A DNA stretch of 64,000 nt, taken from the IMG/VR virus record IMGVR_UViG_3300008255_000002. One strand, 5' to 3'. The notes under the pieces are model-generated. The model worked only from the letters and a program-made list of their open reading frames with translations, searched no databases and was not told the DNA's origin. Of this stretch, positions 1 through 64,000 are shown one piece after another. This stretch comes from a virus. Numbering within the stretch: the first letter of the stretch is position 1; each line of letters begins with the position of its first letter. Position numbers and translations under genes: made by a program.

Positions 1-54
1 GCTCCGCCTACAAGCACTTATAAGGTGCCCCCTGACACTTGCCAGCCATCCCGG
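1..54 (-). tRNA. Partial tRNA-like gene, anticodon UAU (nominally Ile/AUA), non-canonical D-arm, probable long variable arm; 3' half lies outside the window
   Basis: Minus strand reads CCGGGAT GG CTGGC-AAGT-GTCAG GG GGCAC-CTTATAA-GTGCT TGTAGGCGGAGC. It has a 7-nt CU-NNN-AA loop and lies directly downstream of the promoter at 65-92. The T-arm is not visible. Confidence 0.6.
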
Positions 55-64
55 TTACAACTAT

Positions 65-98
65 ACTATAGCAGAGTTTTCAGGATAGTCAAGAAAAA
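65..98 (-). promoter_or_regulatory. Early sigma70-type promoter P1
   Basis: TTGACT (92-87), 16 bp, TGc TATAGT (70-65). Confidence 0.85.
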
Positions 99-520
99 TC
101 CCACAAATTATGTTTTTCGTCTAGTGGCTTTTCGACCCATCCAAATTTACCATACCAATTAAAATCCTTATATAATAATCTTGCGCGATGATTACTATGT
201 AATTCCTCTAATCCAAACCATTTTGGGTATATAAACTCGCTAATGATACATAATTGTTCTTTTTTAGTTTTAATACCTCTATTTTCAACACATTCTAAAA
301 GAAGTATATTTCTATATAGGGTTAGAACCGCTCCACATTCGCGCCACATCTTACATACAGGATGATTAAATTGTGATTTTTTACCTCTTGTTAATGGAAG
401 TTGTTTTTCATTCATAAATTCTAAAATTTGATCACATTCCACAACCTGTTTAAATAATCTTTTTTTATCAAGCGTTCTTGCTACTTCATAAAAATTTGTA
501 TAAGGTAGAAAAACTTGCAT
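89..520 (-). CDS. Pyrimidine-dimer DNA glycosylase/endonuclease V-like protein (MSMEG_6728-type)
   Basis: MQVFLPY...LDKKRLFKQVVE...NHPVCKMW...HSNHRARLLYKD motifs. AAGGAG precedes the ATG at 520, so the ORF-track upstream extension is probably not real. Confidence 0.75.
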   Translation of the reverse strand: MQVFLPYTNFYEVARTLDKKRLFKQVVECDQILEFMNEKQLPLTRGKKSQFNHPVCKMWRECGAVLTLYRNILLLECVENRGIKTKKEQLCIISEFIYPKWFGLEELHSNHRARLLYKDFNWYGKFGWVEKPLDEKHNLWDFS

Positions 521-533
521 TTGTAAACTCCTT

Positions 534-676
534 AAAAAATCTCTGCTATATATTTCTACATAACAGAGATGCGCCAGGTTAATGTTTGGTTTAAGATACG
601 ACGCAATAAAGTATCTCTCCAAACGACCACACACAGATCATAGTTAGTATCACTCTGGCGTTACCTACTAACTACA
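534..676 (-). ncRNA. Structured leader or small RNA with pseudoknot and terminator-like hairpin
   Basis: Stems 674-666/649-641 and 624-619/589-584, crossing pairing 660-655/577-572, hairpin 570-539 followed by a T-run; located between P2 and the glycosylase SD. Confidence 0.55.
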
Positions 677-681
677 CTTAT

Positions 682-715
682 ACTATATCATGGTTTCTCG
701 GATGGTCAAGAAAAA
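682..715 (-). promoter_or_regulatory. Early promoter P2
   Basis: TTGACC, 16 bp, TGa TATAGT; AAAAATCC/GGATTTTT palindrome upstream. Confidence 0.85.
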
Positions 716-794
716 TCCTGGATTTTTTTCAGATTAAGTTATTCAGGTCTTGTTAAATATTCCGCAATAACAACAATAACAACGATCACGCTAA

Positions 795-1061
795 TTATAG
801 CTGTGTACATTTTTCCTCCTTAATACACTCTCTTAAATATTCCAATTTTGTAATAAAAATATCAATAGCTTTTTCGTTTTTAAATGTTAAAATGATAGGA
901 AATAGATTGTTGATATTTTCTTCAGATAAAGGTATTATAGTACCCAAAGAGAGTTGTTGATCTAATTTTTCAAAACTAATACCATAATTATTTTTATATT
1001 CGCAAACACCTATACCTATATTACCATCGCCAAAAATAATATTATGTTCGATTTTTGACAT
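795..1061 (-). CDS. Hypothetical protein
   Basis: 88-aa ORF with GGGGG upstream. Confidence 0.6.
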   Translation of the reverse strand: MSKIEHNIIFGDGNIGIGVCEYKNNYGISFEKLDQQLSLGTIIPLSEENINNLFPIILTFKNEKAIDIFITKLEYLRECIKEEKCTQL

Positions 1062-1183
1062 AATTACTTCACAAGCCCCCTAATTCTATTAATACGTTCA
1101 GTTGTGTAGAAATCCTGTTCAGATAGTAATCATTTCTTGTGTCGGGTAATCTTCTGGATCAAAATCATGCATATTTAAACCCT

Positions 1184-1888
1184 TCAAGAAAAAAAATCAG
1201 AGTAATTTTGGTTTAATCTACTAATAGAGTTTGAAATAATATTATTAACACGTCTGTTTCCACTATGCATTTCTATTGCTATAGATGTAACGCTTCTTTC
1301 TTTTACAAAATGTTCAATTAATATATTTGTATTTTGTTTTCCAATGATATTTTTGAGTTGTTCTACTAATTCTTCGTATCTATCATTATCATCGGTATTA
1401 AATTCATATTCATTATAATCATTATCTAAATTTTTAACTAAATCATAATGGTCTTGCATATACCTACTTTTAAAAAATGCAAAAATACTAAATTTAATAC
1501 ATCTTTTTGCAAAACTTTTAAAAGATTCAATATCATCAAAATCATCAGTATATTTCAATACACCTTCATACAAACCGAGTAAGGCAACCTGTTCAATATC
1601 ATCTTTATCATATAATTTTTTGTATTTATTAACAAAAGAAATATTTTTTGCCCATGTAATATACTTGTGAAAAATATCATTTTGTTGTTGATTTAAATTA
1701 GATGCTCTATTCTTTAATTTACAACTTTTGCATTTTGTATTATTGCCACCTTTAGCTAGTGATGAAAGACGTTTTTCTTCTTTCTTTCCGCAATCACAAA
1801 GACATTCATATATACTATTATTTTTTTCAATTTTACGTATAATTGTTAGTGTACCAAATCTTTTACCAACAATACTTTTATAACGCAT
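1184..1888 (-). CDS. Sigma-70-like protein (regions 2 and 4) fused to an N-terminal Cys-rich homing-endonuclease-type domain
   Basis: GKRFGTLTII...YECLCDCG...CKSC, then DKDDIEQVALLGLYEG...FKSFAKRCIK and a C-terminal HTH SVTSIAIEM...RRVNNIISNSISRL. Confidence 0.65.
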   Translation of the reverse strand: MRYKSIVGKRFGTLTIIRKIEKNNSIYECLCDCGKKEEKRLSSLAKGGNNTKCKSCKLKNRASNLNQQQNDIFHKYITWAKNISFVNKYKKLYDKDDIEQVALLGLYEGVLKYTDDFDDIESFKSFAKRCIKFSIFAFFKSRYMQDHYDLVKNLDNDYNEYEFNTDDNDRYEELVEQLKNIIGKQNTNILIEHFVKERSVTSIAIEMHSGNRRVNNIISNSISRLNQNYSDFFS

Positions 1889-1899
1889 TCTAAAACCTT

Positions 1900-2133
1900 T
1901 CAAGAAAATTTTTGAGATTTCGCTGCGATAATGTACGTAGCAACAATATACCTAAATGCATTAAAATCAGATTCATTATCAACTAAATATGCATACTCTA
2001 ACGATCCTTTATGTATAATCATTACTACATTTTTGCCTTTTGAAAATTCCTTGTGTGCCTTTTTCTCATCAACAATTTCCCCTTTAAATTCTTTTTTCTT
2101 GTCGAAATCATATTTTGTTTTAAGTAACTTCAT
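1900..2133 (-). CDS. Hypothetical protein
   Basis: 77-aa ORF in operon orientation. Confidence 0.5.
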   Translation of the reverse strand: MKLLKTKYDFDKKKEFKGEIVDEKKAHKEFSKGKNVVMIIHKGSLEYAYLVDNESDFNAFRYIVATYIIAAKSQKFS

Positions 2134-2254
2134 CTTCTATATCATCCGTCGCAGGTTTAATGATATTTGCAAAAAAAGTAGATAGCGGTACATCCCAACC
2201 AACAACAACGTCAATTGATGAATCGGGATGTTCTAATCTGTATCTAGGCATTTT

Positions 2255-2458
2255 TTACCTTTCTTCTGGGGATTGGGATTCTTGAACTTCTTCAGTGTTG
2301 ATAATATTTACTGTAGTATCATGATTCCAATTTTCATAATGAGTGATATTATATTCAAATTCCTTTTTTTCTTCTTTATTCTTATTTGTATAAACGAGCG
2401 CAAACAACCCCGCAACAAAGATAAAGATAAGCGTAATTTCTGTAATTTTACGAATCAT
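2255..2458 (-). CDS. Small membrane-anchored protein
   Basis: N-terminal hydrophobic helix ITLIFIFVAGLFALVY; GAAGGAG SD. Confidence 0.6.
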   Translation of the reverse strand: MIRKITEITLIFIFVAGLFALVYTNKNKEEKKEFEYNITHYENWNHDTTVNIINTEEVQESQSPEER

Positions 2459-2751
2459 TGTATCTCCTTCTCGTTAATGATCTTGTGATTGATGGTTTCT
2501 TTCTTACCGTCGTTCTTGATATGTGTAAATTTTCCATCTAGTAAAATATCACCAATTTTATATTTTGGGTTATGTGGTGGCGTTCCTTGGTGAATTTGTA
2601 CGTTGTATCCTAACCGAGATAACACCTTGCCCTGTAAAATATTATCCGGTTCTACAAGAAGAATTTTTCCTTTTTCCTTTAGGAGAAGTTCAGCAACCTC
2701 ACACTGAGGGATAGTATACCTAGATTCATTGCGAGATTCAATAAGACGCAT
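2455..2751 (-). CDS. Hypothetical protein
   Basis: 98 aa; ATGA overlap with the next gene. Confidence 0.55.
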   Translation of the reverse strand: MRLIESRNESRYTIPQCEVAELLLKEKGKILLVEPDNILQGKVLSRLGYNVQIHQGTPPHNPKYKIGDILLDGKFTHIKNDGKKETINHKIINEKEIQ

Positions 2752-2763
2752 GGCGATAGACTT

Positions 2764-4047
2764 TTAATTAAGGTTTAATTTCTTTGTTCTAATATATTCC
2801 GAGGTTAGATATTTCAAGAAATGTTCATCAGAGCCACCATACGTTTCAACTTCTTCTGTTTCTGTATTTTCTTCTTTTTCCCAAGTCATCAATCTATCTT
2901 TTTGATATGATCCATCAAGCAATCTATCTCGCCCGGCTAGAAAACCTATAATAATACGTGGATCTCTAACATTTAATTCTTGTGCAAATTCAACAGCCGG
3001 ATCAATCCATTTTTCATTACCTCCATTCTCATCAATTTCCCTAACCAATATCTTTTTAATCAATGGATAATCTGGCGATTCTACAATCATTTTACTAGTT
3101 GTACGTGATGCAATTGCTCCATCTAACATATTGTCAAATTTACGTTTATTATTAGCTGCAAAAATTACCATTGACAATACTTCAACACGTCCAGACCTTT
3201 TTGCTTGTGCGGTATTCTTTTCAAACATTCCTCTCTTATCCATGATTCCTAGAAATGGATTCATGTTATTTTCTGGCGCTTTATCAGGTTCTTCAATAAA
3301 GAATAGTGGCGCAAATCCTACTTCTTTCAAATCGTGAAGAATCTTTTTCTCAAAACCTGCTTTTGTTGTCATATTTGCAGACAATTCTAATACAGAGCCA
3401 TTGGGGAGGTTTTCCGCAAGAGTTCTTAATAGTGTAGTTTTTCCACAACCCGGAGGTCCATACATCAAGATATGTTCGCGGGACTTACCTGATGTTTCCA
3501 TTGCTCTTGCAATATTTCCTGATAGGATTCTAATATGCGCCCCCATATTATAAATCCCCTTAAACCACTTATGATTTTCAATCTCTTCATCTGTACTATT
3601 TGTTAGTTTAATAAACTCATCAAAACATTCAGTTGAAAACTCATCCCAATCTAATGCTTCCGCATAAGGAATCCATATATCTGAATCTTCTACTGATTCA
3701 GCTTCAGGAAGTTTTGATGGATCAATAAACTCCTTACTTTGATTTGTGGTCCATTTGTAATTTCCCCAAGCTGAATCAGTGCAATACTTATTGATAACTC
3801 CTTCGATCTTAGAAGTTATCTTATTGTCGATATTTTTATCTGATCTTACTTCAATTTTTACAGTTAGAACCCATTGACCGCTTTCATTTTGTTTAGGGGA
3901 ATGAATACGTTCCGCAGCCACAATAAATTGATTGTTAAGAAGTTCTCCAATTTTTTGTTCCCATCTTGATACATATGAAGATACCTTATTATCATTATTT
4001 TTAGAGTTATTAACTCTTTGAATAAACATATGATAAACAGTTGACAT
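2764..4047 (-). CDS. AAA+ ATPase (RuvB-like core) with N-terminal extension
   Basis: Walker A GPPGCGKT, Walker B-like LFFIEEPDK, FAANN sensor, AIASR Arg finger. Confidence 0.8.
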   Translation of the reverse strand: MSTVYHMFIQRVNNSKNNDNKVSSYVSRWEQKIGELLNNQFIVAAERIHSPKQNESGQWVLTVKIEVRSDKNIDNKITSKIEGVINKYCTDSAWGNYKWTTNQSKEFIDPSKLPEAESVEDSDIWIPYAEALDWDEFSTECFDEFIKLTNSTDEEIENHKWFKGIYNMGAHIRILSGNIARAMETSGKSREHILMYGPPGCGKTTLLRTLAENLPNGSVLELSANMTTKAGFEKKILHDLKEVGFAPLFFIEEPDKAPENNMNPFLGIMDKRGMFEKNTAQAKRSGRVEVLSMVIFAANNKRKFDNMLDGAIASRTTSKMIVESPDYPLIKKILVREIDENGGNEKWIDPAVEFAQELNVRDPRIIIGFLAGRDRLLDGSYQKDRLMTWEKEENTETEEVETYGGSDEHFLKYLTSEYIRTKKLNLN

Positions 4048-4379
4048 TATACCTTCTTTCTATTTTTTCTTCTTTCGGCTAATCCAAGCTTAAAAGCCTT
4101 ATTACTTACACTAGAAATAGGTCTGTTTAATCTATTAGCCAATTCACCCAAAGAGATTTGCTTATTTTTCTTTTTCTCCCAAAGAAGAATTAAAGTGTTT
4201 TCTTCTTTATCGGTCCATTTTTCTCTTCCGGGTTTTCCGGTTGTTTCAACTATATTTTTCCCTGTATGAATGTTGATGATATGTCTGATAAGATCAGTTG
4301 TATTCATATAGGAATCTTTTGCAATTTTACGGAGAACGACATTTTCCGTTTCTTCGATATCTATTGTATATCTCGCCAT
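4047..4379 (-). CDS. Small DNA-binding protein (HTH)
   Basis: WTDKEENTL...LGELANRLNRPISSVSNKAFKLGL. Confidence 0.6.
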   Translation of the reverse strand: MARYTIDIEETENVVLRKIAKDSYMNTTDLIRHIINIHTGKNIVETTGKPGREKWTDKEENTLILLWEKKKNKQISLGELANRLNRPISSVSNKAFKLGLAERRKNRKKV

Positions 4380-4457
4380 TGTGAGATCCTTTTTTCATAG
4401 TGAATATTTCGCCCTATTTCAGTTATATACCTAGATTGCAAGAGGGCAATAATAAAA

Positions 4458-4784
4458 CTATGATTTTTCTAAATTTTTCTTGAAGCCATATTTAACCAAT
4501 TTCAGGCATTCTAAGGAATACTCGTGGTTCTGGATTTGTATAGATATAATAGAGTATTTACCCTTTTGGTTAACAGTGTAATATTTATAAGTAATGTTAT
4601 ACTTATTATATTTAAAATCAACCAACTTATCAATATCTGTAAATAGAATTGATCCGCAACACTTAACAACATTCCATTTATCTCCTTCTTTTTCAAGTGT
4701 ATATTTGCCAATTCTCTTAATACATACGTTGTATAAACTTGTATCAACTTCGTTGTTGAGCTTGAACAATGTAGTTATCCCCAT
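4458..4784 (-). CDS. Hypothetical protein
   Basis: 108-aa ORF overlapping the upstream gene. Confidence 0.45.
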   Translation of the reverse strand: MGITTLFKLNNEVDTSLYNVCIKRIGKYTLEKEGDKWNVVKCCGSILFTDIDKLVDFKYNKYNITYKYYTVNQKGKYSIISIQIQNHEYSLECLKLVKYGFKKNLEKS

Positions 4785-5274
4785 ATTTTATTGAGATGAT
4801 GCCTCTAAAGTTTGGTTTTCCATTTACATAAATATTCCTATATCTTATAGGCTTTTCCGTTCCCTGTTTGGTTGATGGTTTGCGACTTTTCATGAATGGT
4901 TGTAATACTACCTTATCAATAGGTTCATTGTCAAGATAGTATTGTTCTGAAATTCTTTTGTGTTCGATAACCCTAAGAGCAAATTCGCCAGTATTTCTAT
5001 TTTCTACTAATGCGTTTTCTACAAAATCCGCCCATCGATGATGCTCAACGATAAAATCCGTTTCTTTATTTTCTCTCTCTCTTTGTCTATTTACGCTTGC
5101 TTCATAATCCATACCAAGAGAACAGTTAATAGTAATTACTTTCTTAATTCTACCATAATAAGGATTATTAGTTTTCTTTAAATCTGGATCAATTTCGGCG
5201 GTTAATGTAATAATTGCTGCTTTAGGGAGAGAACGAATACCATTCAACAATTGTTCTTTCGTGATAATCATCAT
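4744..5274 (-). CDS. Conserved phage hypothetical protein
   Basis: KKTNNPYYG...YEASVNRQRERE motif, recognised as typical of large-phage early genes. Confidence 0.65.
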   Translation of the reverse strand: MMIITKEQLLNGIRSLPKAAIITLTAEIDPDLKKTNNPYYGRIKKVITINCSLGMDYEASVNRQRERENKETDFIVEHHRWADFVENALVENRNTGEFALRVIEHKRISEQYYLDNEPIDKVVLQPFMKSRKPSTKQGTEKPIRYRNIYVNGKPNFRGIISIKYGDNYIVQAQQRS

Positions 5275-5540
5275 GTTCCCTTCTTTGATTTTTGAATAAT
5301 TAGATTTGTTAATTGATTAATGCTTGTACGGGTTAGGATAACCTTATCATTATATTTGCTTTTAGCTTTTTTGATTAGGGAATGCGGCGAATGCCTTGGA
5401 ATCAAAATATAATCAATACTCATTGTGCTTGATAATTCATTTTTCTTTTTTATATGGATTAACTCAACATTATTATGAATCTTAGATTTCAATATATTAA
5501 ATTGATCTGGTAACAACTGACAGACGGCTATCTTAATCAT
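5271..5540 (-). CDS. Hypothetical protein (Rossmann-like alpha/beta)
   Basis: GGGAGA SD before the ATG at 5540; first gene after P4. Confidence 0.6.
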   Translation of the reverse strand: MIKIAVCQLLPDQFNILKSKIHNNVELIHIKKKNELSSTMSIDYILIPRHSPHSLIKKAKSKYNDKVILTRTSINQLTNLIIQKSKKGT

Positions 5541-5566
5541 TGTGGTTTCTCCCTTCATCTAATTAG

Positions 5567-5600
5567 AGTATACCATAAGATTACTGGTAGTCAAGAAAAA
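5567..5600 (-). promoter_or_regulatory. Early promoter P4
   Basis: TTGACT, 16 bp, TGg TATACT. Confidence 0.85.
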
Positions 5601-5602
5601 TT

Positions 5603-5836
5603 TCAGAACCACCTTAAAAAATCTTGCCAATCTGTAGGTTCTCTAATCTTTAATTCGTTAATTGCTTCATTGTAAAATGTTCTGGCACAATTGATAGTGT
5701 CTGCACCAATATATCCAAATTTATATTTGATATAACCCCTTAATCCAAGGTATTTCTTTTTATAAAAATTAATTTCTTTCGCAAGTTCTTTATTATTTAG
5801 TGTGCAAATATATGATTGATACATTAGTATCTCCAT
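5603..5836 (-). CDS. Hypothetical protein
   Basis: 77-aa ORF. Confidence 0.5.
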   Translation of the reverse strand: MEILMYQSYICTLNNKELAKEINFYKKKYLGLRGYIKYKFGYIGADTINCARTFYNEAINELKIREPTDWQDFLRWF

Positions 5837-6342
5837 CTGATAATGTCGCTATTTTTATCTACAATAAAGTTGTGTTGATTCAGGTGTTGTTCAATAACTC
5901 TCTTATCATACTCTTTGAGTTTATTTTTATACATAAAACCTTTAACATAATACATTTTATTATTCTCTGCATTCATTACATCATTAGATAATTTTTCAAG
6001 TAAATCTTTATGTCTTGTATATTTTATATTTTTGATATTTTTAATTGTGTTGCTATATGTATGATCGACCATAGATTCGATATATTGTTCTAGATCATTT
6101 TTAATAAAATTCTTATCGTCATAAAAAATAATATAAATTAGTTGATTAGTTCTCCTTTCTATAACTTCTCCAATATATTTCTTTTCAATATTTGGATAAA
6201 TTAGTCTATTATTAACGTGAATAGGAAAGTTTTTTGTACGAGCAGAAAAAATATTATCAGAAACGCGAAGATCAAATTTTTCATGCTTTACGATTTCTCC
6301 TGCAACACCTTTTCGACGTAAATCATTTTCCCAGGTCAACAT
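5824..6342 (-). CDS. Hypothetical protein
   Basis: 172 aa; AAGGAG SD. Confidence 0.65.
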   Translation of the reverse strand: MLTWENDLRRKGVAGEIVKHEKFDLRVSDNIFSARTKNFPIHVNNRLIYPNIEKKYIGEVIERRTNQLIYIIFYDDKNFIKNDLEQYIESMVDHTYSNTIKNIKNIKYTRHKDLLEKLSNDVMNAENNKMYYVKGFMYKNKLKEYDKRVIEQHLNQHNFIVDKNSDIIRWRY

Positions 6343-6352
6343 ATTATTCTCC

Positions 6353-6685
6353 TTAACTATTATTATAATTACTGATATTAATAACTGTGTCTTTTGCTGT
6401 TGGTTGACCCTTTAGATTAATCACACTAATAGGTCCAATTTTCATACCTGTAGTATAATCAACAGGAACAGCAATATAAATAGATTTTTCCAATTTTGTT
6501 TCGTTAATCTTTGTTATATGACAAGAGTTAATAATACGAATAGATGGAACAAAGAAAGTAAGTAAAGTGTTTCTAGTATTAGTCCATACCTGATTGGTAT
6601 TATCCCAATACAATTCTTTTTCTGTATCGAAAAGTAAAATACCAACACTATCAATATTCGACGAAACCTCTGAGATAATAAACAT
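6353..6685 (-). CDS. Hypothetical protein
   Basis: 110 aa; AGGGG SD. Confidence 0.6.
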   Translation of the reverse strand: MFIISEVSSNIDSVGILLFDTEKELYWDNTNQVWTNTRNTLLTFFVPSIRIINSCHITKINETKLEKSIYIAVPVDYTTGMKIGPISVINLKGQPTAKDTVINISNYNNS

Positions 6686-6950
6686 GTTGTTCCCCTAGAT
6701 TAAAGAATTGGTTTTTTACATTATCCTTATCATATTCATAAACTAACATAATGTCTTGATCATCCGTTAATTCTGTATAATACTCCAAAACAAAAGATTC
6801 ATCAGTTCCAAGATAGAATCCGTTTTCATTTTTATGTACTTTTCCCACTTGTGTATCGATAGTTGATTTTACACCACCATAAATTAAATATGCTCCAATC
6901 TCTTTATTGAAGGCTACAACTTTAAATCCGTATGGCATTATACACCCCAT
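6651..6950 (-). CDS. Hypothetical protein
   Basis: 99-aa ORF. Confidence 0.5.
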   Translation of the reverse strand: MGCIMPYGFKVVAFNKEIGAYLIYGGVKSTIDTQVGKVHKNENGFYLGTDESFVLEYYTELTDDQDIMLVYEYDKDNVKNQFFNLGEQHVYYLRGFVEY

Positions 6951-7009
6951 AACATAGAATTTGTCTCAATTCTTTTGATAATCCATTTACTCTATCTCCT
7001 ATTTTAAAA

Positions 7010-7279
7010 TCAAAGTCCAAAGAATTCTTCATCATTAACAACCTCATCTGAGAGAAGAAATCCTAATACCACATCGTGAAATATATTATCTAGTGTGTCA
7101 ACGACAAATAATCCTTCTTTTTCGATTCTATCGATTTGTGTAAGATCCGCCGCACTCAAATCATATACAATATTGTTTTTTACAAATAGCCATCCTTTCA
7201 GTTGTTGAAATCCTTTTTCATTAAGGGGTTGTATCGATAATGATAACTGTTGTTCGCTATAATCTTCATCGAAATTCAT
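7010..7279 (-). CDS. Hypothetical protein
   Basis: 89 aa; YDLSAADLTQIDRIE segment. Confidence 0.6.
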   Translation of the reverse strand: MNFDEDYSEQQLSLSIQPLNEKGFQQLKGWLFVKNNIVYDLSAADLTQIDRIEKEGLFVVDTLDNIFHDVVLGFLLSDEVVNDEEFFGL

Positions 7280-7496
7280 AATTATGCCACCATTTCTTGA
7301 TATTGATAGATAACAAAGTTTGTAGATTGTTTTGTGATATAATCCATAATCTCTTTGTCATCACTTGTATTTTCAAAAATCATTACTTCATAAAACCCCC
7401 TATCTAAACCCATGAATCCAAATGATATTTCTTTACTTACAAGCGTTTTGATAAGTAAAAGAGCTTTTGTTTTGTTTGGGTTTTCATTGATTCTCC

Positions 7497-7841
7497 TTAA
7501 TCCAAGTTATTCTTCTTAATCCAATAAACAAGCTTATCAACAACATTTTCCGGGGTAGATGTATACGTTCTAATCTTTTCACATTTCCACACTGCTATCA
7601 TAACAAGCGTTACGTTTTTGTCTTTTTCATCATAAAAACGCTTTTCATTTTCAGGAACAATATAAACCTTGAAATATTTTGAATTCTCAAAGATATTATT
7701 CCTCCAATACTTTTTATTATTAAATGATCCCGCAATAAAAACATTTGACATAATGTCGTCGCTACACCTAATTCGTAGGTATAGCAACAATCCATCTAGC
7801 TTTTGTCGCGCCAGTTTTTCAATTTTATCCATTCGTGGCAT
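7497..7841 (-). CDS. Hypothetical protein
   Basis: 114 aa; GGGGAG SD; first gene after P5. Confidence 0.7.
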   Translation of the reverse strand: MPRMDKIEKLARQKLDGLLLYLRIRCSDDIMSNVFIAGSFNNKKYWRNNIFENSKYFKVYIVPENEKRFYDEKDKNVTLVMIAVWKCEKIRTYTSTPENVVDKLVYWIKKNNLD

Positions 7842-7882
7842 TGTGATACTCCCCTTAAAGGAATGGTTTTTTCTTACTCTCT

Positions 7883-7917
7883 ATTATACCGCGCGAATCA
7901 TCTGTTTCAAGAAAAAA
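7883..7917 (-). promoter_or_regulatory. Early promoter P5
   Basis: TTGAAA, 16 bp, TATAAT. Confidence 0.8.
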
Positions 7918-7940
7918 TTGGAAAAAGTAGTGATTGGGGT

Positions 7941-8438
7941 TTACATATATTTTTCCATCTCATCCTTAAATACTTCATACGCTTCATCAAAATCATCACC
8001 TTCATACATGTTATCTGATCCATCATCCAATTTATATTTACTCTTAGGGAGGAAATCCTTTTGTACACTTTTATTAAAACATGTATAACCAGTCTTAGCG
8101 TCAACATACTCATTCTTATATACAAACATCCCAATCATTGCGCTGAATGACTTTCCGCATCCAGCACCTGCAGGCATAAAAATATGCTTACTTTTAGATA
8201 AGACATCATTAAAAAATGATCTCTGCTGATCCGTGGTTAGTTCAGAATTAATTACTTCATCAATTTTATGATTCATGAAACCGGCTTGAAACTCATTACT
8301 TGATATGATGTTGATATCTTCTTTCTTTTTATATTGAACTATATTCTTACATCCGTTTTTGTAGTTTGAACATCCCCAAAATTGTCCATATTTACCATTA
8401 CGCAAAACCATATGCGCCCCGCATTTACGGCATTCCAT
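7941..8438 (-). pseudogene. Topoisomerase-type C4 zinc finger fused to a truncated SF1 (UvrD-like) helicase N-terminus
   Basis: CRKCGAHMVLRNGKYGQFWGCSNY...C, then LTTDQQR, Walker A AGAGCGKS and motif Ia CFNKSV, followed by an unrelated short acidic tail. Confidence 0.65.
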
Positions 8439-8514
8439 GTTAATGTCGCCTTCTGTTGAATTGTGGTGCGTCATGTAAGTCGTGGGTTTTAATCGCACCA
8501 ATTTACCCAATTCC

Positions 8515-8556
8515 AGGATAACATGAAATCCCCGATAGTCAAGAAAATTTTTTCTT
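8515..8556 (-). promoter_or_regulatory. Early promoter P6
   Basis: TTGACT, 16 bp, TGt TATCCT; AAGAAAA-TT-TTTTCTT palindrome overlapping the -35 and extending upstream. Confidence 0.8.
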
Positions 8557-8688
8557 AGGGAGAGGAAATAATAATTTTAATGTCGTTATAAGTGCGTCCG
8601 TGCCTAGAGAGATTTAAATATAAACAAATAAAAAATACACTATACTATTTCGAGTATGATGTCTATATGTTGTAATATCTACATATTG

Positions 8689-9237
8689 TTAATTAATGTT
8701 TTCGTTTTCCTTTATCTGTTTTGCTGCATCGCGTAGCGCACTCACTCTAAAAGCATATAATGGACATGTTTTAACTGCACATCTCGCAACCTCAGCACTT
8801 TGATAATTACAACAATCAATACATTTCAAAATAACCGCTGATTTAAGTGATCCATTTTTCATTCTATCAATATGTGAATGAAACCGATCGGGGAACTCAT
8901 TATACATTTGTTCCCAATTAACATCTATCTTATCAATTTTATCTTTACGTGAACGTTTAACTATCTGACCATTAGCGCGAGCTATTGCTAATCGTTCGCC
9001 AGACTTCGCACCACGTTTACCTTTCGGAGTTTTAATTACATTATCAAGATTAAATTCTCTAACTCTTAGATATATAACTGCGCCGGTAACATGTTTATTT
9101 GTTGGAAATTTATTATTGAAATGGTCAGCGACATCATTATATAGTTCAGTTCTATTATTAAAAGTTTTATACATTTCAACTTCAGTAATAGCTTTTTCAA
9201 GCTTTTTCTTATCTACAAGTATCGTAATTCGCGCCAT
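8689..9237 (-). CDS. Phage protein with C-terminal Cys-rich Zn-binding motif
   Basis: AVILKCIDCCNYQSAEVARCAVKTCPLYAFR. Confidence 0.7.
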   Translation of the reverse strand: MARITILVDKKKLEKAITEVEMYKTFNNRTELYNDVADHFNNKFPTNKHVTGAVIYLRVREFNLDNVIKTPKGKRGAKSGERLAIARANGQIVKRSRKDKIDKIDVNWEQMYNEFPDRFHSHIDRMKNGSLKSAVILKCIDCCNYQSAEVARCAVKTCPLYAFRVSALRDAAKQIKENENIN

Positions 9238-9277
9238 GATGTTTTCTCCCTAAAGGAATGTTTTTTACCCAATAATC

Positions 9278-9312
9278 ATTGTACCACTATTTCTAGGATA
9301 GTCAAGAAAAAA
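9278..9312 (-). promoter_or_regulatory. Early promoter P7
   Basis: TTGACT, 16 bp, TGg TACAAT. Confidence 0.85.
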
Positions 9313-9567
9313 CTATACATTCTTTTTGAGGAGAATTTTACACATTAAAATACATTCGTCAATCCTTTCTTGTGCCCATGATGGAAAACTTTCGTGATAA
9401 TATCCGTTTTCATTTTTAATTTGTTCTACAATATTATTATCGATCGTTTCATTATTTACAAAATAATCAACAATATTCTCCCTTAAATCATTTATATTCT
9501 TATAGACCTTCTTATAGTAATACTTTTCGCTTTTATTATTCTTGGTTCTGCTAGTTCTTTTAGTCAT
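9313..9567 (-). CDS. Hypothetical protein
   Basis: 84-aa ORF. Confidence 0.5.
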   Translation of the reverse strand: MTKRTSRTKNNKSEKYYYKKVYKNINDLRENIVDYFVNNETIDNNIVEQIKNENGYYHESFPSWAQERIDECILMCKILLKKNV

Positions 9568-9619
9568 GATTTTTTAAAACTTGCTATAATACCCATAATG
9601 ATAGCTATTAAAATAATCA

Positions 9620-9910
9620 TTATAGGTATTTTATAAGTTCTCTCCCTAAAATATATTCAAGTGGATTAAATCTATAAAAGTCTTTTAGGTCCGGCTCAAT
9701 TTTAAAAATTGTTATCTCTTCACCTTCTGGTAGCCTATCTACAACCTCTTCAAAATTAATATCTACATATAGTTCTCTTGGGATATCAGATACAAAATTG
9801 TTAATTCGTTTAACTGCTTCTTCAAATCCAGGATAAATATATCCGCTATCATCAATTTCTTCGCCGGTTCCATATGGTCCATAATTACTATCGAAGTAGA
9901 TATAAGCCAT
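9620..9910 (-). CDS. Hypothetical acidic protein
   Basis: 96 aa; AGGGGG SD. Confidence 0.65.
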   Translation of the reverse strand: MAYIYFDSNYGPYGTGEEIDDSGYIYPGFEEAVKRINNFVSDIPRELYVDINFEEVVDRLPEGEEITIFKIEPDLKDFYRFNPLEYILGRELIKYL

Positions 9911-9913
9911 TAT

Positions 9914-10066
9914 TTATCCCCCTATAAATTGAATGTGTTTATCTATCATATGTTTGTGTCGCTTCGCGAATTTACTTATCGAGTAATCAGGATAACATAA
10001 CCTCCACACAATATAAAGTGTACGATCATTCAAAACCCAATTGATTCTACGTTTATAGTTATTCAT
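9914..10066 (-). CDS. Small hypothetical protein (50 aa, not in the ORF track)
   Basis: MNNYKRRINWVLNDRTLYIVWRL...IDKHIQFIGG*, translated by hand. Confidence 0.55.
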   Translation of the reverse strand: MNNYKRRINWVLNDRTLYIVWRLCYPDYSISKFAKRHKHMIDKHIQFIGG

Positions 10067-10134
10067 GTGTTTTTCTCTTTGTATGAATGAATTGGCATCC
10101 GTGCCACAAATTATATCCTCATGTTGATAATTGT

Positions 10135-11616
10135 TTACTTCGTCCGAATCAACTTACTAATCAATCGAAATGCGTATGTTTGAAGGTCTCTAGAAATATC
10201 GGTCGCACCACTATAGTGATGACTCAGTTCTTCAATACATGTTTGAGTTAACATATCGCCAAGATCATTAGATATATCCTCCCTAATATAAACCGTGTTG
10301 TCTCGATAGTATCCAAGTGTCGCGCCCTTTTCATCTGTAACTTGTCTATACAATTTAATATTCGGTCGTCCCTTATTGTTATCCATATCATTAGATTCGA
10401 TAACATTACAAATCTTATCAATTGTACACTTAACATTATCGTTACATGGAGAAATCTGCTTTCCTTCGATTTCATCAACATTCAAAACGGATGTTGGCGT
10501 TTTTACATAATTGTCCGTAAATACATTCTCAAAATTATCATCAATTAAAATTACGTTATGTCCGCGATCTTTGCACATTTCTGCAAGTAAAACACTACTC
10601 GTAACGACCGCATCCCCGAATACATTTTCACATGCATTCTTCCAATTATTCTTAATATTTTCATCATAAGAATTACGCGGATTAATGTTATATGAACTGA
10701 AGTTAGATTCAAATAGATCTTCATTTTTATTGATGACAACTTCCCTAATGAACATACTAATATTTTCAATTGATGATGCACGCAATGCTTCTGCCGCGTT
10801 ATCGTTTGCGGTATATGAATCAATAGTTCTGGACTCGTTTACTTTAATATCATTGATGTTATAATGGAACAAACTCGGCTTGCTAAATTCGCCTACCTTT
10901 ACACCCTTTCTATAGATATATGTCTTCTTATCATTTCGATTAAGAATCAACGTATCATTTTTGTTAAATGTACTTAAAAGACAGCGAAAATTCTTATATA
11001 GCTCGTTAATTGCATATTCTTCAATATCACTAATTAGTGGAATATAAACACGAATAAATCCATCTTTCGCCCGCGCCATTCTACCCTGCGTGGGAACAGT
11101 TTCGATCTTTACATTGTTATATGTACCGTTATACATTTGCGATCCATCACACGCATTAGATATGAATTCGCGCACACCCATACATACGTTATCCCAATCC
11201 AATTCACCAAATTTACTATCAATATTTAGATCGTATGTACAACCGTTTTGTTTCTTCATATATATCTTTTCTTGCCAATAATCATATCCAGAACCATCCT
11301 TAATATATTTCCCTTTAATCTCAAAGGTATAGACATCTTTCCCTAAACAAATCTTAACATAATCAAGTAGGCGGGGGTCGATATCACCATATTGGTTTTT
11401 CGTTACGTTTTTATTTGAGGGGGTGTGCTCGGTTAATCGGTAACTCATTTTAATACGTGAAAATAGGGCAATACTGTTGATTGCGCCACTACCAAATAAT
11501 CCTATAAGGTTATCAAAACCCCTTGATGTGCTTGTACCCAGGGTTGATAGTATCTCAATATCGGGAATATTTTGAATTTTGTTTTCGATCATAAGATAAC
11601 TTGTGAAACCGTTCAT
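10135..11616 (-). CDS. GHKL/Hsp90-like ATPase domain fused to a C-terminal zincin-like domain
   Basis: IGLFGSG and W...GVREFISNACD (GHKL motifs in permuted order); C-terminal TLGYY...VYI...IEELSHHYSGATD (EELSH instead of HEXXH). Confidence 0.65.
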   Translation of the reverse strand: MNGFTSYLMIENKIQNIPDIEILSTLGTSTSRGFDNLIGLFGSGAINSIALFSRIKMSYRLTEHTPSNKNVTKNQYGDIDPRLLDYVKICLGKDVYTFEIKGKYIKDGSGYDYWQEKIYMKKQNGCTYDLNIDSKFGELDWDNVCMGVREFISNACDGSQMYNGTYNNVKIETVPTQGRMARAKDGFIRVYIPLISDIEEYAINELYKNFRCLLSTFNKNDTLILNRNDKKTYIYRKGVKVGEFSKPSLFHYNINDIKVNESRTIDSYTANDNAAEALRASSIENISMFIREVVINKNEDLFESNFSSYNINPRNSYDENIKNNWKNACENVFGDAVVTSSVLLAEMCKDRGHNVILIDDNFENVFTDNYVKTPTSVLNVDEIEGKQISPCNDNVKCTIDKICNVIESNDMDNNKGRPNIKLYRQVTDEKGATLGYYRDNTVYIREDISNDLGDMLTQTCIEELSHHYSGATDISRDLQTYAFRLISKLIRTK

Positions 11617-11673
11617 GTTTTGGTTTTCCTTCTAGTGGTTCTGAGGTTCTGAAATGTAAAATCCGACTGTTTC

Positions 11674-11710
11674 AGTCTAACATGGAATCGGGGATAGTCA
11701 AGAAAAATTT
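11674..11710 (-). promoter_or_regulatory. Early promoter P8
   Basis: TTGACT, 16 bp, TGt TAGACT. Confidence 0.8.
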
Positions 11711-11780
11711 TGCCGATTTTGGGTATAAAATGGATAGTATATATACATTTAGTTAAAATTTCTCCGGGTGGATATCCAAT

Positions 11781-12050
11781 ATGCATGGACAATCTTTTAA
11801 AATACATGTTGAAGTTGATGAAAATGAGATTTATAGATTAATTGATGAGATGGATAACGAGTCTCGATTAAAGATTTTTGAATATATTGAGTCTAAAATT
11901 GATGGCGAAAAATTTAAAGGTATTGATAAGATTGGTAATAGGTGGCGTGCCAGAATCACACATAAAAAGAAAACATATAATTTGGGATATTTTAAAAATA
12001 AATCTGATGCTAATGAAGCATATAATAAAAAAAGAAATGAATTAGAATAA
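11781..12050 (+). CDS. AP2-domain DNA-binding protein
   Basis: FKGIDKIGNRWRARIT...YNLGYFKNKSDANEAYN. Confidence 0.75.
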   Translation: MHGQSFKIHVEVDENEIYRLIDEMDNESRLKIFEYIESKIDGEKFKGIDKIGNRWRARITHKKKTYNLGYFKNKSDANEAYNKKRNELE

Positions 12051-12251
12051 TATATATTACATTTCGATGCGAAGTGGTAGTTTATATCAACTTTCCCTTG
12101 TTATTTTTTTTTAAACGGTATCTAATAATAAATATATCATAGAATGGGGCGACATCAGTATGTAATGGTGTAATTATATGGGCACTTGCGGCGGGATAGA
12201 TTAAAATGTGATGAAATAAAAAAGCCGCCCGAAATTAATCGATAATCAATT

Positions 12252-12374
12252 CTAAATCATCATAGTACAGTTATTTCCAAATTTCACTTCATAATAAATC
12301 TCTCCCCAACTTTTGATATGTGGATTGTTCTGTCTTAGATATTTAATTACGTCTTCAAGTGAATGATTCGACAT
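12252..12374 (-). CDS. Small hypothetical protein (40 aa)
   Basis: GGGAGG SD before the ATG at 12374; the ORF-track extension to 12617 is unlikely. Confidence 0.5.
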   Translation of the reverse strand: MSNHSLEDVIKYLRQNNPHIKSWGEIYYEVKFGNNCTMMI

Positions 12375-12632
12375 TTTTAAATCCCTCCCGTTGTGGTGTT
12401 TATGGTGCCGCTTCCAAATTGTCCGAATATTTTGACTTGATATGTATAATTCTACCCTGCCACATATTGGTATAATGATAAAAAAGGAATGGCGGGATTG
12501 TTTTATTGATATATGAAAAAGGATTCTGCCGAATTGACCAACTACATGTCGATATGAGCATCGGTGCCGAGAAGGATTTAGATATGTTGAATTAAGGGGT
12601 TGTGGTGCTGGAACCAAATTGCCCTAATGTAT

Positions 12633-12664
12633 AAAAAAAGGGACGCCCCGAAGGACGCCCCTTT
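12633..12664 (-). terminator. Intrinsic terminator
   Basis: AAAGGGGCGTCC-TTCG-GGGCGTCCCTTT followed by a T-run. Confidence 0.85.
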
Positions 12665-12708
12665 ATATATTTACTTTTTTATAGAATTTTGTTTTTTTTA
12701 TTAGTTAA

Positions 12709-13038
12709 TTAGTGTAGTCGTCCCGAGTTTGTCCAACTGTTAATAACTTCATATTTATTCTTATTAATACGTCGCACTCCGCGCCTCACAAATCCCGCAT
12801 AAGGATTTCCACATATATTACAAGTGTGCCCGGTTGATGCCAATTTTACATTCTTAATTAAGCGTCCCTTTATACTTGCGTTTCGGCAAGCCTTGCACTT
12901 ATGATAATTTGCAAACTTCTGAACAGAATAATATTTATTTCCATTTACATCATGCTCAAAGATTACCTCCTCCCCTAAACCAATAAAAATATTTGCGTCC
13001 ATTGCGTCCATTGCTTCTCTCACGGTTCTTTTTAACAT
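12709..13038 (-). CDS. Zn-finger hypothetical protein
   Basis: CKAC...CNIC; GGAGG SD. Confidence 0.65.
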   Translation of the reverse strand: MLKRTVREAMDAMDANIFIGLGEEVIFEHDVNGNKYYSVQKFANYHKCKACRNASIKGRLIKNVKLASTGHTCNICGNPYAGFVRRGVRRINKNKYEVINSWTNSGRLH

Positions 13039-13092
13039 TAGTTCGTCCCTCCAAATGTGTCGTGGTTCCTTGTCTAAATCAGCACACTATCA

Positions 13093-13130
13093 ATCTTACC
13101 ACAAATTCCACCATAGTCAAGAAAATTTTC
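13093..13130 (-). promoter_or_regulatory. Early promoter P9
   Basis: GAAAATTTTC TTGACT, 16 bp, TGg TAAGAT. Confidence 0.8.
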
Positions 13131-13365
13131 ACTGTCACGCTCATTTTGCGATCAATACGCGGCAGCACGGATTTAAAGACGTGGCAACTTCTTCTTTAGG
13201 GAGAGCACACTACCAATAATTAAAGCTATAATAATCATAGTTGATTATCCTTACGACTAAGCATATCGTGACTTGTTTTCATCTTGTAGAAACGTCCATA
13301 CTTGAATAAAGACATGTTAATTCCTCCATTGTGGCTCTGTACTCTGAAATCTAGTCCACTATAGT

Positions 13366-13402
13366 ATTTTACCAGACTTCCAAGGATAGTCAAGAAAATT
13401 TT
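13366..13402 (-). promoter_or_regulatory. Early promoter P10, upstream of a 26-aa ORF at 13235-13315
   Basis: TTGACT, 16 bp, TGg TAAAAT; GGAGG SD. Confidence 0.8.
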
Positions 13403-13519
13403 GGTGGTTTTATCTTTTGATATTTTAAGACATCAATTCATGTGCATGTGTGGCGGGCGGCATCTACATATGTTAAAACGTGGATTCTAAATTTATCGTC
13501 TATTTTTCCAAAAAAGTAT

Positions 13520-13547
13520 TTGCCTATCGTGCATTCTATGGTATATT
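13520..13547 (+). promoter_or_regulatory. Early promoter P11, divergent from P10
   Basis: TTGCCT, 16 bp, TGg TATATT. Confidence 0.75.
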
Positions 13548-13610
13548 GTATTTGTGAGTGATGAATGTCATCGCTCGCGAGATACGGAACACAAGACTGG
13601 AGAACAAAAC

Positions 13611-13988
13611 ATGAGCAAGTTTAATTCCGACAAGGCACAGCGACTTTCCCGTACCTTGAAGCTAGTCGCCGACCCCAACCGTATGCAAGCATTGGCATAT
13701 CTTTATGTCAACGGCGACACAAGCGTCGGTGCATTGTGCTCTGCTATCGGTGTCAGTCAACCGAATTTGAGTATCAATTTGAGAAACTTGTTGATGGTTG
13801 ATATTGTTAATCAGAGGCGCGACGGTAAGAATATGTATTATAGCTTGAACAAACACAGTGAACACTATTCAAGAATAAGGGGTCTCTTGAATGATGTTCT
13901 CGATGATGAGTCTGAAGCCGCGCCCAAAAAGCCAAAGGTGAACAAGTCAAAGAATGTTGATGTTTCGACTGAACTGGTCGAAGTCTAA
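13611..13988 (+). CDS. ArsR/SmtB-family transcriptional regulator
   Basis: LKLVADPNRMQAL...SVGALCSAIGVSQPNLSINL...V.QRRDGKNMYYSL; GGAG SD before 13611. Confidence 0.9.
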   Translation: MSKFNSDKAQRLSRTLKLVADPNRMQALAYLYVNGDTSVGALCSAIGVSQPNLSINLRNLLMVDIVNQRRDGKNMYYSLNKHSEHYSRIRGLLNDVLDDESEAAPKKPKVNKSKNVDVSTELVEV

Positions 13989-14008
13989 CATATAACGACG
14001 TGCCTTAT

Positions 14009-14047
14009 GACCGGGGTGAGCATATTGCTCGTCTCGGTCCTTTTTTA
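14009..14047 (+). terminator. Intrinsic terminator
   Basis: GACCGGGGTGAGC-ATATT-GCTCGTCTCGGTC, then C and T7. Confidence 0.85.
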
Positions 14048-14149
14048 TATATCATATATCAAGATATGTTCATATGTCCATCCGTGACGCACAAGTTGAA
14101 CTGATGTAGATTTGTGTATATATGGATTTCACAGAAAATTATTTTTTTC

Positions 14150-14177
14150 TTGCCTATGCTGGAAATTATGGTATCCT
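14150..14177 (+). promoter_or_regulatory. Early promoter P12
   Basis: TTTTC TTGCCT, 16 bp, TGg TATCCT. Confidence 0.75.
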
Positions 14178-14236
14178 ATTAAGTGTAGGGTTTAACGTTG
14201 AATCCTACTAGCTGACACCATTGATGAGGATTAGAC

Positions 14237-14458
14237 ATGAATGCATTTCAGATTGGAATCGGTGACTTGTTTCCTGCATTCGGACGTGATTACAAGAACA
14301 AGAAGCAGATTCAAGAGGATTTTGATGCGAATAAGGATTTTGTCGATAGTGTGAGTGATAGATATGTAAACAAGTCTCAATTGAAGGAGTTAGGCGTTAC
14401 GCGCGTCATGGTGCGATACGCAAAGAAGACGAAACTTACAGACATCAAGGTTTCTTGA
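14237..14458 (+). CDS. Small conserved phage protein
   Basis: PAFGRDYKNKK...DFDANKDF...VRY; has its own promoter, SD and terminator. Confidence 0.75.
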   Translation: MNAFQIGIGDLFPAFGRDYKNKKQIQEDFDANKDFVDSVSDRYVNKSQLKELGVTRVMVRYAKKTKLTDIKVS

Positions 14459-14464
14459 TAGGTT

Positions 14465-14500
14465 TCCCCGGCATGCTTCGGCTTGTCGGGGATTCTTTTT
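14465..14500 (+). terminator. Intrinsic terminator
   Basis: TCCCCGGCATGC-TTCG-GCTTGTCGGGGA followed by TTCTTTTT. Confidence 0.85.
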
Positions 14501-14642
14501 GCGCATATATATAAAAATGTCTTGATACAATAATATAGCCATCAATACATATGTTTGCGCGCACATATCAAATTATCTACATAGTATTTCTCCCTAACAC
14601 AAGTATTTGGCGATCAATACATATCAACACATAAGCATAAGC

Positions 14643-14740
14643 GGCGATATACATTTACTAATGGACATATCTACATACGTGGCGATATACATTTACTAAT
14701 GGACATATCTACATACGTGGCGATATACATCTACTGATGG
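14643..14740. repeat. 38-bp tandem repeat, about 2.5 copies
   Basis: GGCGATATACATTTACTAATGGACATATCTACATACGT at 14643 and 14681; degenerate third copy from 14719. Confidence 0.9.
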
Positions 14741-14810
14741 TGATATTTAGTTATGTGCATGCGTGGCGAACAAGGTTCGCTGATGTGAACATCTCTTTAT
14801 ATGTTAGCGC

Positions 14811-14849
14811 AAAAGAAAAGATCCGCCCACCCTTTCGGATAGACGGATC
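14811..14849 (-). terminator. Intrinsic terminator ending the 16.66-14.8 kb operon
   Basis: GATCCGTCTATCC-GAAA-GGGTGGGCGGATC followed by TTTTCTTTT. Confidence 0.85.
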
Positions 14850-14855
14850 ATTATA

Positions 14856-15077
14856 TCATACCATCAATCGAATCTCTCCAGTGTCCATGATGCAAACTTC
14901 AGCATATTCTGTTATCAGTGGATCAAACGATTTTATCATTTCAAAATATGCAACCAATGTTAAATCATCCTGAATAGGATTGTTATTAATACCTAACATC
15001 ATGGTATGTTCATGATTGATGCCGGGGAATTTCTTTTCGACTAGACTAAACATCTCGATAATCTGAAGCTTGTTCAT
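14856..15077 (-). CDS. Hypothetical protein
   Basis: 73 aa; GGGAGATTGA SD region shared with neighbouring genes. Confidence 0.7.
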   Translation of the reverse strand: MNKLQIIEMFSLVEKKFPGINHEHTMMLGINNNPIQDDLTLVAYFEMIKSFDPLITEYAEVCIMDTGEIRLMV

Positions 15078-15098
15078 CTCTCAATCTCCCAACGAAAC

Positions 15099-15226
15099 GT
15101 CTCGCGCGAAATGCGCTCGACAAGTAAGTATGCCACCATATTTCAGATGGCATACCTATAAATCAATTCGAACTAGTAACGCGCTAGTTCATTGGACACG
15201 TATAAATGATTTCATCATACGTGCCC
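15099..15226 (-). repeat. Two adjacent twin-hairpin elements (E4 15099-15158, E3 15169-15226)
   Basis: Each is a long hairpin with a GAAA-containing loop followed by a second hairpin (TGAACTAG...CTAGTTCGAATT in E3; more degenerate in E4). Confidence 0.7.
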
Positions 15227-15232
15227 GTTCTC

Positions 15233-15385
15233 TCAATCGATGATCAATCGCGATAACTTATAAACATCCGGTTGCGTTCCTAGAAACCGTCTAGCGTCTC
15301 TTGCTTGACGCCATTTTTTGTACCATTCGCGACGGATCTTGTCAGTAGAATGCCGACGCTTTCGTGTTGCTTCCCCTGCGCTCAT
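15233..15385 (-). CDS. Small basic protein (50 aa, not in the ORF track)
   Basis: MSAGEATRKRRHSTDKIRREWYKKWRQARDARR...; ATGA overlap with the upstream ORF. Confidence 0.55.
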   Translation of the reverse strand: MSAGEATRKRRHSTDKIRREWYKKWRQARDARRFLGTQPDVYKLSRLIID

Positions 15386-15516
15386 TTTGATAGCTCCAAT
15401 GCAACGTCATAGAAACGTGTGAACATTTGAACCGCGTTAACAACTATGATCATGGACATCGCCACGACCGCACTGATGAACACCAGCGCATGAGTCGTTC
15501 CCTGGAATCCTCTCAT
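15382..15516 (-). CDS. Small membrane peptide (44 aa, not in the ORF track)
   Basis: MRGFQGTTHALVFISAVVAMSMIIVVNAVQMF...; AGGGG SD. Confidence 0.6.
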   Translation of the reverse strand: MRGFQGTTHALVFISAVVAMSMIIVVNAVQMFTRFYDVALELSK

Positions 15517-15547
15517 GATTCAATCCCCTAATCAAACGGTTCCAATT

Positions 15548-15604
15548 CGAGCCTAGACGCTCTAGACTCAATAAGCGCCATGCCCTTTCGAGCATGACGC
15601 CTAT
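15548..15604 (-). repeat. Twin-hairpin element E2
   Basis: ATAGGCGTCATGCTC-GAAA-GGGCATGGCGCTTAT, then TGAGTCTAGA-GCG-TCTAGGCTCG AATT. Confidence 0.8.
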
Positions 15605-15610
15605 AACATA

Positions 15611-15898
15611 TCAATGGTTGTAAAGTCTCTTGACCTCGCGCTCATTCGCTTGGTTGTCGTGATAAACATCTCTGAGTCTACCACGCAGGATTCGCGCGGT
15701 TTTCACCGAATCGCGACTCATGAAAACATGCTGAATTGCGAACGGCGTTTTGATGTGAATGATCGTCTCGTCGCCTGCGCCGCTCGCATGATATGTCCCC
15801 GGCTTGATCTCAACACGCTCAATTGTTGTGTCTTTCTTTCCCTGCACAACGATGGTTCCGATTGTCGGTTCTTGAATCGTGATTGCATATGCACGCAT
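15611..15898 (-). CDS. Hypothetical protein
   Basis: GGGAGATTGATC ATG at 15898; the ORF-track extension runs through hairpin E1. Confidence 0.65.
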   Translation of the reverse strand: MRAYAITIQEPTIGTIVVQGKKDTTIERVEIKPGTYHASGAGDETIIHIKTPFAIQHVFMSRDSVKTARILRGRLRDVYHDNQANEREVKRLYNH

Positions 15899-15933
15899 GA
15901 TCAATCTCCCATGCCTACGGCATTTTGCGGAAT

Positions 15934-15992
15934 CGAGCCTAGCCAATCTAGACTCAGATGCTACGCATCCACATTTAAGAATGCGTAGCATT
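15934..15992 (-). repeat. Twin-hairpin element E1
   Basis: ATGCTACGCATTC-TTAAATGT-GGATGCGTAGCAT, then TGAGTCTAG-ATTGG-CTAGGCTCG ATT. Confidence 0.8.
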
Positions 15993-15995
15993 CGA

Positions 15996-16349
15996 TCATT
16001 TTTCGTACCACATGCTTTTCGCATGAATTGGTGTTGATGTGTTCTGTTGAGTGTACGGTTGATTTTCCCATGTTCCTCCAATAAACTTGGCTTCATGCCA
16101 TGTCAATGAAAGCCTGTTAATCGGTTTTAACCATTTCGGATCGATCTTTTTCGGATCAACGTATAGTAATCCGAATTGATCTAGGTTTACCGTTCCCTCC
16201 GATTGATCTCGAAAGCATTGATAGTCAATCTCAATTCCAGAGGGCATGTAGATTTTTCTCCCCTTTAGGGTAGTGGCGAAAATTTGCTTACCCTTGGGAA
16301 CAACAAGTTTAAACCGTAGAATGTCCGAATTGCGATGATTGATCGCCAT
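15996..16349 (-). CDS. Hypothetical protein
   Basis: AAGGGGA SD before the ATG at 16349. Confidence 0.65.
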   Translation of the reverse strand: MAINHRNSDILRFKLVVPKGKQIFATTLKGRKIYMPSGIEIDYQCFRDQSEGTVNLDQFGLLYVDPKKIDPKWLKPINRLSLTWHEAKFIGGTWENQPYTQQNTSTPIHAKSMWYEK

Positions 16350-16405
16350 TGTTCCAAATCCCCTTGATCCCATGAAAAGCCGATTATACGTTATAATCAG
16401 CATAC

Positions 16406-16467
16406 GGAATGCACGGAATCGAACCGTGAAACATGAAAACATGCTTGCGCGCCTATCGCACCATTCC
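16406..16467 (-). ncRNA. 62-nt tRNA-like cloverleaf with no anticodon loop
   Basis: GGAATG GTGCG-ATAGG-CGCGC AAGCATG-TTTT-CATGTTT CACGG-TTCGATT-CCGTG CATTCC. Confidence 0.65.
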
Positions 16468-16496
16468 TTTAGGGGAGATTTTGCGTTTCTTAAACG

Positions 16497-16616
16497 CTTG
16501 CTTGACCTGTCATATGAACGTTCTCTTATGGTATTACGTTATGCTCTAAACATAATTCAGGATTGTTCAGATCCAGCAATAAGCATAAGATACTTGCTCG
16601 CATGCGGGTTTCAAGC
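16497..16616 (-). ncRNA. Branched structured RNA in the operon leader
   Basis: Nested stems GCTTGA/TCAAGC, TCTTATG/CATAAGA, TATTGC/GTAATA, GGAT/ATCC and TTATGT/GCATAA. Confidence 0.5.
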
Positions 16617-16621
16617 TTTCG

Positions 16622-16656
16622 AGTTTTCAAAGATCGTTTGACGGTTTCTCGCCGTC
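16622..16656 (-). promoter_or_regulatory. rRNA-leader-like boxB hairpin plus boxA antitermination signal
   Basis: GACGG-CGAGAAA-CCGTC, AAAC, then GATCTTTGAAAACT, immediately after the P13 -10 box. Confidence 0.7.
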
Positions 16657-16663
16657 TGTTCCC

Positions 16664-16700
16664 ATTATAGCATTTTTTCCAACCATTCAAGAAAAATTTC
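16664..16700 (-). promoter_or_regulatory. Early promoter P13
   Basis: TTTTTC TTGAAT, 15 bp, TGc TATAAT. Confidence 0.75.
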
Positions 16701-16973
16701 TGGAAAATTCTAAATCGTTGTGACGCAACAACTTACAACCATCCAACATTACTGATATGTAAGATCACCTACTAATAAATTCTTTACGTGAAAAGATTGC
16801 TATAGTATAACATCTACATACGTTTATATCGAGACATGTTGTATTGATTAATCTACATATGAATGAATAGGGGGGTTTTTATGATTTACATGTGCCTATG
16901 TGTTTATATGAAAATATGCAGGGGGAGTACAAACAAACCTCCCATCAAAAAAACAAAACCCATCAGTAGAACG

Positions 16974-17816
16974 CTATCGCTGTCTTTTCTTTTCTTTTTC
17001 TTTTAGCAACTTTGCTCCGCGAATCCCTTTATCATATCTATAGTGAATCGTACTTTTTGTCACCTTGCATCTTTTATCCCTCGCCCACTCTCGTAGCGAT
17101 TTCTTTTCACCGAAAATTTCGACAACTATCCCTTTAGGTCCACGACGCACGCAATCGCCCTGTTCCAACAACGCGGTTCCACGTATCCCTTTAGAATATC
17201 GTTTGCGCAACAAACTATATGGTGCTTTGCATCTTGGGTCGCGTGACCATTCATATAAAGTCTTCGTCTCTCCTAATTCATTAATACTTACGGGTTCTCC
17301 CTGATTCTTGAATTTGCGGCGCGGCGGTACATAGTTCTTATCATACCACGTATCGTTATTTAAAATTTTCCACACCGTACATTTAAATTTATTTTCCAAT
17401 TTGATATGTGACCACCCCTCTAAGTAAAACCTCCTGATTTTATTTACGATTTCCCATGTAAGTTCAGATTTTTTTGACGACATCTCAAGTTCTTTTTTAA
17501 TTGATTCGCGAAGTCGTTTTGTGGCAGTTCTGGTATTTGAGCCGCGAGCTACGAGAAAAGGTCCCCTCATCATAATGCACATAACACCTTCAGTTATATT
17601 GATCGATCCAATACGAAAAACTCTCCCATAAATCTTTATACGCGAAATTACTAAATTATTTTGGTTAGGGGAGGTTCTATATAAACCGTGTTGCATTCTC
17701 AGGGCGCCTATATTTTTAGCTGTATAACTGGTGCCGCACTTTGAGTTGATGTAGAGCACCATTTCATAATCAGTTTTTTTTGTGTAGTATTCTTTGATAT
17801 AATCAATAATATCCAT
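16974..17816 (-). CDS. DNA-binding protein with duplicated homing-endonuclease-type DNA-binding repeats
   Basis: GETKTLYEWSRDPRCK...RYSKGIRG repeated as GEKKSLREWARDKRCK...RYDKGIRG; no nuclease motif seen. Confidence 0.65.
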   Translation of the reverse strand: MDIIDYIKEYYTKKTDYEMVLYINSKCGTSYTAKNIGALRMQHGLYRTSPNQNNLVISRIKIYGRVFRIGSINITEGVMCIMMRGPFLVARGSNTRTATKRLRESIKKELEMSSKKSELTWEIVNKIRRFYLEGWSHIKLENKFKCTVWKILNNDTWYDKNYVPPRRKFKNQGEPVSINELGETKTLYEWSRDPRCKAPYSLLRKRYSKGIRGTALLEQGDCVRRGPKGIVVEIFGEKKSLREWARDKRCKVTKSTIHYRYDKGIRGAKLLKEKEKKRQR

Positions 17817-17934
17817 TGGGGGATTCCTAAAATGATATTTATTCCTGTTAAAATAAATACAATTAATATAAAGGAGCATGCAGTTGCGTGCGAATTAAAA
17901 CAAGAAGATCCATTAAACGCAGAGGAAATTATAT

Positions 17935-18423
17935 ATGAACATACAGTACAAAACAGAGATCGAACAGTTTCAGGGGGCACAATCGGAACAAAGATTAATC
18001 GAGATAATTAATTTTGTCATCGATAAACTTTATACACAGTTTGAATTTTCTTATTATACAAAAGATGATATTAGACAAGAGGCGTGGGTAATGATACTTG
18101 ATGCGTTTGCCAAGGGTTCATATGATCAAAATCGCCCAATCGAAAAATTTGCCTATAGACACATCAAAAATAGATTAATTAATCTGCGGCGCGACAAATT
18201 AAAAAATGATACCTCGCAACAATCATTAATGAATACTTCCGAAATTTTAATTGACCCGGAAGATTATTTTGTTCCCTATCATGATAACATTTCCCTAATC
18301 GAACAACGTATTCCCTGTTACCTCAGAAGTGATTTTTTGCGATTACTCGATGGGGTGCGCATCCCCGAATATAAGAAAAATAAAATTAAAAGGTATCTAT
18401 ATGAAGAAGAAATTATTAATTAA
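17935..18423 (+). CDS. Phage-encoded sigma factor (region 2 core), likely the late sigma
   Basis: YTKDDIRQEAWVMILD...YDQNRPIEKFAYRHIKNRLINLRRD; first gene of the virion module. Confidence 0.75.
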   Translation: MNIQYKTEIEQFQGAQSEQRLIEIINFVIDKLYTQFEFSYYTKDDIRQEAWVMILDAFAKGSYDQNRPIEKFAYRHIKNRLINLRRDKLKNDTSQQSLMNTSEILIDPEDYFVPYHDNISLIEQRIPCYLRSDFLRLLDGVRIPEYKKNKIKRYLYEEEIIN

Positions 18424-19189
18424 GGATATGGCTTATATCGATGAGCATTTAGATTTGCCTATCGATGAATTAGCGGGATATTGTGGTGTGCCCCCTAAGA
18501 TGGTGAGAGATTATCTTAAGGGGCGACAACCCAGAAAAGAACAACCAGTTGTTTCACCAACACTCAGATCAAAACCCGAGTGGGCTTATATTTGTCGGCA
18601 ATTTACAGATGAAGAATTATCTTTTTATGAACATTGCTATAATAGAATGCTTGAACAATTTAAAGAAGATGTTGTTTATACAGAAGAAATTCAGGTACAT
18701 AAAGCTATAGAATTAGATATTTTTATGTTGCGTAATAAAATTAATAGGCGGCGTACCATAGATCAAATTCAATGGATCGAAGAACAATTACAAGAAGAAC
18801 TTTTATTAGATGAGAGCGCTCAAAACCAAAATAAAATTAATGCCTTGCGCGAACAACTCTCAGCTTTTAATAGCGTTGTCGTTTCAACAAATCGTGAATA
18901 TACTGATCTCCTTAACCAACATAATAAGATTATGGAGAGTCTACAGGGTACGCGCGAACAGTTGCGTAATAAACAATTTAATACAAAAATTGATATATTT
19001 TCTGTATTAAAAGATTTAGATGATGAAGATTATAGATCAAAACAAATTGTACAACAAGAGTTGGCGAAAAAAGCAATGGAATCAAAAAATGCAATATTAG
19101 GTTCTCTACACACTTTTATTGATGGAAGTGTAGATATTCCTATATTAACTGCTGAAAATTATGATAAGGTTGAATCAGAGAATGAATAA
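18401..19189 (+). CDS. HTH plus coiled-coil protein, possible terminase small subunit
   Basis: N-terminal HTH (IDELAGYCGVPPKMVRDYL), long coiled coil, position upstream of terL. Confidence 0.5.
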   Translation: MKKKLLIKDMAYIDEHLDLPIDELAGYCGVPPKMVRDYLKGRQPRKEQPVVSPTLRSKPEWAYICRQFTDEELSFYEHCYNRMLEQFKEDVVYTEEIQVHKAIELDIFMLRNKINRRRTIDQIQWIEEQLQEELLLDESAQNQNKINALREQLSAFNSVVVSTNREYTDLLNQHNKIMESLQGTREQLRNKQFNTKIDIFSVLKDLDDEDYRSKQIVQQELAKKAMESKNAILGSLHTFIDGSVDIPILTAENYDKVESENE

Positions 19190-19279
19190 AGAGTTTTTAT
19201 ATTCGGAATATATAACTGTTACTGTTATTTCTGGTGAAACAAGATATTTTTATTAATCTTTGTTATAAGGCAGCAAGAT

Positions 19280-19766
19280 ATGCAAAAAGTAAAAGTTTTA
19301 GTTGATACTCGTGAACAATGTCCGTGGAAATTTACGGAAAATAGTTGGTGTTCTGGATCTGAAATTACAACACTAAAAACGGGCGATTATACTTTAGAGG
19401 GGTTTGAAGATAAATTGTGTGTAGAAAAAAAAAAGCGTAAACGAATTTTATAATAATATTGTAACTAAAGATTATATTCGTTTTACTAAAGAGTTAGAAC
19501 GTATGAAACCTTTCCCTAACAAATATATTATCTTATGTTTTAATATGAATGATATTATTAAGTTTCCCTGGTCTACAGACCTACCAATTCACGTAAAAAG
19601 AAAAATTGTCGCAAGAGGCAGTAAATCAGATTTCTTCCTAAAAAGATTTGTTGAACTTCAAATAGCCTATCCAGATATTCATTTTCTTTTATGTGGGGAT
19701 GAAGCTGAAAAGGTTGTTAGTTCTATATTTAAAAGAGTGGTAGAATATTATGCAGAAAAAAGTTAA
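19280..19766 (+). pseudogene. ERCC4-domain nuclease split by a +1 frameshift in an A10 run
   Basis: Frame 0 reads VLVDTREQCPW...LKTGDYTLEG...LCVEKK and stops at 19453. The +1 frame continues SVNEFYNNI...RFTKELERMKPFP into ORF 19503-19766. Confidence 0.8.
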
Positions 19767-22700
19767 TCTTAGAGATTTTTTCGATAAATATTATGAAGAT
19801 GGAGAGGATGAATTTTCTTATCTAGAAACAGATGGAGGTTTAGATTTAGACGATTTAGCAAAATCAGAAATAGACATATCTAACAATCCATTTTTTGATA
19901 AAAAAGAAGATGCAGTTAGGAAGTTTTGTAGGGTTATTAGAGATCCAGATTATCTACCATTTACATGTGAACATGTTTTTAATATAGAGTTACTTCCTAC
20001 ATATCACGTCACAATGAAGCATTTATATAATCATTCCTTCCCAATGCTTATTGGTAGTCGTGGATTTGGAAAAAGCTTTACATTAGCTTTATATATATTG
20101 TGGCGACTATTAATTAATCAAGGTATTAAAGTTGTTGTTGTTGGTGCGGCATTCCGCCAATCAAAACTTATATTTAATTATTGTTTATCTATTCTTGAAC
20201 GTGCGCCGGTATATCAAAGTATGTGTGGAAATGGTTCTAAGATCAAGATATTAAAAGGGAACGATAAATGCACTATTCAGGTCGGTGAAAGTTTTGCAAC
20301 GTTTTTACCATTAGGTGATGGAGAAACAATTCGTGGTGAACGTGCTAATATTATTATTGCTGATGAATTTTCCATGATACCAGTTGATGTATATGAAACT
20401 GTTGTTAAAGGGTTTACTGCTGTTTCTCAAAATCCTATTAAAAACGTTAAACAAATCGCCAAAATGATGAGAAAAAAGAAAAAAGGATTATGGTCAAAAG
20501 AACAAGAAATTCTTTTTCAAGAAATGATGAAGTCTAATCAATCAATTGTATCTGGTACTGCATATTATTCTTTTAATTCTTTTTGTGATTATTGGAAAAA
20601 ATATAAAAAAATTATACAAAATAAAAATATAAAAGAAGCTGTTAAAGAAGAGGATGCTTATGCGCATTGTAATCGTAAAGATTTTTGTGTGCTTCGTATT
20701 CCTTTTGATTTAATTCCAACAGGATTTTTGGATATGAAATCCTTAAATCAAACAAAGGAAATGATCGCGGATTCTACATTTCAAATGGAATATGGCGCAT
20801 GTTTAACTCCAGATACAGAAGTTATTACATTAGACGGGATTAAAAAAATTATTAATGTAAAGGTTGGAGATTATGTATTAACACATCTTGGAAGGTGGCG
20901 AAAAGTTATCGAAGTAATGAAGCGGAAATATTTAGGTAATATATATAAAATTAAAGCATATGGAAATAATCAAAATATAGGCGTGACCCCAAACCATCCA
21001 TTTTATATTGATGAGGATTGGGAAAATTCTGCCAATTTAAAAAATAAAAAATTAGAACTTGCAAGATTTAATCATCTTAATAATACAACATCAATTAAAA
21101 TATCTGATTATGTAGATAGTATATGTAAAACAGTAGTTAATGATGTAGAATATGTTTATCCTAAACCATCACAATTAAAATGTTTTAAAGATCATCATAT
21201 AAAATATAAATCATGCATTCCAAATGAAATTAAACTTGATTATAATTTCGGATTGATTATTGGTTATTATGCGGCGGAAGGTAGCGTTGGAGCAAATGGT
21301 AGGGCGGTTTCTTTTTCTCTTGATGGTCATGTTGATATTAGTTTATTAGAATATATAAAAGAATTGAAAGATGCCCTTTTATCAACTTTTGAAATGAATT
21401 CCGTAGAATATCCAAAAGAAGATAATGTTGTTGATGTTTGTATGAACAGTAGATTAGTATCTGATCTATTAAAAAAAATATGTCCTAGTGTATCAGATAC
21501 AAAACATGTTAATACAGATATATTATACTCAAATCCAGAATTTATGAAGGGGTTTATTACTGGTTATTGGCATGGTGCCGGATGTGTACATAAAGATAAA
21601 TCAAGAAACAGATATCGTATTGTCGCGGGATGCACAAATAAATCTCTTTTATCTCAAGTTCGATTATGTATGTCTTATTTTGGTATTAAATCATCTTTAA
21701 ATAATGGAAAAGAAAAACATAAATCTTACTTTAGAGGGAGGGTATGTAATTGTAAACCATCATATATAGTACAAATATCAGAATCGTATTTAGATGAGTT
21801 TATTAAATTTATATCCGACAAAGAATATTTCCCCCCTAACCAAAATAAAAAAACACATAAGTTTATAAAGAGAGTTTATAAAGAAGAACATTATAGTGGA
21901 TTTGTTTATAATTTAGAAGTTGAGGAAGATCATAGTTATTCATTAATTAATGCTACAGTACATAATTGTTTTCCTGAAGATTCCAATGGTTTCTTTACTA
22001 GAAAATTAATTGAATCTTGTGTTGTGAAATCAGAAAGACAAATAGGACACGAAATTATATATCCTTTTACGGCAAGTATTATTGGTATAGACCATCCATT
22101 ATTTTATGCAATGGGTGTGGACCCTGCATCAGCAGAGGATAATTTTAGTATTGTTGTTATATCTGTATACCAAACATATAGAAAAATTGTTTATTGTTGG
22201 ACTATTAGAAAATCTATTCTTGCAGAACATATTAAAGAAGGTAGGGTTGATCAACAGGATTATTATGGATATTGCGCGAAAAAAATTAGAAATGTTATGA
22301 AGTCATTTTCTCCGTGCGAAATTATTGCTTTGGATGCTCAGGGTGGTGGTGAAGCTGGCGTAGCAGAAGCATTAGCAGATAAAGATAAATATTCAGAAAA
22401 AGACCTTCCTATATTCCCCGTAACAGAAGACCATCCGTTTTGGGATGGTAAAGAACGACATACAGATAAAATGACAGGGAAACATATTATTGAATTAGTT
22501 CAATTCGCGCGTGCTGATTATATTTCAGAAGCTAATCACGGATTAAAGAAAGATATGATAGATAAGGTATTACTATTTCCTATATTTGATGCAATATCTT
22601 TATCTACCGCACAATACCACGATGACGAAGAAGGCTTAGAATATGATAATTTAGAATTATGTATGTTAGAAATAGAAGAATTAAAAGATGAATTAGCGAC

Positions 22701-23001
22701 GATTCAACATGGACAACATCCAAAAACCAATAGAGATTATTGGGATACTCCAGAAAAGAAACTTGCCGAAAACAAAAAGGGTCGGTTAAGGAAGGATAGA
22801 TATAGCGCTTTATTAATAGCAAATATGGCGGCGCGTCGCTTACAACGCATGCCAGAAATATATAACAGAATGGTTGTTGGTGGTTTTGCTCAAAAATCAT
22901 CTATTAAAAAACAAATTAATTCCGGGGATAAAAATTTGTTTGTTGGTCCGCAAAAATACGTTAAGTCATTAAATATTTGTGCTGCTGTACGTAGACAATA
23001 A
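19750..23001 (+). CDS. terL: Terminase large subunit containing an intein
   Basis: Walker A GSRGFGKS, IRGERANIIIADEF, nuclease MGVDPA and RKDRYSAL. Confidence 0.95.
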   Translation: MQKKVNLRDFFDKYYEDGEDEFSYLETDGGLDLDDLAKSEIDISNNPFFDKKEDAVRKFCRVIRDPDYLPFTCEHVFNIELLPTYHVTMKHLYNHSFPMLIGSRGFGKSFTLALYILWRLLINQGIKVVVVGAAFRQSKLIFNYCLSILERAPVYQSMCGNGSKIKILKGNDKCTIQVGESFATFLPLGDGETIRGERANIIIADEFSMIPVDVYETVVKGFTAVSQNPIKNVKQIAKMMRKKKKGLWSKEQEILFQEMMKSNQSIVSGTAYYSFNSFCDYWKKYKKIIQNKNIKEAVKEEDAYAHCNRKDFCVLRIPFDLIPTGFLDMKSLNQTKEMIADSTFQMEYGACLTPDTEVITLDGIKKIINVKVGDYVLTHLGRWRKVIEVMKRKYLGNIYKIKAYGNNQNIGVTPNHPFYIDEDWENSANLKNKKLELARFNHLNNTTSIKISDYVDSICKTVVNDVEYVYPKPSQLKCFKDHHIKYKSCIPNEIKLDYNFGLIIGYYAAEGSVGANGRAVSFSLDGHVDISLLEYIKELKDALLSTFEMNSVEYPKEDNVVDVCMNSRLVSDLLKKICPSVSDTKHVNTDILYSNPEFMKGFITGYWHGAGCVHKDKSRNRYRIVAGCTNKSLLSQVRLCMSYFGIKSSLNNGKEKHKSYFRGRVCNCKPSYIVQISESYLDEFIKFISDKEYFPPNQNKKTHKFIKRVYKEEHYSGFVYNLEVEEDHSYSLINATVHNCFPEDSNGFFTRKLIESCVVKSERQIGHEIIYPFTASIIGIDHPLFYAMGVDPASAEDNFSIVVISVYQTYRKIVYCWTIRKSILAEHIKEGRVDQQDYYGYCAKKIRNVMKSFSPCEIIALDAQGGGEAGVAEALADKDKYSEKDLPIFPVTEDHPFWDGKERHTDKMTGKHIIELVQFARADYISEANHGLKKDMIDKVLLFPIFDAISLSTAQYHDDEEGLEYDNLELCMLEIEELKDELATIQHGQHPKTNRDYWDTPEKKLAENKKGRLRKDRYSALLIANMAARRLQRMPEIYNRMVVGGFAQKSSIKKQINSGDKNLFVGPQKYVKSLNICAAVRRQ
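20800..21966 (+). mobile_element. Intein (389 aa) with LAGLIDADG homing endonuclease
   Basis: QMEYGA|CLTPDTEV, block B VTPNHPF, VYNLEVEEDHSY...VHN|CF; LAGLIDADG helices GLIIGYYAAEGS and GFITGYWHGAGC. Confidence 0.95.
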
Positions 23002-23003
23002 GC

Positions 23004-23020
23004 GTGTATTTAAATTGTAA
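23004..23020 (+). promoter_or_regulatory. Putative late promoter motif GTGTAT plus AT-rich tail (other copies at 26036, 28344, 34349 and 37593; minus strand 55148 and 55579)
   Basis: Recurs about 40-80 bp upstream of the portal, scaffold, sialidase, tail tube and tape measure starts. Confidence 0.7.
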
Positions 23021-23048
23021 TTGTATTACATTATAATTGAGGGGCGTT

Positions 23049-25151
23049 ATGACAAAAAAGTATTACAGCACAAATAGCAAGGATAGAAAATATAATAATT
23101 CTCTTCGAGAGGCGTCAAAAGCGATAGATCAAATAACTCCTATTAATAGAACGAGTGCTAATTCTCAATTTAGGGAATATAGAGATATTTTACCTAATAC
23201 GTCTATCAGAGACGGATTTTCTAAATATGACTATGATTACTTTAATAAAGAAGATGCAATACCAAAATCTAAAAATTCTATTCTTGCAATATGTACAGCA
23301 GCATATTATAGAGTTGGTTTAATTCGTAATATTATAGATTTAATGGGGGATGTCGCGTCACAAGGAATTAGAATTGTACACCCAAATAAAACTACAGAAA
23401 AATTTTATCAGGCATGGTTTAAAAAAGTTGGCGGCAAAGAACGCTCCGAAAGATTTTTAAATTTATTATATCGTAATGGCAATGTTATTGTTAAAAGAGC
23501 ATCTAAAAAAATTAAAGATCAAGAGCAATTTATAAAAGAATTAAGATCTCAAGCAAGTATTAATTCTCCCTCTAATGAAATGCCTTGGCAGTATTTTTTC
23601 CTAGATCCTTTATCTATTGAGCGCGAAAGTGCTGTTTTATCTACTTTTTGTAATACTCCTTTATTCAGTATGAAGATTCCTACTCAGTTAAGAAAAATTA
23701 TTATGGAACCTTCAAATGAATATGAAAGGGATTTAGTAAAAGAAATACCTCAAGATATTAAAAATGCAATTAAAAGTAAGAAAAATGATAGTAATTCATC
23801 TATACGTATTATTTTAGATCCATCTAAGGTTAGGTCTTTTTATTATAAGAAAGATGATTGGATGCCTTGGGCACACCCTATGATTTATGCGATTCTTGAT
23901 GATCTTATTTTATTAGAGAAGATGAAATTAGCTGATTTAACCGCTCTTGATGGTGCTGTTTCACATATTCGTTTGTGGACTCTTGGTGATTTAGAACATG
24001 ATATTTTTCCTACAGAAGAAGCGGTTCGTAAATTAACAGATTTACTTATAAATACTGCTGGAAATGGTAGTGTTCTTGATTTAATTTGGGGTCCAGGATT
24101 AAAATTAACAGAAACAAATAGTAATATATATCAATTCTTAGGTGGCGAAAAATACACAAATGTTTTATCTAATATCTATGGTGGCTTAGGGATTCCTCAA
24201 ATGTTAACTGGTTCAAGCAGTAAAGGAGGAATGTCTACTGATTTTATGCAGATCAAAACGCTTGTTAAAAGATTAGAATATGGAAGAGAACAATTAATGG
24301 TTTTTTGGTTAGGGGAAATAGAAATTATTCGTAGGGTTATGAGTGGGCGCAAAGGATTTTCTTCTAAAAAAATGCCAGATATTATTTTTGATCATATGAG
24401 TTTAACTGATGAAGCAGCTCAAACAAAATTAATTTTAGATATGCTGGACCGCGAAATAATTTCTATTAAAACTGCTCGCGAAGACCTTGGTTATATCCAT
24501 AGTCTTGAAGAATCAAGACTTGATGAAGAAATTGAAACAAGAGCTAAGAAACCGAAAGTTTCTCCTTATCATGCCTCACAACCCGACCATGATTATAAGA
24601 AATTATTTATTCAACGTGGCGTGATGACACCTTCTCAGGTTGGTTTAGAATTACCAGATCCCAAACCATCTGAAAAATTTATACTTGAAGATAAATCGCA
24701 ACCTAAGAATACCCTTCCCTCTAACAAAAAAAAGGGTACTCCCGGCGAAGGTCGCCCTAAAAACGCAACAGATACTCAACCGCGCAAACGTCGCACACCA
24801 CTTGTAGCAAATCTATTTTGGGTTCAATCCGCATATGATGATATTTCATCTTTTGTTTTTGATGTTTTATCTGTAAAATTCAATAAGGCTAATTTAAGAA
24901 AATTTACTAATGAAGAATATAAAATGTTTGAAGATTTAAAATTTGGTGTTTTATGTAATGTAGAACCATTTTCAAAAATAACTGAAGATATTTTAATTAA
25001 AGCTATTAGTAAACCGTTTATTAAATATGGAAAAGCTAAAACAATTTATCAAAATATATTTAATGAATTTGTATCAACATACAACCAAGAACCAACAATA
25101 GATCAACGTAAACAGATTTGTTGTTTAGCTTACCTGGAGATTATTGAATGA
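23049..25151 (+). CDS. Portal protein
   Basis: Follows terL; AYYRVGLIRNIIDLMGD, YYKKDDWMPWAHP, GLGIPQML; about 700 aa. Confidence 0.85.
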   Translation: MTKKYYSTNSKDRKYNNSLREASKAIDQITPINRTSANSQFREYRDILPNTSIRDGFSKYDYDYFNKEDAIPKSKNSILAICTAAYYRVGLIRNIIDLMGDVASQGIRIVHPNKTTEKFYQAWFKKVGGKERSERFLNLLYRNGNVIVKRASKKIKDQEQFIKELRSQASINSPSNEMPWQYFFLDPLSIERESAVLSTFCNTPLFSMKIPTQLRKIIMEPSNEYERDLVKEIPQDIKNAIKSKKNDSNSSIRIILDPSKVRSFYYKKDDWMPWAHPMIYAILDDLILLEKMKLADLTALDGAVSHIRLWTLGDLEHDIFPTEEAVRKLTDLLINTAGNGSVLDLIWGPGLKLTETNSNIYQFLGGEKYTNVLSNIYGGLGIPQMLTGSSSKGGMSTDFMQIKTLVKRLEYGREQLMVFWLGEIEIIRRVMSGRKGFSSKKMPDIIFDHMSLTDEAAQTKLILDMLDREIISIKTAREDLGYIHSLEESRLDEEIETRAKKPKVSPYHASQPDHDYKKLFIQRGVMTPSQVGLELPDPKPSEKFILEDKSQPKNTLPSNKKKGTPGEGRPKNATDTQPRKRRTPLVANLFWVQSAYDDISSFVFDVLSVKFNKANLRKFTNEEYKMFEDLKFGVLCNVEPFSKITEDILIKAISKPFIKYGKAKTIYQNIFNEFVSTYNQEPTIDQRKQICCLAYLEIIE

Positions 25152-26785
25152 TTATTTACGAACAAGAAAAACAAGATGGGTTAGAGGGGTTGATAAGTAA
25201 TAATAGCGTTGCTTTTTGCACGCGATTAGAATGTAATAAAGCTGCATTAATTACTACAGACGACTTTAAAAAATTAGCAAGTGATAATTATCATAAATGC
25301 GCAAAATGTAATTCGGAAAAAATATGTAATGTTCGTTCGTTGCAAGGTAATACACAATGCGAAGAATGCGGTTTTGTGTGGACTGATCCTACATATAATT
25401 CAAAGGCATCTGAAATCAAAAAAGCAACAGGTAGTGAACATATCAATTTATATCCTGTTAAATCTATCTTAGTGTCGTCTTCTATAAATAAGAATGATGA
25501 TGTTTTTATGTCTGAAGATGTTTTTATCGCGCGAAATTCTGTTAAAGATCAACCATGTAACATTGAACATAATGAAAAACAAATTATTGGTCATACAACT
25601 GGTAGTTATGTTTTAGACGACCAATTTAATCCAATCCCAGATGATATAGATATAATAATCCTCCCTAAGAAAATCCATATTCTTGATACTTCTGTTATTT
25701 ATATGTTTTGGCAAGATAAAGAGTTTGAATCCCAAATCGCCAAAATGATTGAAGAAATTGAGCGCGGCGAATGGTATGTTTCGATGGAATGTTTACACGC
25801 TAATTTTGATTATATGTTAGTTGATGGCGAAGAAGAAGTAATTGTAAAACGAAATCAGGTTACATCCTTCCTAACTAAATATCTTCGTTATTATGGTGGT
25901 GAAGGAGTTTATCAAGGGAAAAAGATTTATAGAGTTGTAAGAGATTTTATGTTTTCTGGAAAAGGATATGTTTTACATCCTGCAAATCCAGAAAGTATTA
26001 TATTCAATAATGTAAGTGCAAATATAAACAATAACGTGTATTCAAATAATAAGAATACAAGTTCTATTTTATTGGAGAATTTGGATATGACTGATTTAGA
26101 AAAGAAAATTCAAGAACTAGAAACAAAACTCACTTCTGCTTTAAAAGAACGCGATGAAGCACAAAAACAATTGGCTGGTGTTTCTGTAGCCAAAGCAACC
26201 GAATTAGAAAGTAAATTAACTGTTGCAAATGAAAGTATTAGCAAACTCAATAAAGATATTGCGACCAAAGAAGAAACTATTGTTCAGCTTAACAAAGATA
26301 AATCTGTTATTGCTAAAGAACTAGAAACAGTTCAAAAAGAACTTAAAGATTTAATTATCGCTAAAGTTAAAGCTGATCGCGTTTCCAAGCTTGTTGCCGC
26401 TGGATATGAAGAAAGTATGGCTAATGGTTTAGTTGAACGTATGGTTGATGCTTCTGATGATGTTTTTGAAGCATTTGTACTTGTAGCCGAAGCAAAAAAA
26501 ATTGGTGCGCCGGGCAACAATACCTCTGAGATAAAAAAAAGTCCAATGCAAAGCGTAAAAGAATATGTAAAAGAGGAAATTGCTGGCAGAAAATCTAAAT
26601 CTGGGGAAGTTCAAGAAAATACAAAACAAGCTAAAGCTGCTGAAGAAGTATTAGAAGAACTTGAAAAAGAAAATCTAGATGATCCCACCGGATCTACACA
26701 AGAAACAAATCAATTAGAAGAATTTCGTTCGGCTATTGCTACCGATTTATTCTCTAAAGGCTTCCGCAAAAACAAAACTAAATAA
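25148..26785 (+). CDS. Prohead protease fused to a coiled-coil scaffold
   Basis: NKNDDVF...NIEHNEKQIIGH...VSMEC...FSGKGYVLHPANPES; C-terminal coiled coil; CxxC...CxxC insert near the N-terminus. Confidence 0.85.
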   Translation: MIIYEQEKQDGLEGLISNNSVAFCTRLECNKAALITTDDFKKLASDNYHKCAKCNSEKICNVRSLQGNTQCEECGFVWTDPTYNSKASEIKKATGSEHINLYPVKSILVSSSINKNDDVFMSEDVFIARNSVKDQPCNIEHNEKQIIGHTTGSYVLDDQFNPIPDDIDIIILPKKIHILDTSVIYMFWQDKEFESQIAKMIEEIERGEWYVSMECLHANFDYMLVDGEEEVIVKRNQVTSFLTKYLRYYGGEGVYQGKKIYRVVRDFMFSGKGYVLHPANPESIIFNNVSANINNNVYSNNKNTSSILLENLDMTDLEKKIQELETKLTSALKERDEAQKQLAGVSVAKATELESKLTVANESISKLNKDIATKEETIVQLNKDKSVIAKELETVQKELKDLIIAKVKADRVSKLVAAGYEESMANGLVERMVDASDDVFEAFVLVAEAKKIGAPGNNTSEIKKSPMQSVKEYVKEEIAGRKSKSGEVQENTKQAKAAEEVLEELEKENLDDPTGSTQETNQLEEFRSAIATDLFSKGFRKNKTK

Positions 26786-26799
26786 TTGGAGATATAAGA

Positions 26800-27255
26800 A
26801 TGGCACTTAAAGGTAATAGACAGATCAAATTGACTCGTGTTGATATTTATTGCGATCAGGTTATAGAAAAAGGTGGTGTGTTAGTTTTTAATACTGCCGG
26901 ATCAGGAAACACATTAGATCAGGCTCAAAATCTCGGTGAATATGCTGTTACAAGCTCTGGTAAACATGTAATTGGTTTTGCGCTAGATAATGTTGTTGAT
27001 ACTGATCTTACAAGATATAAACTTAATCAGCATAAAGATGAAATTTATAAAGGTGGCAAAGTAAGTGTTGCTACAGTCGGTTATGTTCTAACAAATATGT
27101 ATGTTGGTTCACCCGTTCTTGGTAAAGCTTATTTAAGTTCTTCTGGTAAACTCACACCAACATGGATTAACGATGCTGCTACTCCGTTAGTTGGTCGTTT
27201 TGAAGGTTCGCCAGACGAAGACGGTTACGTTAAGGTTAGTTTTAATCTTCCCTAA
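26800..27255 (+). CDS. Capsid decoration/cement protein
   Basis: 151 aa, between scaffold and MCP; ends DEDGYVKVSFNLP. Confidence 0.75.
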   Translation: MALKGNRQIKLTRVDIYCDQVIEKGGVLVFNTAGSGNTLDQAQNLGEYAVTSSGKHVIGFALDNVVDTDLTRYKLNQHKDEIYKGGKVSVATVGYVLTNMYVGSPVLGKAYLSSSGKLTPTWINDAATPLVGRFEGSPDEDGYVKVSFNLP

Positions 27256-27276
27256 TAATATTTGGAGTTAAATATA

Positions 27277-28290
27277 ATGTCAGATAAAGAAAAAGAGTTA
27301 ATTCAACGGTTAAAAATGTTGCTTGCAAAAGCTACAGATACAGTACAGGTAGAATCTTCAAAAGCTGCACGTATGGAATTTACACAAGCATTAGAACTAC
27401 CACTACGCCAAGGTGTTATGGATGGTAATAATATTGATGGTATATTTGAACGTGCTGAACTAGATCATGGTACTGTACTAGAATATCCTCTAGATTTTGT
27501 TATGCCCGGTACTGAAAAAGATTATCGCGCTTTTACAATTCCTCTACAGGGGCATATGCCAGAACTACATGTTAATGGTGACTATGTTACTATTCCAACA
27601 TATGAAATTGGTGCTACTATTGATATGCGTATGAAATACGCTCGTGATGCTGGTTGGTTCGTTGTAAATCGCGCTCTATCTGTTCTAGAGTCAATGATGA
27701 CCAAGAAAAGAAATGATGATGGATGGCACGTTCTGTTAATCGCTGGTGCAGATCGTAACATTCTAGTTACTGATAGCGTTGCTAATACTGGTCAATTCAC
27801 AAAAAGACTTGTTTCTCTTTGTAAAACTGTTATGCGTCGTAATGGTGGTGGTAATTCTACCAGTATTATGCGTGGTCGTTTAACAGATCTTTTCCTAAGC
27901 CCTGAATTAGTTGAAGGTATGCGGGACTGGGGAATAGATCAGGTTGATGAAGTTACTCGTAGAGAAATTTATACAGCTAGCGACGATTCTGATAAATTAA
28001 ATCGTGTATTTGGTATTAATCTTCATGATATGGATGAACTAGGTGAAGATCAAGAATATCAGAATTATTTCCTTAATGAAATTGGTACATCTATTAATGC
28101 TAATGATACAGAGCTATTAGTTGGTCTTGATTTATTCAATAATGATAGCTTTATTATGCCGGTTAAGACAGATGTTAAACTTCTAGAACGCGAAGACCTT
28201 TTAGACCAAAGACGAATTGGATGGATGAGTCTAGCAGAACTAGGGTTTGCTTCTCTTGATAATCGACGTGTATTGATTGCGTCTGCATAA
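27277..28290 (+). CDS. Major capsid protein
   Basis: Size and position; GGAG SD; followed by a hairpin at 28322-28342. Confidence 0.85.
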   Translation: MSDKEKELIQRLKMLLAKATDTVQVESSKAARMEFTQALELPLRQGVMDGNNIDGIFERAELDHGTVLEYPLDFVMPGTEKDYRAFTIPLQGHMPELHVNGDYVTIPTYEIGATIDMRMKYARDAGWFVVNRALSVLESMMTKKRNDDGWHVLLIAGADRNILVTDSVANTGQFTKRLVSLCKTVMRRNGGGNSTSIMRGRLTDLFLSPELVEGMRDWGIDQVDEVTRREIYTASDDSDKLNRVFGINLHDMDELGEDQEYQNYFLNEIGTSINANDTELLVGLDLFNNDSFIMPVKTDVKLLEREDLLDQRRIGWMSLAELGFASLDNRRVLIASA

Positions 28291-28385
28291 AATTATTTTA
28301 CTTTATTTTAAATATACATAAAAGCCGGATATATCCCGGCTTAGTGTATTTATATGTAAGGTGTTTTTTATCTAGAGGTCTTGTT

Positions 28386-30653
28386 ATGTCTACAAATATA
28401 TTATATGATAATTTTAATGCTGCTGATGGAACCGCTATTATTGGTAGAACACCAACTAGCGGCACTGGAAATTGGACAAAGCATGGTGCAGCGCTTTATA
28501 GTGCTGGAATAGCAGAGATACACAATAATCAATATAGACGTGTTCCACCAATAGGTGTTTTTGCGGCATATTTAAATCAAAATACTTATTCTACAAATCC
28601 ATATCGCGAAATTACTACTAAAGCAACGCTACTTTCTAATGATGCTGCTTTCACTAATACCGATGGGATATTATTTTTTGGTAGCACTACAGCAGATACA
28701 TATATTGGTGTGCGTTATGATGGAGATGAATGGATTTTACATGCTGCTACTAATGGGGTGGGGGCTGGTACAGGATCACCTATTGCGATTCGTAGATATG
28801 CAATGCCAATTGAAACAGGGATTGCTTATGATTTAACATTAAAACTTGGACCTTATAATCAACAAGTCTTTGTCAATGGTGAACGTGTTATTGAACTTTC
28901 GTCATCAACTTATGAATCTTATGGATATCCTGCAATTCGCGCTGCTGGTGCGAGTGGATTAACTGTTAATGAAGGTTGGAGATTTGATGATTTTGCCGTT
29001 AATGATTGGACTCCAACACGAACAATCCCATATTATGATTTATATACAACTACAGGTAATACTCCTTTAAATTCGCTTTATGGTGCTATTCGTATCCCAA
29101 GTATAACTACAACACAAGATAAAAAGCTTTTGTTATTTGCGGAAGGTCGTGTTTTAGGGAATGATGATAATAGCGCAGCTGATGTATTATGTTGGAAAAT
29201 AGATCCATTAAATCTTCCCACTATTCCAGAGCCTACTTATATAACTGGATTACCTAGAGCTAGTGGTGGATGGACAGTACACAACCCAACATCAGTAACC
29301 CTAAATACTGGTCGTATATTACTATTAACAAGTTATCGCCCATTAGGTTTATCTACTGTAAACATTCCAACAGGTTTAACTCCTGGTCAAACCACTATTA
29401 TTAATTTATCTTATAGTGATGATAATGGTGATACATGGAATGGTCCACTTGATATTACTCAATCTGTTAAAAATTATGATGTTTGGGGACATTTAGCCGC
29501 TGGTCCTGGCGCAGCAATTCAAACAACTAGCGGGAGAATTATTTGTCCTATGTGGTTCAGGTTGCCGGGATCAGCACCGAATGTTGGGTATGGATCTTTT
29601 GCAGCATATACAGATGATCCTACTGGTTTATCTGGGTGGACAATTGGAGCAAGCACTCCTATTAGTGGGGTAAACGAGACAGGTTTTGTAGAATTACCCA
29701 ACAATGAAATTATGGCAACAATGAGGGTTGCTAATTATACAGGAAAACTTTATTACGCTCTATCTAATGATAATTGTAATAGTTGGTATACAAGTGGAAC
29801 AAAAGATATTGATTATCCGGGCATTCAAACCGGAGCATGTAAATATCATAACTATACTATCGTAACTCACCCAAACAATGCAGCTATTCGTTTAAACATT
29901 ACAATACGAGAAAGCTCTGATAATGCCGTAACATGGAATAATGTGTTTGATCCTCCACAAAATTTCCCGTTAGGTAGCCGTCTGCATAATGGTGGTGGTA
30001 GCTATTCTGTGCCGATTGGAGATCCCTATAATGGTGGTATTTATACATTATTTGAAAGAGGGGCTGATAGTACTAATTATTACGATAAATTAACATTGAC
30101 CTTTACATCAAATGAATGGTTAGACATAAACCCAATAATAATTCCAACTAATGTTGAAATTCCAAAGACAGATAATAATATTAATATGCCGGAAAGAAGT
30201 CCGATATCTTCTTATTCTTTCTCTGGTCCTAGCAATGGTTATTATCCTTATAAATCTGATATATTTAATATTCAATTAGGTCCAGGATATGTTAATTCTG
30301 TTATTAAGTTTACTCCTAGTGTTACTGGTGTAACAGGAACATTTAATCCTACATCAATAGAACTAACAAATTCAAAAAGAGAAGGATTTTTTACTTTTAC
30401 TCCAGGAAATAGTGGAATTCATTATATTAATATAATAACAAATTCTTCTGGTTTAGCTGTAAGCGATATTAGATATGCAACATCTGGTTATACAGATAAT
30501 AGACAAACAGTAAGAACAATAAACCCAAATTATAGTCATATTAATGGATCTACAATTATAGTAATTGGAAATATTGTTTATAGAAATGATGGATATCAAT
30601 TTGATACAGATTTAGCAGATAAAAATTTAAGTAAAAAAATGTTGGGGTATTAA
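28386..30653 (+). CDS. Exo-alpha-sialidase (GH33-like) with an N-terminal lectin-like beta domain, probably virion-associated
   Basis: RIP motif, FAEGR, Asp-boxes SDDNGDTW, SNDNCNSW and SSDNAVTW, AAGPG, NETGFVEL, MR, SYS, LFER. Confidence 0.85.
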   Translation: MSTNILYDNFNAADGTAIIGRTPTSGTGNWTKHGAALYSAGIAEIHNNQYRRVPPIGVFAAYLNQNTYSTNPYREITTKATLLSNDAAFTNTDGILFFGSTTADTYIGVRYDGDEWILHAATNGVGAGTGSPIAIRRYAMPIETGIAYDLTLKLGPYNQQVFVNGERVIELSSSTYESYGYPAIRAAGASGLTVNEGWRFDDFAVNDWTPTRTIPYYDLYTTTGNTPLNSLYGAIRIPSITTTQDKKLLLFAEGRVLGNDDNSAADVLCWKIDPLNLPTIPEPTYITGLPRASGGWTVHNPTSVTLNTGRILLLTSYRPLGLSTVNIPTGLTPGQTTIINLSYSDDNGDTWNGPLDITQSVKNYDVWGHLAAGPGAAIQTTSGRIICPMWFRLPGSAPNVGYGSFAAYTDDPTGLSGWTIGASTPISGVNETGFVELPNNEIMATMRVANYTGKLYYALSNDNCNSWYTSGTKDIDYPGIQTGACKYHNYTIVTHPNNAAIRLNITIRESSDNAVTWNNVFDPPQNFPLGSRLHNGGGSYSVPIGDPYNGGIYTLFERGADSTNYYDKLTLTFTSNEWLDINPIIIPTNVEIPKTDNNINMPERSPISSYSFSGPSNGYYPYKSDIFNIQLGPGYVNSVIKFTPSVTGVTGTFNPTSIELTNSKREGFFTFTPGNSGIHYINIITNSSGLAVSDIRYATSGYTDNRQTVRTINPNYSHINGSTIIVIGNIVYRNDGYQFDTDLADKNLSKKMLGY

Positions 30654-30655
30654 TT

Positions 30656-31117
30656 ATGCCCTGGGAAACCGATGCTGTAATTATAATTAGAAATATGATT
30701 AATGATATAGATTCATCTAATTACACAGACGACCGTATCAAAGAACTATTTCTGGTTTCTTCATATTTTGTACAAATGGATATTGGTTTTTCAACTGGTT
30801 TTGTTGTTGATTTATCATTATTAACAATAGATCCAGATCCAACATCAATAGGAGATTCTTCCTTTTTAAATTTAACTTGTCTTTGGGCGGCTCACCAATT
30901 CTCCCTAAATGAAGCAAAATTAGCGGCTGGTCAATCAATCGATATTAGAGACGGAACAAGTATGGTTGGATTAAGGGGTTTAGGTAAAGCTAAAACAGAT
31001 ATAGCACTAAGATATTATAATTTATATAATGATATGAAGCGTCAATATATGTGTGGTGTGCGATGTGTTGGCGAAGTAATTGTTACTGCATTTAGAACAT
31101 ATGAAACAATAAGGTAA
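30656..31117 (+). CDS. Head-tail adaptor protein
   Basis: IIRNMINDID...YTDDRIKEL; size and position. Confidence 0.65.
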   Translation: MPWETDAVIIIRNMINDIDSSNYTDDRIKELFLVSSYFVQMDIGFSTGFVVDLSLLTIDPDPTSIGDSSFLNLTCLWAAHQFSLNEAKLAAGQSIDIRDGTSMVGLRGLGKAKTDIALRYYNLYNDMKRQYMCGVRCVGEVIVTAFRTYETIR

Positions 31118-31119
31118 TT

Positions 31120-32238
31120 ATGAGTCTTAACGATATACAAAAAATAGATCAAACCAAAAATATCAACAATGGAACCATAGTTGTAGTATCTCCGTTATCT
31201 TTTTTATATAACAATGATGTAACTATTAGCGGTGATTTACCAACAAAAACATATAATTCTTTTTTTAATATTATTCCGGCTTATAGATTAGGTTTTGGTG
31301 AACATAGTAGTGAAACAGTTTTATATGGGGGTGGTTTTTACAGAATTATTTCTGGTGTTAGTGGTGGTGGTGGTGGTGAGGTAGTTAGTTTTTTAAGTGG
31401 ATTAACAGATGTTTCTATTACATCTCCAATAAATAAACAATTATTACAGTATAATGGATCAGAATGGATAAATTATAATAGTAATTTTATTGTTCAAAAT
31501 CCAGGAGCAACAGATAATATAATTAGTCCAACAGGAAATTTTACACCAATAGTTATTAGTGGTCATTCATCACAAACACAACCATTAACAAAATGGATAA
31601 CTTCAAGTGGAACTACGGCTGGGTTATTATCTAATGTTGGTGGTCTTGTTTCTCATATGATTTATACTCAATATATAGAACCAAAACAAATTTATCTATT
31701 TTCTGATGTAAATCAAATCCCCGTTGATATATTTTCTATCTCGCCAAATGATACAGATATATTAAGAGGTAGAAGATACGATAGTACAAATATTAATTAT
31801 TTTGCGTTTAATGTTAGTGGTAATTTATCTCTTGGGGCGACATCAACATATAATAAACTACATATAGTTCCTGCAAAAACACAAAATGCAATAGTAGTAA
31901 GCGGAACACCAAATTATGAATCGTCTTTTATTAAAATAGTTGATAATACAAATAATAATATCTTTCATATTAGTGCTAGTGGCACATTACAAGTGTCCGC
32001 AAAATCACAAACAGCAGACAGCACAATCTCCCTAAGCAAACTTTCACCGAGCTATCAGTTTATCAATCCTAATAATGTTGATAGGGATGTAAATTTACCA
32101 ACTGTCGTTTCTGGTGATATTGGTTTATTTTATACAATTCAAAACAGTGCTCCAAGTGGCGTTAACACATTAACAGTTAAGAATGCTGGAGGAACTTCAA
32201 CGTGTGCGCTGGTATTTATCATTAAAATGGGAGATTAA
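31120..32238 (+). CDS. Fibre-like structural protein
   Basis: GGGGG linker, LSGLTDVSITSP...LLQYNGSEWIN fibre motif, repeated SG motifs. Confidence 0.6.
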   Translation: MSLNDIQKIDQTKNINNGTIVVVSPLSFLYNNDVTISGDLPTKTYNSFFNIIPAYRLGFGEHSSETVLYGGGFYRIISGVSGGGGGEVVSFLSGLTDVSITSPINKQLLQYNGSEWINYNSNFIVQNPGATDNIISPTGNFTPIVISGHSSQTQPLTKWITSSGTTAGLLSNVGGLVSHMIYTQYIEPKQIYLFSDVNQIPVDIFSISPNDTDILRGRRYDSTNINYFAFNVSGNLSLGATSTYNKLHIVPAKTQNAIVVSGTPNYESSFIKIVDNTNNNIFHISASGTLQVSAKSQTADSTISLSKLSPSYQFINPNNVDRDVNLPTVVSGDIGLFYTIQNSAPSGVNTLTVKNAGGTSTCALVFIIKMGD

Positions 32239-32244
32239 TATCTA

Positions 32245-32757
32245 ATGGGTAGAATTTTTACATTAACAGATGATATTAAACGTATTGCTACGGATGCATT
32301 TGATGATTTATTAGATACACTTGGTAGACAGTGCCGTTTATATTATCCTCCTAAATCCATTAGATGCGAAAATTGTTCATTATCATTGGTTGGCGGAAAA
32401 CCATCAAACAAGTATTTACATGGTGGACCGCAACCATTCCCGTTAGGATCTTTATGTCCCGCGTGCGGCGGAAATAATATTATTATGACTGAGGTTTATA
32501 CAGATATAAATTTACTAATTACAGAAGATATAGCAAAATATAAAAAATTAGAAAATATTAATATCCCAAATGGATCTATTCGTACAAAAGGATATGTAAA
32601 CGATATGCAAAAAGTTATGCAATGTGATTATATGATTAAAGATCATGAACAACAAGGCATACTGTATCAAAAATATCGTTTGTATGGAGAAATATTAATG
32701 CCCGGAAATATTATTAAAAATAGATATTTTGTTTGTTATTGGGAGAGATTTCAATAA
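32245..32757 (+). CDS. Head closure/neck protein with Zn-finger insert
   Basis: CENC...CPACGG; position. Confidence 0.6.
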   Translation: MGRIFTLTDDIKRIATDAFDDLLDTLGRQCRLYYPPKSIRCENCSLSLVGGKPSNKYLHGGPQPFPLGSLCPACGGNNIIMTEVYTDINLLITEDIAKYKKLENINIPNGSIRTKGYVNDMQKVMQCDYMIKDHEQQGILYQKYRLYGEILMPGNIIKNRYFVCYWERFQ

Positions 32758-33416
32758 TGCAAATTAAAGTAAAATTCAATGAAACAGAAATTACTTTACG
32801 GAGGAAGATCATCGATGAGTTCACTAAACAATTCAATAGTAGAGCAATGTCTAGGATACACACTCTTAGGAATTCTATTGCTTTATTATTCAGCGAAACT
32901 GTTTGTTCATCTGCAACAGTTCTATCATTATCAAGTGGTTATTTAAAAGGTCACTTTGGTTTGATATCAGGCGAAACAAAAATAACACAATTAAAAGAAG
33001 CATTATATAATTCCGTAAAAGTTGATTTTCAACCATTGAAATCAAATATAAATAATATTAGTGGAGGATTGACTATTACGGCATTACAAGATGGATATCC
33101 AGAATTAACAGAAAATTCAGATTTTTATTATCTTTCTGGAGAAAAACAATATAAAATTGAATGGTTAAAATGGTTGTTGTTAGAGGGTTCTAATGTAATT
33201 ATTTCTGATTATTCAATTCGTTTTAAAGGTTCGTCAAATAAGGCTATTTTTAATGATAGTCGTTCTGGATTTGCAATTATGGTAAAGGGCGGAACATGGA
33301 GAGTTCCAACTACTTATTCAGGTACAGAATCAAATAATTTTATTACAAGGTCTTTAAATTCTTCGTTTTATAGCAAATTAACAAAGATTATAAAAAATGA
33401 GCTATCTAACCTTTAA
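32757..33416 (+). CDS. Neck/tail-completion protein
   Basis: WLKWLLLEG, SRSG.AIM, WRVP..YSGT..NNFITR; position. Confidence 0.55.
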   Translation: MQIKVKFNETEITLRRKIIDEFTKQFNSRAMSRIHTLRNSIALLFSETVCSSATVLSLSSGYLKGHFGLISGETKITQLKEALYNSVKVDFQPLKSNINNISGGLTITALQDGYPELTENSDFYYLSGEKQYKIEWLKWLLLEGSNVIISDYSIRFKGSSNKAIFNDSRSGFAIMVKGGTWRVPTTYSGTESNNFITRSLNSSFYSKLTKIIKNELSNL

Positions 33417-34356
33417 AAATGTAACAGATATTGGTCAATTACAATCAACAAATCAGTTGGTAGTTAATCTATCTTTATGGTTTGATTGGGCGTTTTTATC
33501 TATAGGAAGTTTTTATAATGTAAATAGAAATATTTCTGGTGTCTATGGTGGTAGCCCATCTTATCTAAGAAGTGTATCCGACCCAAATTATATAAATGGA
33601 TGTGTTTGGGAATCCGCTCGATCAAATTGGGTTTACGAAACAGGTATAACATATCAATATAATAATATTAATTATTCTGGAATTTATATAAATAATAATT
33701 TTTATGAATATAGTACAACTGGAGTTTATTCGCACGCAGTAGATTTCCCTAAAGGACGTGTTATTTTTGATAATCCTATCAGTGTAACGGGAAATATTAT
33801 AGAATGCGAATACTCTTTTAAATATATTAATGTATTAGATTCAAATAATCAGGTGGCAAAAACACTTATGTTTGATTCTATGAGATTTGATAGTCCACAA
33901 TTTAATCAAATTGGATCTGGTATATGGAATAAATTATCTCAATCAAGAGTTCAGTTGCCAGCAATTATTATAGACCCAACATCTCGTATTAGGCACACTC
34001 CTTATGAGTTAGGCGGGGGTGTTTGGAGATATCAAGATATTTTACTTCATGTTATAGCAGAAACCCCTTATGAATGTAATAATATTACTGATATACTCCT
34101 TAACCAAAAAGACAAGACAATATTTTTATTTGATGTTGATCGTGTTGATGAATCTGGTTTAATGCCATTGGATTATCGTGGTGATAGGGCGACAAACGGA
34201 TTAATGTATCCAGATTTAGTTAAAGAAGAAAACGGGTATAGATTAAGGAGATGTTTGATAGATAACTCTGTTTCTGATTCTTATCCTGATTTATATAATG
34301 GTTTATATAGGTCTGTTGTACAATGGACGTGTAAAATAAATGTCCCAAGTGTATAA
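33397..34356 (+). CDS. Tail terminator-like protein
   Basis: VQLPAIII...PYELGG...DILLHVIAET; immediately upstream of the tail tube. Confidence 0.6.
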   Translation: MSYLTFKNVTDIGQLQSTNQLVVNLSLWFDWAFLSIGSFYNVNRNISGVYGGSPSYLRSVSDPNYINGCVWESARSNWVYETGITYQYNNINYSGIYINNNFYEYSTTGVYSHAVDFPKGRVIFDNPISVTGNIIECEYSFKYINVLDSNNQVAKTLMFDSMRFDSPQFNQIGSGIWNKLSQSRVQLPAIIIDPTSRIRHTPYELGGGVWRYQDILLHVIAETPYECNNITDILLNQKDKTIFLFDVDRVDESGLMPLDYRGDRATNGLMYPDLVKEENGYRLRRCLIDNSVSDSYPDLYNGLYRSVVQWTCKINVPSV

Positions 34357-34389
34357 ATTATAAAGGTTTTATTTTTTTGGAGCAAATAA

Positions 34390-35463
34390 ATGAGTACAAA
34401 TGCAAGATTATATTATGCTGTTGTTCAAATGGGTGTTGCTAATCCTGGAAGCAATGTCTTTAGAGAGGTCCACGGTTTACAATCTGTTGGACTAACAACT
34501 AACTTTACACTAGATCAAATTTTTGAAATTGGTCAAATTGAAATTTATGAAAATAAAGAAGGTTCTCCAGAAATTCAGTTAACCGCGCAAAAAGTATTAG
34601 ATGGATATCCCCTAATTTACCACTTAGCTACTCAACAGGCTGGAAACCCATCTTTAGCCGGTCGTTCGCGTGCAACTTGTATTTTGGGTCTATCAACCTT
34701 CGATGATACAAAAGAATCCGCTTCAGGAAATCCATTAGCTGAAGTTATTATGTCTGGTATGTATGTTAACTCGCTTTCTTATACATTTAATGTTGATGGT
34801 TCTTTCACTGAAGATTTAACATTTCAGGGACAAAGTAAGATATGGAAAACTAGTAATTATGTTCTAACTGGTGTTTTCCAAAATAATGATTCTCCATATG
34901 CTATTACTGGTTCTGGCGGTATAAATCAAAGACAAAACTTTGTATGGGCTGATTCTACTAATGGTGGAACAACCCGCGATGCTAATAGTATGGTTGGAAC
35001 AGTTGTAGCTAGTGTTATTCCTCCAGATATTGATGGTATTACCTCTTCTGGAACTAATCCTTTACAGGTTGATGGTTCTCGTAGTGCTCACGTACAATCA
35101 ATTTCTGTATCTACAGATTTAAATCGTAAAGAACTATTTGAATTAGGTCGTAAAACACCATATTTCCGATCACCACAATTCCCCGTTCCTGTAAACTGCT
35201 CGATTACAACTCTTATGAAAGAAATGGATAATGTTGATGCTTTTGAAAATGTTGATAATCTAACAAACAGAACCATTAAAATTAAATCACAAGAAGGTAC
35301 ATTTATTAATCTTGGTACTAAAAATAAACTACAATCTGTTGATGTTGGTGGTGGTGATACAGGTGGTGGAGAATTTACACTGACATATAACTATGTAACT
35401 CAAAACACATTACTTGTTATTCACCCTCAAGATCCTGTTACTGCTTTTAGAACACCACAATAA
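34390..35463 (+). CDS. Major tail tube protein
   Basis: HGLQSVGLTTNF...IFEIG repeated as HVQSISVSTDL...LFELG; has its own GTGTAT motif and GGAG SD. Confidence 0.75.
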   Translation: MSTNARLYYAVVQMGVANPGSNVFREVHGLQSVGLTTNFTLDQIFEIGQIEIYENKEGSPEIQLTAQKVLDGYPLIYHLATQQAGNPSLAGRSRATCILGLSTFDDTKESASGNPLAEVIMSGMYVNSLSYTFNVDGSFTEDLTFQGQSKIWKTSNYVLTGVFQNNDSPYAITGSGGINQRQNFVWADSTNGGTTRDANSMVGTVVASVIPPDIDGITSSGTNPLQVDGSRSAHVQSISVSTDLNRKELFELGRKTPYFRSPQFPVPVNCSITTLMKEMDNVDAFENVDNLTNRTIKIKSQEGTFINLGTKNKLQSVDVGGGDTGGGEFTLTYNYVTQNTLLVIHPQDPVTAFRTPQ

Positions 35464-35468
35464 TAATT

Positions 35469-36488
35469 ATGAATAATGATGAAATTGAATTAAACGTCTC
35501 TCGTATTATTACGGGGGACGTTATTATTTTATGGAATAATGAAGAACTATTAATTAAAAAACCTGATCGTATCATTAAATATCGTGCCGAGATTTTATAT
35601 CAAAACAAACTTAATGATGCTAAAAATCATGGTTTTTGGGATGAAGAAGAATTATTGGAATTTATGGTTGATTCTGATTTATGGAATAATGAAAATGAAA
35701 AAATATTAAATAAAATAAATAGTGATATACCAGATTTTAAAATCAAATTATATGAAAATTACTATAAAGAAGAATCCAAACAATCAATAAAAAAAATAAT
35801 TTTTTCTGCTGTATCCAAACAAAAAGAGTATTTGATTAAAAGGCATTCATATGATCATTTAACCGATAGAGGTTATGCGCTTACCGCAAAAAACAGATTT
35901 TTAATATCAAATTGCGTGTATGATATATTAGGAAATAAAATTACTCGTGGATTAGATATAGATCAATTATATTATTTATATAGTAAGGTTTTATTAGGGG
36001 ATTCTGATATTAGAACTGTTGCAAAATCTGATATTTGGAAAAATATTTGGAATAATAGAAAGTGTTCTAGTAGTTTGTTTGGCGGTGACGTTGTTGATAT
36101 GACAGATGAACAAAAAATGTTAGCTAGTTGGTCATCTTTTTATGATTCTATACAAGAACACCCTGAAAAACCATCAGATCAAATTATTTATGATGACGAT
36201 GCTTTTGATGGGTGGTTATTAAAACAGCGCAAAGATAAAGAAGTTAATGATTGTAAAAAAGATATTGAAGGATTGATTGATAAAAAAATAGCGAATGCAC
36301 AAGAGGTATTTATTCCTCTAAATAAAGCTGATAAAAAATTTATTAATTCTATGAATTCGGATAGAGCTAAAAAAATTAAAGAAAAACGATTTCAAGCAAT
36401 TAACGATAAAGGAGTCTTAAATCATATAGATTTACCTGATGTTAAACGAGAAGTTCAAATGCAAGCAAATAGGATGAACAATGGATAA
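35469..36488 (+). CDS. Tail assembly-region protein
   Basis: FYDSIQEHPEKPSDQIIYDDDAFDGW; between tail tube and tape measure. Confidence 0.6.
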   Translation: MNNDEIELNVSRIITGDVIILWNNEELLIKKPDRIIKYRAEILYQNKLNDAKNHGFWDEEELLEFMVDSDLWNNENEKILNKINSDIPDFKIKLYENYYKEESKQSIKKIIFSAVSKQKEYLIKRHSYDHLTDRGYALTAKNRFLISNCVYDILGNKITRGLDIDQLYYLYSKVLLGDSDIRTVAKSDIWKNIWNNRKCSSSLFGGDVVDMTDEQKMLASWSSFYDSIQEHPEKPSDQIIYDDDAFDGWLLKQRKDKEVNDCKKDIEGLIDKKIANAQEVFIPLNKADKKFINSMNSDRAKKIKEKRFQAINDKGVLNHIDLPDVKREVQMQANRMNNG

Positions 36489-36810
36489 AAGTGATCAAAT
36501 CAGAGAAGAACTAAAACAGATGATCAATAAGGCTATTTTAACTGTTGGTGTTGGTGAAATAGCAGAAATAGAATCGTTTGTTGGGTTTTTATGGGGTCAA
36601 AATAAACATATTGATCAATTAAATCAAGAAGAATTTGAATGTAGAAAGGAGTGGGAAATAATTAGGAAAAATTTCTTTGATAAGATGAACGATCTAATAA
36701 AAAGATTGGATAAAAAAATAGATTCTTTAGAATTTGAAGAAAGAAAATATACATATATCTTTTATAACAAGAAAAATAATGGGATCAATAAGGAAAGGAT
36801 CAGAAAATGA
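36481..36810 (+). CDS. Hypothetical tail-region protein
   Basis: 109 aa, overlapping both neighbours. Confidence 0.6.
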   Translation: MDKSDQIREELKQMINKAILTVGVGEIAEIESFVGFLWGQNKHIDQLNQEEFECRKEWEIIRKNFFDKMNDLIKRLDKKIDSLEFEERKYTYIFYNKKNNGINKERIRK

Positions 36811-37592
36811 AACTTGAAGAAACTTTTAAAACTGTAGACACTGAAAAAAATGAAATCGAACTATTGGTTCGTAGACCGGATGACGAAGCATTAAACGAAA
36901 GTACAAAAGTATTTTTTGATACATTTAATCATGCAAAAAATGTTTTAAAATCTCCCCTACGTCTACAAAACCAAAATCAACTAAAGGAATTGGGGATCTG
37001 GACAGAAGATAAAGATAAACAATTAGATAAGTTAGAGAAAGATATTAAAAAATCATGTATCAAACTTACCAAAGTTAAAAATAAAAAAGAAGGTCGTAAT
37101 TTAGCATTAAAGATTCGTGAGTTGCGTACCGAATATACAAATCTAATTTCAGAACAGAATTATCTAGACGATCTTACATGTGAAAGTCAAGCCAACAACA
37201 AAAAAATGGATTATTGGGTTTCTGCGTGTACTTTTTATTCTGATACCCTGGAACCGTTTTTCTCTAGTCTTGAAGACTTTACAAAACGTAGAAATGAAAA
37301 AGCAGCTAATGATGCTTATACAGCTATGCTTAAACTTATGTTTGATCTAGATGCTAATCCGCAAAAGAAAAATCCAGAAAATCAATTTTTACTAAAACAT
37401 AAGATGTGTAATGATGATTTATATCTAGTTGATTCGGATGGAAATCTTTGTGATAGAGATTATAAAAAAATTAAATTAGTTAATAACCTTCCATATTATG
37501 TTAATGATAAAGATGAAATTGTAGATGATGAAGGAAATCTATTAAACGAAGATGGGTCTTTGAAATTAGACTTCCCAGACCTAGACGAATAA
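36807..37592 (+). CDS. Tail assembly chaperone-like protein
   Basis: Coiled coil plus acidic LVD.DG repeats; position. Confidence 0.55.
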   Translation: MKLEETFKTVDTEKNEIELLVRRPDDEALNESTKVFFDTFNHAKNVLKSPLRLQNQNQLKELGIWTEDKDKQLDKLEKDIKKSCIKLTKVKNKKEGRNLALKIRELRTEYTNLISEQNYLDDLTCESQANNKKMDYWVSACTFYSDTLEPFFSSLEDFTKRRNEKAANDAYTAMLKLMFDLDANPQKKNPENQFLLKHKMCNDDLYLVDSDGNLCDRDYKKIKLVNNLPYYVNDKDEIVDDEGNLLNEDGSLKLDFPDLDE

Positions 37593-37623
37593 GTGTATCT
37601 TTAAATAGGAATTATTATAATGG

Positions 37624-37663
37624 ACTCTCAATCTTTGCAAATTGATTGAGGGTTCTTTTTTTT
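37624..37663 (+). terminator. Terminator-like hairpin directly upstream of the tape measure gene
   Basis: ACTCTCAATC...GATTGAGGGT followed by TC and T8. Confidence 0.7.
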
Positions 37664-37673
37664 GAGGTAGCAT

Positions 37674-40600
37674 ATGTCAATACCATTAAGCGCACAATTA
37701 CAGATTTCGCCACCACAAAATTTAAATCAAGTTAGACAAGCTATTCAGTCATCGTTGAATGGTGTTAGAGCGGATATTAACGTCGCTATTAAACAAGGAT
37801 CTTTAAATAATATAAGTAGTTTAAATAATAATATTAATAATCTACAATCTAATATTAATAAGATTCCATCTTCTATAAATAAAGCGAATCGTTCCTTTGT
37901 ATCGTTTTCTGATAATATAGCTGTTTCTACAAGACGTATGACAGCGTTTATTATTGGTTTAACTGCTGTATCAAAAATTGAAAGTGCATTTTTTGATGCT
38001 GCTAAATCAGCGCTTGAATTTCAACATGAATTAGTTCGTTTAGGGCAAATTGGTAATGATACACGTAATGATATTGCATCTATCTCAAATGAAGTTGGTC
38101 GTTTAAGTAAAGCATTTGGTACATTTTCTGGTGATTTATTAAAAAGCGCATCGACATTAAGACAAGCCGGTTTTAATATAAAAGAAACTGTTGGTTTTTT
38201 AGAAACTCTTGCTAAAACAACTCTTGCACCAACATTTGATAATTTAGAACAAACAACAGAAGGTGCAATTGCTATCATGAATCAATTTGGTAGTACAATT
38301 AATGATAGCTCTGGTAAAATAGCTTTTCTAGAGAAATCTTTAGGCGCAATTAATAAAGTATCTGCTAGATATGCTGTTGAGTCTAGTGATTTAATTGGTG
38401 CCGTTCAACGTACAGGTGGAGCATTTGAGGCGGCTGGTGGAAATTTAAATGAATTAATTGGTATTATGACTTCTATTCGTTCTTCTACTCGTGAATCCGC
38501 CGAAACAATTGCTACTGCATTACGTACTATTTTTGGTAGATTACAGAGAACCGATACAGTTGAAAGGTTATCACAATTAGGTGTTCAATTACGTATTACC
38601 GCACAAGAGGCGGCACGATCAGGAAAAGAAATTGGTGAATTCGTAGGTCCATATAGAGCTATTCAAGAAATTGGAAAAGCATTAGAGAATGTTCCTAGGG
38701 GAAGTGTGGTTTTCGCCCAAATAGCTGAAGAAATTGGCGGTATTCGTCAATTATCAAAAGTTATTCCCCTTCTAAAAGAATATAAACTTGCACGCGAAGC
38801 AACATTAACCGCTGAACGTGGCTCTTTTTCTTTAGATGCTGATGCGGTTCGCGCACAACAATCTTTAGCTGTTCAATTAAGCAAGACTGCCGAAAATTTC
38901 AGGGATTTATTTAGAACATTAGCCGATAACGACCCATTAAAAGAATTTATTTCAACATCTCTTAAAGCTGTAAACGCATTAATTGAAATGGGTAAGGTTC
39001 TTAAACCTCTTGTTCCTTTATTTTTAACTCTTGGTGGTTTTAAGATTGGACAACTTGGAACAGATACAGTAAGAAAATTAATTGGTGGCGCGGGCGGTAT
39101 ACCATCGGCAAGTATAACAGGTGGAAAATATGGTTATGCTTCTGGAGGAACAGTTAAACGATTTAACACTGGTGGTCCGGTTCCCGGTCATATGAATACA
39201 GATAGCATTCCTTCTCTTTTAACTCCTGGCGAATATGTATTTTCAAAAAAAGCCGCACAAAAAATTGGATATGCAAAATTAAATAAAATGAATCGTGCTG
39301 GTTATGCTAGAGGCGGAAAAGTTAAACCCAAAATGTCTGATATTATCAAACAAATGGGTGATTATGAAGATATTGCCCCTACTCTTGATTTAGACAATTA
39401 TCCAAATCCACCAGATTTAATAGATCCAAAAGCTAGAAAAAATATCGACGAAAGAATCAAGGCTCTTTTTGGACCAAAGATGACACGTAATGATCTTAGA
39501 CCGTTTGAGTTAGGGAGTGGAAAGAAATCTACAGACGAATCATCTTATAATTATTTTACTACAAGGTCTCTTAAAGAAACAAGAAAAGAAAAACGTCCAT
39601 TAAAACTACTTGGATATGAATTTAAAAAACGAAATGTTTATGGTAAAGAAATTCCTCAATTTAAAAGAGATCGTAATGATAATTTTGAAGATGGGATTAT
39701 TAATACTTTATATAGTGAATTTAAATCATATCTACCTAAAAAGTACGATACATACGACTTTGACCCACAAAATAAAATAGATCCACAACCAATAGATAAT
39801 TATATCAAATTCGATCAATCTCGCGGTGGACGCTCACAAGAAAGATATTATCAGAACCAAATCGTTAAAAAAGTTTTTGGCGAACAAAATATCAAACTAT
39901 CAGATTTGCTACCTTTTGAACGTCCAGACGTAACAACTAGCGATATTACCAAAAGAATATCAAAAGAAAAAGATATTACACTAAAAGATTTTCGATCTGT
40001 ATTCGGTAAAAAACCACAGTTAGACCAATTATCTAAAAATACATTAATTTCTGGGTTGGGGAATGGTATCACTTCTGATGATTTATATCCTTTTGAAATC
40101 CCAAATAACAAAACCCAAAAATTACCAAAAAGTATATTTGAACAACAAAGATTCTCCCTTAATACACAAAAAGAATTACGACCATTAAAATTGCTTGGAC
40201 ACGAGTTTCAGAAAAGAGATGTTTATGGCAATATAATCCCAAGATATAAAAAAGATATTATTCGTGCGGCAAAAAGATCAAATCAACCAATAGATACTTT
40301 TGAATTTGGATCAAGAGAACCCGTTGCTGAATTTGGTAATATTCTATTTGATAATTCTCCGCAAGGACAAACTCAGCGAAGAAAATATCAAAATCAAATA
40401 GTTAAAAATGTATTTGGTGAAAATTTTAAATTATCAGATTTGCGTCCTGGCGAACGTCCTGATGTTCAGAAACGCGATGTAATTAGTGGAGATAATGAAG
40501 TTTCTCTATCTCAATTTAGACAAGTTTTTGGAAGAAAACCACGTTTAGAATCTGATATGGTTGATCCTATTGATAGCACTATTGCACAAGTGTTCGGTAA

Positions 40601-43600
40601 AGGTGTTACAAAAGAAGATTTACATCCATCTGATATTCCAACAACTTCGCGTACAAGTATTATTCCTCCTAAAAGACAAAATCCATTATATCTTGGTAGA
40701 AGTCCAGAAGCATTTAGATTTAAAATTCTTGGTAGCGTGGCTTATGGTCCCGATCAATATGATATAGATGGGAACAGAGTTATTTCTGATAGACTTCCGA
40801 AAAAATTCTTTGGTAGAAGTGGGCGCACATATGATACTCGTAAGAGATATCAAACTGGCGGATCTGTATTTAGAGGGTTTGTTCCCGGCGTTGGAAATGG
40901 CGATACTTATCCTGCTGAATTAGAAGAAGGATCATTTGTATTAAGGAAGGCTGCTGTTGAAGCGTTCAAACCATCGTTGATGAGCGAACCAGAAAATAAT
41001 TTATTGTCTCATCAATATGAAATAGCAATGAAATTAAAAGCTATGGGCGGGATGGGTGCAACATTAAGGAAATATTCTAAGGGCGGAATTGTTCAAAAAT
41101 TTAAAGAAGGTGGAACGGTCCCCGGTATAGATAACGAAATTAGAAGAATCTTAAAAAACCTCGGATTAAAAGATATTGATATTAGTGGAATTGTTAAATC
41201 TATTGAAGTAAATCCAGAACTATTAAACTCCCTAAGCAAACAAGGGGCTACACCTAAAGGTTATTTTCAACCGTCGCAACAATTAGGCACATCTGGACAA
41301 ATTACACTAAAAGATATTAGTAAAACATCATTACAAGAAACATTACCTCATGAATTAGCCCATGCACTAGATGACGCTGGTAGATTAAATAGTGGATCTT
41401 TAATATCTGGATCATCCTCAACAATTCAATCTATTTCCGAAAGAGCTTTTGATAGATTTGTAAGCCCCAATAAACAAAAAATATACCGTGATAAAATTTA
41501 TGGCAATCGATATGATAAAATGCGTTCTGTTGAAGGTTTCGCCAATCTATTACAAAGATACCAGAAATATCAGTCTAGTGGTTCAATAGGTAAATTTAGA
41601 CAACGTAAAGATAAAGACCTATTTAATGCTTACGAAAGCGTGATTCTTCCACTTTTACAACAAAATACAGAAGAATTTTTTGGTTCTGCTCCATCACGAC
41701 TCCCCTCTAATATCACTAATTTTGTAACAAAACCAATTAATTTTGGAACATCTACATCTTTGCAACCATCGCCACAAAGTCCAACTCCTGATATACTTTC
41801 ATCATTAGGCAGTATATCTAAATCTCCTAATCTATCATCGTTTATTAGTGGCGGATCAACACCAACTAATCCACCACAACCCCCTAATCAACAACCACAA
41901 TTTCCAAATAATCTTAGATTTCTTGATGTGTTTAGACGTGCTGGATTCGCAACTAAAGAAAAAGGCGATTTTAATCCATTAGTTGATTTAATGAAATCTT
42001 TAGGGTTTAATACTTTTAGTGGTCGAGACGGCGCAACCAAAACATTATCACAAAGAATTGATTTTAATGATCCAAAACAATTAGGTTTTGCTCAAGACGT
42101 TCCAAATACATTATCTAATATTGGTAAAACATTTGATATTCGTCCAGATCAAATTAATAATTTAATTAAATATAATAGAATTGGATTACCTACAAACCTA
42201 GATCCAACAAACGAAGCATTTACCGATCCTTCAGAATTATCTAGCCTTATTGGTGTTATTAATCAATTACAAGGATCAACAGGAACATTCCAAGATACTT
42301 TTGGTAAAATTCCATCAAAAGGTAGATCAAAAACAGATATAACTAAAGATAGAATATCTCAAATTAATTATATTAATAAGTTATCTTCTTTTAGTGGTGG
42401 ATCTTTCAACGTACAAAAAGCAAAAACACCACTACAATCATTACAACAAAATGTTCCTTTATCTGGAAAATTAGATTTAGATAGTTTGGGTTTAAAACCT
42501 AATGAAGTTAATACTCTTGGTGGAATTTCCAAAATTACAAAAATCCCACAGAAGGTAATTTCTGGGGTTTTATTAGGGAAAGGAAAAACTAAAAGAAGTG
42601 ATGAGTTAAGAACGGGATTATTATCATCCGGCGTTTTAGGTGTTAATTCTATTAGTCGTGATGATATTTTACAAAAGAAAAATGCCTCAATTCAAGATTT
42701 AGAGATATTAGCTAAAGGCGGACAATCTTCTATAGAAAGAGAATCTCTTAATTTTAATCAACAAATTAATGATCCTGGATTACAAAATCTAATCATCTCT
42801 CAATTATTAGGTTATCGCGGAATTGGTAGAAATAAAGAAAAATTAGACGCAACATCATTAGGAAATTTACCTATAAACCCGTCTAATTTTAGTAGATTTG
42901 ATAGTGGTGTAACTAGACGTGATGCTAGAAAATCTCAATTCCGCAAAGATTTTGATTTTCTAAAAGATAATAAATTAACAAGGTCTATTGGTGCAGATAA
43001 ACTTATAAATAGAGGATCTTCATTATTAAGTGGTTTTGGAGCCGGATTAAAAGATAAATTCTACACAGAAGATGATGTAATTGCCGCTAGAGAGATTGCT
43101 GAAAAAGAAACTTTAGAAAAACGCGCATCTGGTTTAATTGGGGAAGATGATTTTGTTAGACCTAGCGTTTCTAAAACTGGTTATAAACAAAATAAAAAAA
43201 TTGGTTTATCTAGAAGGCTTGGAAGGCTTCCAGGGAAAATTAGCCGTGGTTTAGGGAAGTTTTCTGCTGGTCTTTCTGGAAGTGCTCTAGGTATTGGTAT
43301 CGGAGCACAATTACTTGCCCAACAATTACCAGATAACACATCTTCTGATGCTGGATTTAAAGGATCTTTACAATATGGATCTACTGGTGCGTTAGTTGGC
43401 TCTGCTTTTGGTCCGCAAGGCGTAGCTTTAGGTGCATTAACAGGCGGTATTTACGGGGCAACAAAAGGATTAGAAGATTTTCAAAAGAAACTATTAGAAA
43501 AAGATTTTGGAAAAGCATTAGAAAGTTTAGATTTTCAATTAACTAAGCTTTCTAATAATTTTGAATCTTTTGATTCTTCTAAAATCACAAATAGTTTTAA

Positions 43601-46600
43601 TAAATTACAAAAAAACCTTGAAAAAAAAAGAAACATTGATGTTGGGTTTATTGGAGATGATGATAATAGACGCGGATTTACAGGAAATGCAGTTCGTGAT
43701 TCTGTAGGTAACAGACTTGATTATTTAGTTAGTTATGTTTCTAATGGGTTTAGTGTTGCTGGCGCTGACGAATCTACTAACGCAAAAACACAACAAAAAT
43801 TAGATGAATTTAATGCTGTTCAAGGAACACCTGTTGTTGATCGTATATTCCAAACAATTGAGCGTGCATCCGAAAGAACTAACGCAAAAGATTTTGAATC
43901 ATTTTTAAAGGAAAACGATGGTTTAGTTGTTAGTTTACTTAATCAGGCTGGTCAATTAAGTTCGACTCCAGGAGAATTATTAAGCGAAGAAGCAAAGGTT
44001 ACCTATGAATCTAATAAACGTGAGACAGAAAGAAGTCTTTCTGTTAGAAAGTCTATATTTGAATTTAACTCCCTAAGTAAAGCTATTAATTCTGTAGTTG
44101 TTCAATTTTCTAATCTAAATGATAATTTAGGGTCCACAACATTATTTGAAGGTGTTTCTACAAGACAATCGAATCTATCTTCAACTGTTGATTTCTTTGG
44201 GACTGCAAACGTTAAAGGTTTTGAAAAAGGTATTAATACTCTAACAAGTGTTATTGGTAGTAATGGATTATCTGGTCAATTTACATCTACCGCCCTACAA
44301 TCAAATAAAATTTTACCAAATTTAGTTAGTGTTATTGGATCAACCCTACAAAGAGATCCTAGTGTTGATGCTAGTGTTGCTTTTAGAGAAAATATTGAAA
44401 AATTCACACCTGGATTATCAAAAGAATTTGTTGATCAATTAGTTGCTGTTGCCGGAACACAATTAAATGAGGCTGATTTTGCAAAGCGTTTTAGAAATAA
44501 TCCTGCCGAAATAGCAACCAATTTATTATCAGATTCATTTCCAAATATAAACGAAACATTATCTAATGTATTTAAGAATCTTGATTCTATTAGTAATGAT
44601 TTTCAAAGTAATGTTGTTAGAACTGTGCGTTTTAGCGATGACATACTTTCTAGTAGAAATCGCTCGGAAGAATTAAGAGGTCAATCTGATCGGTTCCGCG
44701 TGGATAATTTAGCTTTTGCATCCGGTAGATCAAATCCTCTTGATTTCCTTTCCCTAAATCAACTAAGACAACCATTTATTAATCAACAAGCTAATTTAAG
44801 TGGGTTGTCCGCTGATCGCGCTACTGATCCATTAGCAATATCTGGAGCACTTTCAAACACATTAGAATTGATTCGTACAAGACAACAGGAATCGAGCCAA
44901 ACAACAGATTTCCGAGAACAATTAAAAATTAATGAAGAATTAATTCGTTTACAATCTACTGCTGGTAGATTACGCCAATCATTAGAAAATCTTACAGATA
45001 CATCTAAAACAACCGCTGCCGCGCAAGAAAAACTTTCTCAGATTCAAAATGACAGGCAATCTCGGTTAGGGTTTGTTGAAAACTTCTTATCTAGCGATCT
45101 ATCTGGTAGACAGGAAATTAATCGTGCTGCAAATCTAACTAGTATTGCCGCACAACAAGGTACGTTAAGAAATATTGATGCTTCTACAGGTGGCGTTGGA
45201 ACAAAAGAAATCCTTTCATTCTTAAATAGTCTTGGATCTTCACAACTCCCCGGTTTGGGTGGTATTCGTGCGAATGATCTTAAAAATCAATTACTTGCTG
45301 AATTTGGCGGCGGAATTGTTGATGCTGGAGGATTAAATGAACAAGAAGTATTCTTAAGACAATTTATACAGGAACAATTAAATATTGCTAATACATCACA
45401 AAATGAATTAACATCTTTGTTATCTGATGAAAACACCAGATTTAATGAACAACTTAAAGCTAATCTTGTTTCTACTCTTGGTGGAATCCACGCAGATTTT
45501 GCAAGTACACTTTCACAAGAATTAAAAAATGCAAATGATGTAGTTGATATTCGACCAAATCAAGGATTTGTCGGACCACCAAAACCAACAGAAGACGATT
45601 TGCGTGCAGCAGAAGCGGCGATTAATGCTCAAAAAACTCAAGAAGCATTAGCCGATCCTAAAATTCAGGCTGAAATTAAAGCTTTGAATGGTATAACATC
45701 AGGAAAAAAACAAATAAGATATAGACCAGTTGATGGTTTAGGTGGTTCTTTTGGTGGTGGTCTTGGTGGCATCCCAATAGAAGAACCAGCATATAAGAAA
45801 TTGTTCGGTTTGGAAAGTGGAGGAAAAATAACAGGCGGAACATATGGTAAAGATAGTATTCCTGCTATGCTTGCCGGGGGCGAATATGTCGTAAATGCTC
45901 AATCCGCATCGCAAAATATGGATATATTAGAAGCTATAAATAGTGGCAAGAAACCTATCAGAATGGCTAATGGAGGTTTGACACCAAGGTCTAAATTTGC
46001 ATTAAGATTAAGAGATATTGATGAAGAAATTAAGGTATCACAACAATTTATGGAGGATTTTCAAAAAACAAAACAAAATATAACAACTAACTCTCTAAGT
46101 CCAATGAGACAACGTAGTGCTGTTGTTCCACAAAGAGAAACAAGCGGTTTTATTCAAAGATATAGAGATCAATTAGCTCAAAGTCAAGCAAATAATCAAC
46201 CCTTACCCAAAGATACAGGTATTGATCCTGTTACCGCTGATCGTTTAGCAAGATCCAAGAGTGTTAGTGTTGGTGGTGACGGATTAAAATCTTTTAGTGA
46301 TGAAAGACGACAACAATTATCAGGTGTAGTGGACCGTAGACGTAAAAAAGAACAAGATAGTATTCGTAGAAATATAGATTTTGTTGCGAATAGAGGAATG
46401 GGATCATTTACACAAAATCAAAATCAACAACAAGAATTCCATATGAATCCTGTACAACCAATGAATGATTCATCATTTAAAAACTCTGTAGGGGTATTAA
46501 ATAATAGCTTCCAAATATTCCAAGAAACAGCTACAGAACTTGCTAAAGTTTTATCTAATTTAAGTATTCAGGTTGAAAGAAATGGAAAAATTGAGGTTGT

Positions 46601-46730
46601 TGTGAATGGCGCGGAGGTTTTAGCTAGAATTAGGGGTGATTTGGAAGTTTATATTAGGGAGAGGATAGCAGAGGCTATTAAACCAATTAAAGATAAACAA
46701 GGTTTAGATGATAGGACACCAACAATATGA
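37674..46730 (+). CDS. Tail tape measure protein (TP901-type core) with inserted cargo domains
   Basis: N-terminal TMP core (LRQAGF, TRESAETIATALRTIFGRL), three GG..PG..D..P..L..G..V modules, an internal duplication and an HELAH motif. Confidence 0.9.
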   Translation: MSIPLSAQLQISPPQNLNQVRQAIQSSLNGVRADINVAIKQGSLNNISSLNNNINNLQSNINKIPSSINKANRSFVSFSDNIAVSTRRMTAFIIGLTAVSKIESAFFDAAKSALEFQHELVRLGQIGNDTRNDIASISNEVGRLSKAFGTFSGDLLKSASTLRQAGFNIKETVGFLETLAKTTLAPTFDNLEQTTEGAIAIMNQFGSTINDSSGKIAFLEKSLGAINKVSARYAVESSDLIGAVQRTGGAFEAAGGNLNELIGIMTSIRSSTRESAETIATALRTIFGRLQRTDTVERLSQLGVQLRITAQEAARSGKEIGEFVGPYRAIQEIGKALENVPRGSVVFAQIAEEIGGIRQLSKVIPLLKEYKLAREATLTAERGSFSLDADAVRAQQSLAVQLSKTAENFRDLFRTLADNDPLKEFISTSLKAVNALIEMGKVLKPLVPLFLTLGGFKIGQLGTDTVRKLIGGAGGIPSASITGGKYGYASGGTVKRFNTGGPVPGHMNTDSIPSLLTPGEYVFSKKAAQKIGYAKLNKMNRAGYARGGKVKPKMSDIIKQMGDYEDIAPTLDLDNYPNPPDLIDPKARKNIDERIKALFGPKMTRNDLRPFELGSGKKSTDESSYNYFTTRSLKETRKEKRPLKLLGYEFKKRNVYGKEIPQFKRDRNDNFEDGIINTLYSEFKSYLPKKYDTYDFDPQNKIDPQPIDNYIKFDQSRGGRSQERYYQNQIVKKVFGEQNIKLSDLLPFERPDVTTSDITKRISKEKDITLKDFRSVFGKKPQLDQLSKNTLISGLGNGITSDDLYPFEIPNNKTQKLPKSIFEQQRFSLNTQKELRPLKLLGHEFQKRDVYGNIIPRYKKDIIRAAKRSNQPIDTFEFGSREPVAEFGNILFDNSPQGQTQRRKYQNQIVKNVFGENFKLSDLRPGERPDVQKRDVISGDNEVSLSQFRQVFGRKPRLESDMVDPIDSTIAQVFGKGVTKEDLHPSDIPTTSRTSIIPPKRQNPLYLGRSPEAFRFKILGSVAYGPDQYDIDGNRVISDRLPKKFFGRSGRTYDTRKRYQTGGSVFRGFVPGVGNGDTYPAELEEGSFVLRKAAVEAFKPSLMSEPENNLLSHQYEIAMKLKAMGGMGATLRKYSKGGIVQKFKEGGTVPGIDNEIRRILKNLGLKDIDISGIVKSIEVNPELLNSLSKQGATPKGYFQPSQQLGTSGQITLKDISKTSLQETLPHELAHALDDAGRLNSGSLISGSSSTIQSISERAFDRFVSPNKQKIYRDKIYGNRYDKMRSVEGFANLLQRYQKYQSSGSIGKFRQRKDKDLFNAYESVILPLLQQNTEEFFGSAPSRLPSNITNFVTKPINFGTSTSLQPSPQSPTPDILSSLGSISKSPNLSSFISGGSTPTNPPQPPNQQPQFPNNLRFLDVFRRAGFATKEKGDFNPLVDLMKSLGFNTFSGRDGATKTLSQRIDFNDPKQLGFAQDVPNTLSNIGKTFDIRPDQINNLIKYNRIGLPTNLDPTNEAFTDPSELSSLIGVINQLQGSTGTFQDTFGKIPSKGRSKTDITKDRISQINYINKLSSFSGGSFNVQKAKTPLQSLQQNVPLSGKLDLDSLGLKPNEVNTLGGISKITKIPQKVISGVLLGKGKTKRSDELRTGLLSSGVLGVNSISRDDILQKKNASIQDLEILAKGGQSSIERESLNFNQQINDPGLQNLIISQLLGYRGIGRNKEKLDATSLGNLPINPSNFSRFDSGVTRRDARKSQFRKDFDFLKDNKLTRSIGADKLINRGSSLLSGFGAGLKDKFYTEDDVIAAREIAEKETLEKRASGLIGEDDFVRPSVSKTGYKQNKKIGLSRRLGRLPGKISRGLGKFSAGLSGSALGIGIGAQLLAQQLPDNTSSDAGFKGSLQYGSTGALVGSAFGPQGVALGALTGGIYGATKGLEDFQKKLLEKDFGKALESLDFQLTKLSNNFESFDSSKITNSFNKLQKNLEKKRNIDVGFIGDDDNRRGFTGNAVRDSVGNRLDYLVSYVSNGFSVAGADESTNAKTQQKLDEFNAVQGTPVVDRIFQTIERASERTNAKDFESFLKENDGLVVSLLNQAGQLSSTPGELLSEEAKVTYESNKRETERSLSVRKSIFEFNSLSKAINSVVVQFSNLNDNLGSTTLFEGVSTRQSNLSSTVDFFGTANVKGFEKGINTLTSVIGSNGLSGQFTSTALQSNKILPNLVSVIGSTLQRDPSVDASVAFRENIEKFTPGLSKEFVDQLVAVAGTQLNEADFAKRFRNNPAEIATNLLSDSFPNINETLSNVFKNLDSISNDFQSNVVRTVRFSDDILSSRNRSEELRGQSDRFRVDNLAFASGRSNPLDFLSLNQLRQPFINQQANLSGLSADRATDPLAISGALSNTLELIRTRQQESSQTTDFREQLKINEELIRLQSTAGRLRQSLENLTDTSKTTAAAQEKLSQIQNDRQSRLGFVENFLSSDLSGRQEINRAANLTSIAAQQGTLRNIDASTGGVGTKEILSFLNSLGSSQLPGLGGIRANDLKNQLLAEFGGGIVDAGGLNEQEVFLRQFIQEQLNIANTSQNELTSLLSDENTRFNEQLKANLVSTLGGIHADFASTLSQELKNANDVVDIRPNQGFVGPPKPTEDDLRAAEAAINAQKTQEALADPKIQAEIKALNGITSGKKQIRYRPVDGLGGSFGGGLGGIPIEEPAYKKLFGLESGGKITGGTYGKDSIPAMLAGGEYVVNAQSASQNMDILEAINSGKKPIRMANGGLTPRSKFALRLRDIDEEIKVSQQFMEDFQKTKQNITTNSLSPMRQRSAVVPQRETSGFIQRYRDQLAQSQANNQPLPKDTGIDPVTADRLARSKSVSVGGDGLKSFSDERRQQLSGVVDRRRKKEQDSIRRNIDFVANRGMGSFTQNQNQQQEFHMNPVQPMNDSSFKNSVGVLNNSFQIFQETATELAKVLSNLSIQVERNGKIEVVVNGAEVLARIRGDLEVYIRERIAEAIKPIKDKQGLDDRTPTI

Positions 46731-48730
46731 GTTTTGTAACATATAGTGGACAGCGTTTAATTCCGGCACCATTTGTTAGTTTTCAAAAAAGATCACAAAC
46801 TAGTAATGATGCTGAAAAAATAGGCGAATTTTATGATATAACAATTAAAGGAACTGTTCTTGCATTTAAAGGTTCTCCTATGTCTGGGGGCACATTTCAT
46901 ACAGGAACAGATTATCCGTCAGATGAAGAAATTCCATCAAATCAACGTTTAGAAGTTTTATTTAATAAACGTGCGGCTGTAGATAAATTATTTTCTGTTG
47001 ATGGTTTAGAATTACGTTGGCAATCCGCTAATTTAGGACAACCAGTATATTGTTATCCGCGAATACGTAATATTGATTGGTCAGAGGGTTTATGGTATAG
47101 TGAGATTGATTATACTATAACATGTGATGCTGATATGATTTATGGATTACCTTCTTTAACCGATAATAGATTTGAACATTATATTGATTCTGCCGATGAA
47201 TCATGGTCTATTGAAGAGGGGCAAATTCCAGGAATATATAATGTAACACACTCTGTTAATGCTGTAGGAAAACGCTTTTATGTATCTGGTGTTTTAGCTC
47301 TTGAACCATATGAAACAGCAAAACAATATGTTTTAAATAAATTAGGTTTTAGTAATACTATTTTTAATAGTTCGATATTGGCTCAGACAGGGGTTAGTGT
47401 TGCGGATTTTGTAAATTTAACTCCTTATAATTTAAATAGAACAGAAACAGTAGATAAGTTAGGTGGCGGATATAGCGCACAAGAAACATGGATTCTATCA
47501 AGCGGATTGGCGAATGAAGAATATACAATTAGAGTTACTAATAATAATGAAGATCCATTAAAATATACATCTATATCTGTCGAAGGGACGATTCGCGGAC
47601 ACTATACATTAATGTATGATTATGATACTGCATATCAAAATGCTTTATCTTACTTTAATATTGTTAAGTCTGGTATGGATTCTCGCGTTATTAATGTTAG
47701 TTCGGGAAATTATATAAGCAGTAATGTTTCTTATGACCCACTAAGAGGCACTATTAATTATTCTTACGAATATGATACTCGTGCATTAAATAGCGGCACA
47801 TATGAAGAATATACTATTTCTCAACAATTTGAATTTACAGATTATCGCACTGTTGTAGGAATTAATGGTCGTGTAATTGGTGTGCTTTCCCCTAACGAAA
47901 CAGATCAATCTTTAAGATATCAAAAAGCAAAAGTTAAATGGAATGTTTTACAATCAGAACTTTATAATCGCGCATCAACATATGTTACTGGTGTTAAAAA
48001 CTTAAGAAGTGTCCCTATTCGCAAAGACGCAACTCATAATCCTATCGGCGGATATATTGATTATTCTTATGAATTTAATAATAGAGATCCTGATGTTGCA
48101 ATAGAAGAATTTACCGTCTCGCAACGATATGCTGTTGATCAAGGATTTCAAACAGTAGGGATTAATGGTAGTGTTCAGGGATATGATATAAGTCAGACAG
48201 GACATATATTAGAGCGTTATAATAATGCTTTGTCCGCGATGCCAAGTGAAATCGAAATTTATAATAAGGCTCAAGAATATGCAAGCGGAATATATTTATA
48301 TAATAATGTTCTCTCTAAAGAAATAGCTCGTTCTCCTAACAATGGAACAATTAGTTATCAATATGAATATAGCACACAATCACCGCCTTTAATTAGTGGG
48401 GCGATTTCCGAAACAATTTCTGTTAGCGATGATTATCAGTCTGATGTTTTTGCCAACATCCCCATTCCAGGAAGAATTGCCGGACCAATTTTACAAGATA
48501 TGAATACTAAAACTGCAAGACGTAGACAAATTTCAATAGAAATAGTAGTTCCACCATATACAGGAATAAGTATTTTAGGGGGTTATAATACTAAACCTAA
48601 TATCACAACATATATAGAAGAAGTAAAACCAACTGGAACTTGGGTATTTTTAAATGATGGGGCGAATGAAACATGGGATTGGAAAATGGGGCGGTACTTT
48701 AGGCAGGCATCCTGGACGTATTCAGACTAA
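46727..48730 (+). CDS. Tail tip/distal tail protein with internal repeats
   Basis: Repeated EEY/FTxS...INGxVxG...GTIxYSYEY units; directly after the TMP. Confidence 0.65.
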   Translation: MSFVTYSGQRLIPAPFVSFQKRSQTSNDAEKIGEFYDITIKGTVLAFKGSPMSGGTFHTGTDYPSDEEIPSNQRLEVLFNKRAAVDKLFSVDGLELRWQSANLGQPVYCYPRIRNIDWSEGLWYSEIDYTITCDADMIYGLPSLTDNRFEHYIDSADESWSIEEGQIPGIYNVTHSVNAVGKRFYVSGVLALEPYETAKQYVLNKLGFSNTIFNSSILAQTGVSVADFVNLTPYNLNRTETVDKLGGGYSAQETWILSSGLANEEYTIRVTNNNEDPLKYTSISVEGTIRGHYTLMYDYDTAYQNALSYFNIVKSGMDSRVINVSSGNYISSNVSYDPLRGTINYSYEYDTRALNSGTYEEYTISQQFEFTDYRTVVGINGRVIGVLSPNETDQSLRYQKAKVKWNVLQSELYNRASTYVTGVKNLRSVPIRKDATHNPIGGYIDYSYEFNNRDPDVAIEEFTVSQRYAVDQGFQTVGINGSVQGYDISQTGHILERYNNALSAMPSEIEIYNKAQEYASGIYLYNNVLSKEIARSPNNGTISYQYEYSTQSPPLISGAISETISVSDDYQSDVFANIPIPGRIAGPILQDMNTKTARRRQISIEIVVPPYTGISILGGYNTKPNITTYIEEVKPTGTWVFLNDGANETWDWKMGRYFRQASWTYSD

Positions 48731-48748
48731 TAGTTTTTTGGTTATATT

Positions 48749-49468
48749 ATGAATAATAACAAATTTGTAAATCACAACTTTTTTGATAATTGGTCGAGAG
48801 ACATGGCTTATTGTTTGGGTTTTATTACTGCTGATGGATGCGGTTCTTATAAAAAACATAAATTAATTACATTTATATCATGTGCTTCTTATGATTTTTT
48901 AAGCGATATGTGTTTAAAAATAGGATTTGGACGTGTCAATAAGGCTAACGAATCAATTATATATAACAACGAACCATTTTCCTTACAACGTAAAAAAAAT
49001 ATTATGTTTTCTGTTAATAGATCGGATATTGAAAAAAGATATTTAACTAAAAAAGAAATTGAATATATTTTACAAAACTTCACCAATTCAGAAAACAGTA
49101 TTTCTAAAGTTTGTAACTTATTATCATTAACAAAATTCCAATTATTAGTTAAAGTAAGAAGACTTGGTATATGTAATAAACCACATAGAAAATGGAGTAA
49201 AGAAGATATATTGTATGTAAAAAATAATTATGCCCCACAAAATCATAAAAAATCTATTAATAATATCAATCAAACCTTAGCGTCAATAGAATATTTTTTA
49301 ACACGAAACAATATTAGATTTATTAGAAAAAAAGTAACAAAACAAGAGAAGGATTTTATATTACAAAATAGAGAGATTGGTATCGATTGGCTATCTTTAA
49401 AATTAGGAAGAACAAAAAGTTCTATATATAATATTATTAATAGAATGGGGATTAATTATGAGTGTTGA
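48749..49468 (+). CDS. Degenerate LAGLIDADG homing endonuclease with HTH repeats
   Basis: VNHNFFDNWSRDMAYCLGFITADGC gives the first motif only, apparently with an internal deletion; C-terminal WSKED and LGRTKSSIY repeats. Confidence 0.65.
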   Translation: MNNNKFVNHNFFDNWSRDMAYCLGFITADGCGSYKKHKLITFISCASYDFLSDMCLKIGFGRVNKANESIIYNNEPFSLQRKKNIMFSVNRSDIEKRYLTKKEIEYILQNFTNSENSISKVCNLLSLTKFQLLVKVRRLGICNKPHRKWSKEDILYVKNNYAPQNHKKSINNINQTLASIEYFLTRNNIRFIRKKVTKQEKDFILQNREIGIDWLSLKLGRTKSSIYNIINRMGINYEC

Positions 49469-52400
49469 TTTGATCAAATTTATGGGAGCTACTGTTAAAT
49501 CTTTTTCATGTGTTGCTGGATGGCAAGAGCAATCTTCGCAAATTCGTATTGAATTAGTTGAAGATATTGATGATTCTTTTCAAAATTCTGATATAGGAAC
49601 GCCACAACATTTCGTGTGTAGTGGTTTCGTATTTGATGGTATTGTTAAAAGTATTGAGTATAGTGAATCTACTGGTGGAAAAATACATTCGGTTTTGTTA
49701 ACCGCTCCAACAGAACTTTTAGATGGCACTCAGGTTATCCTCGGCTCATATAATGGTGCGATATCTGGTGTAAAAAATGTTTTTAATGTGTTTGGTTATT
49801 GGGAAAATCAATTAGGTTTCGGCGGATCATCAATTAACGATCAGGGTATGGTTTGGGAAGGTACAGAGGTTTATGTAAGTGGGAATCCATTAGATACAAC
49901 ATTAACTATTATTAGTGGTGGTAAATATGGTATTAAACCAGCTATTGAAGTTATGCAATTGCCTTCATATACTGGATCATACGGAGAAGGTATTAAATAT
50001 AAAAATAATCATTATATAGTTAATCTTAGTGGTTTACCTGTTCCTTTAGAGGATTATCGTATTGGTAATGGATCATCAATGTCTTTAAGAGAATTAATAG
50101 ATATTGAGTGTCATGATGGAGGAAATGATTATTTAGTTAAATTAAATTATAATCCTGTTAGTGGCGAACCACACACAATTGATATCGTAACTGTTGATCG
50201 AACAATTGAACCAGATCCAAATAAAATTCAAGAATTTTTATTAGAGAAAAGTGGATTAGTTAATTCTTGGAGTTCTGGTAAAGAAATGAGATTTGATGAA
50301 ACCAACCTATTTTTAATAGGCGGTGATGTACATCAATTAATGTTACAAGAAAACTCCTCTAATATAATTCCTTATTGGGGATATGATGTTAATAATCAAA
50401 TTATTTTGGGCGCTGGATCTGGTAGCGGTTATAATGTTAACTTGAATTCTGTTCCTATTTTTGATATTATTGGTCAAAACTCTTATAATATTGATCATAT
50501 AGAAATGCGTTTAGCACTTCACTCGTATGATTTGTGGGCTGGATATGTTCAATTAACCAAACCCACACTTGCTGTTAATATAGGTTTGCCTTCGGCGTTT
50601 TCTATAAGCGATGGAATTTTTAATAGAAGACTTAATCATGATTTTGTGCAACAAAATGCGATTGCTGCTACTGCTTTTGGAGCGAGGAATGCCGATGGCG
50701 AATTTGTTCAAAAATCTCAAATACTTTATCAATTTGTAAGAAATTATATTCAGGAAAATTATGGAAGGAAGTTTTTAGTTGCAACCCCTACAGCAATTAA
50801 TTTTAAAATAGAAAATGGTACAAATAGAGTTGTTTATAGCTGGGAACCAACAGATTCAGCTTATACGAATGATGGAGCGTCACCATTAGGCATTAATATA
50901 TATAATGAGGATTATATTAAAGGGGAAGATGGAAGAATATCAGCTTTTGTTAAATATAGTAATACGTCCAATATAGATCCAACATCAATTATAAATGCAA
51001 ACTTTCTAATTCAAGGAACTGATATATATGTTCCATGTAGGATTTTACATGAATATGGAATTATTTATGTTAATGGTGTTTCTTCTGTTGTTATATCTAT
51101 TGACACGCCATTGTTTTATAAGGCTGACGACTCTTTAGGTGGCGTGGAACATATTAATGCTGCGTTCGGTATAAATATTAATAATGCTGCAAATATTAGA
51201 GCAGGATATATTCCAGGAAGATTGCATCCCGAAACCGCTATTCCTGTTGGTGTTGCTATCCCAATGAAGAGTAATGAATACAGTTATGGACCTTGGTATA
51301 CGAATAATGGACCGGAAGGAAGAGTAGAATTTAGAAAAGAAGATGGATTAGTTCCGTGGCAATATGGTGGATATGAGTTAATGAATGCTGCCGCACAATC
51401 ATACCTTGATAATTTTGTAACACAAACACAATCAGTTGAAAATGCGCGTATTGCAATCGCTGGATATCCAGAAAGAAGTTTAGGAGAAGTTTTGGTTAGT
51501 GGTGGTCCAATTATAACAAGTGTTAATACTGAATTTAGTGATAATGGAATTATAACAAATTATGAATTAAGAACATACACCCCTCTTAAAGGACAGTTTT
51601 CTAGGGATTTAGCTGAAAGAATTCGTAGATATGGAATGGGTTTGCAACATGTTTCAAAAATTATGAAGCATGCCGGTAAACAAAATATTACATCTAATAT
51701 TCAACGGTCAAATAGAATGTATGCTTTTATGGGAAATACATCTATGGCTGTTGATTATGGATATCCGCATTGTGCTTTAGTTGGTCATTTAATTCAAAAT
51801 CCAGATAATACAGGTCAATATATTCCATTAGTTTCCGTACAAACACACGAAGAAACAGTTGGCAATATCCGTGTTGACAATACAGATATTTATTCGAGAA
51901 CATCTTGTGTTGGATTAGAAGGGATTTTTAGAAGTTTTATAGCTGGATATAATATAGATAATAATAAATTGCCATTTTTTGATAATCCACGCGGAGGGTT
52001 AGTTTCTGGAGTTCAAACATCAGAAAATATGAATCCTTTTCAACCCGGAAATGATATGGAGTGGCTTTTAAACGGAATTAATACATATAGCGGATTACAC
52101 AATAGAAAAGTTGATGATTCATTACCATATCAACAAAAACCATTAGGTGTACGTGGTCCTATAGTTTTAAATGGATGGGGATGGGATTTAGTAGGAAATC
52201 CAACGCCAAACGCGAGTGGTGAAAGTTCAACAGCGTATACAAATTTATCAGAAAATTCTTTTACTGATAATTATTTAAAGAAAAGTAATGAATGGAAAAC
52301 TGGTCCAGTTGAATTAAGATGGGACGATATTAGAAAATTATGGTGTTCGCCATATCCAATTTGGGGAAAGTTTTCGTCTACAGTTAATTCTAAAACATAT

Positions 52401-52559
52401 GGAGATATGAGAATTTATATAAATGATGTTCAATCAAGTTATTATATGAAGGTTTATAATCCGTGGAGTTCTAGTGTTGAATCTAATATGTTAGTGAAAG
52501 CAGATCCAGATTTATTAAATAACAGATATTCAATCGGTTCGGTGGATTGCGTGAGTTGA
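49458..52559 (+). CDS. Tail tip/baseplate hub protein
   Basis: 1033 aa, last gene of the module; YGPWY, LVPWQYGG, RGPIVLNGWGWD. Confidence 0.65.
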   Translation: MSVDLIKFMGATVKSFSCVAGWQEQSSQIRIELVEDIDDSFQNSDIGTPQHFVCSGFVFDGIVKSIEYSESTGGKIHSVLLTAPTELLDGTQVILGSYNGAISGVKNVFNVFGYWENQLGFGGSSINDQGMVWEGTEVYVSGNPLDTTLTIISGGKYGIKPAIEVMQLPSYTGSYGEGIKYKNNHYIVNLSGLPVPLEDYRIGNGSSMSLRELIDIECHDGGNDYLVKLNYNPVSGEPHTIDIVTVDRTIEPDPNKIQEFLLEKSGLVNSWSSGKEMRFDETNLFLIGGDVHQLMLQENSSNIIPYWGYDVNNQIILGAGSGSGYNVNLNSVPIFDIIGQNSYNIDHIEMRLALHSYDLWAGYVQLTKPTLAVNIGLPSAFSISDGIFNRRLNHDFVQQNAIAATAFGARNADGEFVQKSQILYQFVRNYIQENYGRKFLVATPTAINFKIENGTNRVVYSWEPTDSAYTNDGASPLGINIYNEDYIKGEDGRISAFVKYSNTSNIDPTSIINANFLIQGTDIYVPCRILHEYGIIYVNGVSSVVISIDTPLFYKADDSLGGVEHINAAFGININNAANIRAGYIPGRLHPETAIPVGVAIPMKSNEYSYGPWYTNNGPEGRVEFRKEDGLVPWQYGGYELMNAAAQSYLDNFVTQTQSVENARIAIAGYPERSLGEVLVSGGPIITSVNTEFSDNGIITNYELRTYTPLKGQFSRDLAERIRRYGMGLQHVSKIMKHAGKQNITSNIQRSNRMYAFMGNTSMAVDYGYPHCALVGHLIQNPDNTGQYIPLVSVQTHEETVGNIRVDNTDIYSRTSCVGLEGIFRSFIAGYNIDNNKLPFFDNPRGGLVSGVQTSENMNPFQPGNDMEWLLNGINTYSGLHNRKVDDSLPYQQKPLGVRGPIVLNGWGWDLVGNPTPNASGESSTAYTNLSENSFTDNYLKKSNEWKTGPVELRWDDIRKLWCSPYPIWGKFSSTVNSKTYGDMRIYINDVQSSYYMKVYNPWSSSVESNMLVKADPDLLNNRYSIGSVDCVS

Positions 52560-52566
52560 TCATAAA

Positions 52567-52603
52567 ATAAAAAAAATCCCGCCATAAGGCGGGATAATTA
52601 TTT
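52567..52603. terminator. Terminator between convergent blocks (long T-run on the minus strand)
   Basis: A-run, then ATCCCGCC-ATAA-GGCGGGAT. Confidence 0.85.
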
Positions 52604-53060
52604 ACCAGTCAAATTTACGTTTAATAAATTCTACAAGTAATGTTCTTAGTACAATAGATTCTCCATAACTAATGCTATGCCCAACCTTTGTATTAACACC
52701 ATCTCTTTGTACAGATACTTCTAAAAAGAAGTTTTGTTTTTCTGTATTTTTTGTTAATTTAATAACTGTGTTTCCTTTTGGATTTTGGTGATATAATCCT
52801 TTTCCAAGATTCTCACGATATCCATCTAAAACTGTTAGTAGGGCACCAACATCATTTTCGTTAAGAAGTGCGGTAACATTATTATCCCAATCAAATTTGG
52901 CATTATCGTTATCGCTTGGAACTTCGTTTGCCATTACTAAAAATAACATTACTTTGTTAAATTTTTTGTCGTCCTTTTGAACTTCTTTTGTGCGGATCTG
53001 AAATTGCGATGCAGACCCTTTACCTTTAAACGGTTTATAAATTCTAAAATCTTGTGACAT
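52602..53060 (-). CDS. Whirly-like single-stranded DNA-binding protein
   Basis: IYK..KGKGSA, KFDWDN...LNENDVGALL, LYHQ, FFLEVSVQ, ISYGESIVL and terminal W parallel the plant Whirly motifs (KGKAAL, YDW, FHD, GW). Confidence 0.65.
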   Translation of the reverse strand: MSQDFRIYKPFKGKGSASQFQIRTKEVQKDDKKFNKVMLFLVMANEVPSDNDNAKFDWDNNVTALLNENDVGALLTVLDGYRENLGKGLYHQNPKGNTVIKLTKNTEKQNFFLEVSVQRDGVNTKVGHSISYGESIVLRTLLVEFIKRKFDW

Positions 53061-53857
53061 TATTTATTTCTCCAATTGCTATCGTAACCCTTAATATCCT
53101 CTGTAACTTCTTTATCGTTGCAATATTTTTGAATTTCATTAAGGATAACCTTAGCTTCTCTTTCGAGAATATTGCTGATACGGTCAAACTTCATTTTATA
53201 TTCTTTTTTAACTTTATTGATAAATTTACCAATATTAATATTTGTTTCTAATGCAATTTTTTCAAGAATTGATAGTTGGATTTCATTGATTACTTCAGAA
53301 GTAATATCATCTGAGGCGACACCATTAACCATTTCTTCGCTTGCATTACATTGAATTGCTAAAGCATTGATAAAACATCGGCTTTTTGCGCGAGTTTCTG
53401 CCATTGCCGTAACAAATTTACCAAACCTAGGATCTTGAATATTATATTGAACTTCTTCAAATCCAGGAAGTTTTTTCAGAATAACATATGCATCAGCAGA
53501 ACCAACAGAAGTTCTTTCAACTCCATCTTTACCTAAAATACGAATAGAATAAGTATTAGATGACATAATAACATCTGAATTGATAGTTGTTTGTCTATCT
53601 TCATCCTGATCAATAATATCACCTTCTAATAGATAAATTAATCTCCTTAATCCAAACATTCTAGGATTACCATAGCATAATTCGTCTGATGTTAAATGAC
53701 TTAATACATATTGTGTCCATTCAGGATCAGCTTTTGTTGACGTTCTTTTCTTTATTTCTAAATCTGAAGATGGTTCATCATCAACAACAATAACATCTGT
53801 TTCTTGTGAATCTTCTAGTTCAACCATATCTTCTATTTCTTGTTTTTTTCTTGCCAT
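53060..53857 (-). CDS. Single-strand annealing protein (Rad52/Erf-like)
   Basis: GSADA...AMAETRAKSRCFINALAI...EE. Confidence 0.6.
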   Translation of the reverse strand: MARKKQEIEDMVELEDSQETDVIVVDDEPSSDLEIKKRTSTKADPEWTQYVLSHLTSDELCYGNPRMFGLRRLIYLLEGDIIDQDEDRQTTINSDVIMSSNTYSIRILGKDGVERTSVGSADAYVILKKLPGFEEVQYNIQDPRFGKFVTAMAETRAKSRCFINALAIQCNASEEMVNGVASDDITSEVINEIQLSILEKIALETNINIGKFINKVKKEYKMKFDRISNILEREAKVILNEIQKYCNDKEVTEDIKGYDSNWRNK

Positions 53858-53862
53858 ATAAA

Positions 53863-54651
53863 TTATAACTCCAATATAATAATTTTTTCTTCTATTTTAT
53901 TTTCTTTAATATCTTCAATTTTTTGCAATATTCTTTCAAAGGCAAGTAGCATTTTTGTTTTACTCATTTTTTGAATATGTCTAACTCGCATAACACGATA
54001 GCCAAATTGAGTTAATAAACCATTTTTTTCTCTATCTCTTTCTTGTCTTTTTTTAAATTTTTCCGGTTCATTATATACATCGATCATGTGCGCGGGACCA
54101 TCAATCTCAATACATAATAATAATTCACGAATATAAATATCTACTCTTAAATCTTCATTTGGGATAAGTGCTGTTTTTTGTGTCTCAGAAAATATATTAT
54201 TTTTTCCTAATTCGTCCACAACAAACTTTTCAAATTTAGATCCGCTACGTGAAGTTGCATTAATAGCTTTCATTCCCCTTAATACAAACTCCTTCTTTTC
54301 ATCTTCCGTCAAACTATTATAGTATTTTTTGCCCCGATCAGAGCGTTCCTTTTTTTGGGATTCATCGAGTTCGTCATACTTTTTACTTAATGTTTTCCCA
54401 ATTTTTTCTTTTGTTTCTTCTGATCTTTTAGTTCCTTTAGTGGGTGATTCTCTTTTTCCTTGATCGTATAAAAGTTGACACGCTTCTTTTTTTGAACGCA
54501 TCTGAAATCCATAATACAAGAGAGCGTTTCTAATTCTCCATTGATCAGTATTTAATTCTACAGCAATTTCATATGTAGACATTTTTTTAACTTCAAAAAA
54601 CTCATTTAGTAATTCTTTACTCCATGTAGGAGCGATTGCTTTACGTCCCAT
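53863..54651 (-). CDS. NUMOD3 plus Vsr/DUF559-type endonuclease
   Basis: KGTKRSEETKEKIG; SKFEK...VDIY...IEIDGPAH...RDREKN...GYRVMRV. Confidence 0.8.
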   Translation of the reverse strand: MGRKAIAPTWSKELLNEFFEVKKMSTYEIAVELNTDQWRIRNALLYYGFQMRSKKEACQLLYDQGKRESPTKGTKRSEETKEKIGKTLSKKYDELDESQKKERSDRGKKYYNSLTEDEKKEFVLRGMKAINATSRSGSKFEKFVVDELGKNNIFSETQKTALIPNEDLRVDIYIRELLLCIEIDGPAHMIDVYNEPEKFKKRQERDREKNGLLTQFGYRVMRVRHIQKMSKTKMLLAFERILQKIEDIKENKIEEKIIILEL

Positions 54652-55102
54652 AATCCACCCCGAATTCAAAATCTGAAACTACATCTTTTACCTCTCTATT
54701 CCAAGCATTTTCAATGATTTTTTTATGTGAATATGATCTTACAACAAGTTCTAAAGATGGATGTTGGTAAATTGATGCTAAAAATTCATATGGCAATTTT
54801 GGGTTATATCGTAGCCATTCGAGATCCCAAATATAATAAATTTTTCTTTTTGGTCCAGGGCACTTAATTAATTTTTGGGCGGTACTCAAATTTGTAGCGA
54901 TTGCAGTCCCATTCCAGCTATAACCATATACGATGTTCATTAGAGAGAATGAATGTTGTATAGGTGTGTGTGATAAGTTCTCAAAAAAGATAGCGTAATC
55001 AATATTTTGTTTAGATATTTTATTTCCTAAACACATTGAATAGAACGATAATTGAGAAGCAAAAAGATCACTTACAAAAATTCCTAATTTCTTTCTTTTC
55101 AT
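54641..55102 (-). CDS. Glycosyltransferase-like protein fragment
   Basis: GTAIATNLSTA...KIYYIWDLEW...LVVRS. Confidence 0.55.
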   Translation of the reverse strand: MKRKKLGIFVSDLFASQLSFYSMCLGNKISKQNIDYAIFFENLSHTPIQHSFSLMNIVYGYSWNGTAIATNLSTAQKLIKCPGPKRKIYYIWDLEWLRYNPKLPYEFLASIYQHPSLELVVRSYSHKKIIENAWNREVKDVVSDFEFGVDYGT

Positions 55103-55148
55103 ATATCCCTCTGTATATTAGTGAATGTTATCCTACATACTAATACAC

Positions 55149-55594
55149 ATCGGGATAGTTCTAAAGAAGTTATTTTTTAGAAAATTGCGCACCATCCCCT
55201 TTATGGGTGAGATAGGCTTTATTTTGGTGTTGTTGTGTTTGTTATATTAGTAATAATATTTCGTGTTTTTGCCTATCTCTTTACTATTACTATTCCCGAT
55301 TTTTAGGATTTTTATTATCTCACCACTAGGTTGTTAGGTTTAGAACATTGCCTAGTTTTGTCTTTGTGATACTTACCTAAAACATACATTAGCGCGAGGA
55401 TGGTTATCGCGTTGGGTCGGTAGGATTTTGCGTACCTACTCGTTTTCTACGGGAAATACACATTGGAAAACAAAAAAAACTGCAAAAAAAAGACCGTTTC
55501 GATGACGGGTTATTACCCGGTTTTTATTTCCACTGTATCAAGTGGCAATTTTGTTTGTTTGTGTTATATATCAATACACTATTGTATTTTTTTT
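55149..55594 (+). ncRNA. About 450-nt highly structured non-coding element, probably an RNA antisense to the surrounding genes
   Basis: No ORF and about 10 stems. G-U wobbles fall on the plus strand. It ends in AATACA-CTAT-TGTATT followed by a T-run. Confidence 0.55.
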
Positions 55595-55599
55595 ATGAG

Positions 55600-56328
55600 T
55601 TAGTTGCTCAAAAACATTCCAGATTTGTCCAAACAGAGATATAATTTTTCTTCTCTCCATATCTCGTTAACTGTCGCCCCAACATGCAAACCTAATTCTG
55701 ATGGCATAGGTGTTTTAAGGGGAAATGGTTGATTATATCCGTGTCGCATCCAACTAAAAACAATTGGTTCTATAAATTTTTGATAGAAAAACCAAATATC
55801 AAAAAATACCATTGGTTGATTTAGTTTTGGGTATTCGTGAATCCGATATTTCTTATATATTTCTTGTATATTAGAATATATTCCCCCAACTAAACCGCAT
55901 ATACCGGGCATTATAATACAATTCGTATGTGCCGCGCAATCATATATAGAATGTGCAAGCATACCAGATTCTACCCATTCCGAAACCGCATCAGCTTCGC
56001 GTGGATTAACTCGCGAATCACAATCACGAAAGATAGCGCGTTCACAATCTTTTTCATCTAAAACATTATATCGCCACGACATCGCAGCATTACGAAAATC
56101 ATCTTTCCAGTTTTTATCATTAATTCTATCAACTCCCTTGATTGGTGGGGCAATGACCAATTTTATATTCATTTCCTCTAATACACTTAGAGCCGGGCAA
56201 TCCTCGGATATGTAAACTATAGGGGTCCACCCCGGATAGTATTTTTCTATTAGGGGAAGATTTTGCAACATCCCCTCACAATACAATTTTATATTTCCAT
56301 ATAATGAAAAACTTACATATTTAGCCAT
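55600..56328 (-). CDS. Glycosyltransferase-like protein (GT-A fold)
   Basis: VSFSLYG..LYCEG...YYPGW...MSWRY...IFRDCDSR...RE..AV.EW. Confidence 0.75.
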   Translation of the reverse strand: MAKYVSFSLYGNIKLYCEGMLQNLPLIEKYYPGWTPIVYISEDCPALSVLEEMNIKLVIAPPIKGVDRINDKNWKDDFRNAAMSWRYNVLDEKDCERAIFRDCDSRVNPREADAVSEWVESGMLAHSIYDCAAHTNCIIMPGICGLVGGIYSNIQEIYKKYRIHEYPKLNQPMVFFDIWFFYQKFIEPIVFSWMRHGYNQPFPLKTPMPSELGLHVGATVNEIWREEKLYLCLDKSGMFLSN

Positions 56329-57139
56329 ATATATAATCCTTTCCAAACTTTCTCTCCATCTTATACCCACATTCTAAATAATATAGAATGTCCACAATTT
56401 CAAACGCTTTACATCCTGTAATAGACCACGCTGGATAATTATTAGGATAATGAATTTTAGGTATTTTTGAATTTGATAAAGATATTTGTTTAAATATTCC
56501 TATAACCCAATTTAAAAATATTTCTGTTCCAACTATAGACAATTTAAGACTTTTAGTTCCAGATTTGTTTCGTATCCATTTTATACTTCCGTCTCCTTCT
56601 ATATAACCAACTATATAAGATAAAGATTGTTCTAAAGTTAGTTTATCGGGCGGCTTTAGCGTTAAACTTTTATTTTTTGTTATATTAAAATGATTTAAAA
56701 GATCTTCTCTCCATTGTTTTGCCGACCAAAAATTAACTCGGCACATTTTACTAATATTTCCACTTGGATTAATAACTTCATAGTCTTTGATAGGACCATT
56801 AAAATTTGTTGCAATTACAAATTCTTTTAATAAAATTTTATCTGTTCTTTTTATAGATATTCCAATTCCATTACCTTTACAAAAATAACCATCAGAAGCT
56901 ATTAAACCAGCCCATTTACAACTTTCTAAGTTTTTTATATTTGAAAAGAACCATTTATCAATATTATATTTGGAATGAGCCTGACTAAGATCAGTTTTTA
57001 ATCCAAGAAAACTAGCCATTCTTTGTATTGCTTGTTTTGTTCTGGTTGGAAGTAATTTTTCTATATCATATATAGTTATGTTGCTATAATAATTTTTTAA
57101 GATTTCAACTTCTTCTTTCGTCCATCTTTGTCTTTGCAT
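56321..57139 (-). CDS. Free-standing LAGLIDADG homing endonuclease with Myb-like N-terminus
   Basis: WAGLIASDG and YIVGYIEGDGS; WTKEEVEIL...RTKQAI. Confidence 0.85.
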   Translation of the reverse strand: MQRQRWTKEEVEILKNYYSNITIYDIEKLLPTRTKQAIQRMASFLGLKTDLSQAHSKYNIDKWFFSNIKNLESCKWAGLIASDGYFCKGNGIGISIKRTDKILLKEFVIATNFNGPIKDYEVINPSGNISKMCRVNFWSAKQWREDLLNHFNITKNKSLTLKPPDKLTLEQSLSYIVGYIEGDGSIKWIRNKSGTKSLKLSIVGTEIFLNWVIGIFKQISLSNSKIPKIHYPNNYPAWSITGCKAFEIVDILYYLECGYKMERKFGKDYIYG

Positions 57140-57288
57140 TTTTCATTTTTATCCTTGTCTATTTTTTTATAATATTCTTTATCTGTTGGAATTGGATCTG
57201 GAATGATTTTATGTGACGGATAATCCGTTCTTTCTTCTGGTTTTTGATTTATCATTTTATCTATATCTCCAAAACTATTTTTTTTCAT
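57097..57288 (-). CDS. Hypothetical protein
   Basis: 63-aa charged ORF with ATGA overlap. Confidence 0.45.
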   Translation of the reverse strand: MKKNSFGDIDKMINQKPEERTDYPSHKIIPDPIPTDKEYYKKIDKDKNEKCKDKDGRKKKLKS

Positions 57289-57530
57289 AGATTATTAATT
57301 ATCTCCTCTAACCCAACTCTTAATTTTGATTCACACTTGTTGCATAAATCTTTGGTTAGTAATCGAGGATGTGGTTCATCATTTGGTTTAAAAACAATAC
57401 CATCACAATATACATTAAAAAGTTGTTGTGGTGGTGGTGTTTTATCAATATGTGGATAATAAGAATTTATATCCACAGTCACAATTTTAGCATTTTCATT
57501 TCCGCAAGCATCACATGTGCAATTTTTCAT
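57285..57530 (-). CDS. Zn-finger hypothetical protein
   Basis: CDACG...DLCNKC; GGAG SD. Confidence 0.65.
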   Translation of the reverse strand: MKNCTCDACGNENAKIVTVDINSYYPHIDKTPPPQQLFNVYCDGIVFKPNDEPHPRLLTKDLCNKCESKLRVGLEEIINNL

Positions 57531-57531
57531 T

Positions 57532-57798
57532 TTATTTTCTCCAACATTGATTTATTATATTGATAATTTCTGAAAGTTCATTAAGATCAAAATTGCTATT
57601 TTCTACAGATAATATATATGACATATTGTTATTAATATTAAATGATATCATTGCTAATAAATCTGTTGTTCCATTAACATTATATAAATCACCATAATTT
57701 CCAAAAATCTCAAATTCATATTTTTCGTTATTTCTAGAATAACCAATATCTTTCACTACTAATCTACCATAACACAAATGGTTAATTTTATTATACAT
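57532..57798 (-). CDS. Hypothetical protein
   Basis: 88 aa; AAGGTG SD. Confidence 0.55.
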   Translation of the reverse strand: MYNKINHLCYGRLVVKDIGYSRNNEKYEFEIFGNYGDLYNVNGTTDLLAMISFNINNNMSYILSVENSNFDLNELSEIINIINQCWRK

Positions 57799-57883
57799 TT
57801 ATTTTATCAACACCTTTCACAAATCCTCTAATATAACTTTTTTTATTTTATCATGTACCCTTTTTGCACAATCATAACATAAA

Positions 57884-58357
57884 TCATGATGTTAAAACAC
57901 ACCCCCAAAAACGAGAAATTCCATCAAAATATGCATATTTTCCACCATTAATATAAGATGCTGAAATTGCTAACTTATTAGCTTTTCTGTTTAAAATTAT
58001 ATCGCGGTGCCCAATGCTTGAACCCATCCACATATTAAATGGATTTTTAACTGAATACTCACCCCCTAAAGCAAGAACTTCTGATGACCACGATCTATTA
58101 ATTCCAAAATCTTGCATTCTTTTGTGAAATGGTCGTCGCAAAGAATCTGTATGGCTGATCTCACCTGTTTTTGCGTTATCCTTTGTTATATAATTCACTA
58201 CATCTAATAAATTAGAATCAAACTCAACTAAACCTAGATTTCTACGTTTTCGTTCTTCGTTTAATATATTCACAAAATCGTTATTCAAATTTAAAATTTC
58301 GTCAGCGGTATATTCAAATACTTCGCTTTCTTTTATTTTTCTTCTAAAGAAACACAT
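57884..58357 (-). CDS. CAP/SCP-domain protein
   Basis: LNEERKRRNL...ISH...SEVLALG...WMGSSIGHRDIILN. Confidence 0.8.
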   Translation of the reverse strand: MCFFRRKIKESEVFEYTADEILNLNNDFVNILNEERKRRNLGLVEFDSNLLDVVNYITKDNAKTGEISHTDSLRRPFHKRMQDFGINRSWSSEVLALGGEYSVKNPFNMWMGSSIGHRDIILNRKANKLAISASYINGGKYAYFDGISRFWGCVLTS

Positions 58358-58543
58358 CGTAATCCACACCTTTCATAAAAACTTTTTAATTCTGGTTTTG
58401 CGACCAAAATTTATTTATATTATTAAATGATTTTTTCCATATATCTTGGATTTCTCTATTATCAAAAACGAGATTGGCGTCATAAACGCCAACCTCATTT
58501 GAAATAGTTTTAAATTCAAATTCATTATTTTCAATTAAAAATA

Positions 58544-59560
58544 TCATATTATCACCGTAAAGGTTTTTGTTGGATCATTATCTTGATAATCCGCGATATC
58601 TTTTTTAACAGGATTATTTATAATAATACCTAAATATGATATGTCTTCTTGTTCATCGTCACATTCATCATCTTCCTCATCTATATCAGATACACAATCA
58701 CAATTATCGATTAATTCATCACAACCTTCACAATATTCATCATAAAAGTATCTGTCATCTTCATCATCAATCATAAATAGATTATCAAATTCTTTTACTT
58801 TATGTTTATCTGTATATTTTGTTAAATCTTCTAATGATTTAAATTTACACGTTCTCATTTTTTGTCTATTATAATCTGTTGGAATTGCCACAACATCAGT
58901 GGGATCTACTTCAACAGATAAAATACGATTCCCAATACCTCTAGCATAATCTAATGTTGCAATATGTAAACCATTAGAACATGTTTTTTCTGGGTCTGGA
59001 TTACATTCACTTCTAGGCATTTCAACAGTTAATCCAGGAGATTGATCTATTGATTTTGTTTGATTATCTAGATATTTCTCTCCATTAAAATAAACACCTT
59101 TATATCCAATAAAATTACCATCATCAGTAATCGGAAAACCATTGTGGTCCAGGAATAAAAATAAATCGCTTTGCGCACGTGGATCTGGATTAGCTTTACA
59201 TTTTTCCCAAAATTTCAATAGTGCTCTAGCTTTTACCAAAGTATTTGTAACTTCAGAATACTCGACTAATCTTCCCCCTAAGCAATGAGGTAATTTTTCC
59301 CCGTTGATATACACATTATTATCTTGATCAACATTAAAAAGGTTTGATGTATGTTTTTTTAGGTACATTTTGATATCTGCTAAACATTCAGCACGATCCT
59401 CAATAGCATTTAAAATTTGTTGTTTAATCGACTCTGGATATTGATTGGCTTTTTCTGCTAATTTTTCAATTTTTTCTGCATTAGGGTGATTAATTGGTAA
59501 AACATAAGATTTCCCTTTGATTTTAGCGATAATACTTTTTGCGGCTTTGATTAGTTTCAT
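58544..59560 (-). CDS. rIIB: rIIB-like protein
   Basis: LFLFL...PITDDGNFIGYKGV...MPR...CSNGLH...YA...VDPTDVVAIPTDYN..KMRTCKF. Confidence 0.9.
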   Translation of the reverse strand: MKLIKAAKSIIAKIKGKSYVLPINHPNAEKIEKLAEKANQYPESIKQQILNAIEDRAECLADIKMYLKKHTSNLFNVDQDNNVYINGEKLPHCLGGRLVEYSEVTNTLVKARALLKFWEKCKANPDPRAQSDLFLFLDHNGFPITDDGNFIGYKGVYFNGEKYLDNQTKSIDQSPGLTVEMPRSECNPDPEKTCSNGLHIATLDYARGIGNRILSVEVDPTDVVAIPTDYNRQKMRTCKFKSLEDLTKYTDKHKVKEFDNLFMIDDEDDRYFYDEYCEGCDELIDNCDCVSDIDEEDDECDDEQEDISYLGIIINNPVKKDIADYQDNDPTKTFTVII

Positions 59561-61680
59561 GATAGCACTCCATTCATAATACATTTTATTTTCTTTATTT
59601 CGTTGATTGTTTTCTTTTCTATTTTAACTTCTTTTTGTTTAGCATATTCAAGGAAATCGTTTTTCATTACATCGGTAACATCATTGTAATAAACATCTAA
59701 TGTTAGTAATGGGGCGATTTTTCTAATATCCTGATATACATTATCTATTATACCATTAATTTTATCTATCTTTTCTCTATATTCTTTATTTAGGTTATTA
59801 TCAAAGAATAATAAAGATTTAAATAAATTATATTCTAAAATTTCTGAATCCGGTATTGATATTTTGCTGTTAATTTTTATATATTCTAAAAAATAACTAT
59901 CTTTTGTTAATTCTTGTTTGAGCAAATCTAATAAATTTAATTTCTTGATTGATATATTGTGGATAATATAATTTGTTTTTGTTTTCTTGGAAATTGTTTT
60001 GTATAATGTTTTACATAAATCATCAAACCTTTGGGCTTTTTTTAGTTTTTGGTAGTAGGTTTTTGCAGCGCTATAAATTTTGACATGTCCCATAAACTCA
60101 GATATATACTTTATATGCATTAATTTTTGATTATGATTACATTCTATTTCTTCTGCATTAATACAAATCTCAGTAAAATCATCAGGGTCTACATATATAT
60201 ATTTATGATATGGTTTAGAATAACTATAATATTGTCCTAAACTTAATTTATAAACTCCTATTTTTTTGTTTTTATTACTTGGTCTGCCTGGGATTTTAAC
60301 ATCAGATAATTTACAATAGATATAATCGTCTAGTTTAGTAATATCTACCGAATTATCTTTAATAGATAAATAATAGATACTTTTAATAGATTGATTTTGG
60401 TTAAAGATTTCTCTCATTCTTTCTGTAATGCGATCTTTGGTGTCTTGTAAAACTAAGATAGATGATTCTGATGGGATAATCGTATTTTTATTTTGTTTAT
60501 ATCTACATCTCTTATCTGTTTTGTGGAATTGTTTAACGCTATATAATAAGTATTTTTTATCTAGTATTTTTTCGATATCCACTGTATACGAATCAATAAT
60601 TTTGTTTTTATATGTAAATAAATTTGCTGATAAACCCTCAAATTTATATTTAATTTTATATAATAAGCACTGTGCCTCCCACAAATTCTTACAATTATCT
60701 ATCTCTTTTTGTGTTTTTTGAATTAGAGAGGTCATTGTGTCTTTTATTTTTTTATTGATTAATTTTTTAGTTTTATTATCATACTGTATCTGTTCGCGAG
60801 AAATAGCTAAACTAATATCTCCTGTTTTAAATTTTAACACAATATCCAAGGATTTATTTAGAATATATCTTTTTATATCATCACTAATATTGCAAGATTC
60901 ATAATGAATAGGATATGGGATTTCATCCACCAAACAAAATGTATCTAGGATTAATTCTTTTGAATACAATCTATTTTTCATTACAATAAAATCATTTTCT
61001 TCTGATTCAATATAATGATCTTTAGAGTTTTTATATTCTTTTCCTTTAATAATTGGAGAAAGTTTCCAAAATAAAGAAACTTCTCGTGTATATTTTTCAA
61101 AACTAGTAAAATCTTTTGGTTCAACATTAACAATAATAATTGTGCCTGTTTGTTGATCTTCAATAGGATCGTCTTGTGTAATTTCTCTTCCATCATCAAA
61201 TTCTACTAATCTACAACTACGATCCTCCATTAACACACAAGTATATTCTCTTTTAATTAATTTTCCATTTTCATTAGCGATTGTACTAACAATAAATGTA
61301 TCAGTATATGCCCAAGGAGTTTTTGAGCCGATTCCAAAACCGCCAGTTTGGCTATTATCACTTGTTTTTGTTGATGCCCCAAATCCCTTGAAAACAAGAT
61401 TCATTCTTTCAGGATCAATGCCGGGTCCAAAATCTCTACATTCCCATGTTGATTCAAATGCGTTTGGTAATTTTATTTGAATTGGAATATCTTCTCTTCC
61501 AACTTCGCGATGAGCGTCGCGTGCATTAGACATAATTTCTTGACATAAAACTTTAATTGGATTGCTATATATACTTTTTCGCATATATTCCAATAAGAGA
61601 TTTATATCAGCTATATAGAAATCTGTTTCCTTAATTTCTCCATATCTTTTTACGGCGATATTACAATCTTCTAATTTCAT
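59557..61680 (-). CDS. rIIA: rIIA-like protein with N-terminal GHKL ATPase domain
   Basis: IYSNPI...EIMSNARDAH, RDFGPGI, FGASTK, GGFGIGSK, SREQIQYD; directly upstream of rIIB. Confidence 0.9.
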   Translation of the reverse strand: MKLEDCNIAVKRYGEIKETDFYIADINLLLEYMRKSIYSNPIKVLCQEIMSNARDAHREVGREDIPIQIKLPNAFESTWECRDFGPGIDPERMNLVFKGFGASTKTSDNSQTGGFGIGSKTPWAYTDTFIVSTIANENGKLIKREYTCVLMEDRSCRLVEFDDGREITQDDPIEDQQTGTIIIVNVEPKDFTSFEKYTREVSLFWKLSPIIKGKEYKNSKDHYIESEENDFIVMKNRLYSKELILDTFCLVDEIPYPIHYESCNISDDIKRYILNKSLDIVLKFKTGDISLAISREQIQYDNKTKKLINKKIKDTMTSLIQKTQKEIDNCKNLWEAQCLLYKIKYKFEGLSANLFTYKNKIIDSYTVDIEKILDKKYLLYSVKQFHKTDKRCRYKQNKNTIIPSESSILVLQDTKDRITERMREIFNQNQSIKSIYYLSIKDNSVDITKLDDYIYCKLSDVKIPGRPSNKNKKIGVYKLSLGQYYSYSKPYHKYIYVDPDDFTEICINAEEIECNHNQKLMHIKYISEFMGHVKIYSAAKTYYQKLKKAQRFDDLCKTLYKTISKKTKTNYIIHNISIKKLNLLDLLKQELTKDSYFLEYIKINSKISIPDSEILEYNLFKSLLFFDNNLNKEYREKIDKINGIIDNVYQDIRKIAPLLTLDVYYNDVTDVMKNDFLEYAKQKEVKIEKKTINEIKKIKCIMNGVLS

Positions 61681-62033
61681 CTATTAATAATCCTATATTG
61701 ACTAGGAAGACCTAAATAAATCCCGTTATACGTTTCTTTGTATTTAATGACTTCTATACATTCGTTGGGCTGAATTACAACCCCTAACTCTTTATTTATA
61801 TTTATTTCTTCTCCATCATCATAAATAACCTGGGAATTTCCCGCCCATTCGATATTTGTTCTAACATTTGAATGCAACTCAAATTCAACAAAAAACAAAG
61901 ACGTTATCCATACAAATAAACAAAAAGATACAAACAAACAAAAAAAAGATAATTTTGCATTACCTCTTTCAATTAACAAAAAACCAGATATTGATAATAT
62001 AAAACCTAAAAGTATAATAAGTAATATATCCAT
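61677..62033 (-). CDS. Membrane protein with two TM helices
   Basis: Two hydrophobic N-terminal segments; GAGG SD. Confidence 0.65.
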   Translation of the reverse strand: MDILLIILLGFILSISGFLLIERGNAKLSFFCLFVSFCLFVWITSLFFVEFELHSNVRTNIEWAGNSQVIYDDGEEININKELGVVIQPNECIEVIKYKETYNGIYLGLPSQYRIINR

Positions 62034-62058
62034 TTTCCATTCCTCTCCTCTAAACAAA

Positions 62059-62763
62059 CTATAGTATTGCGTCTCTCATCGTTAGAACCTTTTTCTTAAG
62101 TGTTCTTACCGCACTAAACTTATTCATTTTGTATATTGGATTTTTACAACGAATCCTAAGCGAGAATTCTACGTCTTCCCCGTCACAATGACACAAATCT
62201 TCTCTAATGTAATGTTTGGTCATCCAGGATTGTTTTGCTGCCCAATAGTATCCAGGAATTAAAAAATATGGATTTGGACTGTCGTAATTTTCTAATGCTG
62301 GCGTATATGGTCTTTCGATACCTTTTGGGCACCATTTTTCTTTTTGGAACCACGGACGATTACTAAATTTACACATAGGATTATCAAATGAAACCCAATC
62401 TTGAAATCTTTCACCGTCTAAATTTAAAATAACATTCATACATAAATCCCAATCATATCCAAATTTTTGATATCCTTCGTACCATCCATCATTTAAAATA
62501 ATATAATCATGCATATAGACGCATTTGTCATATCGTGTAAATTCGGTTCCAATATTTTTTTTAGCACTAATATGAACAGGAAATTTATGATCCTCAAAAG
62601 GAACGCAAATATAATCTGTTGTTTTTTTATATTTTCCACCAACAACAATAATTTCGTGTTGATTAGAGGGGATATTCTGTGTGCGAATCGAATCTATAAT
62701 TTGCGGAATAAATTCAAAATCACGACTTATAATTATAAAACTAAATCCTTCTTTTGTTTTCAT
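62059..62763 (-). CDS. Glycosyltransferase family 2-like protein
   Basis: FSFIII...EIIVVGG...KKN...MHDYI...GEDVEFSLR. Confidence 0.8.
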   Translation of the reverse strand: MKTKEGFSFIIISRDFEFIPQIIDSIRTQNIPSNQHEIIVVGGKYKKTTDYICVPFEDHKFPVHISAKKNIGTEFTRYDKCVYMHDYIILNDGWYEGYQKFGYDWDLCMNVILNLDGERFQDWVSFDNPMCKFSNRPWFQKEKWCPKGIERPYTPALENYDSPNPYFLIPGYYWAAKQSWMTKHYIREDLCHCDGEDVEFSLRIRCKNPIYKMNKFSAVRTLKKKVLTMRDAIL

Positions 62764-63246
62764 TTATATACTATATTTAAAATATACTGCATAATCTGTA
62801 CATATCCCCGCACATCCTAATTTATTAAAATAATAATTAAAATGACCATTTTTTATATTATCAAAATTGTTATTTTCCGGCATAACCGCAATAGAATCTT
62901 TTCCTAAATGACCACCCGGATATGTCCAAATATAATTTTGACTTGTTAATACAGCTATATCGTTATTATGCATAAAACAATGTATACCGATTTTACCAAT
63001 ATCAAGTAATTTTCTTAATGCAAGAATGTTTTTGGCATGACACACTAAATTATATTCTCTTTCTTTAAAAAATGTTTCTTCAACCAAATATGTTGGTTTG
63101 TCGTGTCCCAAGTAAAAATCTTTTCCTAAACACCAAACATCTACTTCTACATCATATCCTGTAATAATAGCATAATCTATATAACACGGTTTATTTTCTT
63201 TATCTGGATTTGGACCGAAAATATTTCCTCTATGAGCTATAATCAT
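62764..63246 (-). CDS. Glycerophosphodiester phosphodiesterase-like protein
   Basis: IIAHRGN...EN...DVEVDVW...LGHD...HAKN...GICTDY. Confidence 0.85.
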   Translation of the reverse strand: MIIAHRGNIFGPNPDKENKPCYIDYAIITGYDVEVDVWCLGKDFYLGHDKPTYLVEETFFKEREYNLVCHAKNILALRKLLDIGKIGIHCFMHNNDIAVLTSQNYIWTYPGGHLGKDSIAVMPENNNFDNIKNGHFNYYFNKLGCAGICTDYAVYFKYSI

Positions 63247-63958
63247 TTAAATATCTTTCAAGTGATTCTGGATCGCCCAATCCAATCATTTTATCAACAT
63301 AAAAAGCACTTATACAATAACCACGTTTAATCGCTTCATTATATGAAGGAGCAAAATACCATTCATTATTTACTTTATTTTGATAGTTATTCATCATATT
63401 TCTTATAGAATTAAACATTAGATATGTCGTCTTGTAAAAATAAATACCACAAGTCGAATGATCACTTACAACTTGTTTTTCAACAACCTCACAAACCGCT
63501 TTTTCATATTGTAGTTTAACATAACTCCATTTTGGATCATTAGAATTGAACGTAAATATAATTCCATCCCAATAACGAAACACTTCATCTATAAATTTTT
63601 CTTTATTATATTCAATTAATTGATCTGAATTTACAACCATAACTGGTTTATATGGATCACAAAACTTTTCAGCTAACAAAATTGTTTCGGCGGCACCACC
63701 AGTTAAACCGTTAGTTCTAACAATCGTACATTTTTTAACAAGATTAGATAATATCCCCTCTAACCCAAATTCTTTATCGTGTTGATCCTGAACAATAAAA
63801 ATATAATTTGCATCTGGAAATTGAAGGGAATTAACAACTTCTTCAATCATTGGTTTTCCGCTTTTTAACGGAATAAGAGGTTTTATTGTTTTATATCCTG
63901 CTTCACGAAAACGAGATCCATTTCCAGCCATCGGTATAATTAGATTTAAATTATCCAT
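63230..63958 (-). CDS. Sugar-phosphate nucleotidyltransferase
   Basis: IIPMAGNGSRF..AGY...KPLI; NSDQ; EK...S; NNEWY..P.YN; LGDPE. Confidence 0.9.
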   Translation of the reverse strand: MDNLNLIIPMAGNGSRFREAGYKTIKPLIPLKSGKPMIEEVVNSLQFPDANYIFIVQDQHDKEFGLEGILSNLVKKCTIVRTNGLTGGAAETILLAEKFCDPYKPVMVVNSDQLIEYNKEKFIDEVFRYWDGIIFTFNSNDPKWSYVKLQYEKAVCEVVEKQVVSDHSTCGIYFYKTTYLMFNSIRNMMNNYQNKVNNEWYFAPSYNEAIKRGYCISAFYVDKMIGLGDPESLERYLNDYSS

Positions 63959-64000
63959 TTAGTTTTTTCCTCAAAAAAATCAAATGTTAATTCTGAGGCA

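Follow-up and report, generated by a model that had tools for sequence, protein, structure and literature searches.

In the 64,000-nt viral sequence analyzed here (the window), the minus strand from 16690 to 14811 forms one unit in which a promoter, a hairpin, a boxA-like motif, a tRNA-shaped fold, five genes and a terminator succeed one another. The copy of an rRNA operon (rrn) leader and the tRNA-shaped RNA suggest that the phage borrows the rRNA and tRNA transcription and cutting machinery of the cell for its own messages. The joint reading that we favor, and to which we give about an even chance, is an early operon whose copied rrn leader would load the Nus complex and whose tRNA-shaped divider would be cut by RNase P and RNase Z. 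Since every component is of a known kind and only their combination in a phage appears to be new, the "undescribed system" proposed in a first-pass annotation of this DNA was an overstatement. This is an uncultured phage of about 154 kb, most likely having a low-GC member of Bacillota as its host.

16664..16690, minus: sigma-A-type promoter predicted from the sequence, TTGAAT (16690-16685), 15-nt spacer, extended -10 TGcTATAAT (16672-16664)
16640..16656, minus: 5'-terminal hairpin, GACGG-CGAGAAA-CCGUC, 5 bp, predicted fold
16622..16635, minus: boxA-like motif GATCTTTGAAAACT / GAUCUUUGAAAACU, matching the B. subtilis rrn boxA consensus
16468..16621, minus: untranslated structured leader, folding below shuffles (z -2.7)
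16406..16467, minus: 62-nt tRNA-shaped four-way junction, linker-free, without anticodon loop or CCA
16379..16401, minus: hairpin 4 nt past the tRNA mimic, then UUUU, then the g1 ribosome-binding site
15996..16349, minus: g1, 117 aa, N-terminal ~78 aa a predicted small beta-barrel domain
15934..15991, minus: g1/g2 twin hairpin, A of 13 bp (15991-15958) and B of 9 bp (15956-15934, GAGUCUAG..CUAGGCUC), z -6.0
15611..15898, minus: g2, 95 aa, ORFan
15547..15603, minus: g2/g3 twin hairpin, A of 14 bp, B with the same stem sequence as at g1/g2, z -5.1
15516-15382, minus: g3, 44 aa, hydrophobic
15385-15233, minus: g4, 50 aa, basic, ATGA overlap with g3
15099..15226, minus: g4/g5 junction, two twin-hairpin copies, A 15226-15194, B 15190-15170, C 15158-15125, D 15121-15099, z -6.2
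14856..15077, minus: g5, 73 aa, ORFan
14811..14849, minus: intrinsic terminator, stem 14849-14820 of 13 bp and U tract UUUUCUUUU, z -5.8, motif TTTGCGCTAACATAT after it
L014 1686-1749 and L045 10664-10732: tRNA-shaped element in relatives, shape and position conserved

Operon organization, genes and relatives

All the features listed in the first-pass annotation (promoter, hairpin, motif, cloverleaf, genes, junction hairpins and terminator) were located on the minus strand, and the region is, as had been remarked, visibly richer in GC than its surroundings (42-49% over 15000-16500 vs. about 31% in the window). The -10 hexamer (16669-16664) belongs to the sole intergenic TGnTATAAT on the minus strand in the region, and this predicted promoter is expected to start transcription near 16657; at the equivalent relative position L014, a syntenic metagenomic relative, carries TTGATT-17-TAGTAT. 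The strong terminator claimed for the operon end is there, with a GC-rich stem followed by a U tract as in intrinsic terminators. The motif after it also lies 3' of three terminators in L014, and a scan of IMG/VR for it returned chance matches only. A sigma-A-type operon of small ORFans is supported.

The five small genes, already described as unknown, have strong Shine-Dalgarno sequences and belong to no Pfam or PHROG family. The model of g1, which has homologues P0008, P0010 and P0011, reaches pLDDT 85-90 over residues 10-78 and found no significant match in the PDB, where SH3b-like matches were weak (E at least 0.09). Among 5.8 billion proteins g2 retrieved only itself; it shows weak end-to-end similarity (E 0.025) to the syntenic gene of L014. 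The other contigs that carry g2 are essentially the same strain (100% identical; L008 99.9%), and they offer no variation to compare.

A DNA similarity search against 50,697 phage records gave no match to the window, and the collection of relatives through terL, which had been recommended, yielded none in IMG/VR, nor did searches there with g2 or with the protein of the 301-aa gene upstream of the operon. This upstream gene, the g1 homologue, the terminator motif and iterons are common to the window and L014, whose gene content differs inside this conserved frame. A further relative, L045, is 166 kb long with 65% GC, and CTAG-rich palindromes recur in the relatives. For the 301-aa protein a single distant homologue was found, in a sugar-utilization locus of a bacterium, and it is uninformative.

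A leader of rrn type

The hairpin earlier named boxB is followed by AAAC and then by GAUCUUUGAAAACU, which begins about 22 nt past the expected transcription start. Of the 13 positions of the B. subtilis consensus AUGAUCUUUGAAA, the core ACGAUCUUUGAAA shares 12, and since the phage's own host is predicted, the term host-type boxA is itself a prediction. Sequences within one mismatch of the 13-nt consensus are not rare in the AT-rich window (3 found vs. 0.47 expected), and the weight of the motif therefore lies in its position and in the comparison, not in the match alone. In the B. subtilis rrn leader, a 5' hairpin precedes AUGAUCUUUGAAA, which is bound by BsNusB (mBio 2026, PMC13753749), and the claim that a hairpin and boxA right after a promoter reproduce the rrn-leader layout agrees with the leaders of Bacillota (PMC13753749). 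Many genomes of Bacillota contain the exact 14-mer, which often sits at the end of a contig. The comparison with bacterial rrn leaders that the first-pass annotation had called for placed it 70-130 nt upstream of 16S in four of the eight loci tested (L161, L147, L184, L165), and the organisms sharing it in their 16S leaders are Guptibacillus, Gracilibacillus, Fontibacillus and an Enterococcus MAG. The motif is identical to that of real Bacillota 16S leaders, in which a -10 element, a short hairpin, an A-rich spacer and the motif succeed one another. The phage has the same sigma-A promoter, short 5' hairpin, A-rich spacer and GAUCUUUGAAA(ACU) in equal order and spacing, but its copy heads protein-coding genes instead of rRNA. 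Neither a boxC nor a helix of leader and trailer was identified in the operon, and no description of a Bacillota rrn-type boxA design in a phage was found in the literature searched. Antitermination by rrn-type boxA complexes in Bacillota is still an open question (PMC13753749).

Directly past its promoter L014 carries UGCUCUUUGACA, which equals the E. coli boxA consensus at 11 of 12 positions (0.01 matches expected); an rrn context for this exact motif was sought and not shown. Boxes of this kind stand directly 3' of the promoter in two phages, the window and L014, each resembling a different bacterial type. Loss of boxA and of the stems in relatives had been named as what would count against the reading of the operon: the stems of the tRNA mimic are kept and L014 has a boxA of E. 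coli type, while no boxA-like motif was seen in the leaders of L045 and L012 or in two shorter units of L014.

Between boxA and the mimic, the tail of the untranslated leader (AAAUCUCCCCU) is able to pair with the g1 Shine-Dalgarno sequence, and in the minimum-free-energy (MFE) fold of 16335-16660 it reaches over the tRNA mimic to pair with AAGGGGAUUU of g1; this pairing is not kept in L014. The branched 120-nt RNA formerly described here is not conserved, L014 having no counterpart of the leader and a gene in that place. A leader peptide was considered and dropped because the 25-codon ORF has no Shine-Dalgarno sequence.

The tRNA-shaped element

The tRNA-like cloverleaf of the first-pass annotation proved to be the MFE structure of its 62 nt and to be kept in both L014 and L045. 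It consists of a 6-bp acceptor, a 5-bp D arm with loop AUAGG, a 7-bp middle arm with a UUUU loop, and a canonical T arm (5 bp, loop UUCGAUU), with neither variable region nor linkers and with a U directly after the discriminator. The window, L014 and L045 alike have an acceptor stacked on a T stem of 5 bp with a UUCRANY loop, a D loop containing GG, and no encoded CCA. The acceptor/T stack, the T loop, the D-loop GG, the lack of CCA and the U after the discriminator are features read by RNase P and RNase Z. The stack of acceptor and T stem is 12 bp in tRNA, and it measures 11 bp in the window and 13 bp in the relatives; given this departure and the lack of linker nucleotides, an L-shaped fold and recognition by the two enzymes are not guaranteed.

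ARAGORN reported no tRNA in the window or the relatives, Rfam gave no match to the window at the gathering score, and the tRNA model RF00005 gave no match in a search of 86 nt, even with E values up to 10 admitted. Elements of this class therefore escape current annotation, being missed by both ARAGORN and Rfam. The best Rfam match was mascRNA (RF01684), a known tRNA mimic released by RNase P and RNase Z, over the full length and with 18.6 bits vs. a gathering score of 42.5, which makes the element an analogue and not a member of that family. A reading as tmRNA-like RNA or attP remnant was dropped: a tag frame and an integrase are both lacking, and conservation covers the entire fold, not just a 3' half.

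A descriptor search found three elements, one in the window, one in L045 and one in L014 that directly precedes the g1 homologue. MAFFT misaligned the structures of the mimics, which were therefore compared by means of a pair table made by hand and a covariance model of a single sequence. The elements of the window and L014 have the same arm lengths and different sequences: of the 22 comparable pairs, 14 differ in both partners, 2 in one partner and 6 in neither, and none is broken, counts to be read with the caution that there are three clear instances only, aligned by structure, and that such an alignment favors apparent compensation. The covariance model made from the window element alone ranked L014 1686-1749 first (22.6 bits, E 5e-5) and L045 10664-10732 second, and found nothing else in the 64-kb window. 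Compensatory change shows that the mimic is a conserved structured element in the relatives, at a syntenic position. In about 1 Mb of distant relatives the descriptor produced a background of 4 non-tRNA matches, of which two share one sequence (L097 and L101). No anticodon-less tRNA mimics occurred in 80 distant relatives found via a terS-like protein, and no match to the exact T-arm motif in IMG/VR. The distant relatives bear true tRNA clusters on the same strand and side.

Hairpins after the mimic and between the genes

The hairpin that follows the mimic has equivalents 3 nt past it in L014 and 2 nt past it in L045, where a U tract is missing, and the three phages share the order of mimic, hairpin within 2-4 nt, ribosome-binding site and gene. 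It had been taken for a terminator-like hairpin (16401-16375), an assignment at odds with the lack of a U tract among the relatives and with the fixed distance of 2-4 nt from the mimic. Its constancy there in all three phages fits a 5' stabilizer better than a terminator, and we propose that the hairpin 16401-16379 may stabilize the 5' end of a processed g1 mRNA.

Twin hairpins were correctly assigned to three of the four gene junctions. With z from -5.1 to -6.2, none of 200 shuffles folded as well at g1/g2, g2/g3 or g4/g5, and the G-U pairs in the stems fit the transcribed strand only. The combination GAGTCTAG-N5-CTAGGCTCGA was found twice vs. 0.01 expected, and the ribosome-binding-site block GGGAGAUUGA is repeated at several junctions.

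Proposed mechanism and alternatives

We infer Nus loading, antitermination, cleavage by RNase P and RNase Z, a stabilizer role for the hairpin, and early timing; the immediate-early host takeover of the first-pass annotation is likewise conjectural. The host RNA polymerase with sigma-A would transcribe the polycistronic unit, probably early, and the 5' end of the transcript would copy the host rrn leader with its short 5' hairpin and boxA. Because of this copy the polymerase is expected to load NusB-S10 and partners and to turn resistant to termination and pausing, and the Nus-loaded enzyme would then cross 1.85 kb of hairpin-rich, partly untranslated RNA. The 62-nt tRNA-shaped module would divide the leader from the first gene. 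RNase P would cut on its 5' side and RNase Z on its 3' side (it lacks CCA, and its discriminator is followed by U), freeing the boxA leader and leaving a g1 mRNA that starts 2-4 nt before a hairpin shielding its 5' end. The intergenic twin hairpins would most likely be determinants of the processing and/or stability of individual cistrons. A broader reading is tentative and less likely than not: tRNA punctuation and imitation of stable-RNA operons may be general for the early operons of this clade of large phages, whose host-specific rrn boxA leaders would recruit the ribosomal antitermination complex and whose anticodon-less modules would be true RNase P/Z marks, a phage counterpart of tRNA punctuation in mitochondria. 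The released boxA leader and 62-nt mimic may be active themselves, for instance by titrating NusB-S10 or tRNA-binding factors.

The tRNA-shaped element and the hairpins could be something other than cleavage signals, either cis structures acting in 5' or 3' stability, translation control or insulation of folding, or, in the case of the 62-nt RNA, a product that binds a tRNA-recognizing factor of host or phage. Structure conserved without sequence would suit this unlikely alternative, as would the potential pairing of the leader tail across the element and the sub-threshold likeness (13 bits) between the half with the T arm and the Y RNA model of Deinococcus. However, that pairing is lost in L014, the retained features are those that the processing enzymes RNase P and RNase Z read, and a Y-RNA-like version has no Ro-binding stem, its ends forming a plain acceptor helix. 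It is quite improbable that the elements are relics, namely a decaying tRNA gene from the tRNA arrays of relatives, a chance boxA and hairpins left from the terminators of mosaic cassettes. A decaying gene would not hold all of its 22-23 pairs while 14 pairs changed on both sides, at a syntenic position in phages whose GC spans 31-65%, nor would one expect boxA-like motifs of different bacterial types directly after the promoter in two phages, or a hairpin B identical in two junctions, even if the distant relatives do have the tRNA clusters mentioned above, one-mismatch boxA matches do arise by chance in the window, and GC and gene content do suggest horizontally exchanged, mosaic cassettes.

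The leader RNA might instead be a decoy, made in bulk from a strong early promoter and freed from the mRNA, whose boxA soaks up host NusB-S10 and lowers host rRNA synthesis instead of, or besides, protecting the transcript. The exact boxA of the predicted host type, the separate structured and untranslated segment of 190 nt bounded by a putative processing site, and the lack of a strong internal terminator demanding antitermination, save one weak hairpin with U4, are compatible with it. It is nevertheless very improbable, as a purely conjectural role in which stoichiometric titration of the abundant S10 and NusB would be demanding, and L014 has its boxA directly before a gene, with no releasable leader. 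Action of the junction hairpins on DNA, as recombination or exchange points for gene cassettes similar to integron attC sites or to repeat-mediated module shuffling, is scarcely credible. The different gene content of the window and L014 within a conserved frame, the repetition of hairpin B and of GGGAGAUUGA, and the recurrent CTAG-rich palindromes point in that direction, but no integrase or recombinase adjoins the cassette (Pfam/PHROG), the stem G-U pairs suit only the transcribed strand, and the T loop and boxA are left unexplained.

Comparison with known systems

The use of host Nus factors by phages is classic, and boxA-dependent Nus complexes are known from lambda nut sites, E. coli rrn, suhB and CRISPR leaders. 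As there, boxA would lie in the nascent RNA soon after the promoter and presumably recruit NusB-S10 for read-through. Unlike lambda nut, the unit has no detectable N-type protein or boxB-N pair, its design being the protein-independent one of rrn and of Bacillota type; the earlier statement that no N- or Q-like protein is visible holds, in that Pfam and PHROG revealed no such antiterminator family among the five genes, which are ORFans, or their neighbors. A copied rrn leader before ordinary phage genes is independent evolutionary evidence of a useful boxA in Gram-positives, and offers a compact natural test construct for it. The type of boxA (Bacillota here, E. coli in L014) may help host prediction for uncultured phages.

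In the mitochondrial tRNA-punctuation model, tRNAs lie between functional segments of longer transcripts. The phage element shares with this model and with mascRNA/MALAT1 a tRNA-shaped fold with a shortened anticodon arm inside a longer transcript and the proposed cutting by RNase P and RNase Z; it differs from mascRNA/MALAT1 in its bacterial and phage setting, in a likeness of shape only, and in that cleavage is predicted. RNase P substrates outside tRNA include the C4 RNA precursor of P1 and P7, the T4 species 1 RNA (rnaC) and E. coli operon mRNAs. C4 and species 1 RNA likewise use tRNA-like acceptor and T-arm features in phage transcripts for maturation, whereas the present four-way junction is compact, has no linkers and stands as a divider where a boxA leader gives way to an mRNA, with a fixed hairpin after it; across the clade only its shape is kept. 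With a tRNA-shaped divider that compensatory change has kept in phages from 31% to 65% GC, the tRNA punctuation of mRNAs known from organelles and MALAT1-type RNAs would reach phages as well.

The early operons of T7 and of the Bacillus phage SP82 are punctuated by RNase III sites. They resemble the present unit in their small genes, host polymerase, conserved intercistronic stem-loop and single end terminator; the stems here form twin hairpins of 9-14 bp and not irregular duplexes of ~20 bp (about two helical turns), and a tRNA mimic and an rrn-type boxA are added.

Source phage and layout of the operon

The window is part of an uncultured large phage, with a terminase fragment, a 3018-aa tape-measure protein and rIIA encoded in it; no close cultured relative was found for this phage (rIIA reaches 22% identity), and the largest contig with the same genes measures about 154 kb. 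GC content is 42–49% in the operon stretch vs. a mean of about 31% in the window. The first-pass annotation had described the operon accurately, every listed part being found on the minus strand:

16690-16664, minus: extended -10 promoter (TTGAAT, 15 nt, TGcTATAAT)
16656-16640, minus: 5-bp hairpin, followed by the spacer AAAC
16635-16622, minus: boxA-like GATCTTTGAAAACT, after the hairpin and AAAC
minus: untranslated leader, 150 nt, folding better than shuffles (z -2.7)
16467-16406, minus: linker-free cloverleaf (tRNA mimic), the minimum-free-energy fold
16401-16379, minus: 10-bp hairpin, 4 nt past the tRNA mimic, then a strong ribosome-binding site and g1
16349-14856, minus: genes g1 to g5 (117, 95, 44, 50 and 73 aa)
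end of operon, minus: terminator, 13 bp plus U tract

None of the five genes has a Pfam or PHROG family, and the N-terminal domain of g1, a small beta barrel in the structure model, had no significant structural match. Three of the four gene junctions are occupied by hairpin pairs of very high stability (z -5.1 to -6.2), the stem GAGUCUAG/CUAGGCUC being identical in two of them, while g3 and g4 overlap by ATGA. Near-identical translation start blocks (GGGAGAUUGA or AGGGGAUUGA, 3–5 nt, AUG) are found at g2, g3 and g5 (15899-15912, 15517-15532, 15078-15093), which suggests that the cassette borders at these genes were duplicated. The proposed "immediate-early takeover" would be a plausible role for such sigma-A-driven ORFans.

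The boxA leader

The rrn operons of Bacillus subtilis carry a small 5' hairpin with a boxA-like sequence immediately next to it, this hairpin-boxA RNA binds NusB, and the boxA consensus is AUGAUCUUUGAAA vs. UGCUCUUUAACA in Escherichia coli (2026 mBio, PMC13753749). The phage motif ACGAUCUUUGAAA occupies the position of the B. subtilis boxA, again following a hairpin of this kind. By itself, a near-match is weak evidence in AT-rich DNA (three near-matches to the B. subtilis consensus were found in the window vs. 0.47 expected), and the exact 14-mer was therefore scanned in 185,579 species genomes. The matches listed, many of them at contig ends, were rich in Bacillota, with carriers in Paenibacillus, Gracilibacillus, Oceanobacillus, Halobacillus, Enterococcus, uncultured gut Bacilli and Mycoplasma sp. 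CAG:956. The comparison with bacterial rrn leaders placed the 14-mer upstream of 16S rRNA in four of the eight loci tested, the gene starting 70–130 nt downstream, and the order in the bacterial contexts (-10 element, short hairpin, A-rich spacer, motif) is that of the phage. The phage leader thus copies the rrn leader of Bacillota faithfully, and this also points to a host in the Bacillota.

Homologues of g1 were three, all distant, and g2 had none at all. One of the former is P0011, encoded on L014, a metagenomic contig of 10.8 kb and 47% GC that is laid out as the window is, with a homologue of the 301-aa gene upstream of the operon, the conserved 18-mer AATCATAAAAACCCCCCT, a TTGATT-17-TAGTAT promoter, branched hairpin structures between small genes, terminators with TTTGCGCYAACATAT next and CGTATG-type iterons, and a convergent ArsR-type gene. 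Immediately behind the L014 promoter stands UGCUCUUUGACA, which differs from the E. coli boxA consensus at one position (0.01 expected), so that two related phages have a boxA-like motif in the same place, of different bacterial types. The exact L014 15-mer is present in 3 of 401 Pseudomonadota genomes, in two cases at a contig end, and no rRNA is visible in those loci. No boxA was seen in two further relatives, L012 and L045, the latter from a 166-kb, 65%-GC IMG/VR record (L017/L045) located through the 18-mer plus the sigma and terS-like genes. Nothing in L014 corresponds to the branched leader of 120 nt.

The tRNA-shaped element across phages

The tRNA mimic consists of an acceptor of 6 bp, a D arm of 5 bp (loop AUAGG), a UUUU-capped arm of 7 bp and a T arm of 5 bp whose loop, UUCGAUU, is canonical. 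In L014, the intergenic region that directly precedes the g1 homologue forms the same four-way junction (acceptor 8 bp; D arm 4 bp, loop GAUGG; 7-bp arm with a tetraloop; T arm 5 bp, loop UUCAACU), with a hairpin 3 nt beyond. The L045 copy has the loop UUCGAUU and, 2 nt later, a hairpin, then a ribosome-binding site and a gene; a variant lacking the D arm follows 900 nt past it. The hairpin after the mimic, earlier read as terminator-like, is not conserved as a terminator.

Among 22 comparable pairs between window and L014, 6 are identical, 2 changed on one side, 14 on both and none broken, with similar outcomes in the other two pairwise helix comparisons; the cloverleaf seen in the first pass is a fold shared by all three phages. 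With the window sequence as its only source, a covariance model gave the L014 element the top rank (22.6 bits, E 5e-5), put the L045 elements in second and fourth place, and detected no second copy in the window. A descriptor of T arm plus acceptor closure matched exactly these elements and nothing else in window, L014 and L045; in distant relatives, about 1 Mb in all, it returned true tRNAs and four other matches, two of them an identical sequence in L097 and L101. The Rfam tRNA model did not match the mimic, whose best Rfam match was mascRNA (full length, sub-threshold).

The elements keep the acceptor/T stack, T loop, D-loop GG, absence of CCA and U after the discriminator, all of them features that RNase P and RNase Z read. 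Everything needed for decoding has been lost. True tRNA arrays (Thr, Gln, Asn, Ser, Glu and others; L066 713-1103, L071 668-1225, L078 1502-1803, L125 96-563) are found in distant relatives (terS-like protein, 27–32% identity), where they share with the mimic both the strand and the side of the sigma/terminase block; the mimics may thus be descendants of co-transcribed tRNA genes, with the processing role alone kept.

Y-shaped junction elements also occur in relatives (L014 2117-2165 and 2575-2625; L013 1105-1155; L012 787-868), with GGCGCG/CGCGCC as common outer stem and, abutting the 3' strand, an arm of 5 bp with a 7-nt loop. In L012 a long hairpin adjoins a T-arm hairpin whose loop is UUCGAUU. 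The punctuation elements seem to grade into one another, with the full tRNA mimic at one end of the series and the twin hairpin at the other. A 26-nt part of the mimic (16420-16445; AGCAUGUUUUCAUG...), comprising the middle arm and T-arm start, is 85% identical to g2 coding sequence (15707-15732), perhaps by chance or as a recombination trace.

Proposed mechanism

Host RNA polymerase would start near 16657, and the nascent hairpin-boxA would load NusB-S10 and partners as on rrn operons, the modified complex reading through the weak hairpin-U4 (16401-16379) and the closely packed hairpins between cistrons. Excision of the mimic by RNase P and RNase Z would separate the leader from the g1 mRNA and leave a new g1 5' end 4 nt before the hairpin. 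A hairpin close to an mRNA 5' end protects against 5'-end-dependent decay. The twin hairpins would be further processing or stability boundaries, and the leader tail AAAUCUCCCCU, in a pairing that is not conserved, may mask the g1 Shine-Dalgarno until the mimic is removed. We give this model as a whole, from Nus loading and read-through to excision and hairpin boundaries, an even chance of being right, the steps beyond the sequence features being those we infer.

Taken singly, it is known that phages use Nus factors, that RNase P cleaves phage RNAs and that hairpins punctuate early operons. The literature searched yielded no description of an N-independent Bacillota-type rrn leader before phage protein genes, nor of such a leader with an anticodon-less tRNA-shaped divider conserved in shape across a phage clade; each part is of a known kind, and the combination one for which no description in a phage was found there.

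Flanking repeats and neighboring genes

The 18-mer AATCATAAAAACCCCCCT, about 200 nt upstream of the operon promoter, is kept in phages of 31% to 65% GC (window 16869-16886; L014 1034-1051; L017 1215-1230; L012 ~40-58). Three copies of a 38-nt tandem iteron with ACGTATGTAGAT lie just past the operon terminator (14618-14757), with one more about 150 nt upstream of the promoter (16812-16823), and related CGTATG(C/T)A(C/G)ATATG repeats follow every L014 cassette terminator (3640-4330, 5060-5140, 6170-6260). A regulator, perhaps the convergent ArsR-type protein (13554-13988), may use the iterons as operators, or they may be an origin. Directly after the cassette-terminator U tract, both phages have TTTGCGCYA(A/T)CATATMAA (window 14794-14819; L014 3608-3640, 5030-5060, 6125-6150).

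The large terminase ORF (19750-23001; 1083 aa) has terminase similarity limited to residues ~50–240 and an unrelated PHROG match at residues 349–421, and may contain an inserted element or intein, or be a fusion. At 17935-18423 and 18329-19189, a 162-aa protein that weakly matches sigma-70 region 2 is followed by a conserved 270–290-aa protein; the two, a core pair common to more than 120 IMG/VR contigs, probably represent a phage sigma factor together with a small-terminase-like protein.

Follow-up and report, generated by a model that had tools for sequence, protein, structure and literature searches.

Intercistronic hairpins of the cut-and-cap type are textbook knowledge for phage T7, and their demonstration in SP82 also dates back decades. 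To our knowledge, other phages have received very little attention in this respect. The early RNase III signals of T7 are sense-strand structures found between the genes of one long early transcript. Each of them consists of one irregular hairpin, at least about 20 bp long (about two helical turns), and the cut is made in its asymmetric internal loop. A different kind of signal is found in phage HK022, whose putL and putR sites consist of two adjacent stem-loops, about 65–70 nt in all, with about one unpaired base between them. The RNA of these sites is active in cis: They are promoter-proximal, there is one per operon, and they act on RNA polymerase. [quoted passage not shown] Cleavage sites for this enzyme (Bs-RNase III) are reported both in the SPO1 module and in SP82 early mRNA (PMC3896407; PMC4838370, with its references 19 and 20; PMC1935012). 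[quoted passage not shown]

We describe here four elements, E1 to E4, from an uncultured large tailed phage with about 30% GC. They were found in a window of 64 kb, which is the whole stretch of DNA that we have analyzed; there are roughly 90 kb of phage genome besides it. Each element is a pair of adjacent hairpins (H1 and H2), situated between small genes.

The operon and its intercistronic hairpins

The elements are found in a region, between about 12 and 18 kb, where GC is raised to 37–42%. We conclude that this block was imported horizontally from a GC-richer source, because its small genes have a GC3 of 0.39–0.56, compared with 0.15–0.20 in core phage genes. E1–E4 occupy all three gene gaps of a single minus-strand operon, whose order is promoter/leader, B, E1, C, E2, D and E, E3, E4, F, terminator (Table 1). 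The stop codon of gene D overlaps the start codon of gene E (ATGA). None of the genes B to F has a match in Pfam at E-values up to 5. No family or homologue was found for gene B, and the protein atlas gave no informative neighbour for gene C.

The candidate promoter (16664–16690) consists of TTGAAT, a 15-nt spacer, and TGcTATAAT, an extended −10. [quoted passage not shown] In B. subtilis, the boxA consensus likewise sits behind a small 5' hairpin (PMC13753749). When one mismatch is allowed, this motif has three matches in the AT-rich window (0.47 expected), so it is not unique by itself: The boxA-like match appears persuasive through its position, not through the motif alone. The leader is structured between the boxA-like sequence and gene B.

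Table 1. Position of the features in the window. Stems, loops, folding energies, and z-scores are given for hairpins.
Feature	Position	Strand	Remarks
Predicted promoter of ArsR-like gene	13520–13547	+	sequence prediction
Possible H2 relative	13554–13579	+	11 bp, 3-nt loop, UGAGUGAUGA-AUG-UCAUCGCUCG; z −5.5
Intrinsic operon terminator	14820–14849	−	13-bp stem, then UUUUCUUUU
Gene F, 73-aa orphan	14856–15077	−	ATG 15077; SD GGGAGAUUGAGAG
E4 H2	15099–15121	−	interrupted 3+4 bp; z −2.1; ends 21 nt ahead of ATG 15077
E4 H1	15125–15158	−	13 bp, loop UGAAAUAU; z −5.9
E3 H2	15170–15190	−	GAACUAG-CGCGUUA-CUAGUUC, 7–8 bp, then GAAUU; z −2.6
E3 H1	15194–15226	−	12+2 bp, one bulge; z −6.0; begins 6 nt past gene E stop
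Gene E, 50-aa arginine/lysine-rich peptide	15233–15385	−	no family match
Gene D, 44 aa, hydrophobic	15382–15516	−	ATG 15516
E2 H2	15547–15571	−	11 bp, loop GCG; z −4.5; no linker to H1; ends about 30 nt ahead of ATG 15516
E2 H1	15572–15604	−	14–15 bp, GAAA tetraloop, three G-U pairs; −23.6 kcal/mol, z −7.8; begins 6 nt past gene C stop
Gene C, 95-aa orphan	15611–15898	−	ATG 15898; SD GGGAGAUUGAUC
E1 H2	15934–15956	−	UGAGUCUAG-AUUGG-CUAGGCUCG, 8–9 bp, two U-G pairs; z −3.0; 1 nt from H1; ends about 35 nt ahead of ATG 15898
E1 H1	15958–15991	−	13-bp stem, loop UUAAAUGU; −20.4 kcal/mol, z −7.8; begins 4 nt past gene B UGA stop
Gene B	15996–16442	−	start uncertain: ATG 16442, 16373, 16340, or 16247; UGA stop 15996–15998
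Candidate promoter and leader	16625–16690	−	sequence motifs
Sigma-like phage protein	17935–18423
Large terminase subunit with intein	19750–23001
Tape-measure protein, 3018 aa	37674–46730

A sequence-only reading of this DNA had pointed out the four twin-hairpin elements, and refolding locates them within 1–2 nt of the positions it gave. It had described a first hairpin of 13–15 bp with a second one within a few nucleotides. This agrees with what we find: First stems of 13–15 bp, and linkers of 0–3 nt in all four elements. All of them had been placed in intergenic regions, three being 20–35 nt before a start codon preceded by GGG(A/G)GATTGA. This placing is correct, with measured distances of 21–35 nt. 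At their other end, the elements begin 3–6 nt past UGA stop codons. The pattern TGA(G/A)..CTAG-loop-CTAG..TCGA(A)TT, which had been proposed for the H2 of E1–E3, is also found. The H2 of E1 and E2 have the same sequence apart from the loop (88% identity over 24 nt), and that of E3 is a shortened variant in which the pairing is kept. The H2 of E4 has a similar shape, but lies outside this CUAG sequence family.

Folding and kinship of the four copies

The H1 stems are very stable, with energies from −17.7 to −23.6 kcal/mol and z-scores from −5.9 to −7.8 against dinucleotide shuffles. The H2 are weaker by the same comparison, as may be seen in Table 1. In a sliding fold of both strands of the window, the H1 of E1–E4 rank among the strongest 40-nt folds, alongside true terminators. 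RNA folds of the whole elements give −32.3, −36.4, −25.3, and −30.9 on the minus strand for E1 to E4, and −23.3, −18.7, −20.6, and −22.0 on the plus strand. The mRNA strand thus folds better than the opposite one by 5–18 kcal/mol; as single-stranded DNA, it does so by only 1–5 kcal/mol. The G-U pairs which the earlier reading had noticed on the minus strand are confirmed: There are 13 of them inside helices on the mRNA strand, and not a single A-C pair. Only two A-C cells appear, both of them in E3 columns outside the real E3 helices. This asymmetry is what selection on the transcript would predict, a symmetric DNA palindrome would not give it.

A proper U-tract is absent after all eight hairpins, only the H2 of E3 has a weak AAUUGAUUUA tail. 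Judging by their sequence, E1–E4 are not terminators, because they lack the U-tracts which are present in all canonical terminators of the same region, at 14820–14849 (−), 14009–14039 (+), and 14476–14491 (+). The first of these is the only hairpin in the operon with a U-tract. The folding models confirm E1–E4 as real, strong sense-strand RNA hairpin pairs, and such a cluster is far beyond chance.

We have aligned the four copies with MAFFT, and the register is consistent with one common structure. In this alignment 93% of the cells are paired, compared with 25–40% when the partners are slid. Changes on both sides are found in 16 of 22 pairs, but these are compensating changes between four paralogous copies aligned by shape, and equal arm lengths yield such changes by construction. 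Other features speak for a real kinship of the copies. The H1 arms are 40–55% identical in most copy pairs. The lower stem UAGG/CUUA in the H1 of E4 is common to E2, with a G-U pair at the same place. The apical loops of E3 and E4, UGAAAUCAU in E3, are identical (UGAAAU.AU, 8/8), though their stems agree at only 3–4 of 13 positions; the E1 loop agrees at 6/8. When a covariance model is made from E1–E4, these copies themselves score 65–74 bits. Everything else in the window scores at most 14 bits, therefore the element is private to the operon of genes B–F within these 64 kb.

A hairpin at the ArsR-like gene may be a relative of H2. It has the TGAGT-N13-GCTCG frame and the U-G position of the H2 of E1 and E2, and its geometry, 11 bp with a 3-nt loop, is likewise the same. 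It is sense for its own gene, and is found at the predicted 5' end of the mRNA. From its sequence and place, this hairpin fits a role of H2-type hairpins as 5' stabilisers, and it could equally be an operator of the ArsR-like regulator.

The search for relatives outside the window covered several collections. Rfam has no match for 15099–15992 at E-values up to 10. Genes B, C, and F only find themselves among 5.8 billion proteins, and five other contigs with gene C are 100% identical across the elements. Samples in which the contig occurs are ERZ17912254, ERZ27293362, SRR29616067, and SRR5487654. No loci related through genes B and C were found in viral contigs. Relatives of the portal are only about 40% identical, on short contigs which do not contain the operon. 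A blastn search with 14000–17000 against 50,697 phage records gave no match. The exact H2 pattern is found 0 times in viral contigs, 0 times in 185,579 genomes, and once in metagenomes. We consider this lone match to be due to chance: It falls within coding sequence, and there is no adjacent hairpin. Because no diverged relatives of E1–E4 were found in the collections searched, the covariation evidence is limited to the four paralogous copies. The covariance model and Rfam search suggested by the earlier reading have thus given a mixed result: There are compensating changes in the stems, if only between paralogues aligned by shape, and no homologues beyond the four copies.

Comparison with described systems

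In the SPO1 host-takeover module sequence, we have folded the intergenic gaps and found a conserved element in six of them. The consensus of these six elements (RNAalifold) begins with a variable 10-bp hairpin; a conserved hairpin of 7 bp (UGGAGCC...GGCUaCUA) follows after a 2-nt linker. The variable hairpin is 92% paired and has 6 pairs with double changes. The elements are found 10–50 nt ahead of strong Shine-Dalgarno sequences. Folded singly, the sequences can also form one long hairpin with an internal loop, through pairing of GGAGCC with the conserved 5' flank GGUUGCUAG, but this hairpin is only 67% paired across copies. We infer that the conserved element of SPO1 and the mapped cleavage site of the SP82 type are one and the same.

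The analogy with SPO1 proposed by the sequence-only reading is a good one. In both systems there is a variable first hairpin with compensating changes, followed by a second hairpin with a conserved sequence. As in SPO1 and SP82, E1–E4 are found between small genes, with a strong Shine-Dalgarno sequence downstream of them. The similarity extends to the base of the second hairpin, UG(G)AG(C/U)C...GGCU(A)C(U/G)A. In the window, a descriptor of this base, with N4-16 between its two halves, has no matches besides E1 and E2; it also matches three of the SPO1 copies, with 0.025 matches expected, a post hoc figure. Since it was written after both elements were known, we regard it as only a lead. On the other hand, the conserved 5' flank of SPO1 is absent from E1–E4, and the H1 of E1–E4 has 13–15 bp, compared with 10 bp in SPO1. 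The H1 stems also differ from the SP82 target in that they have no internal loop, they are uninterrupted except for one bulge in E3. The E1–E4 covariance model scores at best 10.1 bits on SPO1, and the SPO1 model at best 11.7 bits on the window, elsewhere than E1–E4; true copies score 54–81 bits. Because these reciprocal models show no kinship, SPO1 would be related to E1–E4 in the sense of "works like", not of "is a member of", with an architecture which corresponds closely.

E1–E4 share with the T7 signals (R0.3, R0.5, R1, R1.1, and R1.3) that they are intercistronic sense-strand RNA structures. They differ from the single irregular hairpin of T7 in being two separate near-perfect hairpins, of 13–15 and 7–11 bp, and only their stacked sum reaches 20–26 bp. 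There is also a similarity to the 5' stem-loop stabilisers and the 3' hairpin or REP barriers of bacterial mRNAs: H1 is right behind the stop codon, and H2 before the ribosome-binding site. In contrast to these stabilisers, E1–E4 would combine both functions in one repeated module.

Proposed processing and barrier roles, and alternative explanations

We give about an even chance to the explanation that E1–E4 are processing and exonuclease-barrier elements. As cis-acting structures, they would divide the polycistronic mRNA of a small acquired operon into units. The message would be cut at or beside the elements, either by host RNase III on the stacked pair of about 20–26 bp or by some other endonuclease. 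After the cut, H1 would protect the upstream gene as a 3' barrier against 3'-to-5' exonucleases, while H2 would be a 5'-terminal cap which protects the downstream gene against 5'-to-3' decay. Each small gene would thereby be given its own stability and output. In T7, and likewise in SP82/SPO1, the RNase III sites between early genes do a job of this kind. The position of H1, 3–6 nt past the stop codon, makes it suited to be a 3' exonuclease barrier, and that of H2, 21–35 nt ahead of the next start codon, to be a 5' cap after processing. The earlier reading had offered antitermination, processing, or 5' stabilisation. The strand-specific G-U pairs, the absence of U-tracts, and the position between stop codon and Shine-Dalgarno sequence agree with an element which acts at the mRNA level; the antitermination part is unlikely.

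Some features of the elements speak against this explanation. Taken singly, the hairpins do not reach the length of a classical RNase III substrate, nor do they have the internal loop of T7 and SP82 (PMC1935012), which speaks against RNase III. The 0–3 nt linker leaves little single strand between H1 and H2, which speaks against cuts of the RNase Y or RNase E type. The tandem E3–E4 is unexplained by a simple model with one barrier per gene.

A protein might also recognise the elements as sequence-specific RNA sites, and control elongation, decay, or translation through them. Either a host protein or the gene E peptide may bind the H1 apical loop (U-G/U-AAAU), the H2 stem, or both. We think this is unlikely. 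It would explain why the E3 and E4 loops are alike while the stems around them vary, and why H2 has a conserved stem sequence but differing loops; the product of gene E, moreover, is basic and arginine-rich. However, gene E has no family match even at an E-value of 5, and no single motif is common to all four copies, since the E2 loop is a plain GAAA and the H2 of E4 has a different sequence. Besides, A/U-rich loops are expected at 30% GC. It is rather improbable that the twin hairpin is a ribonucleoprotein signal which moves with the operon, bound by the gene E peptide or by another phage factor. If this were true, the signal would set the processing, translation, or elongation of each small gene and, together with the rrn-type boxA leader, would form a self-contained expression cassette, similar to an rRNA operon and mobile between phages.

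Other explanations place the function in the DNA. E1–E4 might be palindromes which act as operators (roadblocks) of the neighbouring ArsR-like or HTH regulator, or as joints in the gain and loss of gene cassettes, similar to the PeSL cassettes of T4-type phages. The H2 are indeed nearly palindromic, the hairpin at the ArsR-like gene overlaps the predicted transcript start, a typical position for an auto-operator, the base composition of the island is foreign, its GC3 being above that of core phage genes, and the tandem E3–E4 resembles the joint left after cassette loss. We nevertheless consider this improbable: Every wobble is a G-U pair on the sense strand and would be an A-C mismatch on the other strand, the spacing of the CTAG half-sites varies from 9 to 11, and the sites are inside the transcribed operon, with none at its promoter. 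No recombinase was found among the neighbouring ORFs scanned. Integron attC sites, each of which is one long imperfect hairpin, are also different, as E1–E4 are twin hairpins with no RYYYAAC/GTTRRRY cores; no IntI integrase was found among the neighbouring ORFs scanned. There is an equally small probability that they are palindromic repeats of the REP, BOX, or MITE kind, which came with the imported island and have no function of their own, apart perhaps from an incidental stabilising effect. In favour of this are their repetition, their palindromic form, their place between genes, and their restriction to an island of foreign composition. Unlike such repeats they are not dispersed: There are only four copies in 64 kb, all in one operon, where they share one orientation and keep a constant register with respect to stop and start codons. 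Scanning the viral, genome, and metagenome collections for the exact H2 pattern has only given the chance match mentioned above.

The analogy with the HK022 put sites, also drawn by the sequence-only reading, turns out to be weak. The shape is similar, two adjacent stem-loops with linkers of 0–3 nt and a total of about 60 nt, and it might suggest that E1–E4 are put-like or nut-like antitermination RNAs, or leaky factor-dependent terminators or attenuators between genes. We find this very improbable. E1–E4 are four intercistronic copies behind a boxA-type leader, at a distance of 0.7–1.55 kb from the candidate promoter. So far downstream, four copies would be redundant for a processive modifier, and the leader already carries a 5' hairpin and a boxA-like sequence, both of which make a put-like role unlikely. 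No sequence similarity between put and E1–E4 could be detected, and the missing U-tracts and the absence of an Rfam match also speak against this explanation.

Three further identities were considered and rejected. N4-type hairpin promoters for a virion RNA polymerase do not apply, as the 3018-aa protein is the tape-measure protein. A promoter for the sigma-like protein was discarded: The conserved H2 positions are all in the stem, no −10 follows, and there are no copies ahead of other genes. A CRISPR-repeat mimic was also discarded, since the copies do not have the same loops, and none of the genomes searched contains the pattern.

In summary, E1–E4 most likely add a clean new case to a kind of signal already known, and their twin form is best matched by SPO1; they would not require any new principle. 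The operon holds four elements within 0.9 kb, and is thereby a compact test bed for processing and barrier elements. H1 and H2 are physically separate, so their suspected roles as 3' barrier and 5' cap may be mutated independently, and the SPO1 element provides a parallel case in a tractable host. In practice, such elements may help in the annotation of phage early operons and in the design of stable multi-gene constructs in Bacillota.

H2-like sequences in the window and conserved elements in SPO1

The second hairpin (H2) of the twin-hairpin elements found in the gene gaps of the operon has a conserved sequence in E1–E3, and sequences that resemble it are present elsewhere in the window, as shown in the table. 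The 11 bp hairpin of the ArsR-like gene, a plus-strand neighbour of the operon, resembles H2 of E1 and E2 in two respects, its TGAGT-N13-GCTCG frame and the place of its U-G pair. This hairpin would serve either as a 5' stabiliser or as the operator of the ArsR-like regulator itself. The sequence in the ORF at 27262–28290 agrees with H2 of E1 and E2 at 15 of the 17 specified positions. By chance, the window should contain about 0.04 matches of this quality. The sequence folds poorly (z −0.3). This match may be due to chance, or it may be a DNA-level site. The sequence in gene E is a fourth CTAG-spacer-CTAG unit, whose core is identical to that of E2 H2; pairing flanks are absent around it.

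The host-takeover module of SPO1 contains six copies of one conserved intergenic element, which as far as we know are apparently outside any Rfam family. Their first hairpin covaries, and they also have a conserved second hairpin or an alternative lower stem. In several copies there is, further downstream, a third small hairpin directly adjacent to the Shine-Dalgarno sequence.

Features detected in the window and in SPO1
Feature	Position	Strand	Description
Operon leader	16625–16690	minus	Candidate extended -10 promoter, small 5' hairpin, ACGAUCUUUGAAA
H2-like hairpin	13554–13579	plus	Predicted 5' end of ArsR-like gene mRNA
H2-like sequence	28226–28247	plus	TGAGTCTAG-CAGAA-CTAGGGTT, 3' end of ORF
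CTAG unit	15280–15294	minus	CUAGA-CGGUU-UCUAGG, within coding sequence
Foreign island	13000–18000		
HNH endonuclease gene	16974–17879		Upstream edge of island
Tandem repeat	14636–14740		38 bp unit, 2.8 copies, 94% matches; just downstream of operon terminator
Terminase intein	19750–23001		Large terminase gene; LAGLIDADG homing endonuclease domain
SPO1 elements (FJ230960)	5794–5870, 7103–7179, 11787–11863, 12209–12284, 12413–12491, 12710–12785		Host-takeover module

The genomic setting of the operon

The operon is part of an island of foreign base composition: GC3 is 0.39–0.56 in genes C, D, E and F and in the ArsR-like gene, against 0.15–0.20 in the terminase, portal and tape-measure genes. 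The tandem repeat is one unit shorter in a contig from another sample, so its copy number differs among samples. It could be an iteron set or a protein-binding array. The start of gene B, in the region 16247–16467, is ambiguous: Gene callers choose both 16373 and 16247, and the best Shine-Dalgarno sequence is found upstream of the ATG at 16340. No tRNA genes were found by ARAGORN in the whole window, the stretch 16406–16467 included.

The operon leader and boxA

In the operon leader, ACGAUCUUUGAAA agrees with the B. subtilis rrn boxA consensus (PMC13753749) at 12 of 13 positions. Because of this resemblance, the leader sequence suggests a phage mRNA operon with Nus-factor antitermination of the rrn type, and it also suggests that the host of the phage belongs to the Bacillota.

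Follow-up and report, generated by a model that had tools for sequence, protein, structure and literature searches.

tRNA-shaped processing signals are textbook knowledge for mitochondria, as tRNA punctuation and as the t-elements of plants, and for a few eukaryotic lncRNAs. In plant mitochondrial mRNAs, the leaders and trailers can carry t-elements, cloverleaves that are non-canonical except for a perfect T-arm (Forner et al. 2007, PMC1920247; Ceriotti et al. 2024, PMC11658184); they direct RNase P and RNase Z in cis, and once excised they receive a CCA tail but no amino acid (PMC1920247; PMC11658184). In MALAT1, the transcript ends are set by RNase P and RNase Z at such a fold, which is thereby freed as a small tRNA-like RNA (PMC8457004). 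Among bacteria, YrlA of Mycobacterium smegmatis is an RNase P substrate that acquires a CCA tail (Chen et al. 2014, PMC4201824). For phage operons, our literature search turned up no account of tRNA-shaped processing signals as a conserved component.

The element described here belongs to an uncultured phage of about 154 kb and 30% G+C that has no close relative among deposited phages, and was analysed within a window of 64,000 nucleotides (IMG/VR record IMGVR_UViG_3300008255_000002). The window also carries a large terminase gene (19750-23001, plus strand), into which an intein bearing a LAGLIDADG homing endonuclease is inserted, and the portal gene (23037-25151); relatives such as L024 have a terminase without the intein. 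The stretch between 12 and 18 kb, with 37-42% G+C, includes a minus-strand early operon of small orphan genes, and the syntenic block of a metagenome locus, L032 (JGI 3300068451), has 43-53% G+C. This GC-richer block may be a horizontally moving cassette; no att-like direct repeats were found flanking it. Besides the operon, the block (12000-18000) encodes a regulator of the ArsR/MarR type (13554-13988) and has ATCTACATA motifs and, at 14618-14757, a tandem repeat of 38 bp. The features of the operon that concern us are the following.

16664..16690, minus strand: likely early promoter, with TTGAAT at 16690-16685, a 15-nt spacer and TGc-TATAAT whose -10 is at 16669-16664 (read from the sequence).
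16622..16656, minus strand: boxB-like hairpin GACGG-CGAGAAA-CCGUC (16656-16640), then boxA-like GAUCUUUGAAAACU (16635-16622) (from the sequence).
16471..16478, minus strand: C-rich tract UCUCCCCU, 3 nt 5' of the cloverleaf (sequence and pairing prediction).
16467..16406, minus strand: core of the tRNA-shaped RNA without an anticodon, closing helix extendable to 16469..16404 (fold, covariance model and compensatory changes).
16375..16401, minus strand: 10-bp hairpin GCUGAUUAUA-ACG-UAUAAUCGGC followed by UUUU (sequence and folding).
15996..16365, minus strand: RBS AAGGGGA (16365-16359), ATG at 16349 and ORF A, 117 aa, ending at 15996 (homolog alignments).

The core reads GGAAUG / GUGCG-AUAGG-CGCGC / AAGCAUG-UUUU-CAUGUUU / CACGG-UUCGAUU-CCGUG / CAUUCC, and is built from a 6-bp closing stem, a 5-bp D-like arm with an AUAGG loop, a 7-bp arm with a UUUU loop and a 5-bp T-arm with a UUCGAUU loop. 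It has 23 pairs, two of them G-U, and zero linker bases; the 3' flank is GUAUGC, and CCA is absent. An earlier note, made from the letters of the window, had described a linker-free cloverleaf with these arms and no CCA, and this description matches the minus strand exactly: the four-way junction is precisely the lowest-energy fold of the 62-mer (-23.7 kcal/mol, z -3.0; 2 of 200 shuffles fold equally well), and the complementary plus strand is 8 kcal/mol worse (-15.7 kcal/mol, z -1.8). The cloverleaf is also the lowest-energy fold in contexts of 111, 151, 191, 266 and 466 nt, and in one 336-nt context it lies 1 kcal/mol above the minimum. When the closing helix is extended to eight positions it comprises seven Watson-Crick pairs and one A.G. 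There is no second copy of the cloverleaf within the window. The hairpin of its 7-bp arm, AGCAUGUUUUCAUG (16420-16445, minus strand), recurs with 22 of 26 bases in ORF B at 15707-15732 (minus strand), 713 nt downstream.

An exhaustive HMMER search with the 117-aa ORF A yielded three remote homologs of similar length, one of which (P0019) is located in L032. That locus is syntenic with the window: the upstream 30x-aa proteins share 28% identity (E 2e-29), the ORF A proteins 38% (E 1e-13), and the ORF B match is weak. A covariance model, R1, built from the window copy alone finds a match in L032 at 1686-1749, 45 nt upstream of the ORF A homolog, with 22.7 bits (E 1.3e-5). The L032 60-mer at 1688-1747 (GAUCCG / GCGC-GAUGG-GCGC / UUAGGCA-CGGA-UGCCUAA / UCUAG-UUCAACU-CUAGA / CGGGUC) folds independently into a linker-free cloverleaf (-25.3 kcal/mol, z -3.0), which is the lowest-energy fold in contexts of 151-599 nt, where its closing helix has 8 bp. 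Arm sizes are common to the two copies, and neither has linkers. In the two-sequence alignment all 23 pairs are standard in both copies, 14 of them differing at both bases and one at a single base, a count that comes from a single pairwise comparison of two members with the alignment fitted to the model; the 8-position closing helix adds a fifteenth double change (A-U to G-C). Controls in which the pairing partner was slid by 1-3 columns gave 0-2 compensatory changes.

Conservation of sequence is confined to the D-like arm GCGAU[A/G]GGCGC, the UUCRA T-loop, G53-C61 and the end pairs of the closing stem, and the 7-bp arm and its tetraloop keep their size and not their sequence. Past the closing helix, the 3' side of either copy begins with an unpaired A followed by U; CCA is encoded in neither, and 2-3 nt further on there is a hairpin of 9-10 bp with a 3-nt loop, followed by an RBS and ATG. 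The L032 hairpin (GCUAUCUAA-CGG-UUAGGUAGC) has the size and place of its window counterpart but a different sequence, and it is followed by only UUU as against UUUU in the window; the window hairpin (16375..16401) begins 2 nt past the 8-position closing helix. The L032 element is intercistronic and starts 9 nt past the stop of a 77-aa gene. Both loci thus show the fold, preserved through compensatory changes, at a fixed position and with a hairpin as its partner. Because 23 pairs survive a complete turnover of sequence, as would be expected neither of a decayed tRNA nor of a chance fold, we conclude from sequence comparison that the element is a conserved functional RNA. No cloverleaf was found upstream of the other two remote ORF A homologs (L030 and L031), and the whole module is absent from the distant syntenic phage L024, so the element is not required for the gene family. 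A 14-bit model match in L031 was rejected, as it is on the wrong strand, lies inside a gene and does not fold.

These comparisons bear on whether the structure could be a chance fold, or a DNA-level signal of three adjacent protein-bound palindromes. A T-loop-like 11-mer with up to two mismatches, taken alone, occurs in the window at chance frequency, and relaxing the arms to 4 bp yields 13 cloverleaves there, both of which would suit an accidental structure. However, under a strict definition (arms of at least 5 bp, a closing stem of at least 6 bp, linker-free) the window has one cloverleaf where shuffled windows have 0.075 each, and an independent second copy with re-written arms stands at the orthologous site. 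Palindromes acting as DNA are excluded by the G-U pairs, which are on the gene-sense strand, and on that strand only, in both lineages, and the energy deficit of the complementary strand argues the same way. We regard both forms of this explanation as very improbable.

The element could also be a functionless remnant, of a decayed tRNA gene or of a tRNA-derived attachment site. In favour of this are the canonical T-arm, the resemblance of one arm to a D-arm, the occurrence of GCGAUAGGCGC in genuine phage tRNA-Gln genes as part of their D region, and the tRNA genes that the phage has elsewhere. Decay erodes pairing, however, and here every stem is intact in both lineages despite a divergence to 38% identity in ORF A, with 14-15 compensatory changes and no linker or anticodon remnants; since the stems differ throughout, the L032 copy is not a recent transfer of the same sequence. 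A search of GTDB (185,579 species) with the 20-nt T-arm/acceptor 3' half returned only two unrelated Pirellulaceae tRNA-array sequences, and because no bacterial tRNA shares this 3' half a fragment of an attachment site is argued against; flanking direct repeats were not found either. The earlier note had held that a normal tRNA at this place in relatives would mark the element as decayed; the single orthologous locus has instead the same anticodon-less cloverleaf. A dead remnant is extremely improbable. The Pirellulaceae MAG contigs (L019 and L020) carry 28-39 tRNA genes within 5-8 kb, in arrays that include uncalled long-arm tRNA-like sequences (for example L020 3265-3348).

Both copies possess several tRNA hallmarks: a 5-bp T-arm, a UUCRANY loop (UUCGAUU in the window, UUCAACU in L032), G53-C61 and GG in the D-like loop (AUAGG and GAUGG, respectively). 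The window copy, inside the ORF A leader, matches the GGTTCRANYCC T-arm motif (GGTTCGATTCC), and the L032 copy, between two genes, retains TTCRANY and has lost the flanking GG/CC (AGTTCAACTCT). At the anticodon position there is a 7-bp arm closed by UUUU in the window or CGGA in L032, and no seven-base loop on a 5-bp stem; the closing helix has 6 bp or eight positions rather than forming a 7-bp acceptor, and linkers 8, 9, 26 and 44-48 are missing. The statement in the earlier note that the RNA cannot decode is borne out, as both copies have a closed 7-bp arm and a tetraloop where an anticodon loop would be. ARAGORN at an 80% threshold (-ps80) gives, for the window copy, only a forced and poor fit to tRNA-Pro(AGG), whereas at its standard threshold it calls a tRNA in neither copy. 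Rfam has no match at E<=10 to the window copy, and it likewise misses the L032 copy, with the tRNA-Sec model included.

Searches for further copies covered several collections. Other assemblies of the same phage number five (L001-L005, L016-L018) and are 99.9-100% identical; they are the same clone, and no near relatives were found that would supply local variation. The element had no blastn match among INPHARED phage records, and in IMG/VR neither an exact 28-mer nor a loop-fixed, stem-free pattern was found. The loop-fixed pattern had three matches in JGI metagenomes, all of them unrelated. The pattern GCGATRGGCG..GTTCRAYTC occurs at 18 IMG/VR loci, and the best matches examined to a second model, R2 (the cloverleaf plus the hairpin), are genuine tRNA-Gln genes or do not fold. 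The element is absent from the portal and sigma relatives in IMG/VR (L006-L013, L024-L029). Queries of IMG/VR with the 301-aa upstream protein alone and with the A5 alignment returned nothing, the A2 profile detected no further ORF A homologs, and clusters of the operon proteins held no diverged members; P0005 proved to be an unrelated bacterial locus.

Transcription is predicted to start near 16657, from a promoter of the TTTTCTTGA...TATAAT design used in the other early promoters of the phage, which a consensus scan missed because the spacer is 15 nt. The exact sequence TCTTTGAAAACT occurs once in the window. The boxA-like motif GAUCUUUGAAAACU agrees at 13 of 14 positions with GTTCTTTGAAAACT, a conserved rrn-spacer primer site in mycoplasmas, and at the matching place the L032 leader has UGCUCUUUGACAA (1248-1262), which we take to be an E. 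coli-type boxA. The presence of a boxB-like hairpin and a boxA-like motif at both loci suggests that a structured early operon may be subject to rrn-type antitermination. About 190 nt downstream, the tract UCUCCCCU is predicted to be able to pair with the RBS AAGGGGA (-11 kcal/mol) or with an internal AGGGGAGA at 16264-16257 (8+3 bp, -18 kcal/mol), and removal of the leader raises the predicted accessibility of the internal AGGGGAGA ten-fold. Strong pairing is seen in the window phage alone; only the CCCUA part of the tract is kept in L032, and so any anti-SD role that we infer for it would be specific to this lineage.

Because its homologs align from residue 3-6, the start of ORF A is fixed at 16349. 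The protein belongs to no Pfam or PHROGs family; its AlphaFold model is a small all-beta protein (pLDDT 85-90 over residues 10-70) with weak SH3b-like structure matches only (E>=0.09). Residues 49-104 match nine stretches of P0015 (2303 aa), which also bears cohesin, Ig-like and type IX secretion sorting domains, and six stretches of P0017 (561 aa), and on account of these repeated matches the beta-rich fold may be a module of wide occurrence. Between ORF A and ORF B lies a spacer with very strong predicted structure (z -5.1 for window 15895-15999 on the minus strand, z -6.1 for L032 2100-2222); at both loci it has a hairpin that precedes GAUUC, so a 'twin-hairpin' punctuation of the operon appears to be conserved too. 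Upstream of the promoter, the 301-aa protein (16974-17879, minus strand; L032 counterpart 1-921, 28% identity) ends in two repeats resembling the region with which phage HNH endonucleases bind DNA (phrog_3377); since L032 has retained it along with the operon, it may be part of the module rather than a stray homing gene.

The make-up of the leader raises the question of whether the fold acts in cis without being cut, as a protein-binding operator or an attenuator; it might, for example, mediate feedback by an operon protein, or set read-through and ribosome access together with the hairpin. Such a role would suit its fixed position between leader and RBS, the terminator-like score of the window hairpin with its UUUU, the boxA-like antitermination signal in both leaders and the C-rich tract able to pair with the RBS region. 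The terminator character is weak, however, and not kept in L032, where UUU alone follows; the anti-SD tract is not conserved either, and the SH3-like all-beta model of ORF A points to no detectable RNA-binding family. Nor does a structure that stays uncut explain the retention of a canonical T-loop and a D-loop GG, and we consider it doubtful. The hairpin itself is likely to be either the 5' stabiliser of a cut mRNA or a weak terminator or attenuator.

The account that we tentatively favour, without going so far as to call it probable, draws on analogy with the plant-mitochondrial t-element, the nearest counterpart on record: the cloverleaf would be a processing module in the early-operon transcript, placed directly before ORF A, the first gene of the operon. 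RNase P, RNase Z and the CCA-adding enzyme read the tRNA elbow and the acceptor/T stack, and the half of a tRNA read by end-processing enzymes is kept here, as a closing (acceptor-like) helix stacked on a canonical T-arm with a D-like loop GG that could dock on the T-loop, the anticodon arm having been swapped for an inert 7-bp hairpin of fixed length. Host RNase P would cut on the 5' side of the cloverleaf, and/or RNase Z after the first unpaired 3' base (the A that precedes U). Such a cut would sever the ORF A message from the upstream RNA, which in the window phage is the ~190-nt boxA-type leader with its C-rich anti-SD tract and in L032 the upstream cistron. The new mRNA 5' end would then lie 1-3 nt from the conserved hairpin and could be protected from 5'-end-dependent decay, as a 5'-terminal stem-loop is known to protect mRNAs.

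The earlier note had offered two functions, and the first, a processing tag that cuts the leader from the mRNA, has become the leading reading on the strength of a shape and position conserved before the same gene family, together with the T-loop, G53-C61, the GG and the hairpin; cleavage, the enzymes involved and the effect on expression are the parts of it that we infer. Bacterial tRNA precursors that lack CCA are matured by RNase Z and the CCA-adding enzyme, and the genuine tRNA-Leu(UAA) of this phage has no encoded CCA, with A73 followed by UUA in a flank resembling that of the cloverleaf, so the host-phage system must mature CCA-less substrates. Counted against cleavage is the closing helix, of 6 bp or eight positions in the window and 8 bp in L032 compared with the canonical 7 bp, and pairing between the 5' and 3' flanks could hinder both RNase P and RNase Z. 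Should cleavage prove true, phages would be enlisting two host enzymes, RNase P and RNase Z, in the cutting and stabilisation of early messages, by means of a compact and portable RNA-processing cassette.

The phage has other tRNA-like genes. At window 1-54 (minus strand), continuing in L016 at 13995-14062, there is a cloverleaf RNA under an early promoter whose anticodon is UAU; its D-stem of 5 bp closes a 4-nt loop, and its T-loop, AGCGUUA, is non-canonical. ARAGORN makes no call, and the fold has a z of only -0.3. Just beyond the window start, in the same phage, are a tRNA-like RNA that lacks a D-arm and has UCU in its anticodon loop as well as a long extra arm (L016 16432-16517; a weak Rfam tRNA-Sec match, 26.9 bits) and the tRNA-Leu(UAA) (L016 14842-14926), whose CCA is not encoded.

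The second function offered was that of a decoy, for anticodon nucleases or other tRNA-sensing defences. Anticodon nucleases are an unlikely target because the RNA offers them no anticodon loop; a decoy might still work on enzymes that recognise a tRNA by its acceptor/T-arm half. A tRNA mimic of this kind would act in trans: the excised 62-69-nt RNA would sequester or distract a host factor that recognises the acceptor/T-arm/elbow half, for which a synthetase, the CCA-adding enzyme and a toxin that modifies tRNA ends are examples. The elbow-forming sequences are indeed the conserved part, the 7-bp arm preserves tRNA-like overall dimensions, the UAU RNA with its 5-bp D-stem and the D-armless UCU RNA are further odd tRNA-like genes of the same phage, and the YrlA of M. 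smegmatis provides a precedent of a bacterial tRNA mimic that is cut by RNase P and CCA-tailed. Nevertheless, there is one copy per genome, it always lies within an mRNA before one gene and with a 5'-proximal hairpin, an arrangement that suits a role in cis, and anticodon nucleases would find no loop to distract them. We judge action in trans unlikely; neither it nor an uncut fold in cis is mutually exclusive with a processing module.

A more elaborate version takes the element for a mimic of class II (Ser/Sec-type) tRNAs without an anticodon arm, excised from an rrn-style, boxA-antiterminated transcript, CCA-tailed and acting in trans. The 8+5 stack of closing helix and T-stem resembles bacterial tRNA-Sec, and R1 matches to real tRNA-Ser genes align the 7-bp arm with the long variable arm, so such a mimic is possible; the traits that would suit class II are this stack, the compactness of the D-arm and the long helix next to the T-arm. 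The mimic could possibly soak up a tRNA-end-targeting defence toxin of the host or seryl-tRNA synthetase, or carry an amino acid non-ribosomally, and its excision would simultaneously switch on the first early gene. We think this improbable.

Returning to the processing module and the systems with which we began, the element shares with canonical (RF00005) and phage tRNAs, including class II tRNA-Ser and tRNA-Sec, the cloverleaf topology, the canonical T-loop, G53-C61 and the D-loop GG, and differs from them in having no anticodon loop and no U8, N9, N26 or variable linkers. The YrlA Y RNAs (Rfam RF02553) are likewise bacterial and phage tRNA mimics with T- and D-arm features, but YrlA is permuted relative to tRNA, has a Ro60-binding stem with GNCGAAN0-1G and adjoins rsr (PMC4201824), whereas the phage element has no Rfam match at E<=10 and no Ro60-binding stem, and no TROVE/Ro60 protein was found among the neighbouring proteins tested. 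The mascRNA/MALAT1 and MEN-beta 3' structures resemble it as tRNA-like folds inside a longer transcript and differ in belonging to eukaryotic nuclear lncRNAs, in their 7-bp acceptor and anticodon-like arm with a loop, and in their unrelated sequence. With t-elements it has in common a non-canonical cloverleaf in an mRNA, a GGTTCRANYCC T-arm, no encoded CCA and no decoding. The t-elements, however, are recognisable homologs of particular tRNA genes, mostly with a remnant of the anticodon arm and with linkers, whereas the phage element is linker-free with a closed 7-bp/tetraloop arm and a helix of six or eight positions, and resides in operons of bacterial phages, where its cleavage is predicted. 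Its likeness to tRNAs is generic, real tRNAs scoring 10-23 bits with R1, and no bacterial tRNA shares its 3' half. To these descriptions the present analysis adds a comparison between two phage-like loci that, with only 38% identity in ORF A, have a linker-free, anticodon-less cloverleaf and a companion hairpin at the same spot, nearly every stem pair being re-written.

Follow-up and report, generated by a model that had tools for sequence, protein, structure and literature searches.

What is encoded, if anything, in almost 500 nt of phage DNA that lack an open reading frame, fold strongly and lie between two genes read in the same direction, and on which strand does the fold matter? We addressed this question for the gap at 55103-55599 of the window, by which we mean the whole 64,000-nt stretch of DNA that was analysed. 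It belongs to an uncultured large phage whose longest assembly is ~154 kb and which carries rIIA and rIIB; the phage has no close cultured relative, the best cultured-phage rIIA matches being ~22% identical. The original prediction had singled out the gap as the only large one among tightly packed genes and had read it as a densely folded element with mutually exclusive helices. At 497 nt it indeed tops all ORF-free stretches in the window, and it is the sole gap >150 nt between ~19.3 kb and 64 kb.

Between 63958 and 52602, every gene is read from the minus strand. The series begins with rIIA, rIIB, a gene for a CAP-domain protein, two small ORFs and a free-standing LAGLIDADG endonuclease gene. 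It continues with a glycosyltransferase-like gene, the gap and a tight block of four genes, which encode a 153-aa protein, a DUF559-like protein of 268 aa, an annealase and a Whirly-like protein, and it is closed by a strong bidirectional terminator at 52576-52595. The gap had been placed just upstream of the nuclease, annealase and Whirly genes; these do belong to the block behind it, but the 153-aa gene sits between the gap and them (Table 1). The LAGLIDADG gene (56321-57139, minus strand) lies directly upstream of the glycosyltransferase-like gene, and the 50-nt overlap listed between the two ORFs is gone once the true start at 56328 is applied. Inside the gap, the minus-strand ORFs have just 20, 24 and 29 codons, the 29-codon one overlapping the end of the upstream gene. 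The 20-codon ORF (55195-55133) ends in the 5' arm of a hairpin described below; lacking an SD at a usable spacing, it was not adopted as a gene. Nor were ORFs of 23-46 codons on the plus strand that would encode hydrophobic peptides, as they lack an SD and as their hydrophobicity is explained by the T-rich composition.

Table 1. Window positions of the gap, its flanking genes and the features discussed in the text.
Feature	Position	Strand	Details
Whole gap	55103..55599	-	ORF-free, flanked by two co-oriented minus-strand genes; MFE -111.3 kcal/mol, z -5.78
Upstream glycosyltransferase-like gene (label of the original prediction)	55600..56328	-	conserved RDCDSR motif; true start MAKYVSF, 242 aa
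Downstream 153-aa gene	54641..55102	-	complete stand-alone protein; first of four-gene block
GTGTAT copy 1 (GTGTATTGATATATA, 55579-55565)	55565..55588	-	within AU-rich palindrome 55588-55573
GTGTAT copy 2	55456..55461	-	just downstream (minus direction) of U-tracts
GTGTAT copy 3, extended form GTGTATTAGTATGTA	55134..55148	-	wholly inside 5' arm of occluding hairpin
Hairpins with A-tracts and T-tracts	55472..55556		two G+C-rich hairpins
Central multi-branched domain	55187..55410	-	224 nt; four or five inner helices
21-bp SD-occluding hairpin	55104..55157	-	5' arm 55157-55135, loop 55134-55129, 3' arm 55128-55104
SD AGAGGGA (55112-55106) and AUG (55102-55100) of 153-aa gene	55100..55112	-	GGGAUA 55109-55104 pairs with UAUCCC 55157-55152
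Small hairpin	55159..55182		10 bp with one G.U on plus, 7 bp on minus
Segment GGTGAGATAGGC (plus-strand letters)	55206..55217		pairs with 55271-55279 or 55316-55324
Near partner GCCTATCTC	55271..55279		minus strand overlaps ATAGGCAA
Far partner TATCTCACC	55316..55324		used in minus-strand MFE
AUCGGGAAUAGU	55289..55300	-	alternative partner of anti-SD segment 55159-55149
Stem	55149-59/55289-300		verified
Stem	55159-68/55173-82		verified
Stem	55209-17/55271-79		verified
Stem	55206-14/55316-24		verified
Stem	55325-31/55350-56		verified
Stem	55391-97/55408-14		verified
Stem	55420-25/55435-40		verified
Stem	55506-10/55515-19		verified
Stem	55530-34/55541-45		verified

Both neighbours of the gap are glycosyltransferase-like, homing-endonuclease genes lie nearby and the region is folded, as might be expected of a group I or group II intron, or the remnant of one, that interrupts a glycosyltransferase gene. 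However, each flanking protein can be aligned over its whole length with full-length relatives. The upstream 242-aa protein is complete at its C-terminus, ending where its 230-aa relatives end, and the downstream 153-aa protein is a full-length member of a family of 150-163 aa with its own SD and AUG. The predicted fold of the latter matches the N-terminal domain of GT-B glycosyltransferases, so that a missing half would lie downstream of it and not in the gap. In addition, relaxing the threshold to E 10 brought up no Rfam intron model. Since the flanking genes are two complete family members and not two halves of one, we reject the split gene, and we give an intron next to no credence, in line with the absence of an intron signature in the original prediction. 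The upstream gene shows a variant of its own. In a 1587-bp ENA contig, from a second assembly of the same phage, the glycosyltransferase-like protein P0001 is identical except for an exact internal deletion of 42 aa, which reflects natural variation or else a difference between assemblies. Elsewhere in the window, the ORF of the terminase large subunit (19750-23001, plus strand) encodes 1083 aa, with terminase homology only in residues ~48-240 and a match to a separate PHROG of unknown function at residues 349-421; this ORF may contain an insertion or be a fusion.

The gap does not belong to a known class of RNA. Rfam 15, searched with the whole window, gave no match at the gathering score. 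At E up to 10 it gave two noise matches (E 5-8), with 12-13 bits against thresholds of 62-90. ARAGORN found no tRNA or tmRNA. These searches agree with the earlier statement that no tmRNA or RNase P is recognisable, and together with the complete flanking proteins they lead us to conclude that the gap is not a known RNA, an intron or the end of a mobile element.

As to its fold, the gap beats dinucleotide shuffles on both strands, both as RNA (z -2.84 for plus and -5.78 for minus) and as single-stranded DNA (z -4.2 and -4.8, about equal for the two strands), and its density of structure had thus been rightly noticed. Since shuffles can flatter native sequence, we added a control of eleven 497-nt coding windows of the same phage, folded on both strands. 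The resulting 22 values have a mean z of -0.6, a standard deviation of 1.2 and a minimum of -2.9. The minus-strand z of the gap lies ~4 standard deviations beyond the coding windows, whereas the plus-strand z is within their range, so the plus strand resembles ordinary native sequence. The ensemble is also tighter on the minus strand (diversity 80 versus 107 for plus), where the centroid has -105 kcal/mol against an MFE of -111. The signal is concentrated in 55050-55350; in the sub-region 55470-55599, neither strand reaches a significant z. The gap has about two times as many perfect inverted repeats as shuffles lead one to expect, and the count of helices of at least 7 bp is equalled by 3 of the 22 coding windows. 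The exceptional fold of the gap therefore belongs to the minus strand, in sense orientation to both neighbours.

This strand assignment differs from the original prediction, which proposed a plus-strand RNA. Such an RNA would be an antisense transcript of ~400-450 nt that covers the start of the 153-aa gene and ends at sites where a hairpin is followed by a T-run. The main evidence for it is that the plus strand has two hairpins of canonical terminator type, at 55530-45 and, ahead of GTTTTT, at 55506-19, where 0.5 would be expected; a G+C-rich hairpin directly before a U-run, as in an intrinsic terminator, is found in the gap on the plus strand only. The weaker hairpin with a T8 run at 55573-94, to which the original prediction had pointed, is present, as is the minus-strand GTGTAT at 55579 that had been noted with it. 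In addition, there is a weak sigma-70-like site on the plus strand at 55052-81, and the small hairpin at 55159-55182 is the sole element that folds better on plus. The argument from G-U pairs, in contrast, does not hold, since perfect helices end in G.T and in A.C pairs equally often (14:14). Against a plus-strand RNA also stand the z inside the coding range, a z of just -1.9 for the central domain, the more diffuse ensemble and the lack of GTGTAT, ATAGGCAA or a strong host-type promoter on the plus strand near the gap. We think a functional plus-strand RNA distinctly unlikely. The minus strand has two U8 runs (55491-84 and 55479-72), and 14 nt separate the first of them from the stable hairpin that precedes it. 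Because of this distance the hairpin would make a poor terminator, and termination of minus-strand transcripts at 55472-55556 is doubtful; no canonical minus-strand terminator was found in the gap. The layout fits minus-strand read-through from the upstream block together with a block to antisense transcription.

The strongest single feature of the gap is a 21-bp hairpin that buries the SD of the 153-aa gene. It makes up the last 54 nt of the gap in the minus direction, and its energy is -24.2 kcal/mol (z -5.6) on the minus strand versus -18.2 kcal/mol (z -3.8) on the plus strand. The minus strand is thus favoured by 6 kcal/mol, and one G.U pair exists only there. The SD stands three bases before the AUG and its GGG is located inside the 3' arm of the hairpin. 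Occlusion was measured, for each of the window's 75 gene starts, as the cost of opening positions -18 to +6. The median is 5.4 kcal/mol, and the highest value, 22.5 kcal/mol, belongs to the start of the 153-aa gene; the runner-up is a mis-called start inside a terminator. The cost depends on where the RNA begins: it is 19-22 kcal/mol for long transcripts, with 19-21 for those starting at 55450 or 55599, and 2-5 kcal/mol for RNAs starting at 55140-55128.

The 5' arm of this hairpin contains one of three GTGTAT copies in the gap, all of them on the minus strand. The first copy is located 21 nt past the stop codon of the upstream gene. It shares a 15-nt extended form with the copies at 55148 and 28344. 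By our own count, the window holds 11 sense-oriented GTGTAT sites upstream of genes and no antisense one. The motif, which the original prediction had called a late motif, therefore stands as a real sense-oriented intergenic signal. By automated gene calls, 9 of 33 copies lie in sense-upstream DNA, which makes GTGTAT the second most enriched of 4096 hexamers; when the three copies in the gap are excluded, 6 of 30 lie in ~5% of the sequence. This positional enrichment would fail a correction over all hexamers, though the hypothesis had been stated beforehand. Across the whole window, neither GTGTAT nor TGTGTAT is enriched; the bias is confined to position and orientation. On the plus strand, GTGTAT precedes genes of the structural block at 23004, 28344, 34349 and 37593, and further sites are found at 14114 (plus), 18037, 8640 and 828 (all minus). 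From this distribution, GTGTAT is a candidate phage-specific promoter element, and copy 2 is a candidate start point of a structured leader of ~340 nt. In the rest of the window, GTGTAT does not occur inside a ribosome-site hairpin.

Several of the motif's other sites, and the other promoter-like sites of the window, have features of their own. At 28344, the extended form GTGTATTNRTATRTA comes just after a terminator hairpin and ahead of the next gene of the structural block. At 37593-37673 (plus strand), a hairpin with a T8 run comes after GTGTAT and directly precedes a gene of 3018 aa; this layout, promoter first and terminator second, resembles the start of the gap. There is no strong host-type promoter on either strand of the gap, unlike in the early region. 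The host-type form TTGAC(T/C)-16-TAnAnT, with a TG extension at every site, occurs on the minus strand at 92, 709, 5594, 9305, 11701, 13120 and 13393, that is, only in the first 14 kb; the gap and its surroundings have none, and the sites listed for 46-64 kb include none either.

A ribosome site buried by a hairpin with a promoter in its arm is known from phages such as T4. Genes e, soc, 49 and I-TevI of T4, segB, and mobE of phage Aeh1 have such a hairpin with a late promoter in the 5' arm, so that early read-through RNA is translationally silent and the late promoter yields translatable RNA (PMC3014915, PMC2988022). The gap resembles these cases in that its hairpin is very stable and pairs with the SD of a gene located downstream of a co-oriented operon; on long transcripts the SD is held in this stable local hairpin. 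The 5' arm contains a promoter-like motif that also precedes structural genes, and RNAs begun past the motif lose the arm, which lowers the computed opening cost from ~20 to ~2 kcal/mol. Hence our leading reading, which we hold tentatively and at somewhat less than an even chance, is that the gap is a minus-strand control region between two transcription units, with an occluded ribosome site of the T4 type. Transcripts from the upstream rII/LAGLIDADG/glycosyltransferase-like block would run into the gap, a read-through we propose because no canonical minus-strand terminator is present. On these long RNAs, or on RNAs from GTGTAT copy 2, the 21-bp hairpin would bury the SD, and the 153-aa gene, probably also the DUF559-like, annealase and Whirly genes, would be poorly translated from them. 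RNAs begun just past copy 3 would lack the 5' arm and have an open ribosome site.

Some observations do not sit easily with a T4-type control region. It leaves the central domain without a role, the hairpins that look like canonical terminators are all directed along the plus strand and, as single-stranded DNA, both strands fold equally well. The gap also differs from the T4 cases in its putative promoter, which is based on GTGTAT and not on TATAAATA, in the phage itself, which is only distantly related to T4-like phages, and in the further ~300 nt of folded RNA that precede the hairpin and have no counterpart in T4.

Comparison with relatives bears on how widely the arrangement occurs. Neither blastn of the gap against the phage genome collection nor two DNA patterns from the gap run against IMG/VR gave a match. 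When IMG/VR was scanned with rIIB, the annealase and the two proteins that flank the gap, the contigs returned were all distant and non-syntenic. The metagenome scan yielded one relative of 36% identity, which lacks the upstream gap; the genome scan yielded no relative, and a 20-mer pattern gave four chance matches in unrelated coding DNA. Copies of gap segments elsewhere in the window were limited to short matches at chance level, and 16 related loci gave nothing against Rfam. As no relative of the gap is present in any collection searched, no helix is backed by covariation. The family of the downstream 153-aa protein, on the other hand, is common in IMG/VR phages, where 80 loci were retrieved. 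In these loci, the homologue comes directly behind the preceding gene, usually overlapping it (the three preceding genes scanned encode two NDP-sugar epimerases and one glycosyltransferase), and it is followed by a homologue of the DUF559-like gene of ~260 aa, which at one compared locus is 33% identical to the 268-aa protein of the window. The pairing of a half-glycosyltransferase with a restriction-endonuclease-fold protein is found in the window at 53863-55102 (minus strand). None of the homologue-bearing loci examined among the 80 retrieved has a real or structured upstream gap; apparent upstream gaps of 690-900 nt in some of them are spanned by an open frame and unstructured. Because the IMG/VR loci lack a real upstream gap, the gap appears, from these sequence comparisons, to be specific to this lineage.

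A lineage-specific gap might be a functionless spacer, for example the scar of a lost homing-endonuclease gene or of another gene, with structure that is incidental beyond promoter and terminator signals. The uniqueness of the gap and the gene order of relatives, where the 153-aa gene directly follows the preceding gene, would suit this explanation, as would the free-standing endonuclease genes nearby and counts of 7-bp helices and competing helices that are within the range of coding windows. However, the minus-strand z of -5.8 is ~4 standard deviations beyond the coding windows, the ribosome site is the most occluded of 75, and an intergenic motif occurs three times in sense orientation within 500 nt. 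In addition, tblastn gave no signal in the gap for a remnant of the epimerase or glycosyltransferase gene found upstream in relatives. We regard a mere spacer as unlikely.

Upstream of the ribosome-site hairpin, the minus strand folds into a central multi-branched domain. It is closed by the helix ACCAUCCUC:GGGGAUGGU (55404-396:55199-191) and GCG:CGC, i.e. 9+3 bp, and it encloses the 55324-16:55214-06 helix together with several hairpins. Its z is -4.1 on the minus strand, a value that none of 200 shuffles reach, and the centroid retains the fold. This closed structure could instead be an independent, trans-acting minus-strand ncRNA of ~225-350 nt that starts near GTGTAT copy 2, with the ribosome-site hairpin as a separate neighbour; having no Rfam match, it would be new. 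However, no minus-strand terminator separates the domain from the downstream gene, no copy or relative appears in any collection searched, and more than 80 phage contigs with the same downstream gene pair lack such an element. We consider a separate ncRNA rather improbable. GOLLD and ROOL are large ornate phage-associated ncRNAs in Rfam, defined by wide conservation. Like them, the gap is several hundred nt long, multi-branched and part of a phage genome; unlike them, it has no Rfam 15 match, no relatives, no nearby tRNAs and no wide conservation.

In our view the central domain belongs to the leader, where it may serve as a stabiliser or offer a platform to a protein or ligand. The leader of T4 gene 32 is a translational operator with a pseudoknot and an unstructured tract. 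The gap resembles leaders of the gene 32 type in being a long structured leader with unstructured A/C-rich tracts (on the minus strand, 55245-55218 and 55564-55546) ahead of an operon for an annealase and a Whirly-type ssDNA-binding protein. It differs from them in that the occluded start belongs to a glycosyltransferase-like first gene and not to the binding protein, and in having no sequence similarity. The control of translation by RNA-protein contacts in T4 has been reviewed (PMC3014915).

The leader might also switch between folds, as the original prediction had suggested from helices that exclude each other. Every stem it had listed was found at the coordinates given (Table 1), and the alternative pairings exist. 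For segment 55217-06, swapping only the partner costs 3 kcal/mol. Forcing 55300-289 onto 55159-149 frees the SD at a cost of 8.3 kcal/mol relative to the MFE, and this helix, nested with 55279-71:55217-09, forms a coherent second fold that exposes the ribosome site. The number of competing helices, however, does not stand out: the gap has 8, a number reached by 31 of 300 shuffles, and coding windows have 0-22. As this count is not above chance, mutually exclusive helices are to be expected in such AT-rich DNA, and the switch is possible, with neither statistical nor comparative support. A stronger form would make the minus-strand leader of ~350 nt (55450-55104) a new two-state riboregulator that decides whether the recombination operon of the phage is translated. 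Its central domain would be the sensor; the ligand would be a small molecule or a protein, perhaps the Whirly or annealase encoded in this operon, and binding would move the RNA between two states, one with the ribosome site buried and one, the nested alternative, with it exposed. The gap shares with riboswitch and attenuator platforms the arrangement in three parts, in which 55300-55289 competes with the SD for the anti-SD segment 55159-55149, and the two coherent folds. It differs from them in that the SD-open fold is 8.3 kcal/mol less stable, the competing helices are at chance and there is no aptamer match or conservation. Among the IMG/VR loci examined, we found no case of the same fold, with covariation, upstream of homologous genes, as would be expected of a riboswitch. 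Such a riboregulator is, in our estimate, a minor possibility.

One arm of the alternative pairings recurs in the window. ATAGGCAA has five copies, all on the minus strand (13520, 14150, 18149, 18455 and 55269), of which four lie in ORF-free gaps and the one at 18455 in the 5' end of an ORF with a GTG start. The copy in the gap is the stem arm GAGATAGGC of the original prediction, so pairing may not be the reason why this arm is kept.

The fold might also act at the level of DNA. It could mark an origin of replication or a site of recombination or packaging, or be a group of palindromes that bind proteins, next to the recombination genes. In favour of a DNA element, both strands fold well as single-stranded DNA (z -4.2 and -4.8), nearly all helix pairs are Watson-Crick, which makes the helices symmetric between strands, several short motifs are present in three copies of mixed orientation, and nuclease, annealase and Whirly genes are adjacent. 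However, we found in the gap neither an iteron array (the direct repeats have two copies of 9-15 nt) nor an evident AT-rich unwinding element, the two marks of a replication origin. The G+C of the gap is 0.30-0.34 and not below that of the flanks, and GC skew across the region simply follows gene direction. In addition, the strongest hairpin is located exactly on the ribosome-binding site and has a G.U pair on the minus strand. We therefore hold a DNA-level element to be decidedly improbable.

In this study, we examined a gap whose fold is real but less exotic than first proposed; its most solid part is a further example of a mechanism already known. We regard the 224-nt domain as a candidate for a new regulatory RNA; with one copy known and no relatives, it is so far indistinguishable from a lineage-specific structure. 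If the gap is a T4-type control region, the trick of T4, in which early read-through is silent and the promoter lies within the silencing hairpin, would also be used by a very distant, uncultured large phage, with a promoter motif different from that of T4. The locus would then offer a handle on the promoter code of this phage, through GTGTAT, and on the timing of an unusual operon that combines a glycosyltransferase-domain protein, a nuclease-like protein, an annealase and a Whirly protein.
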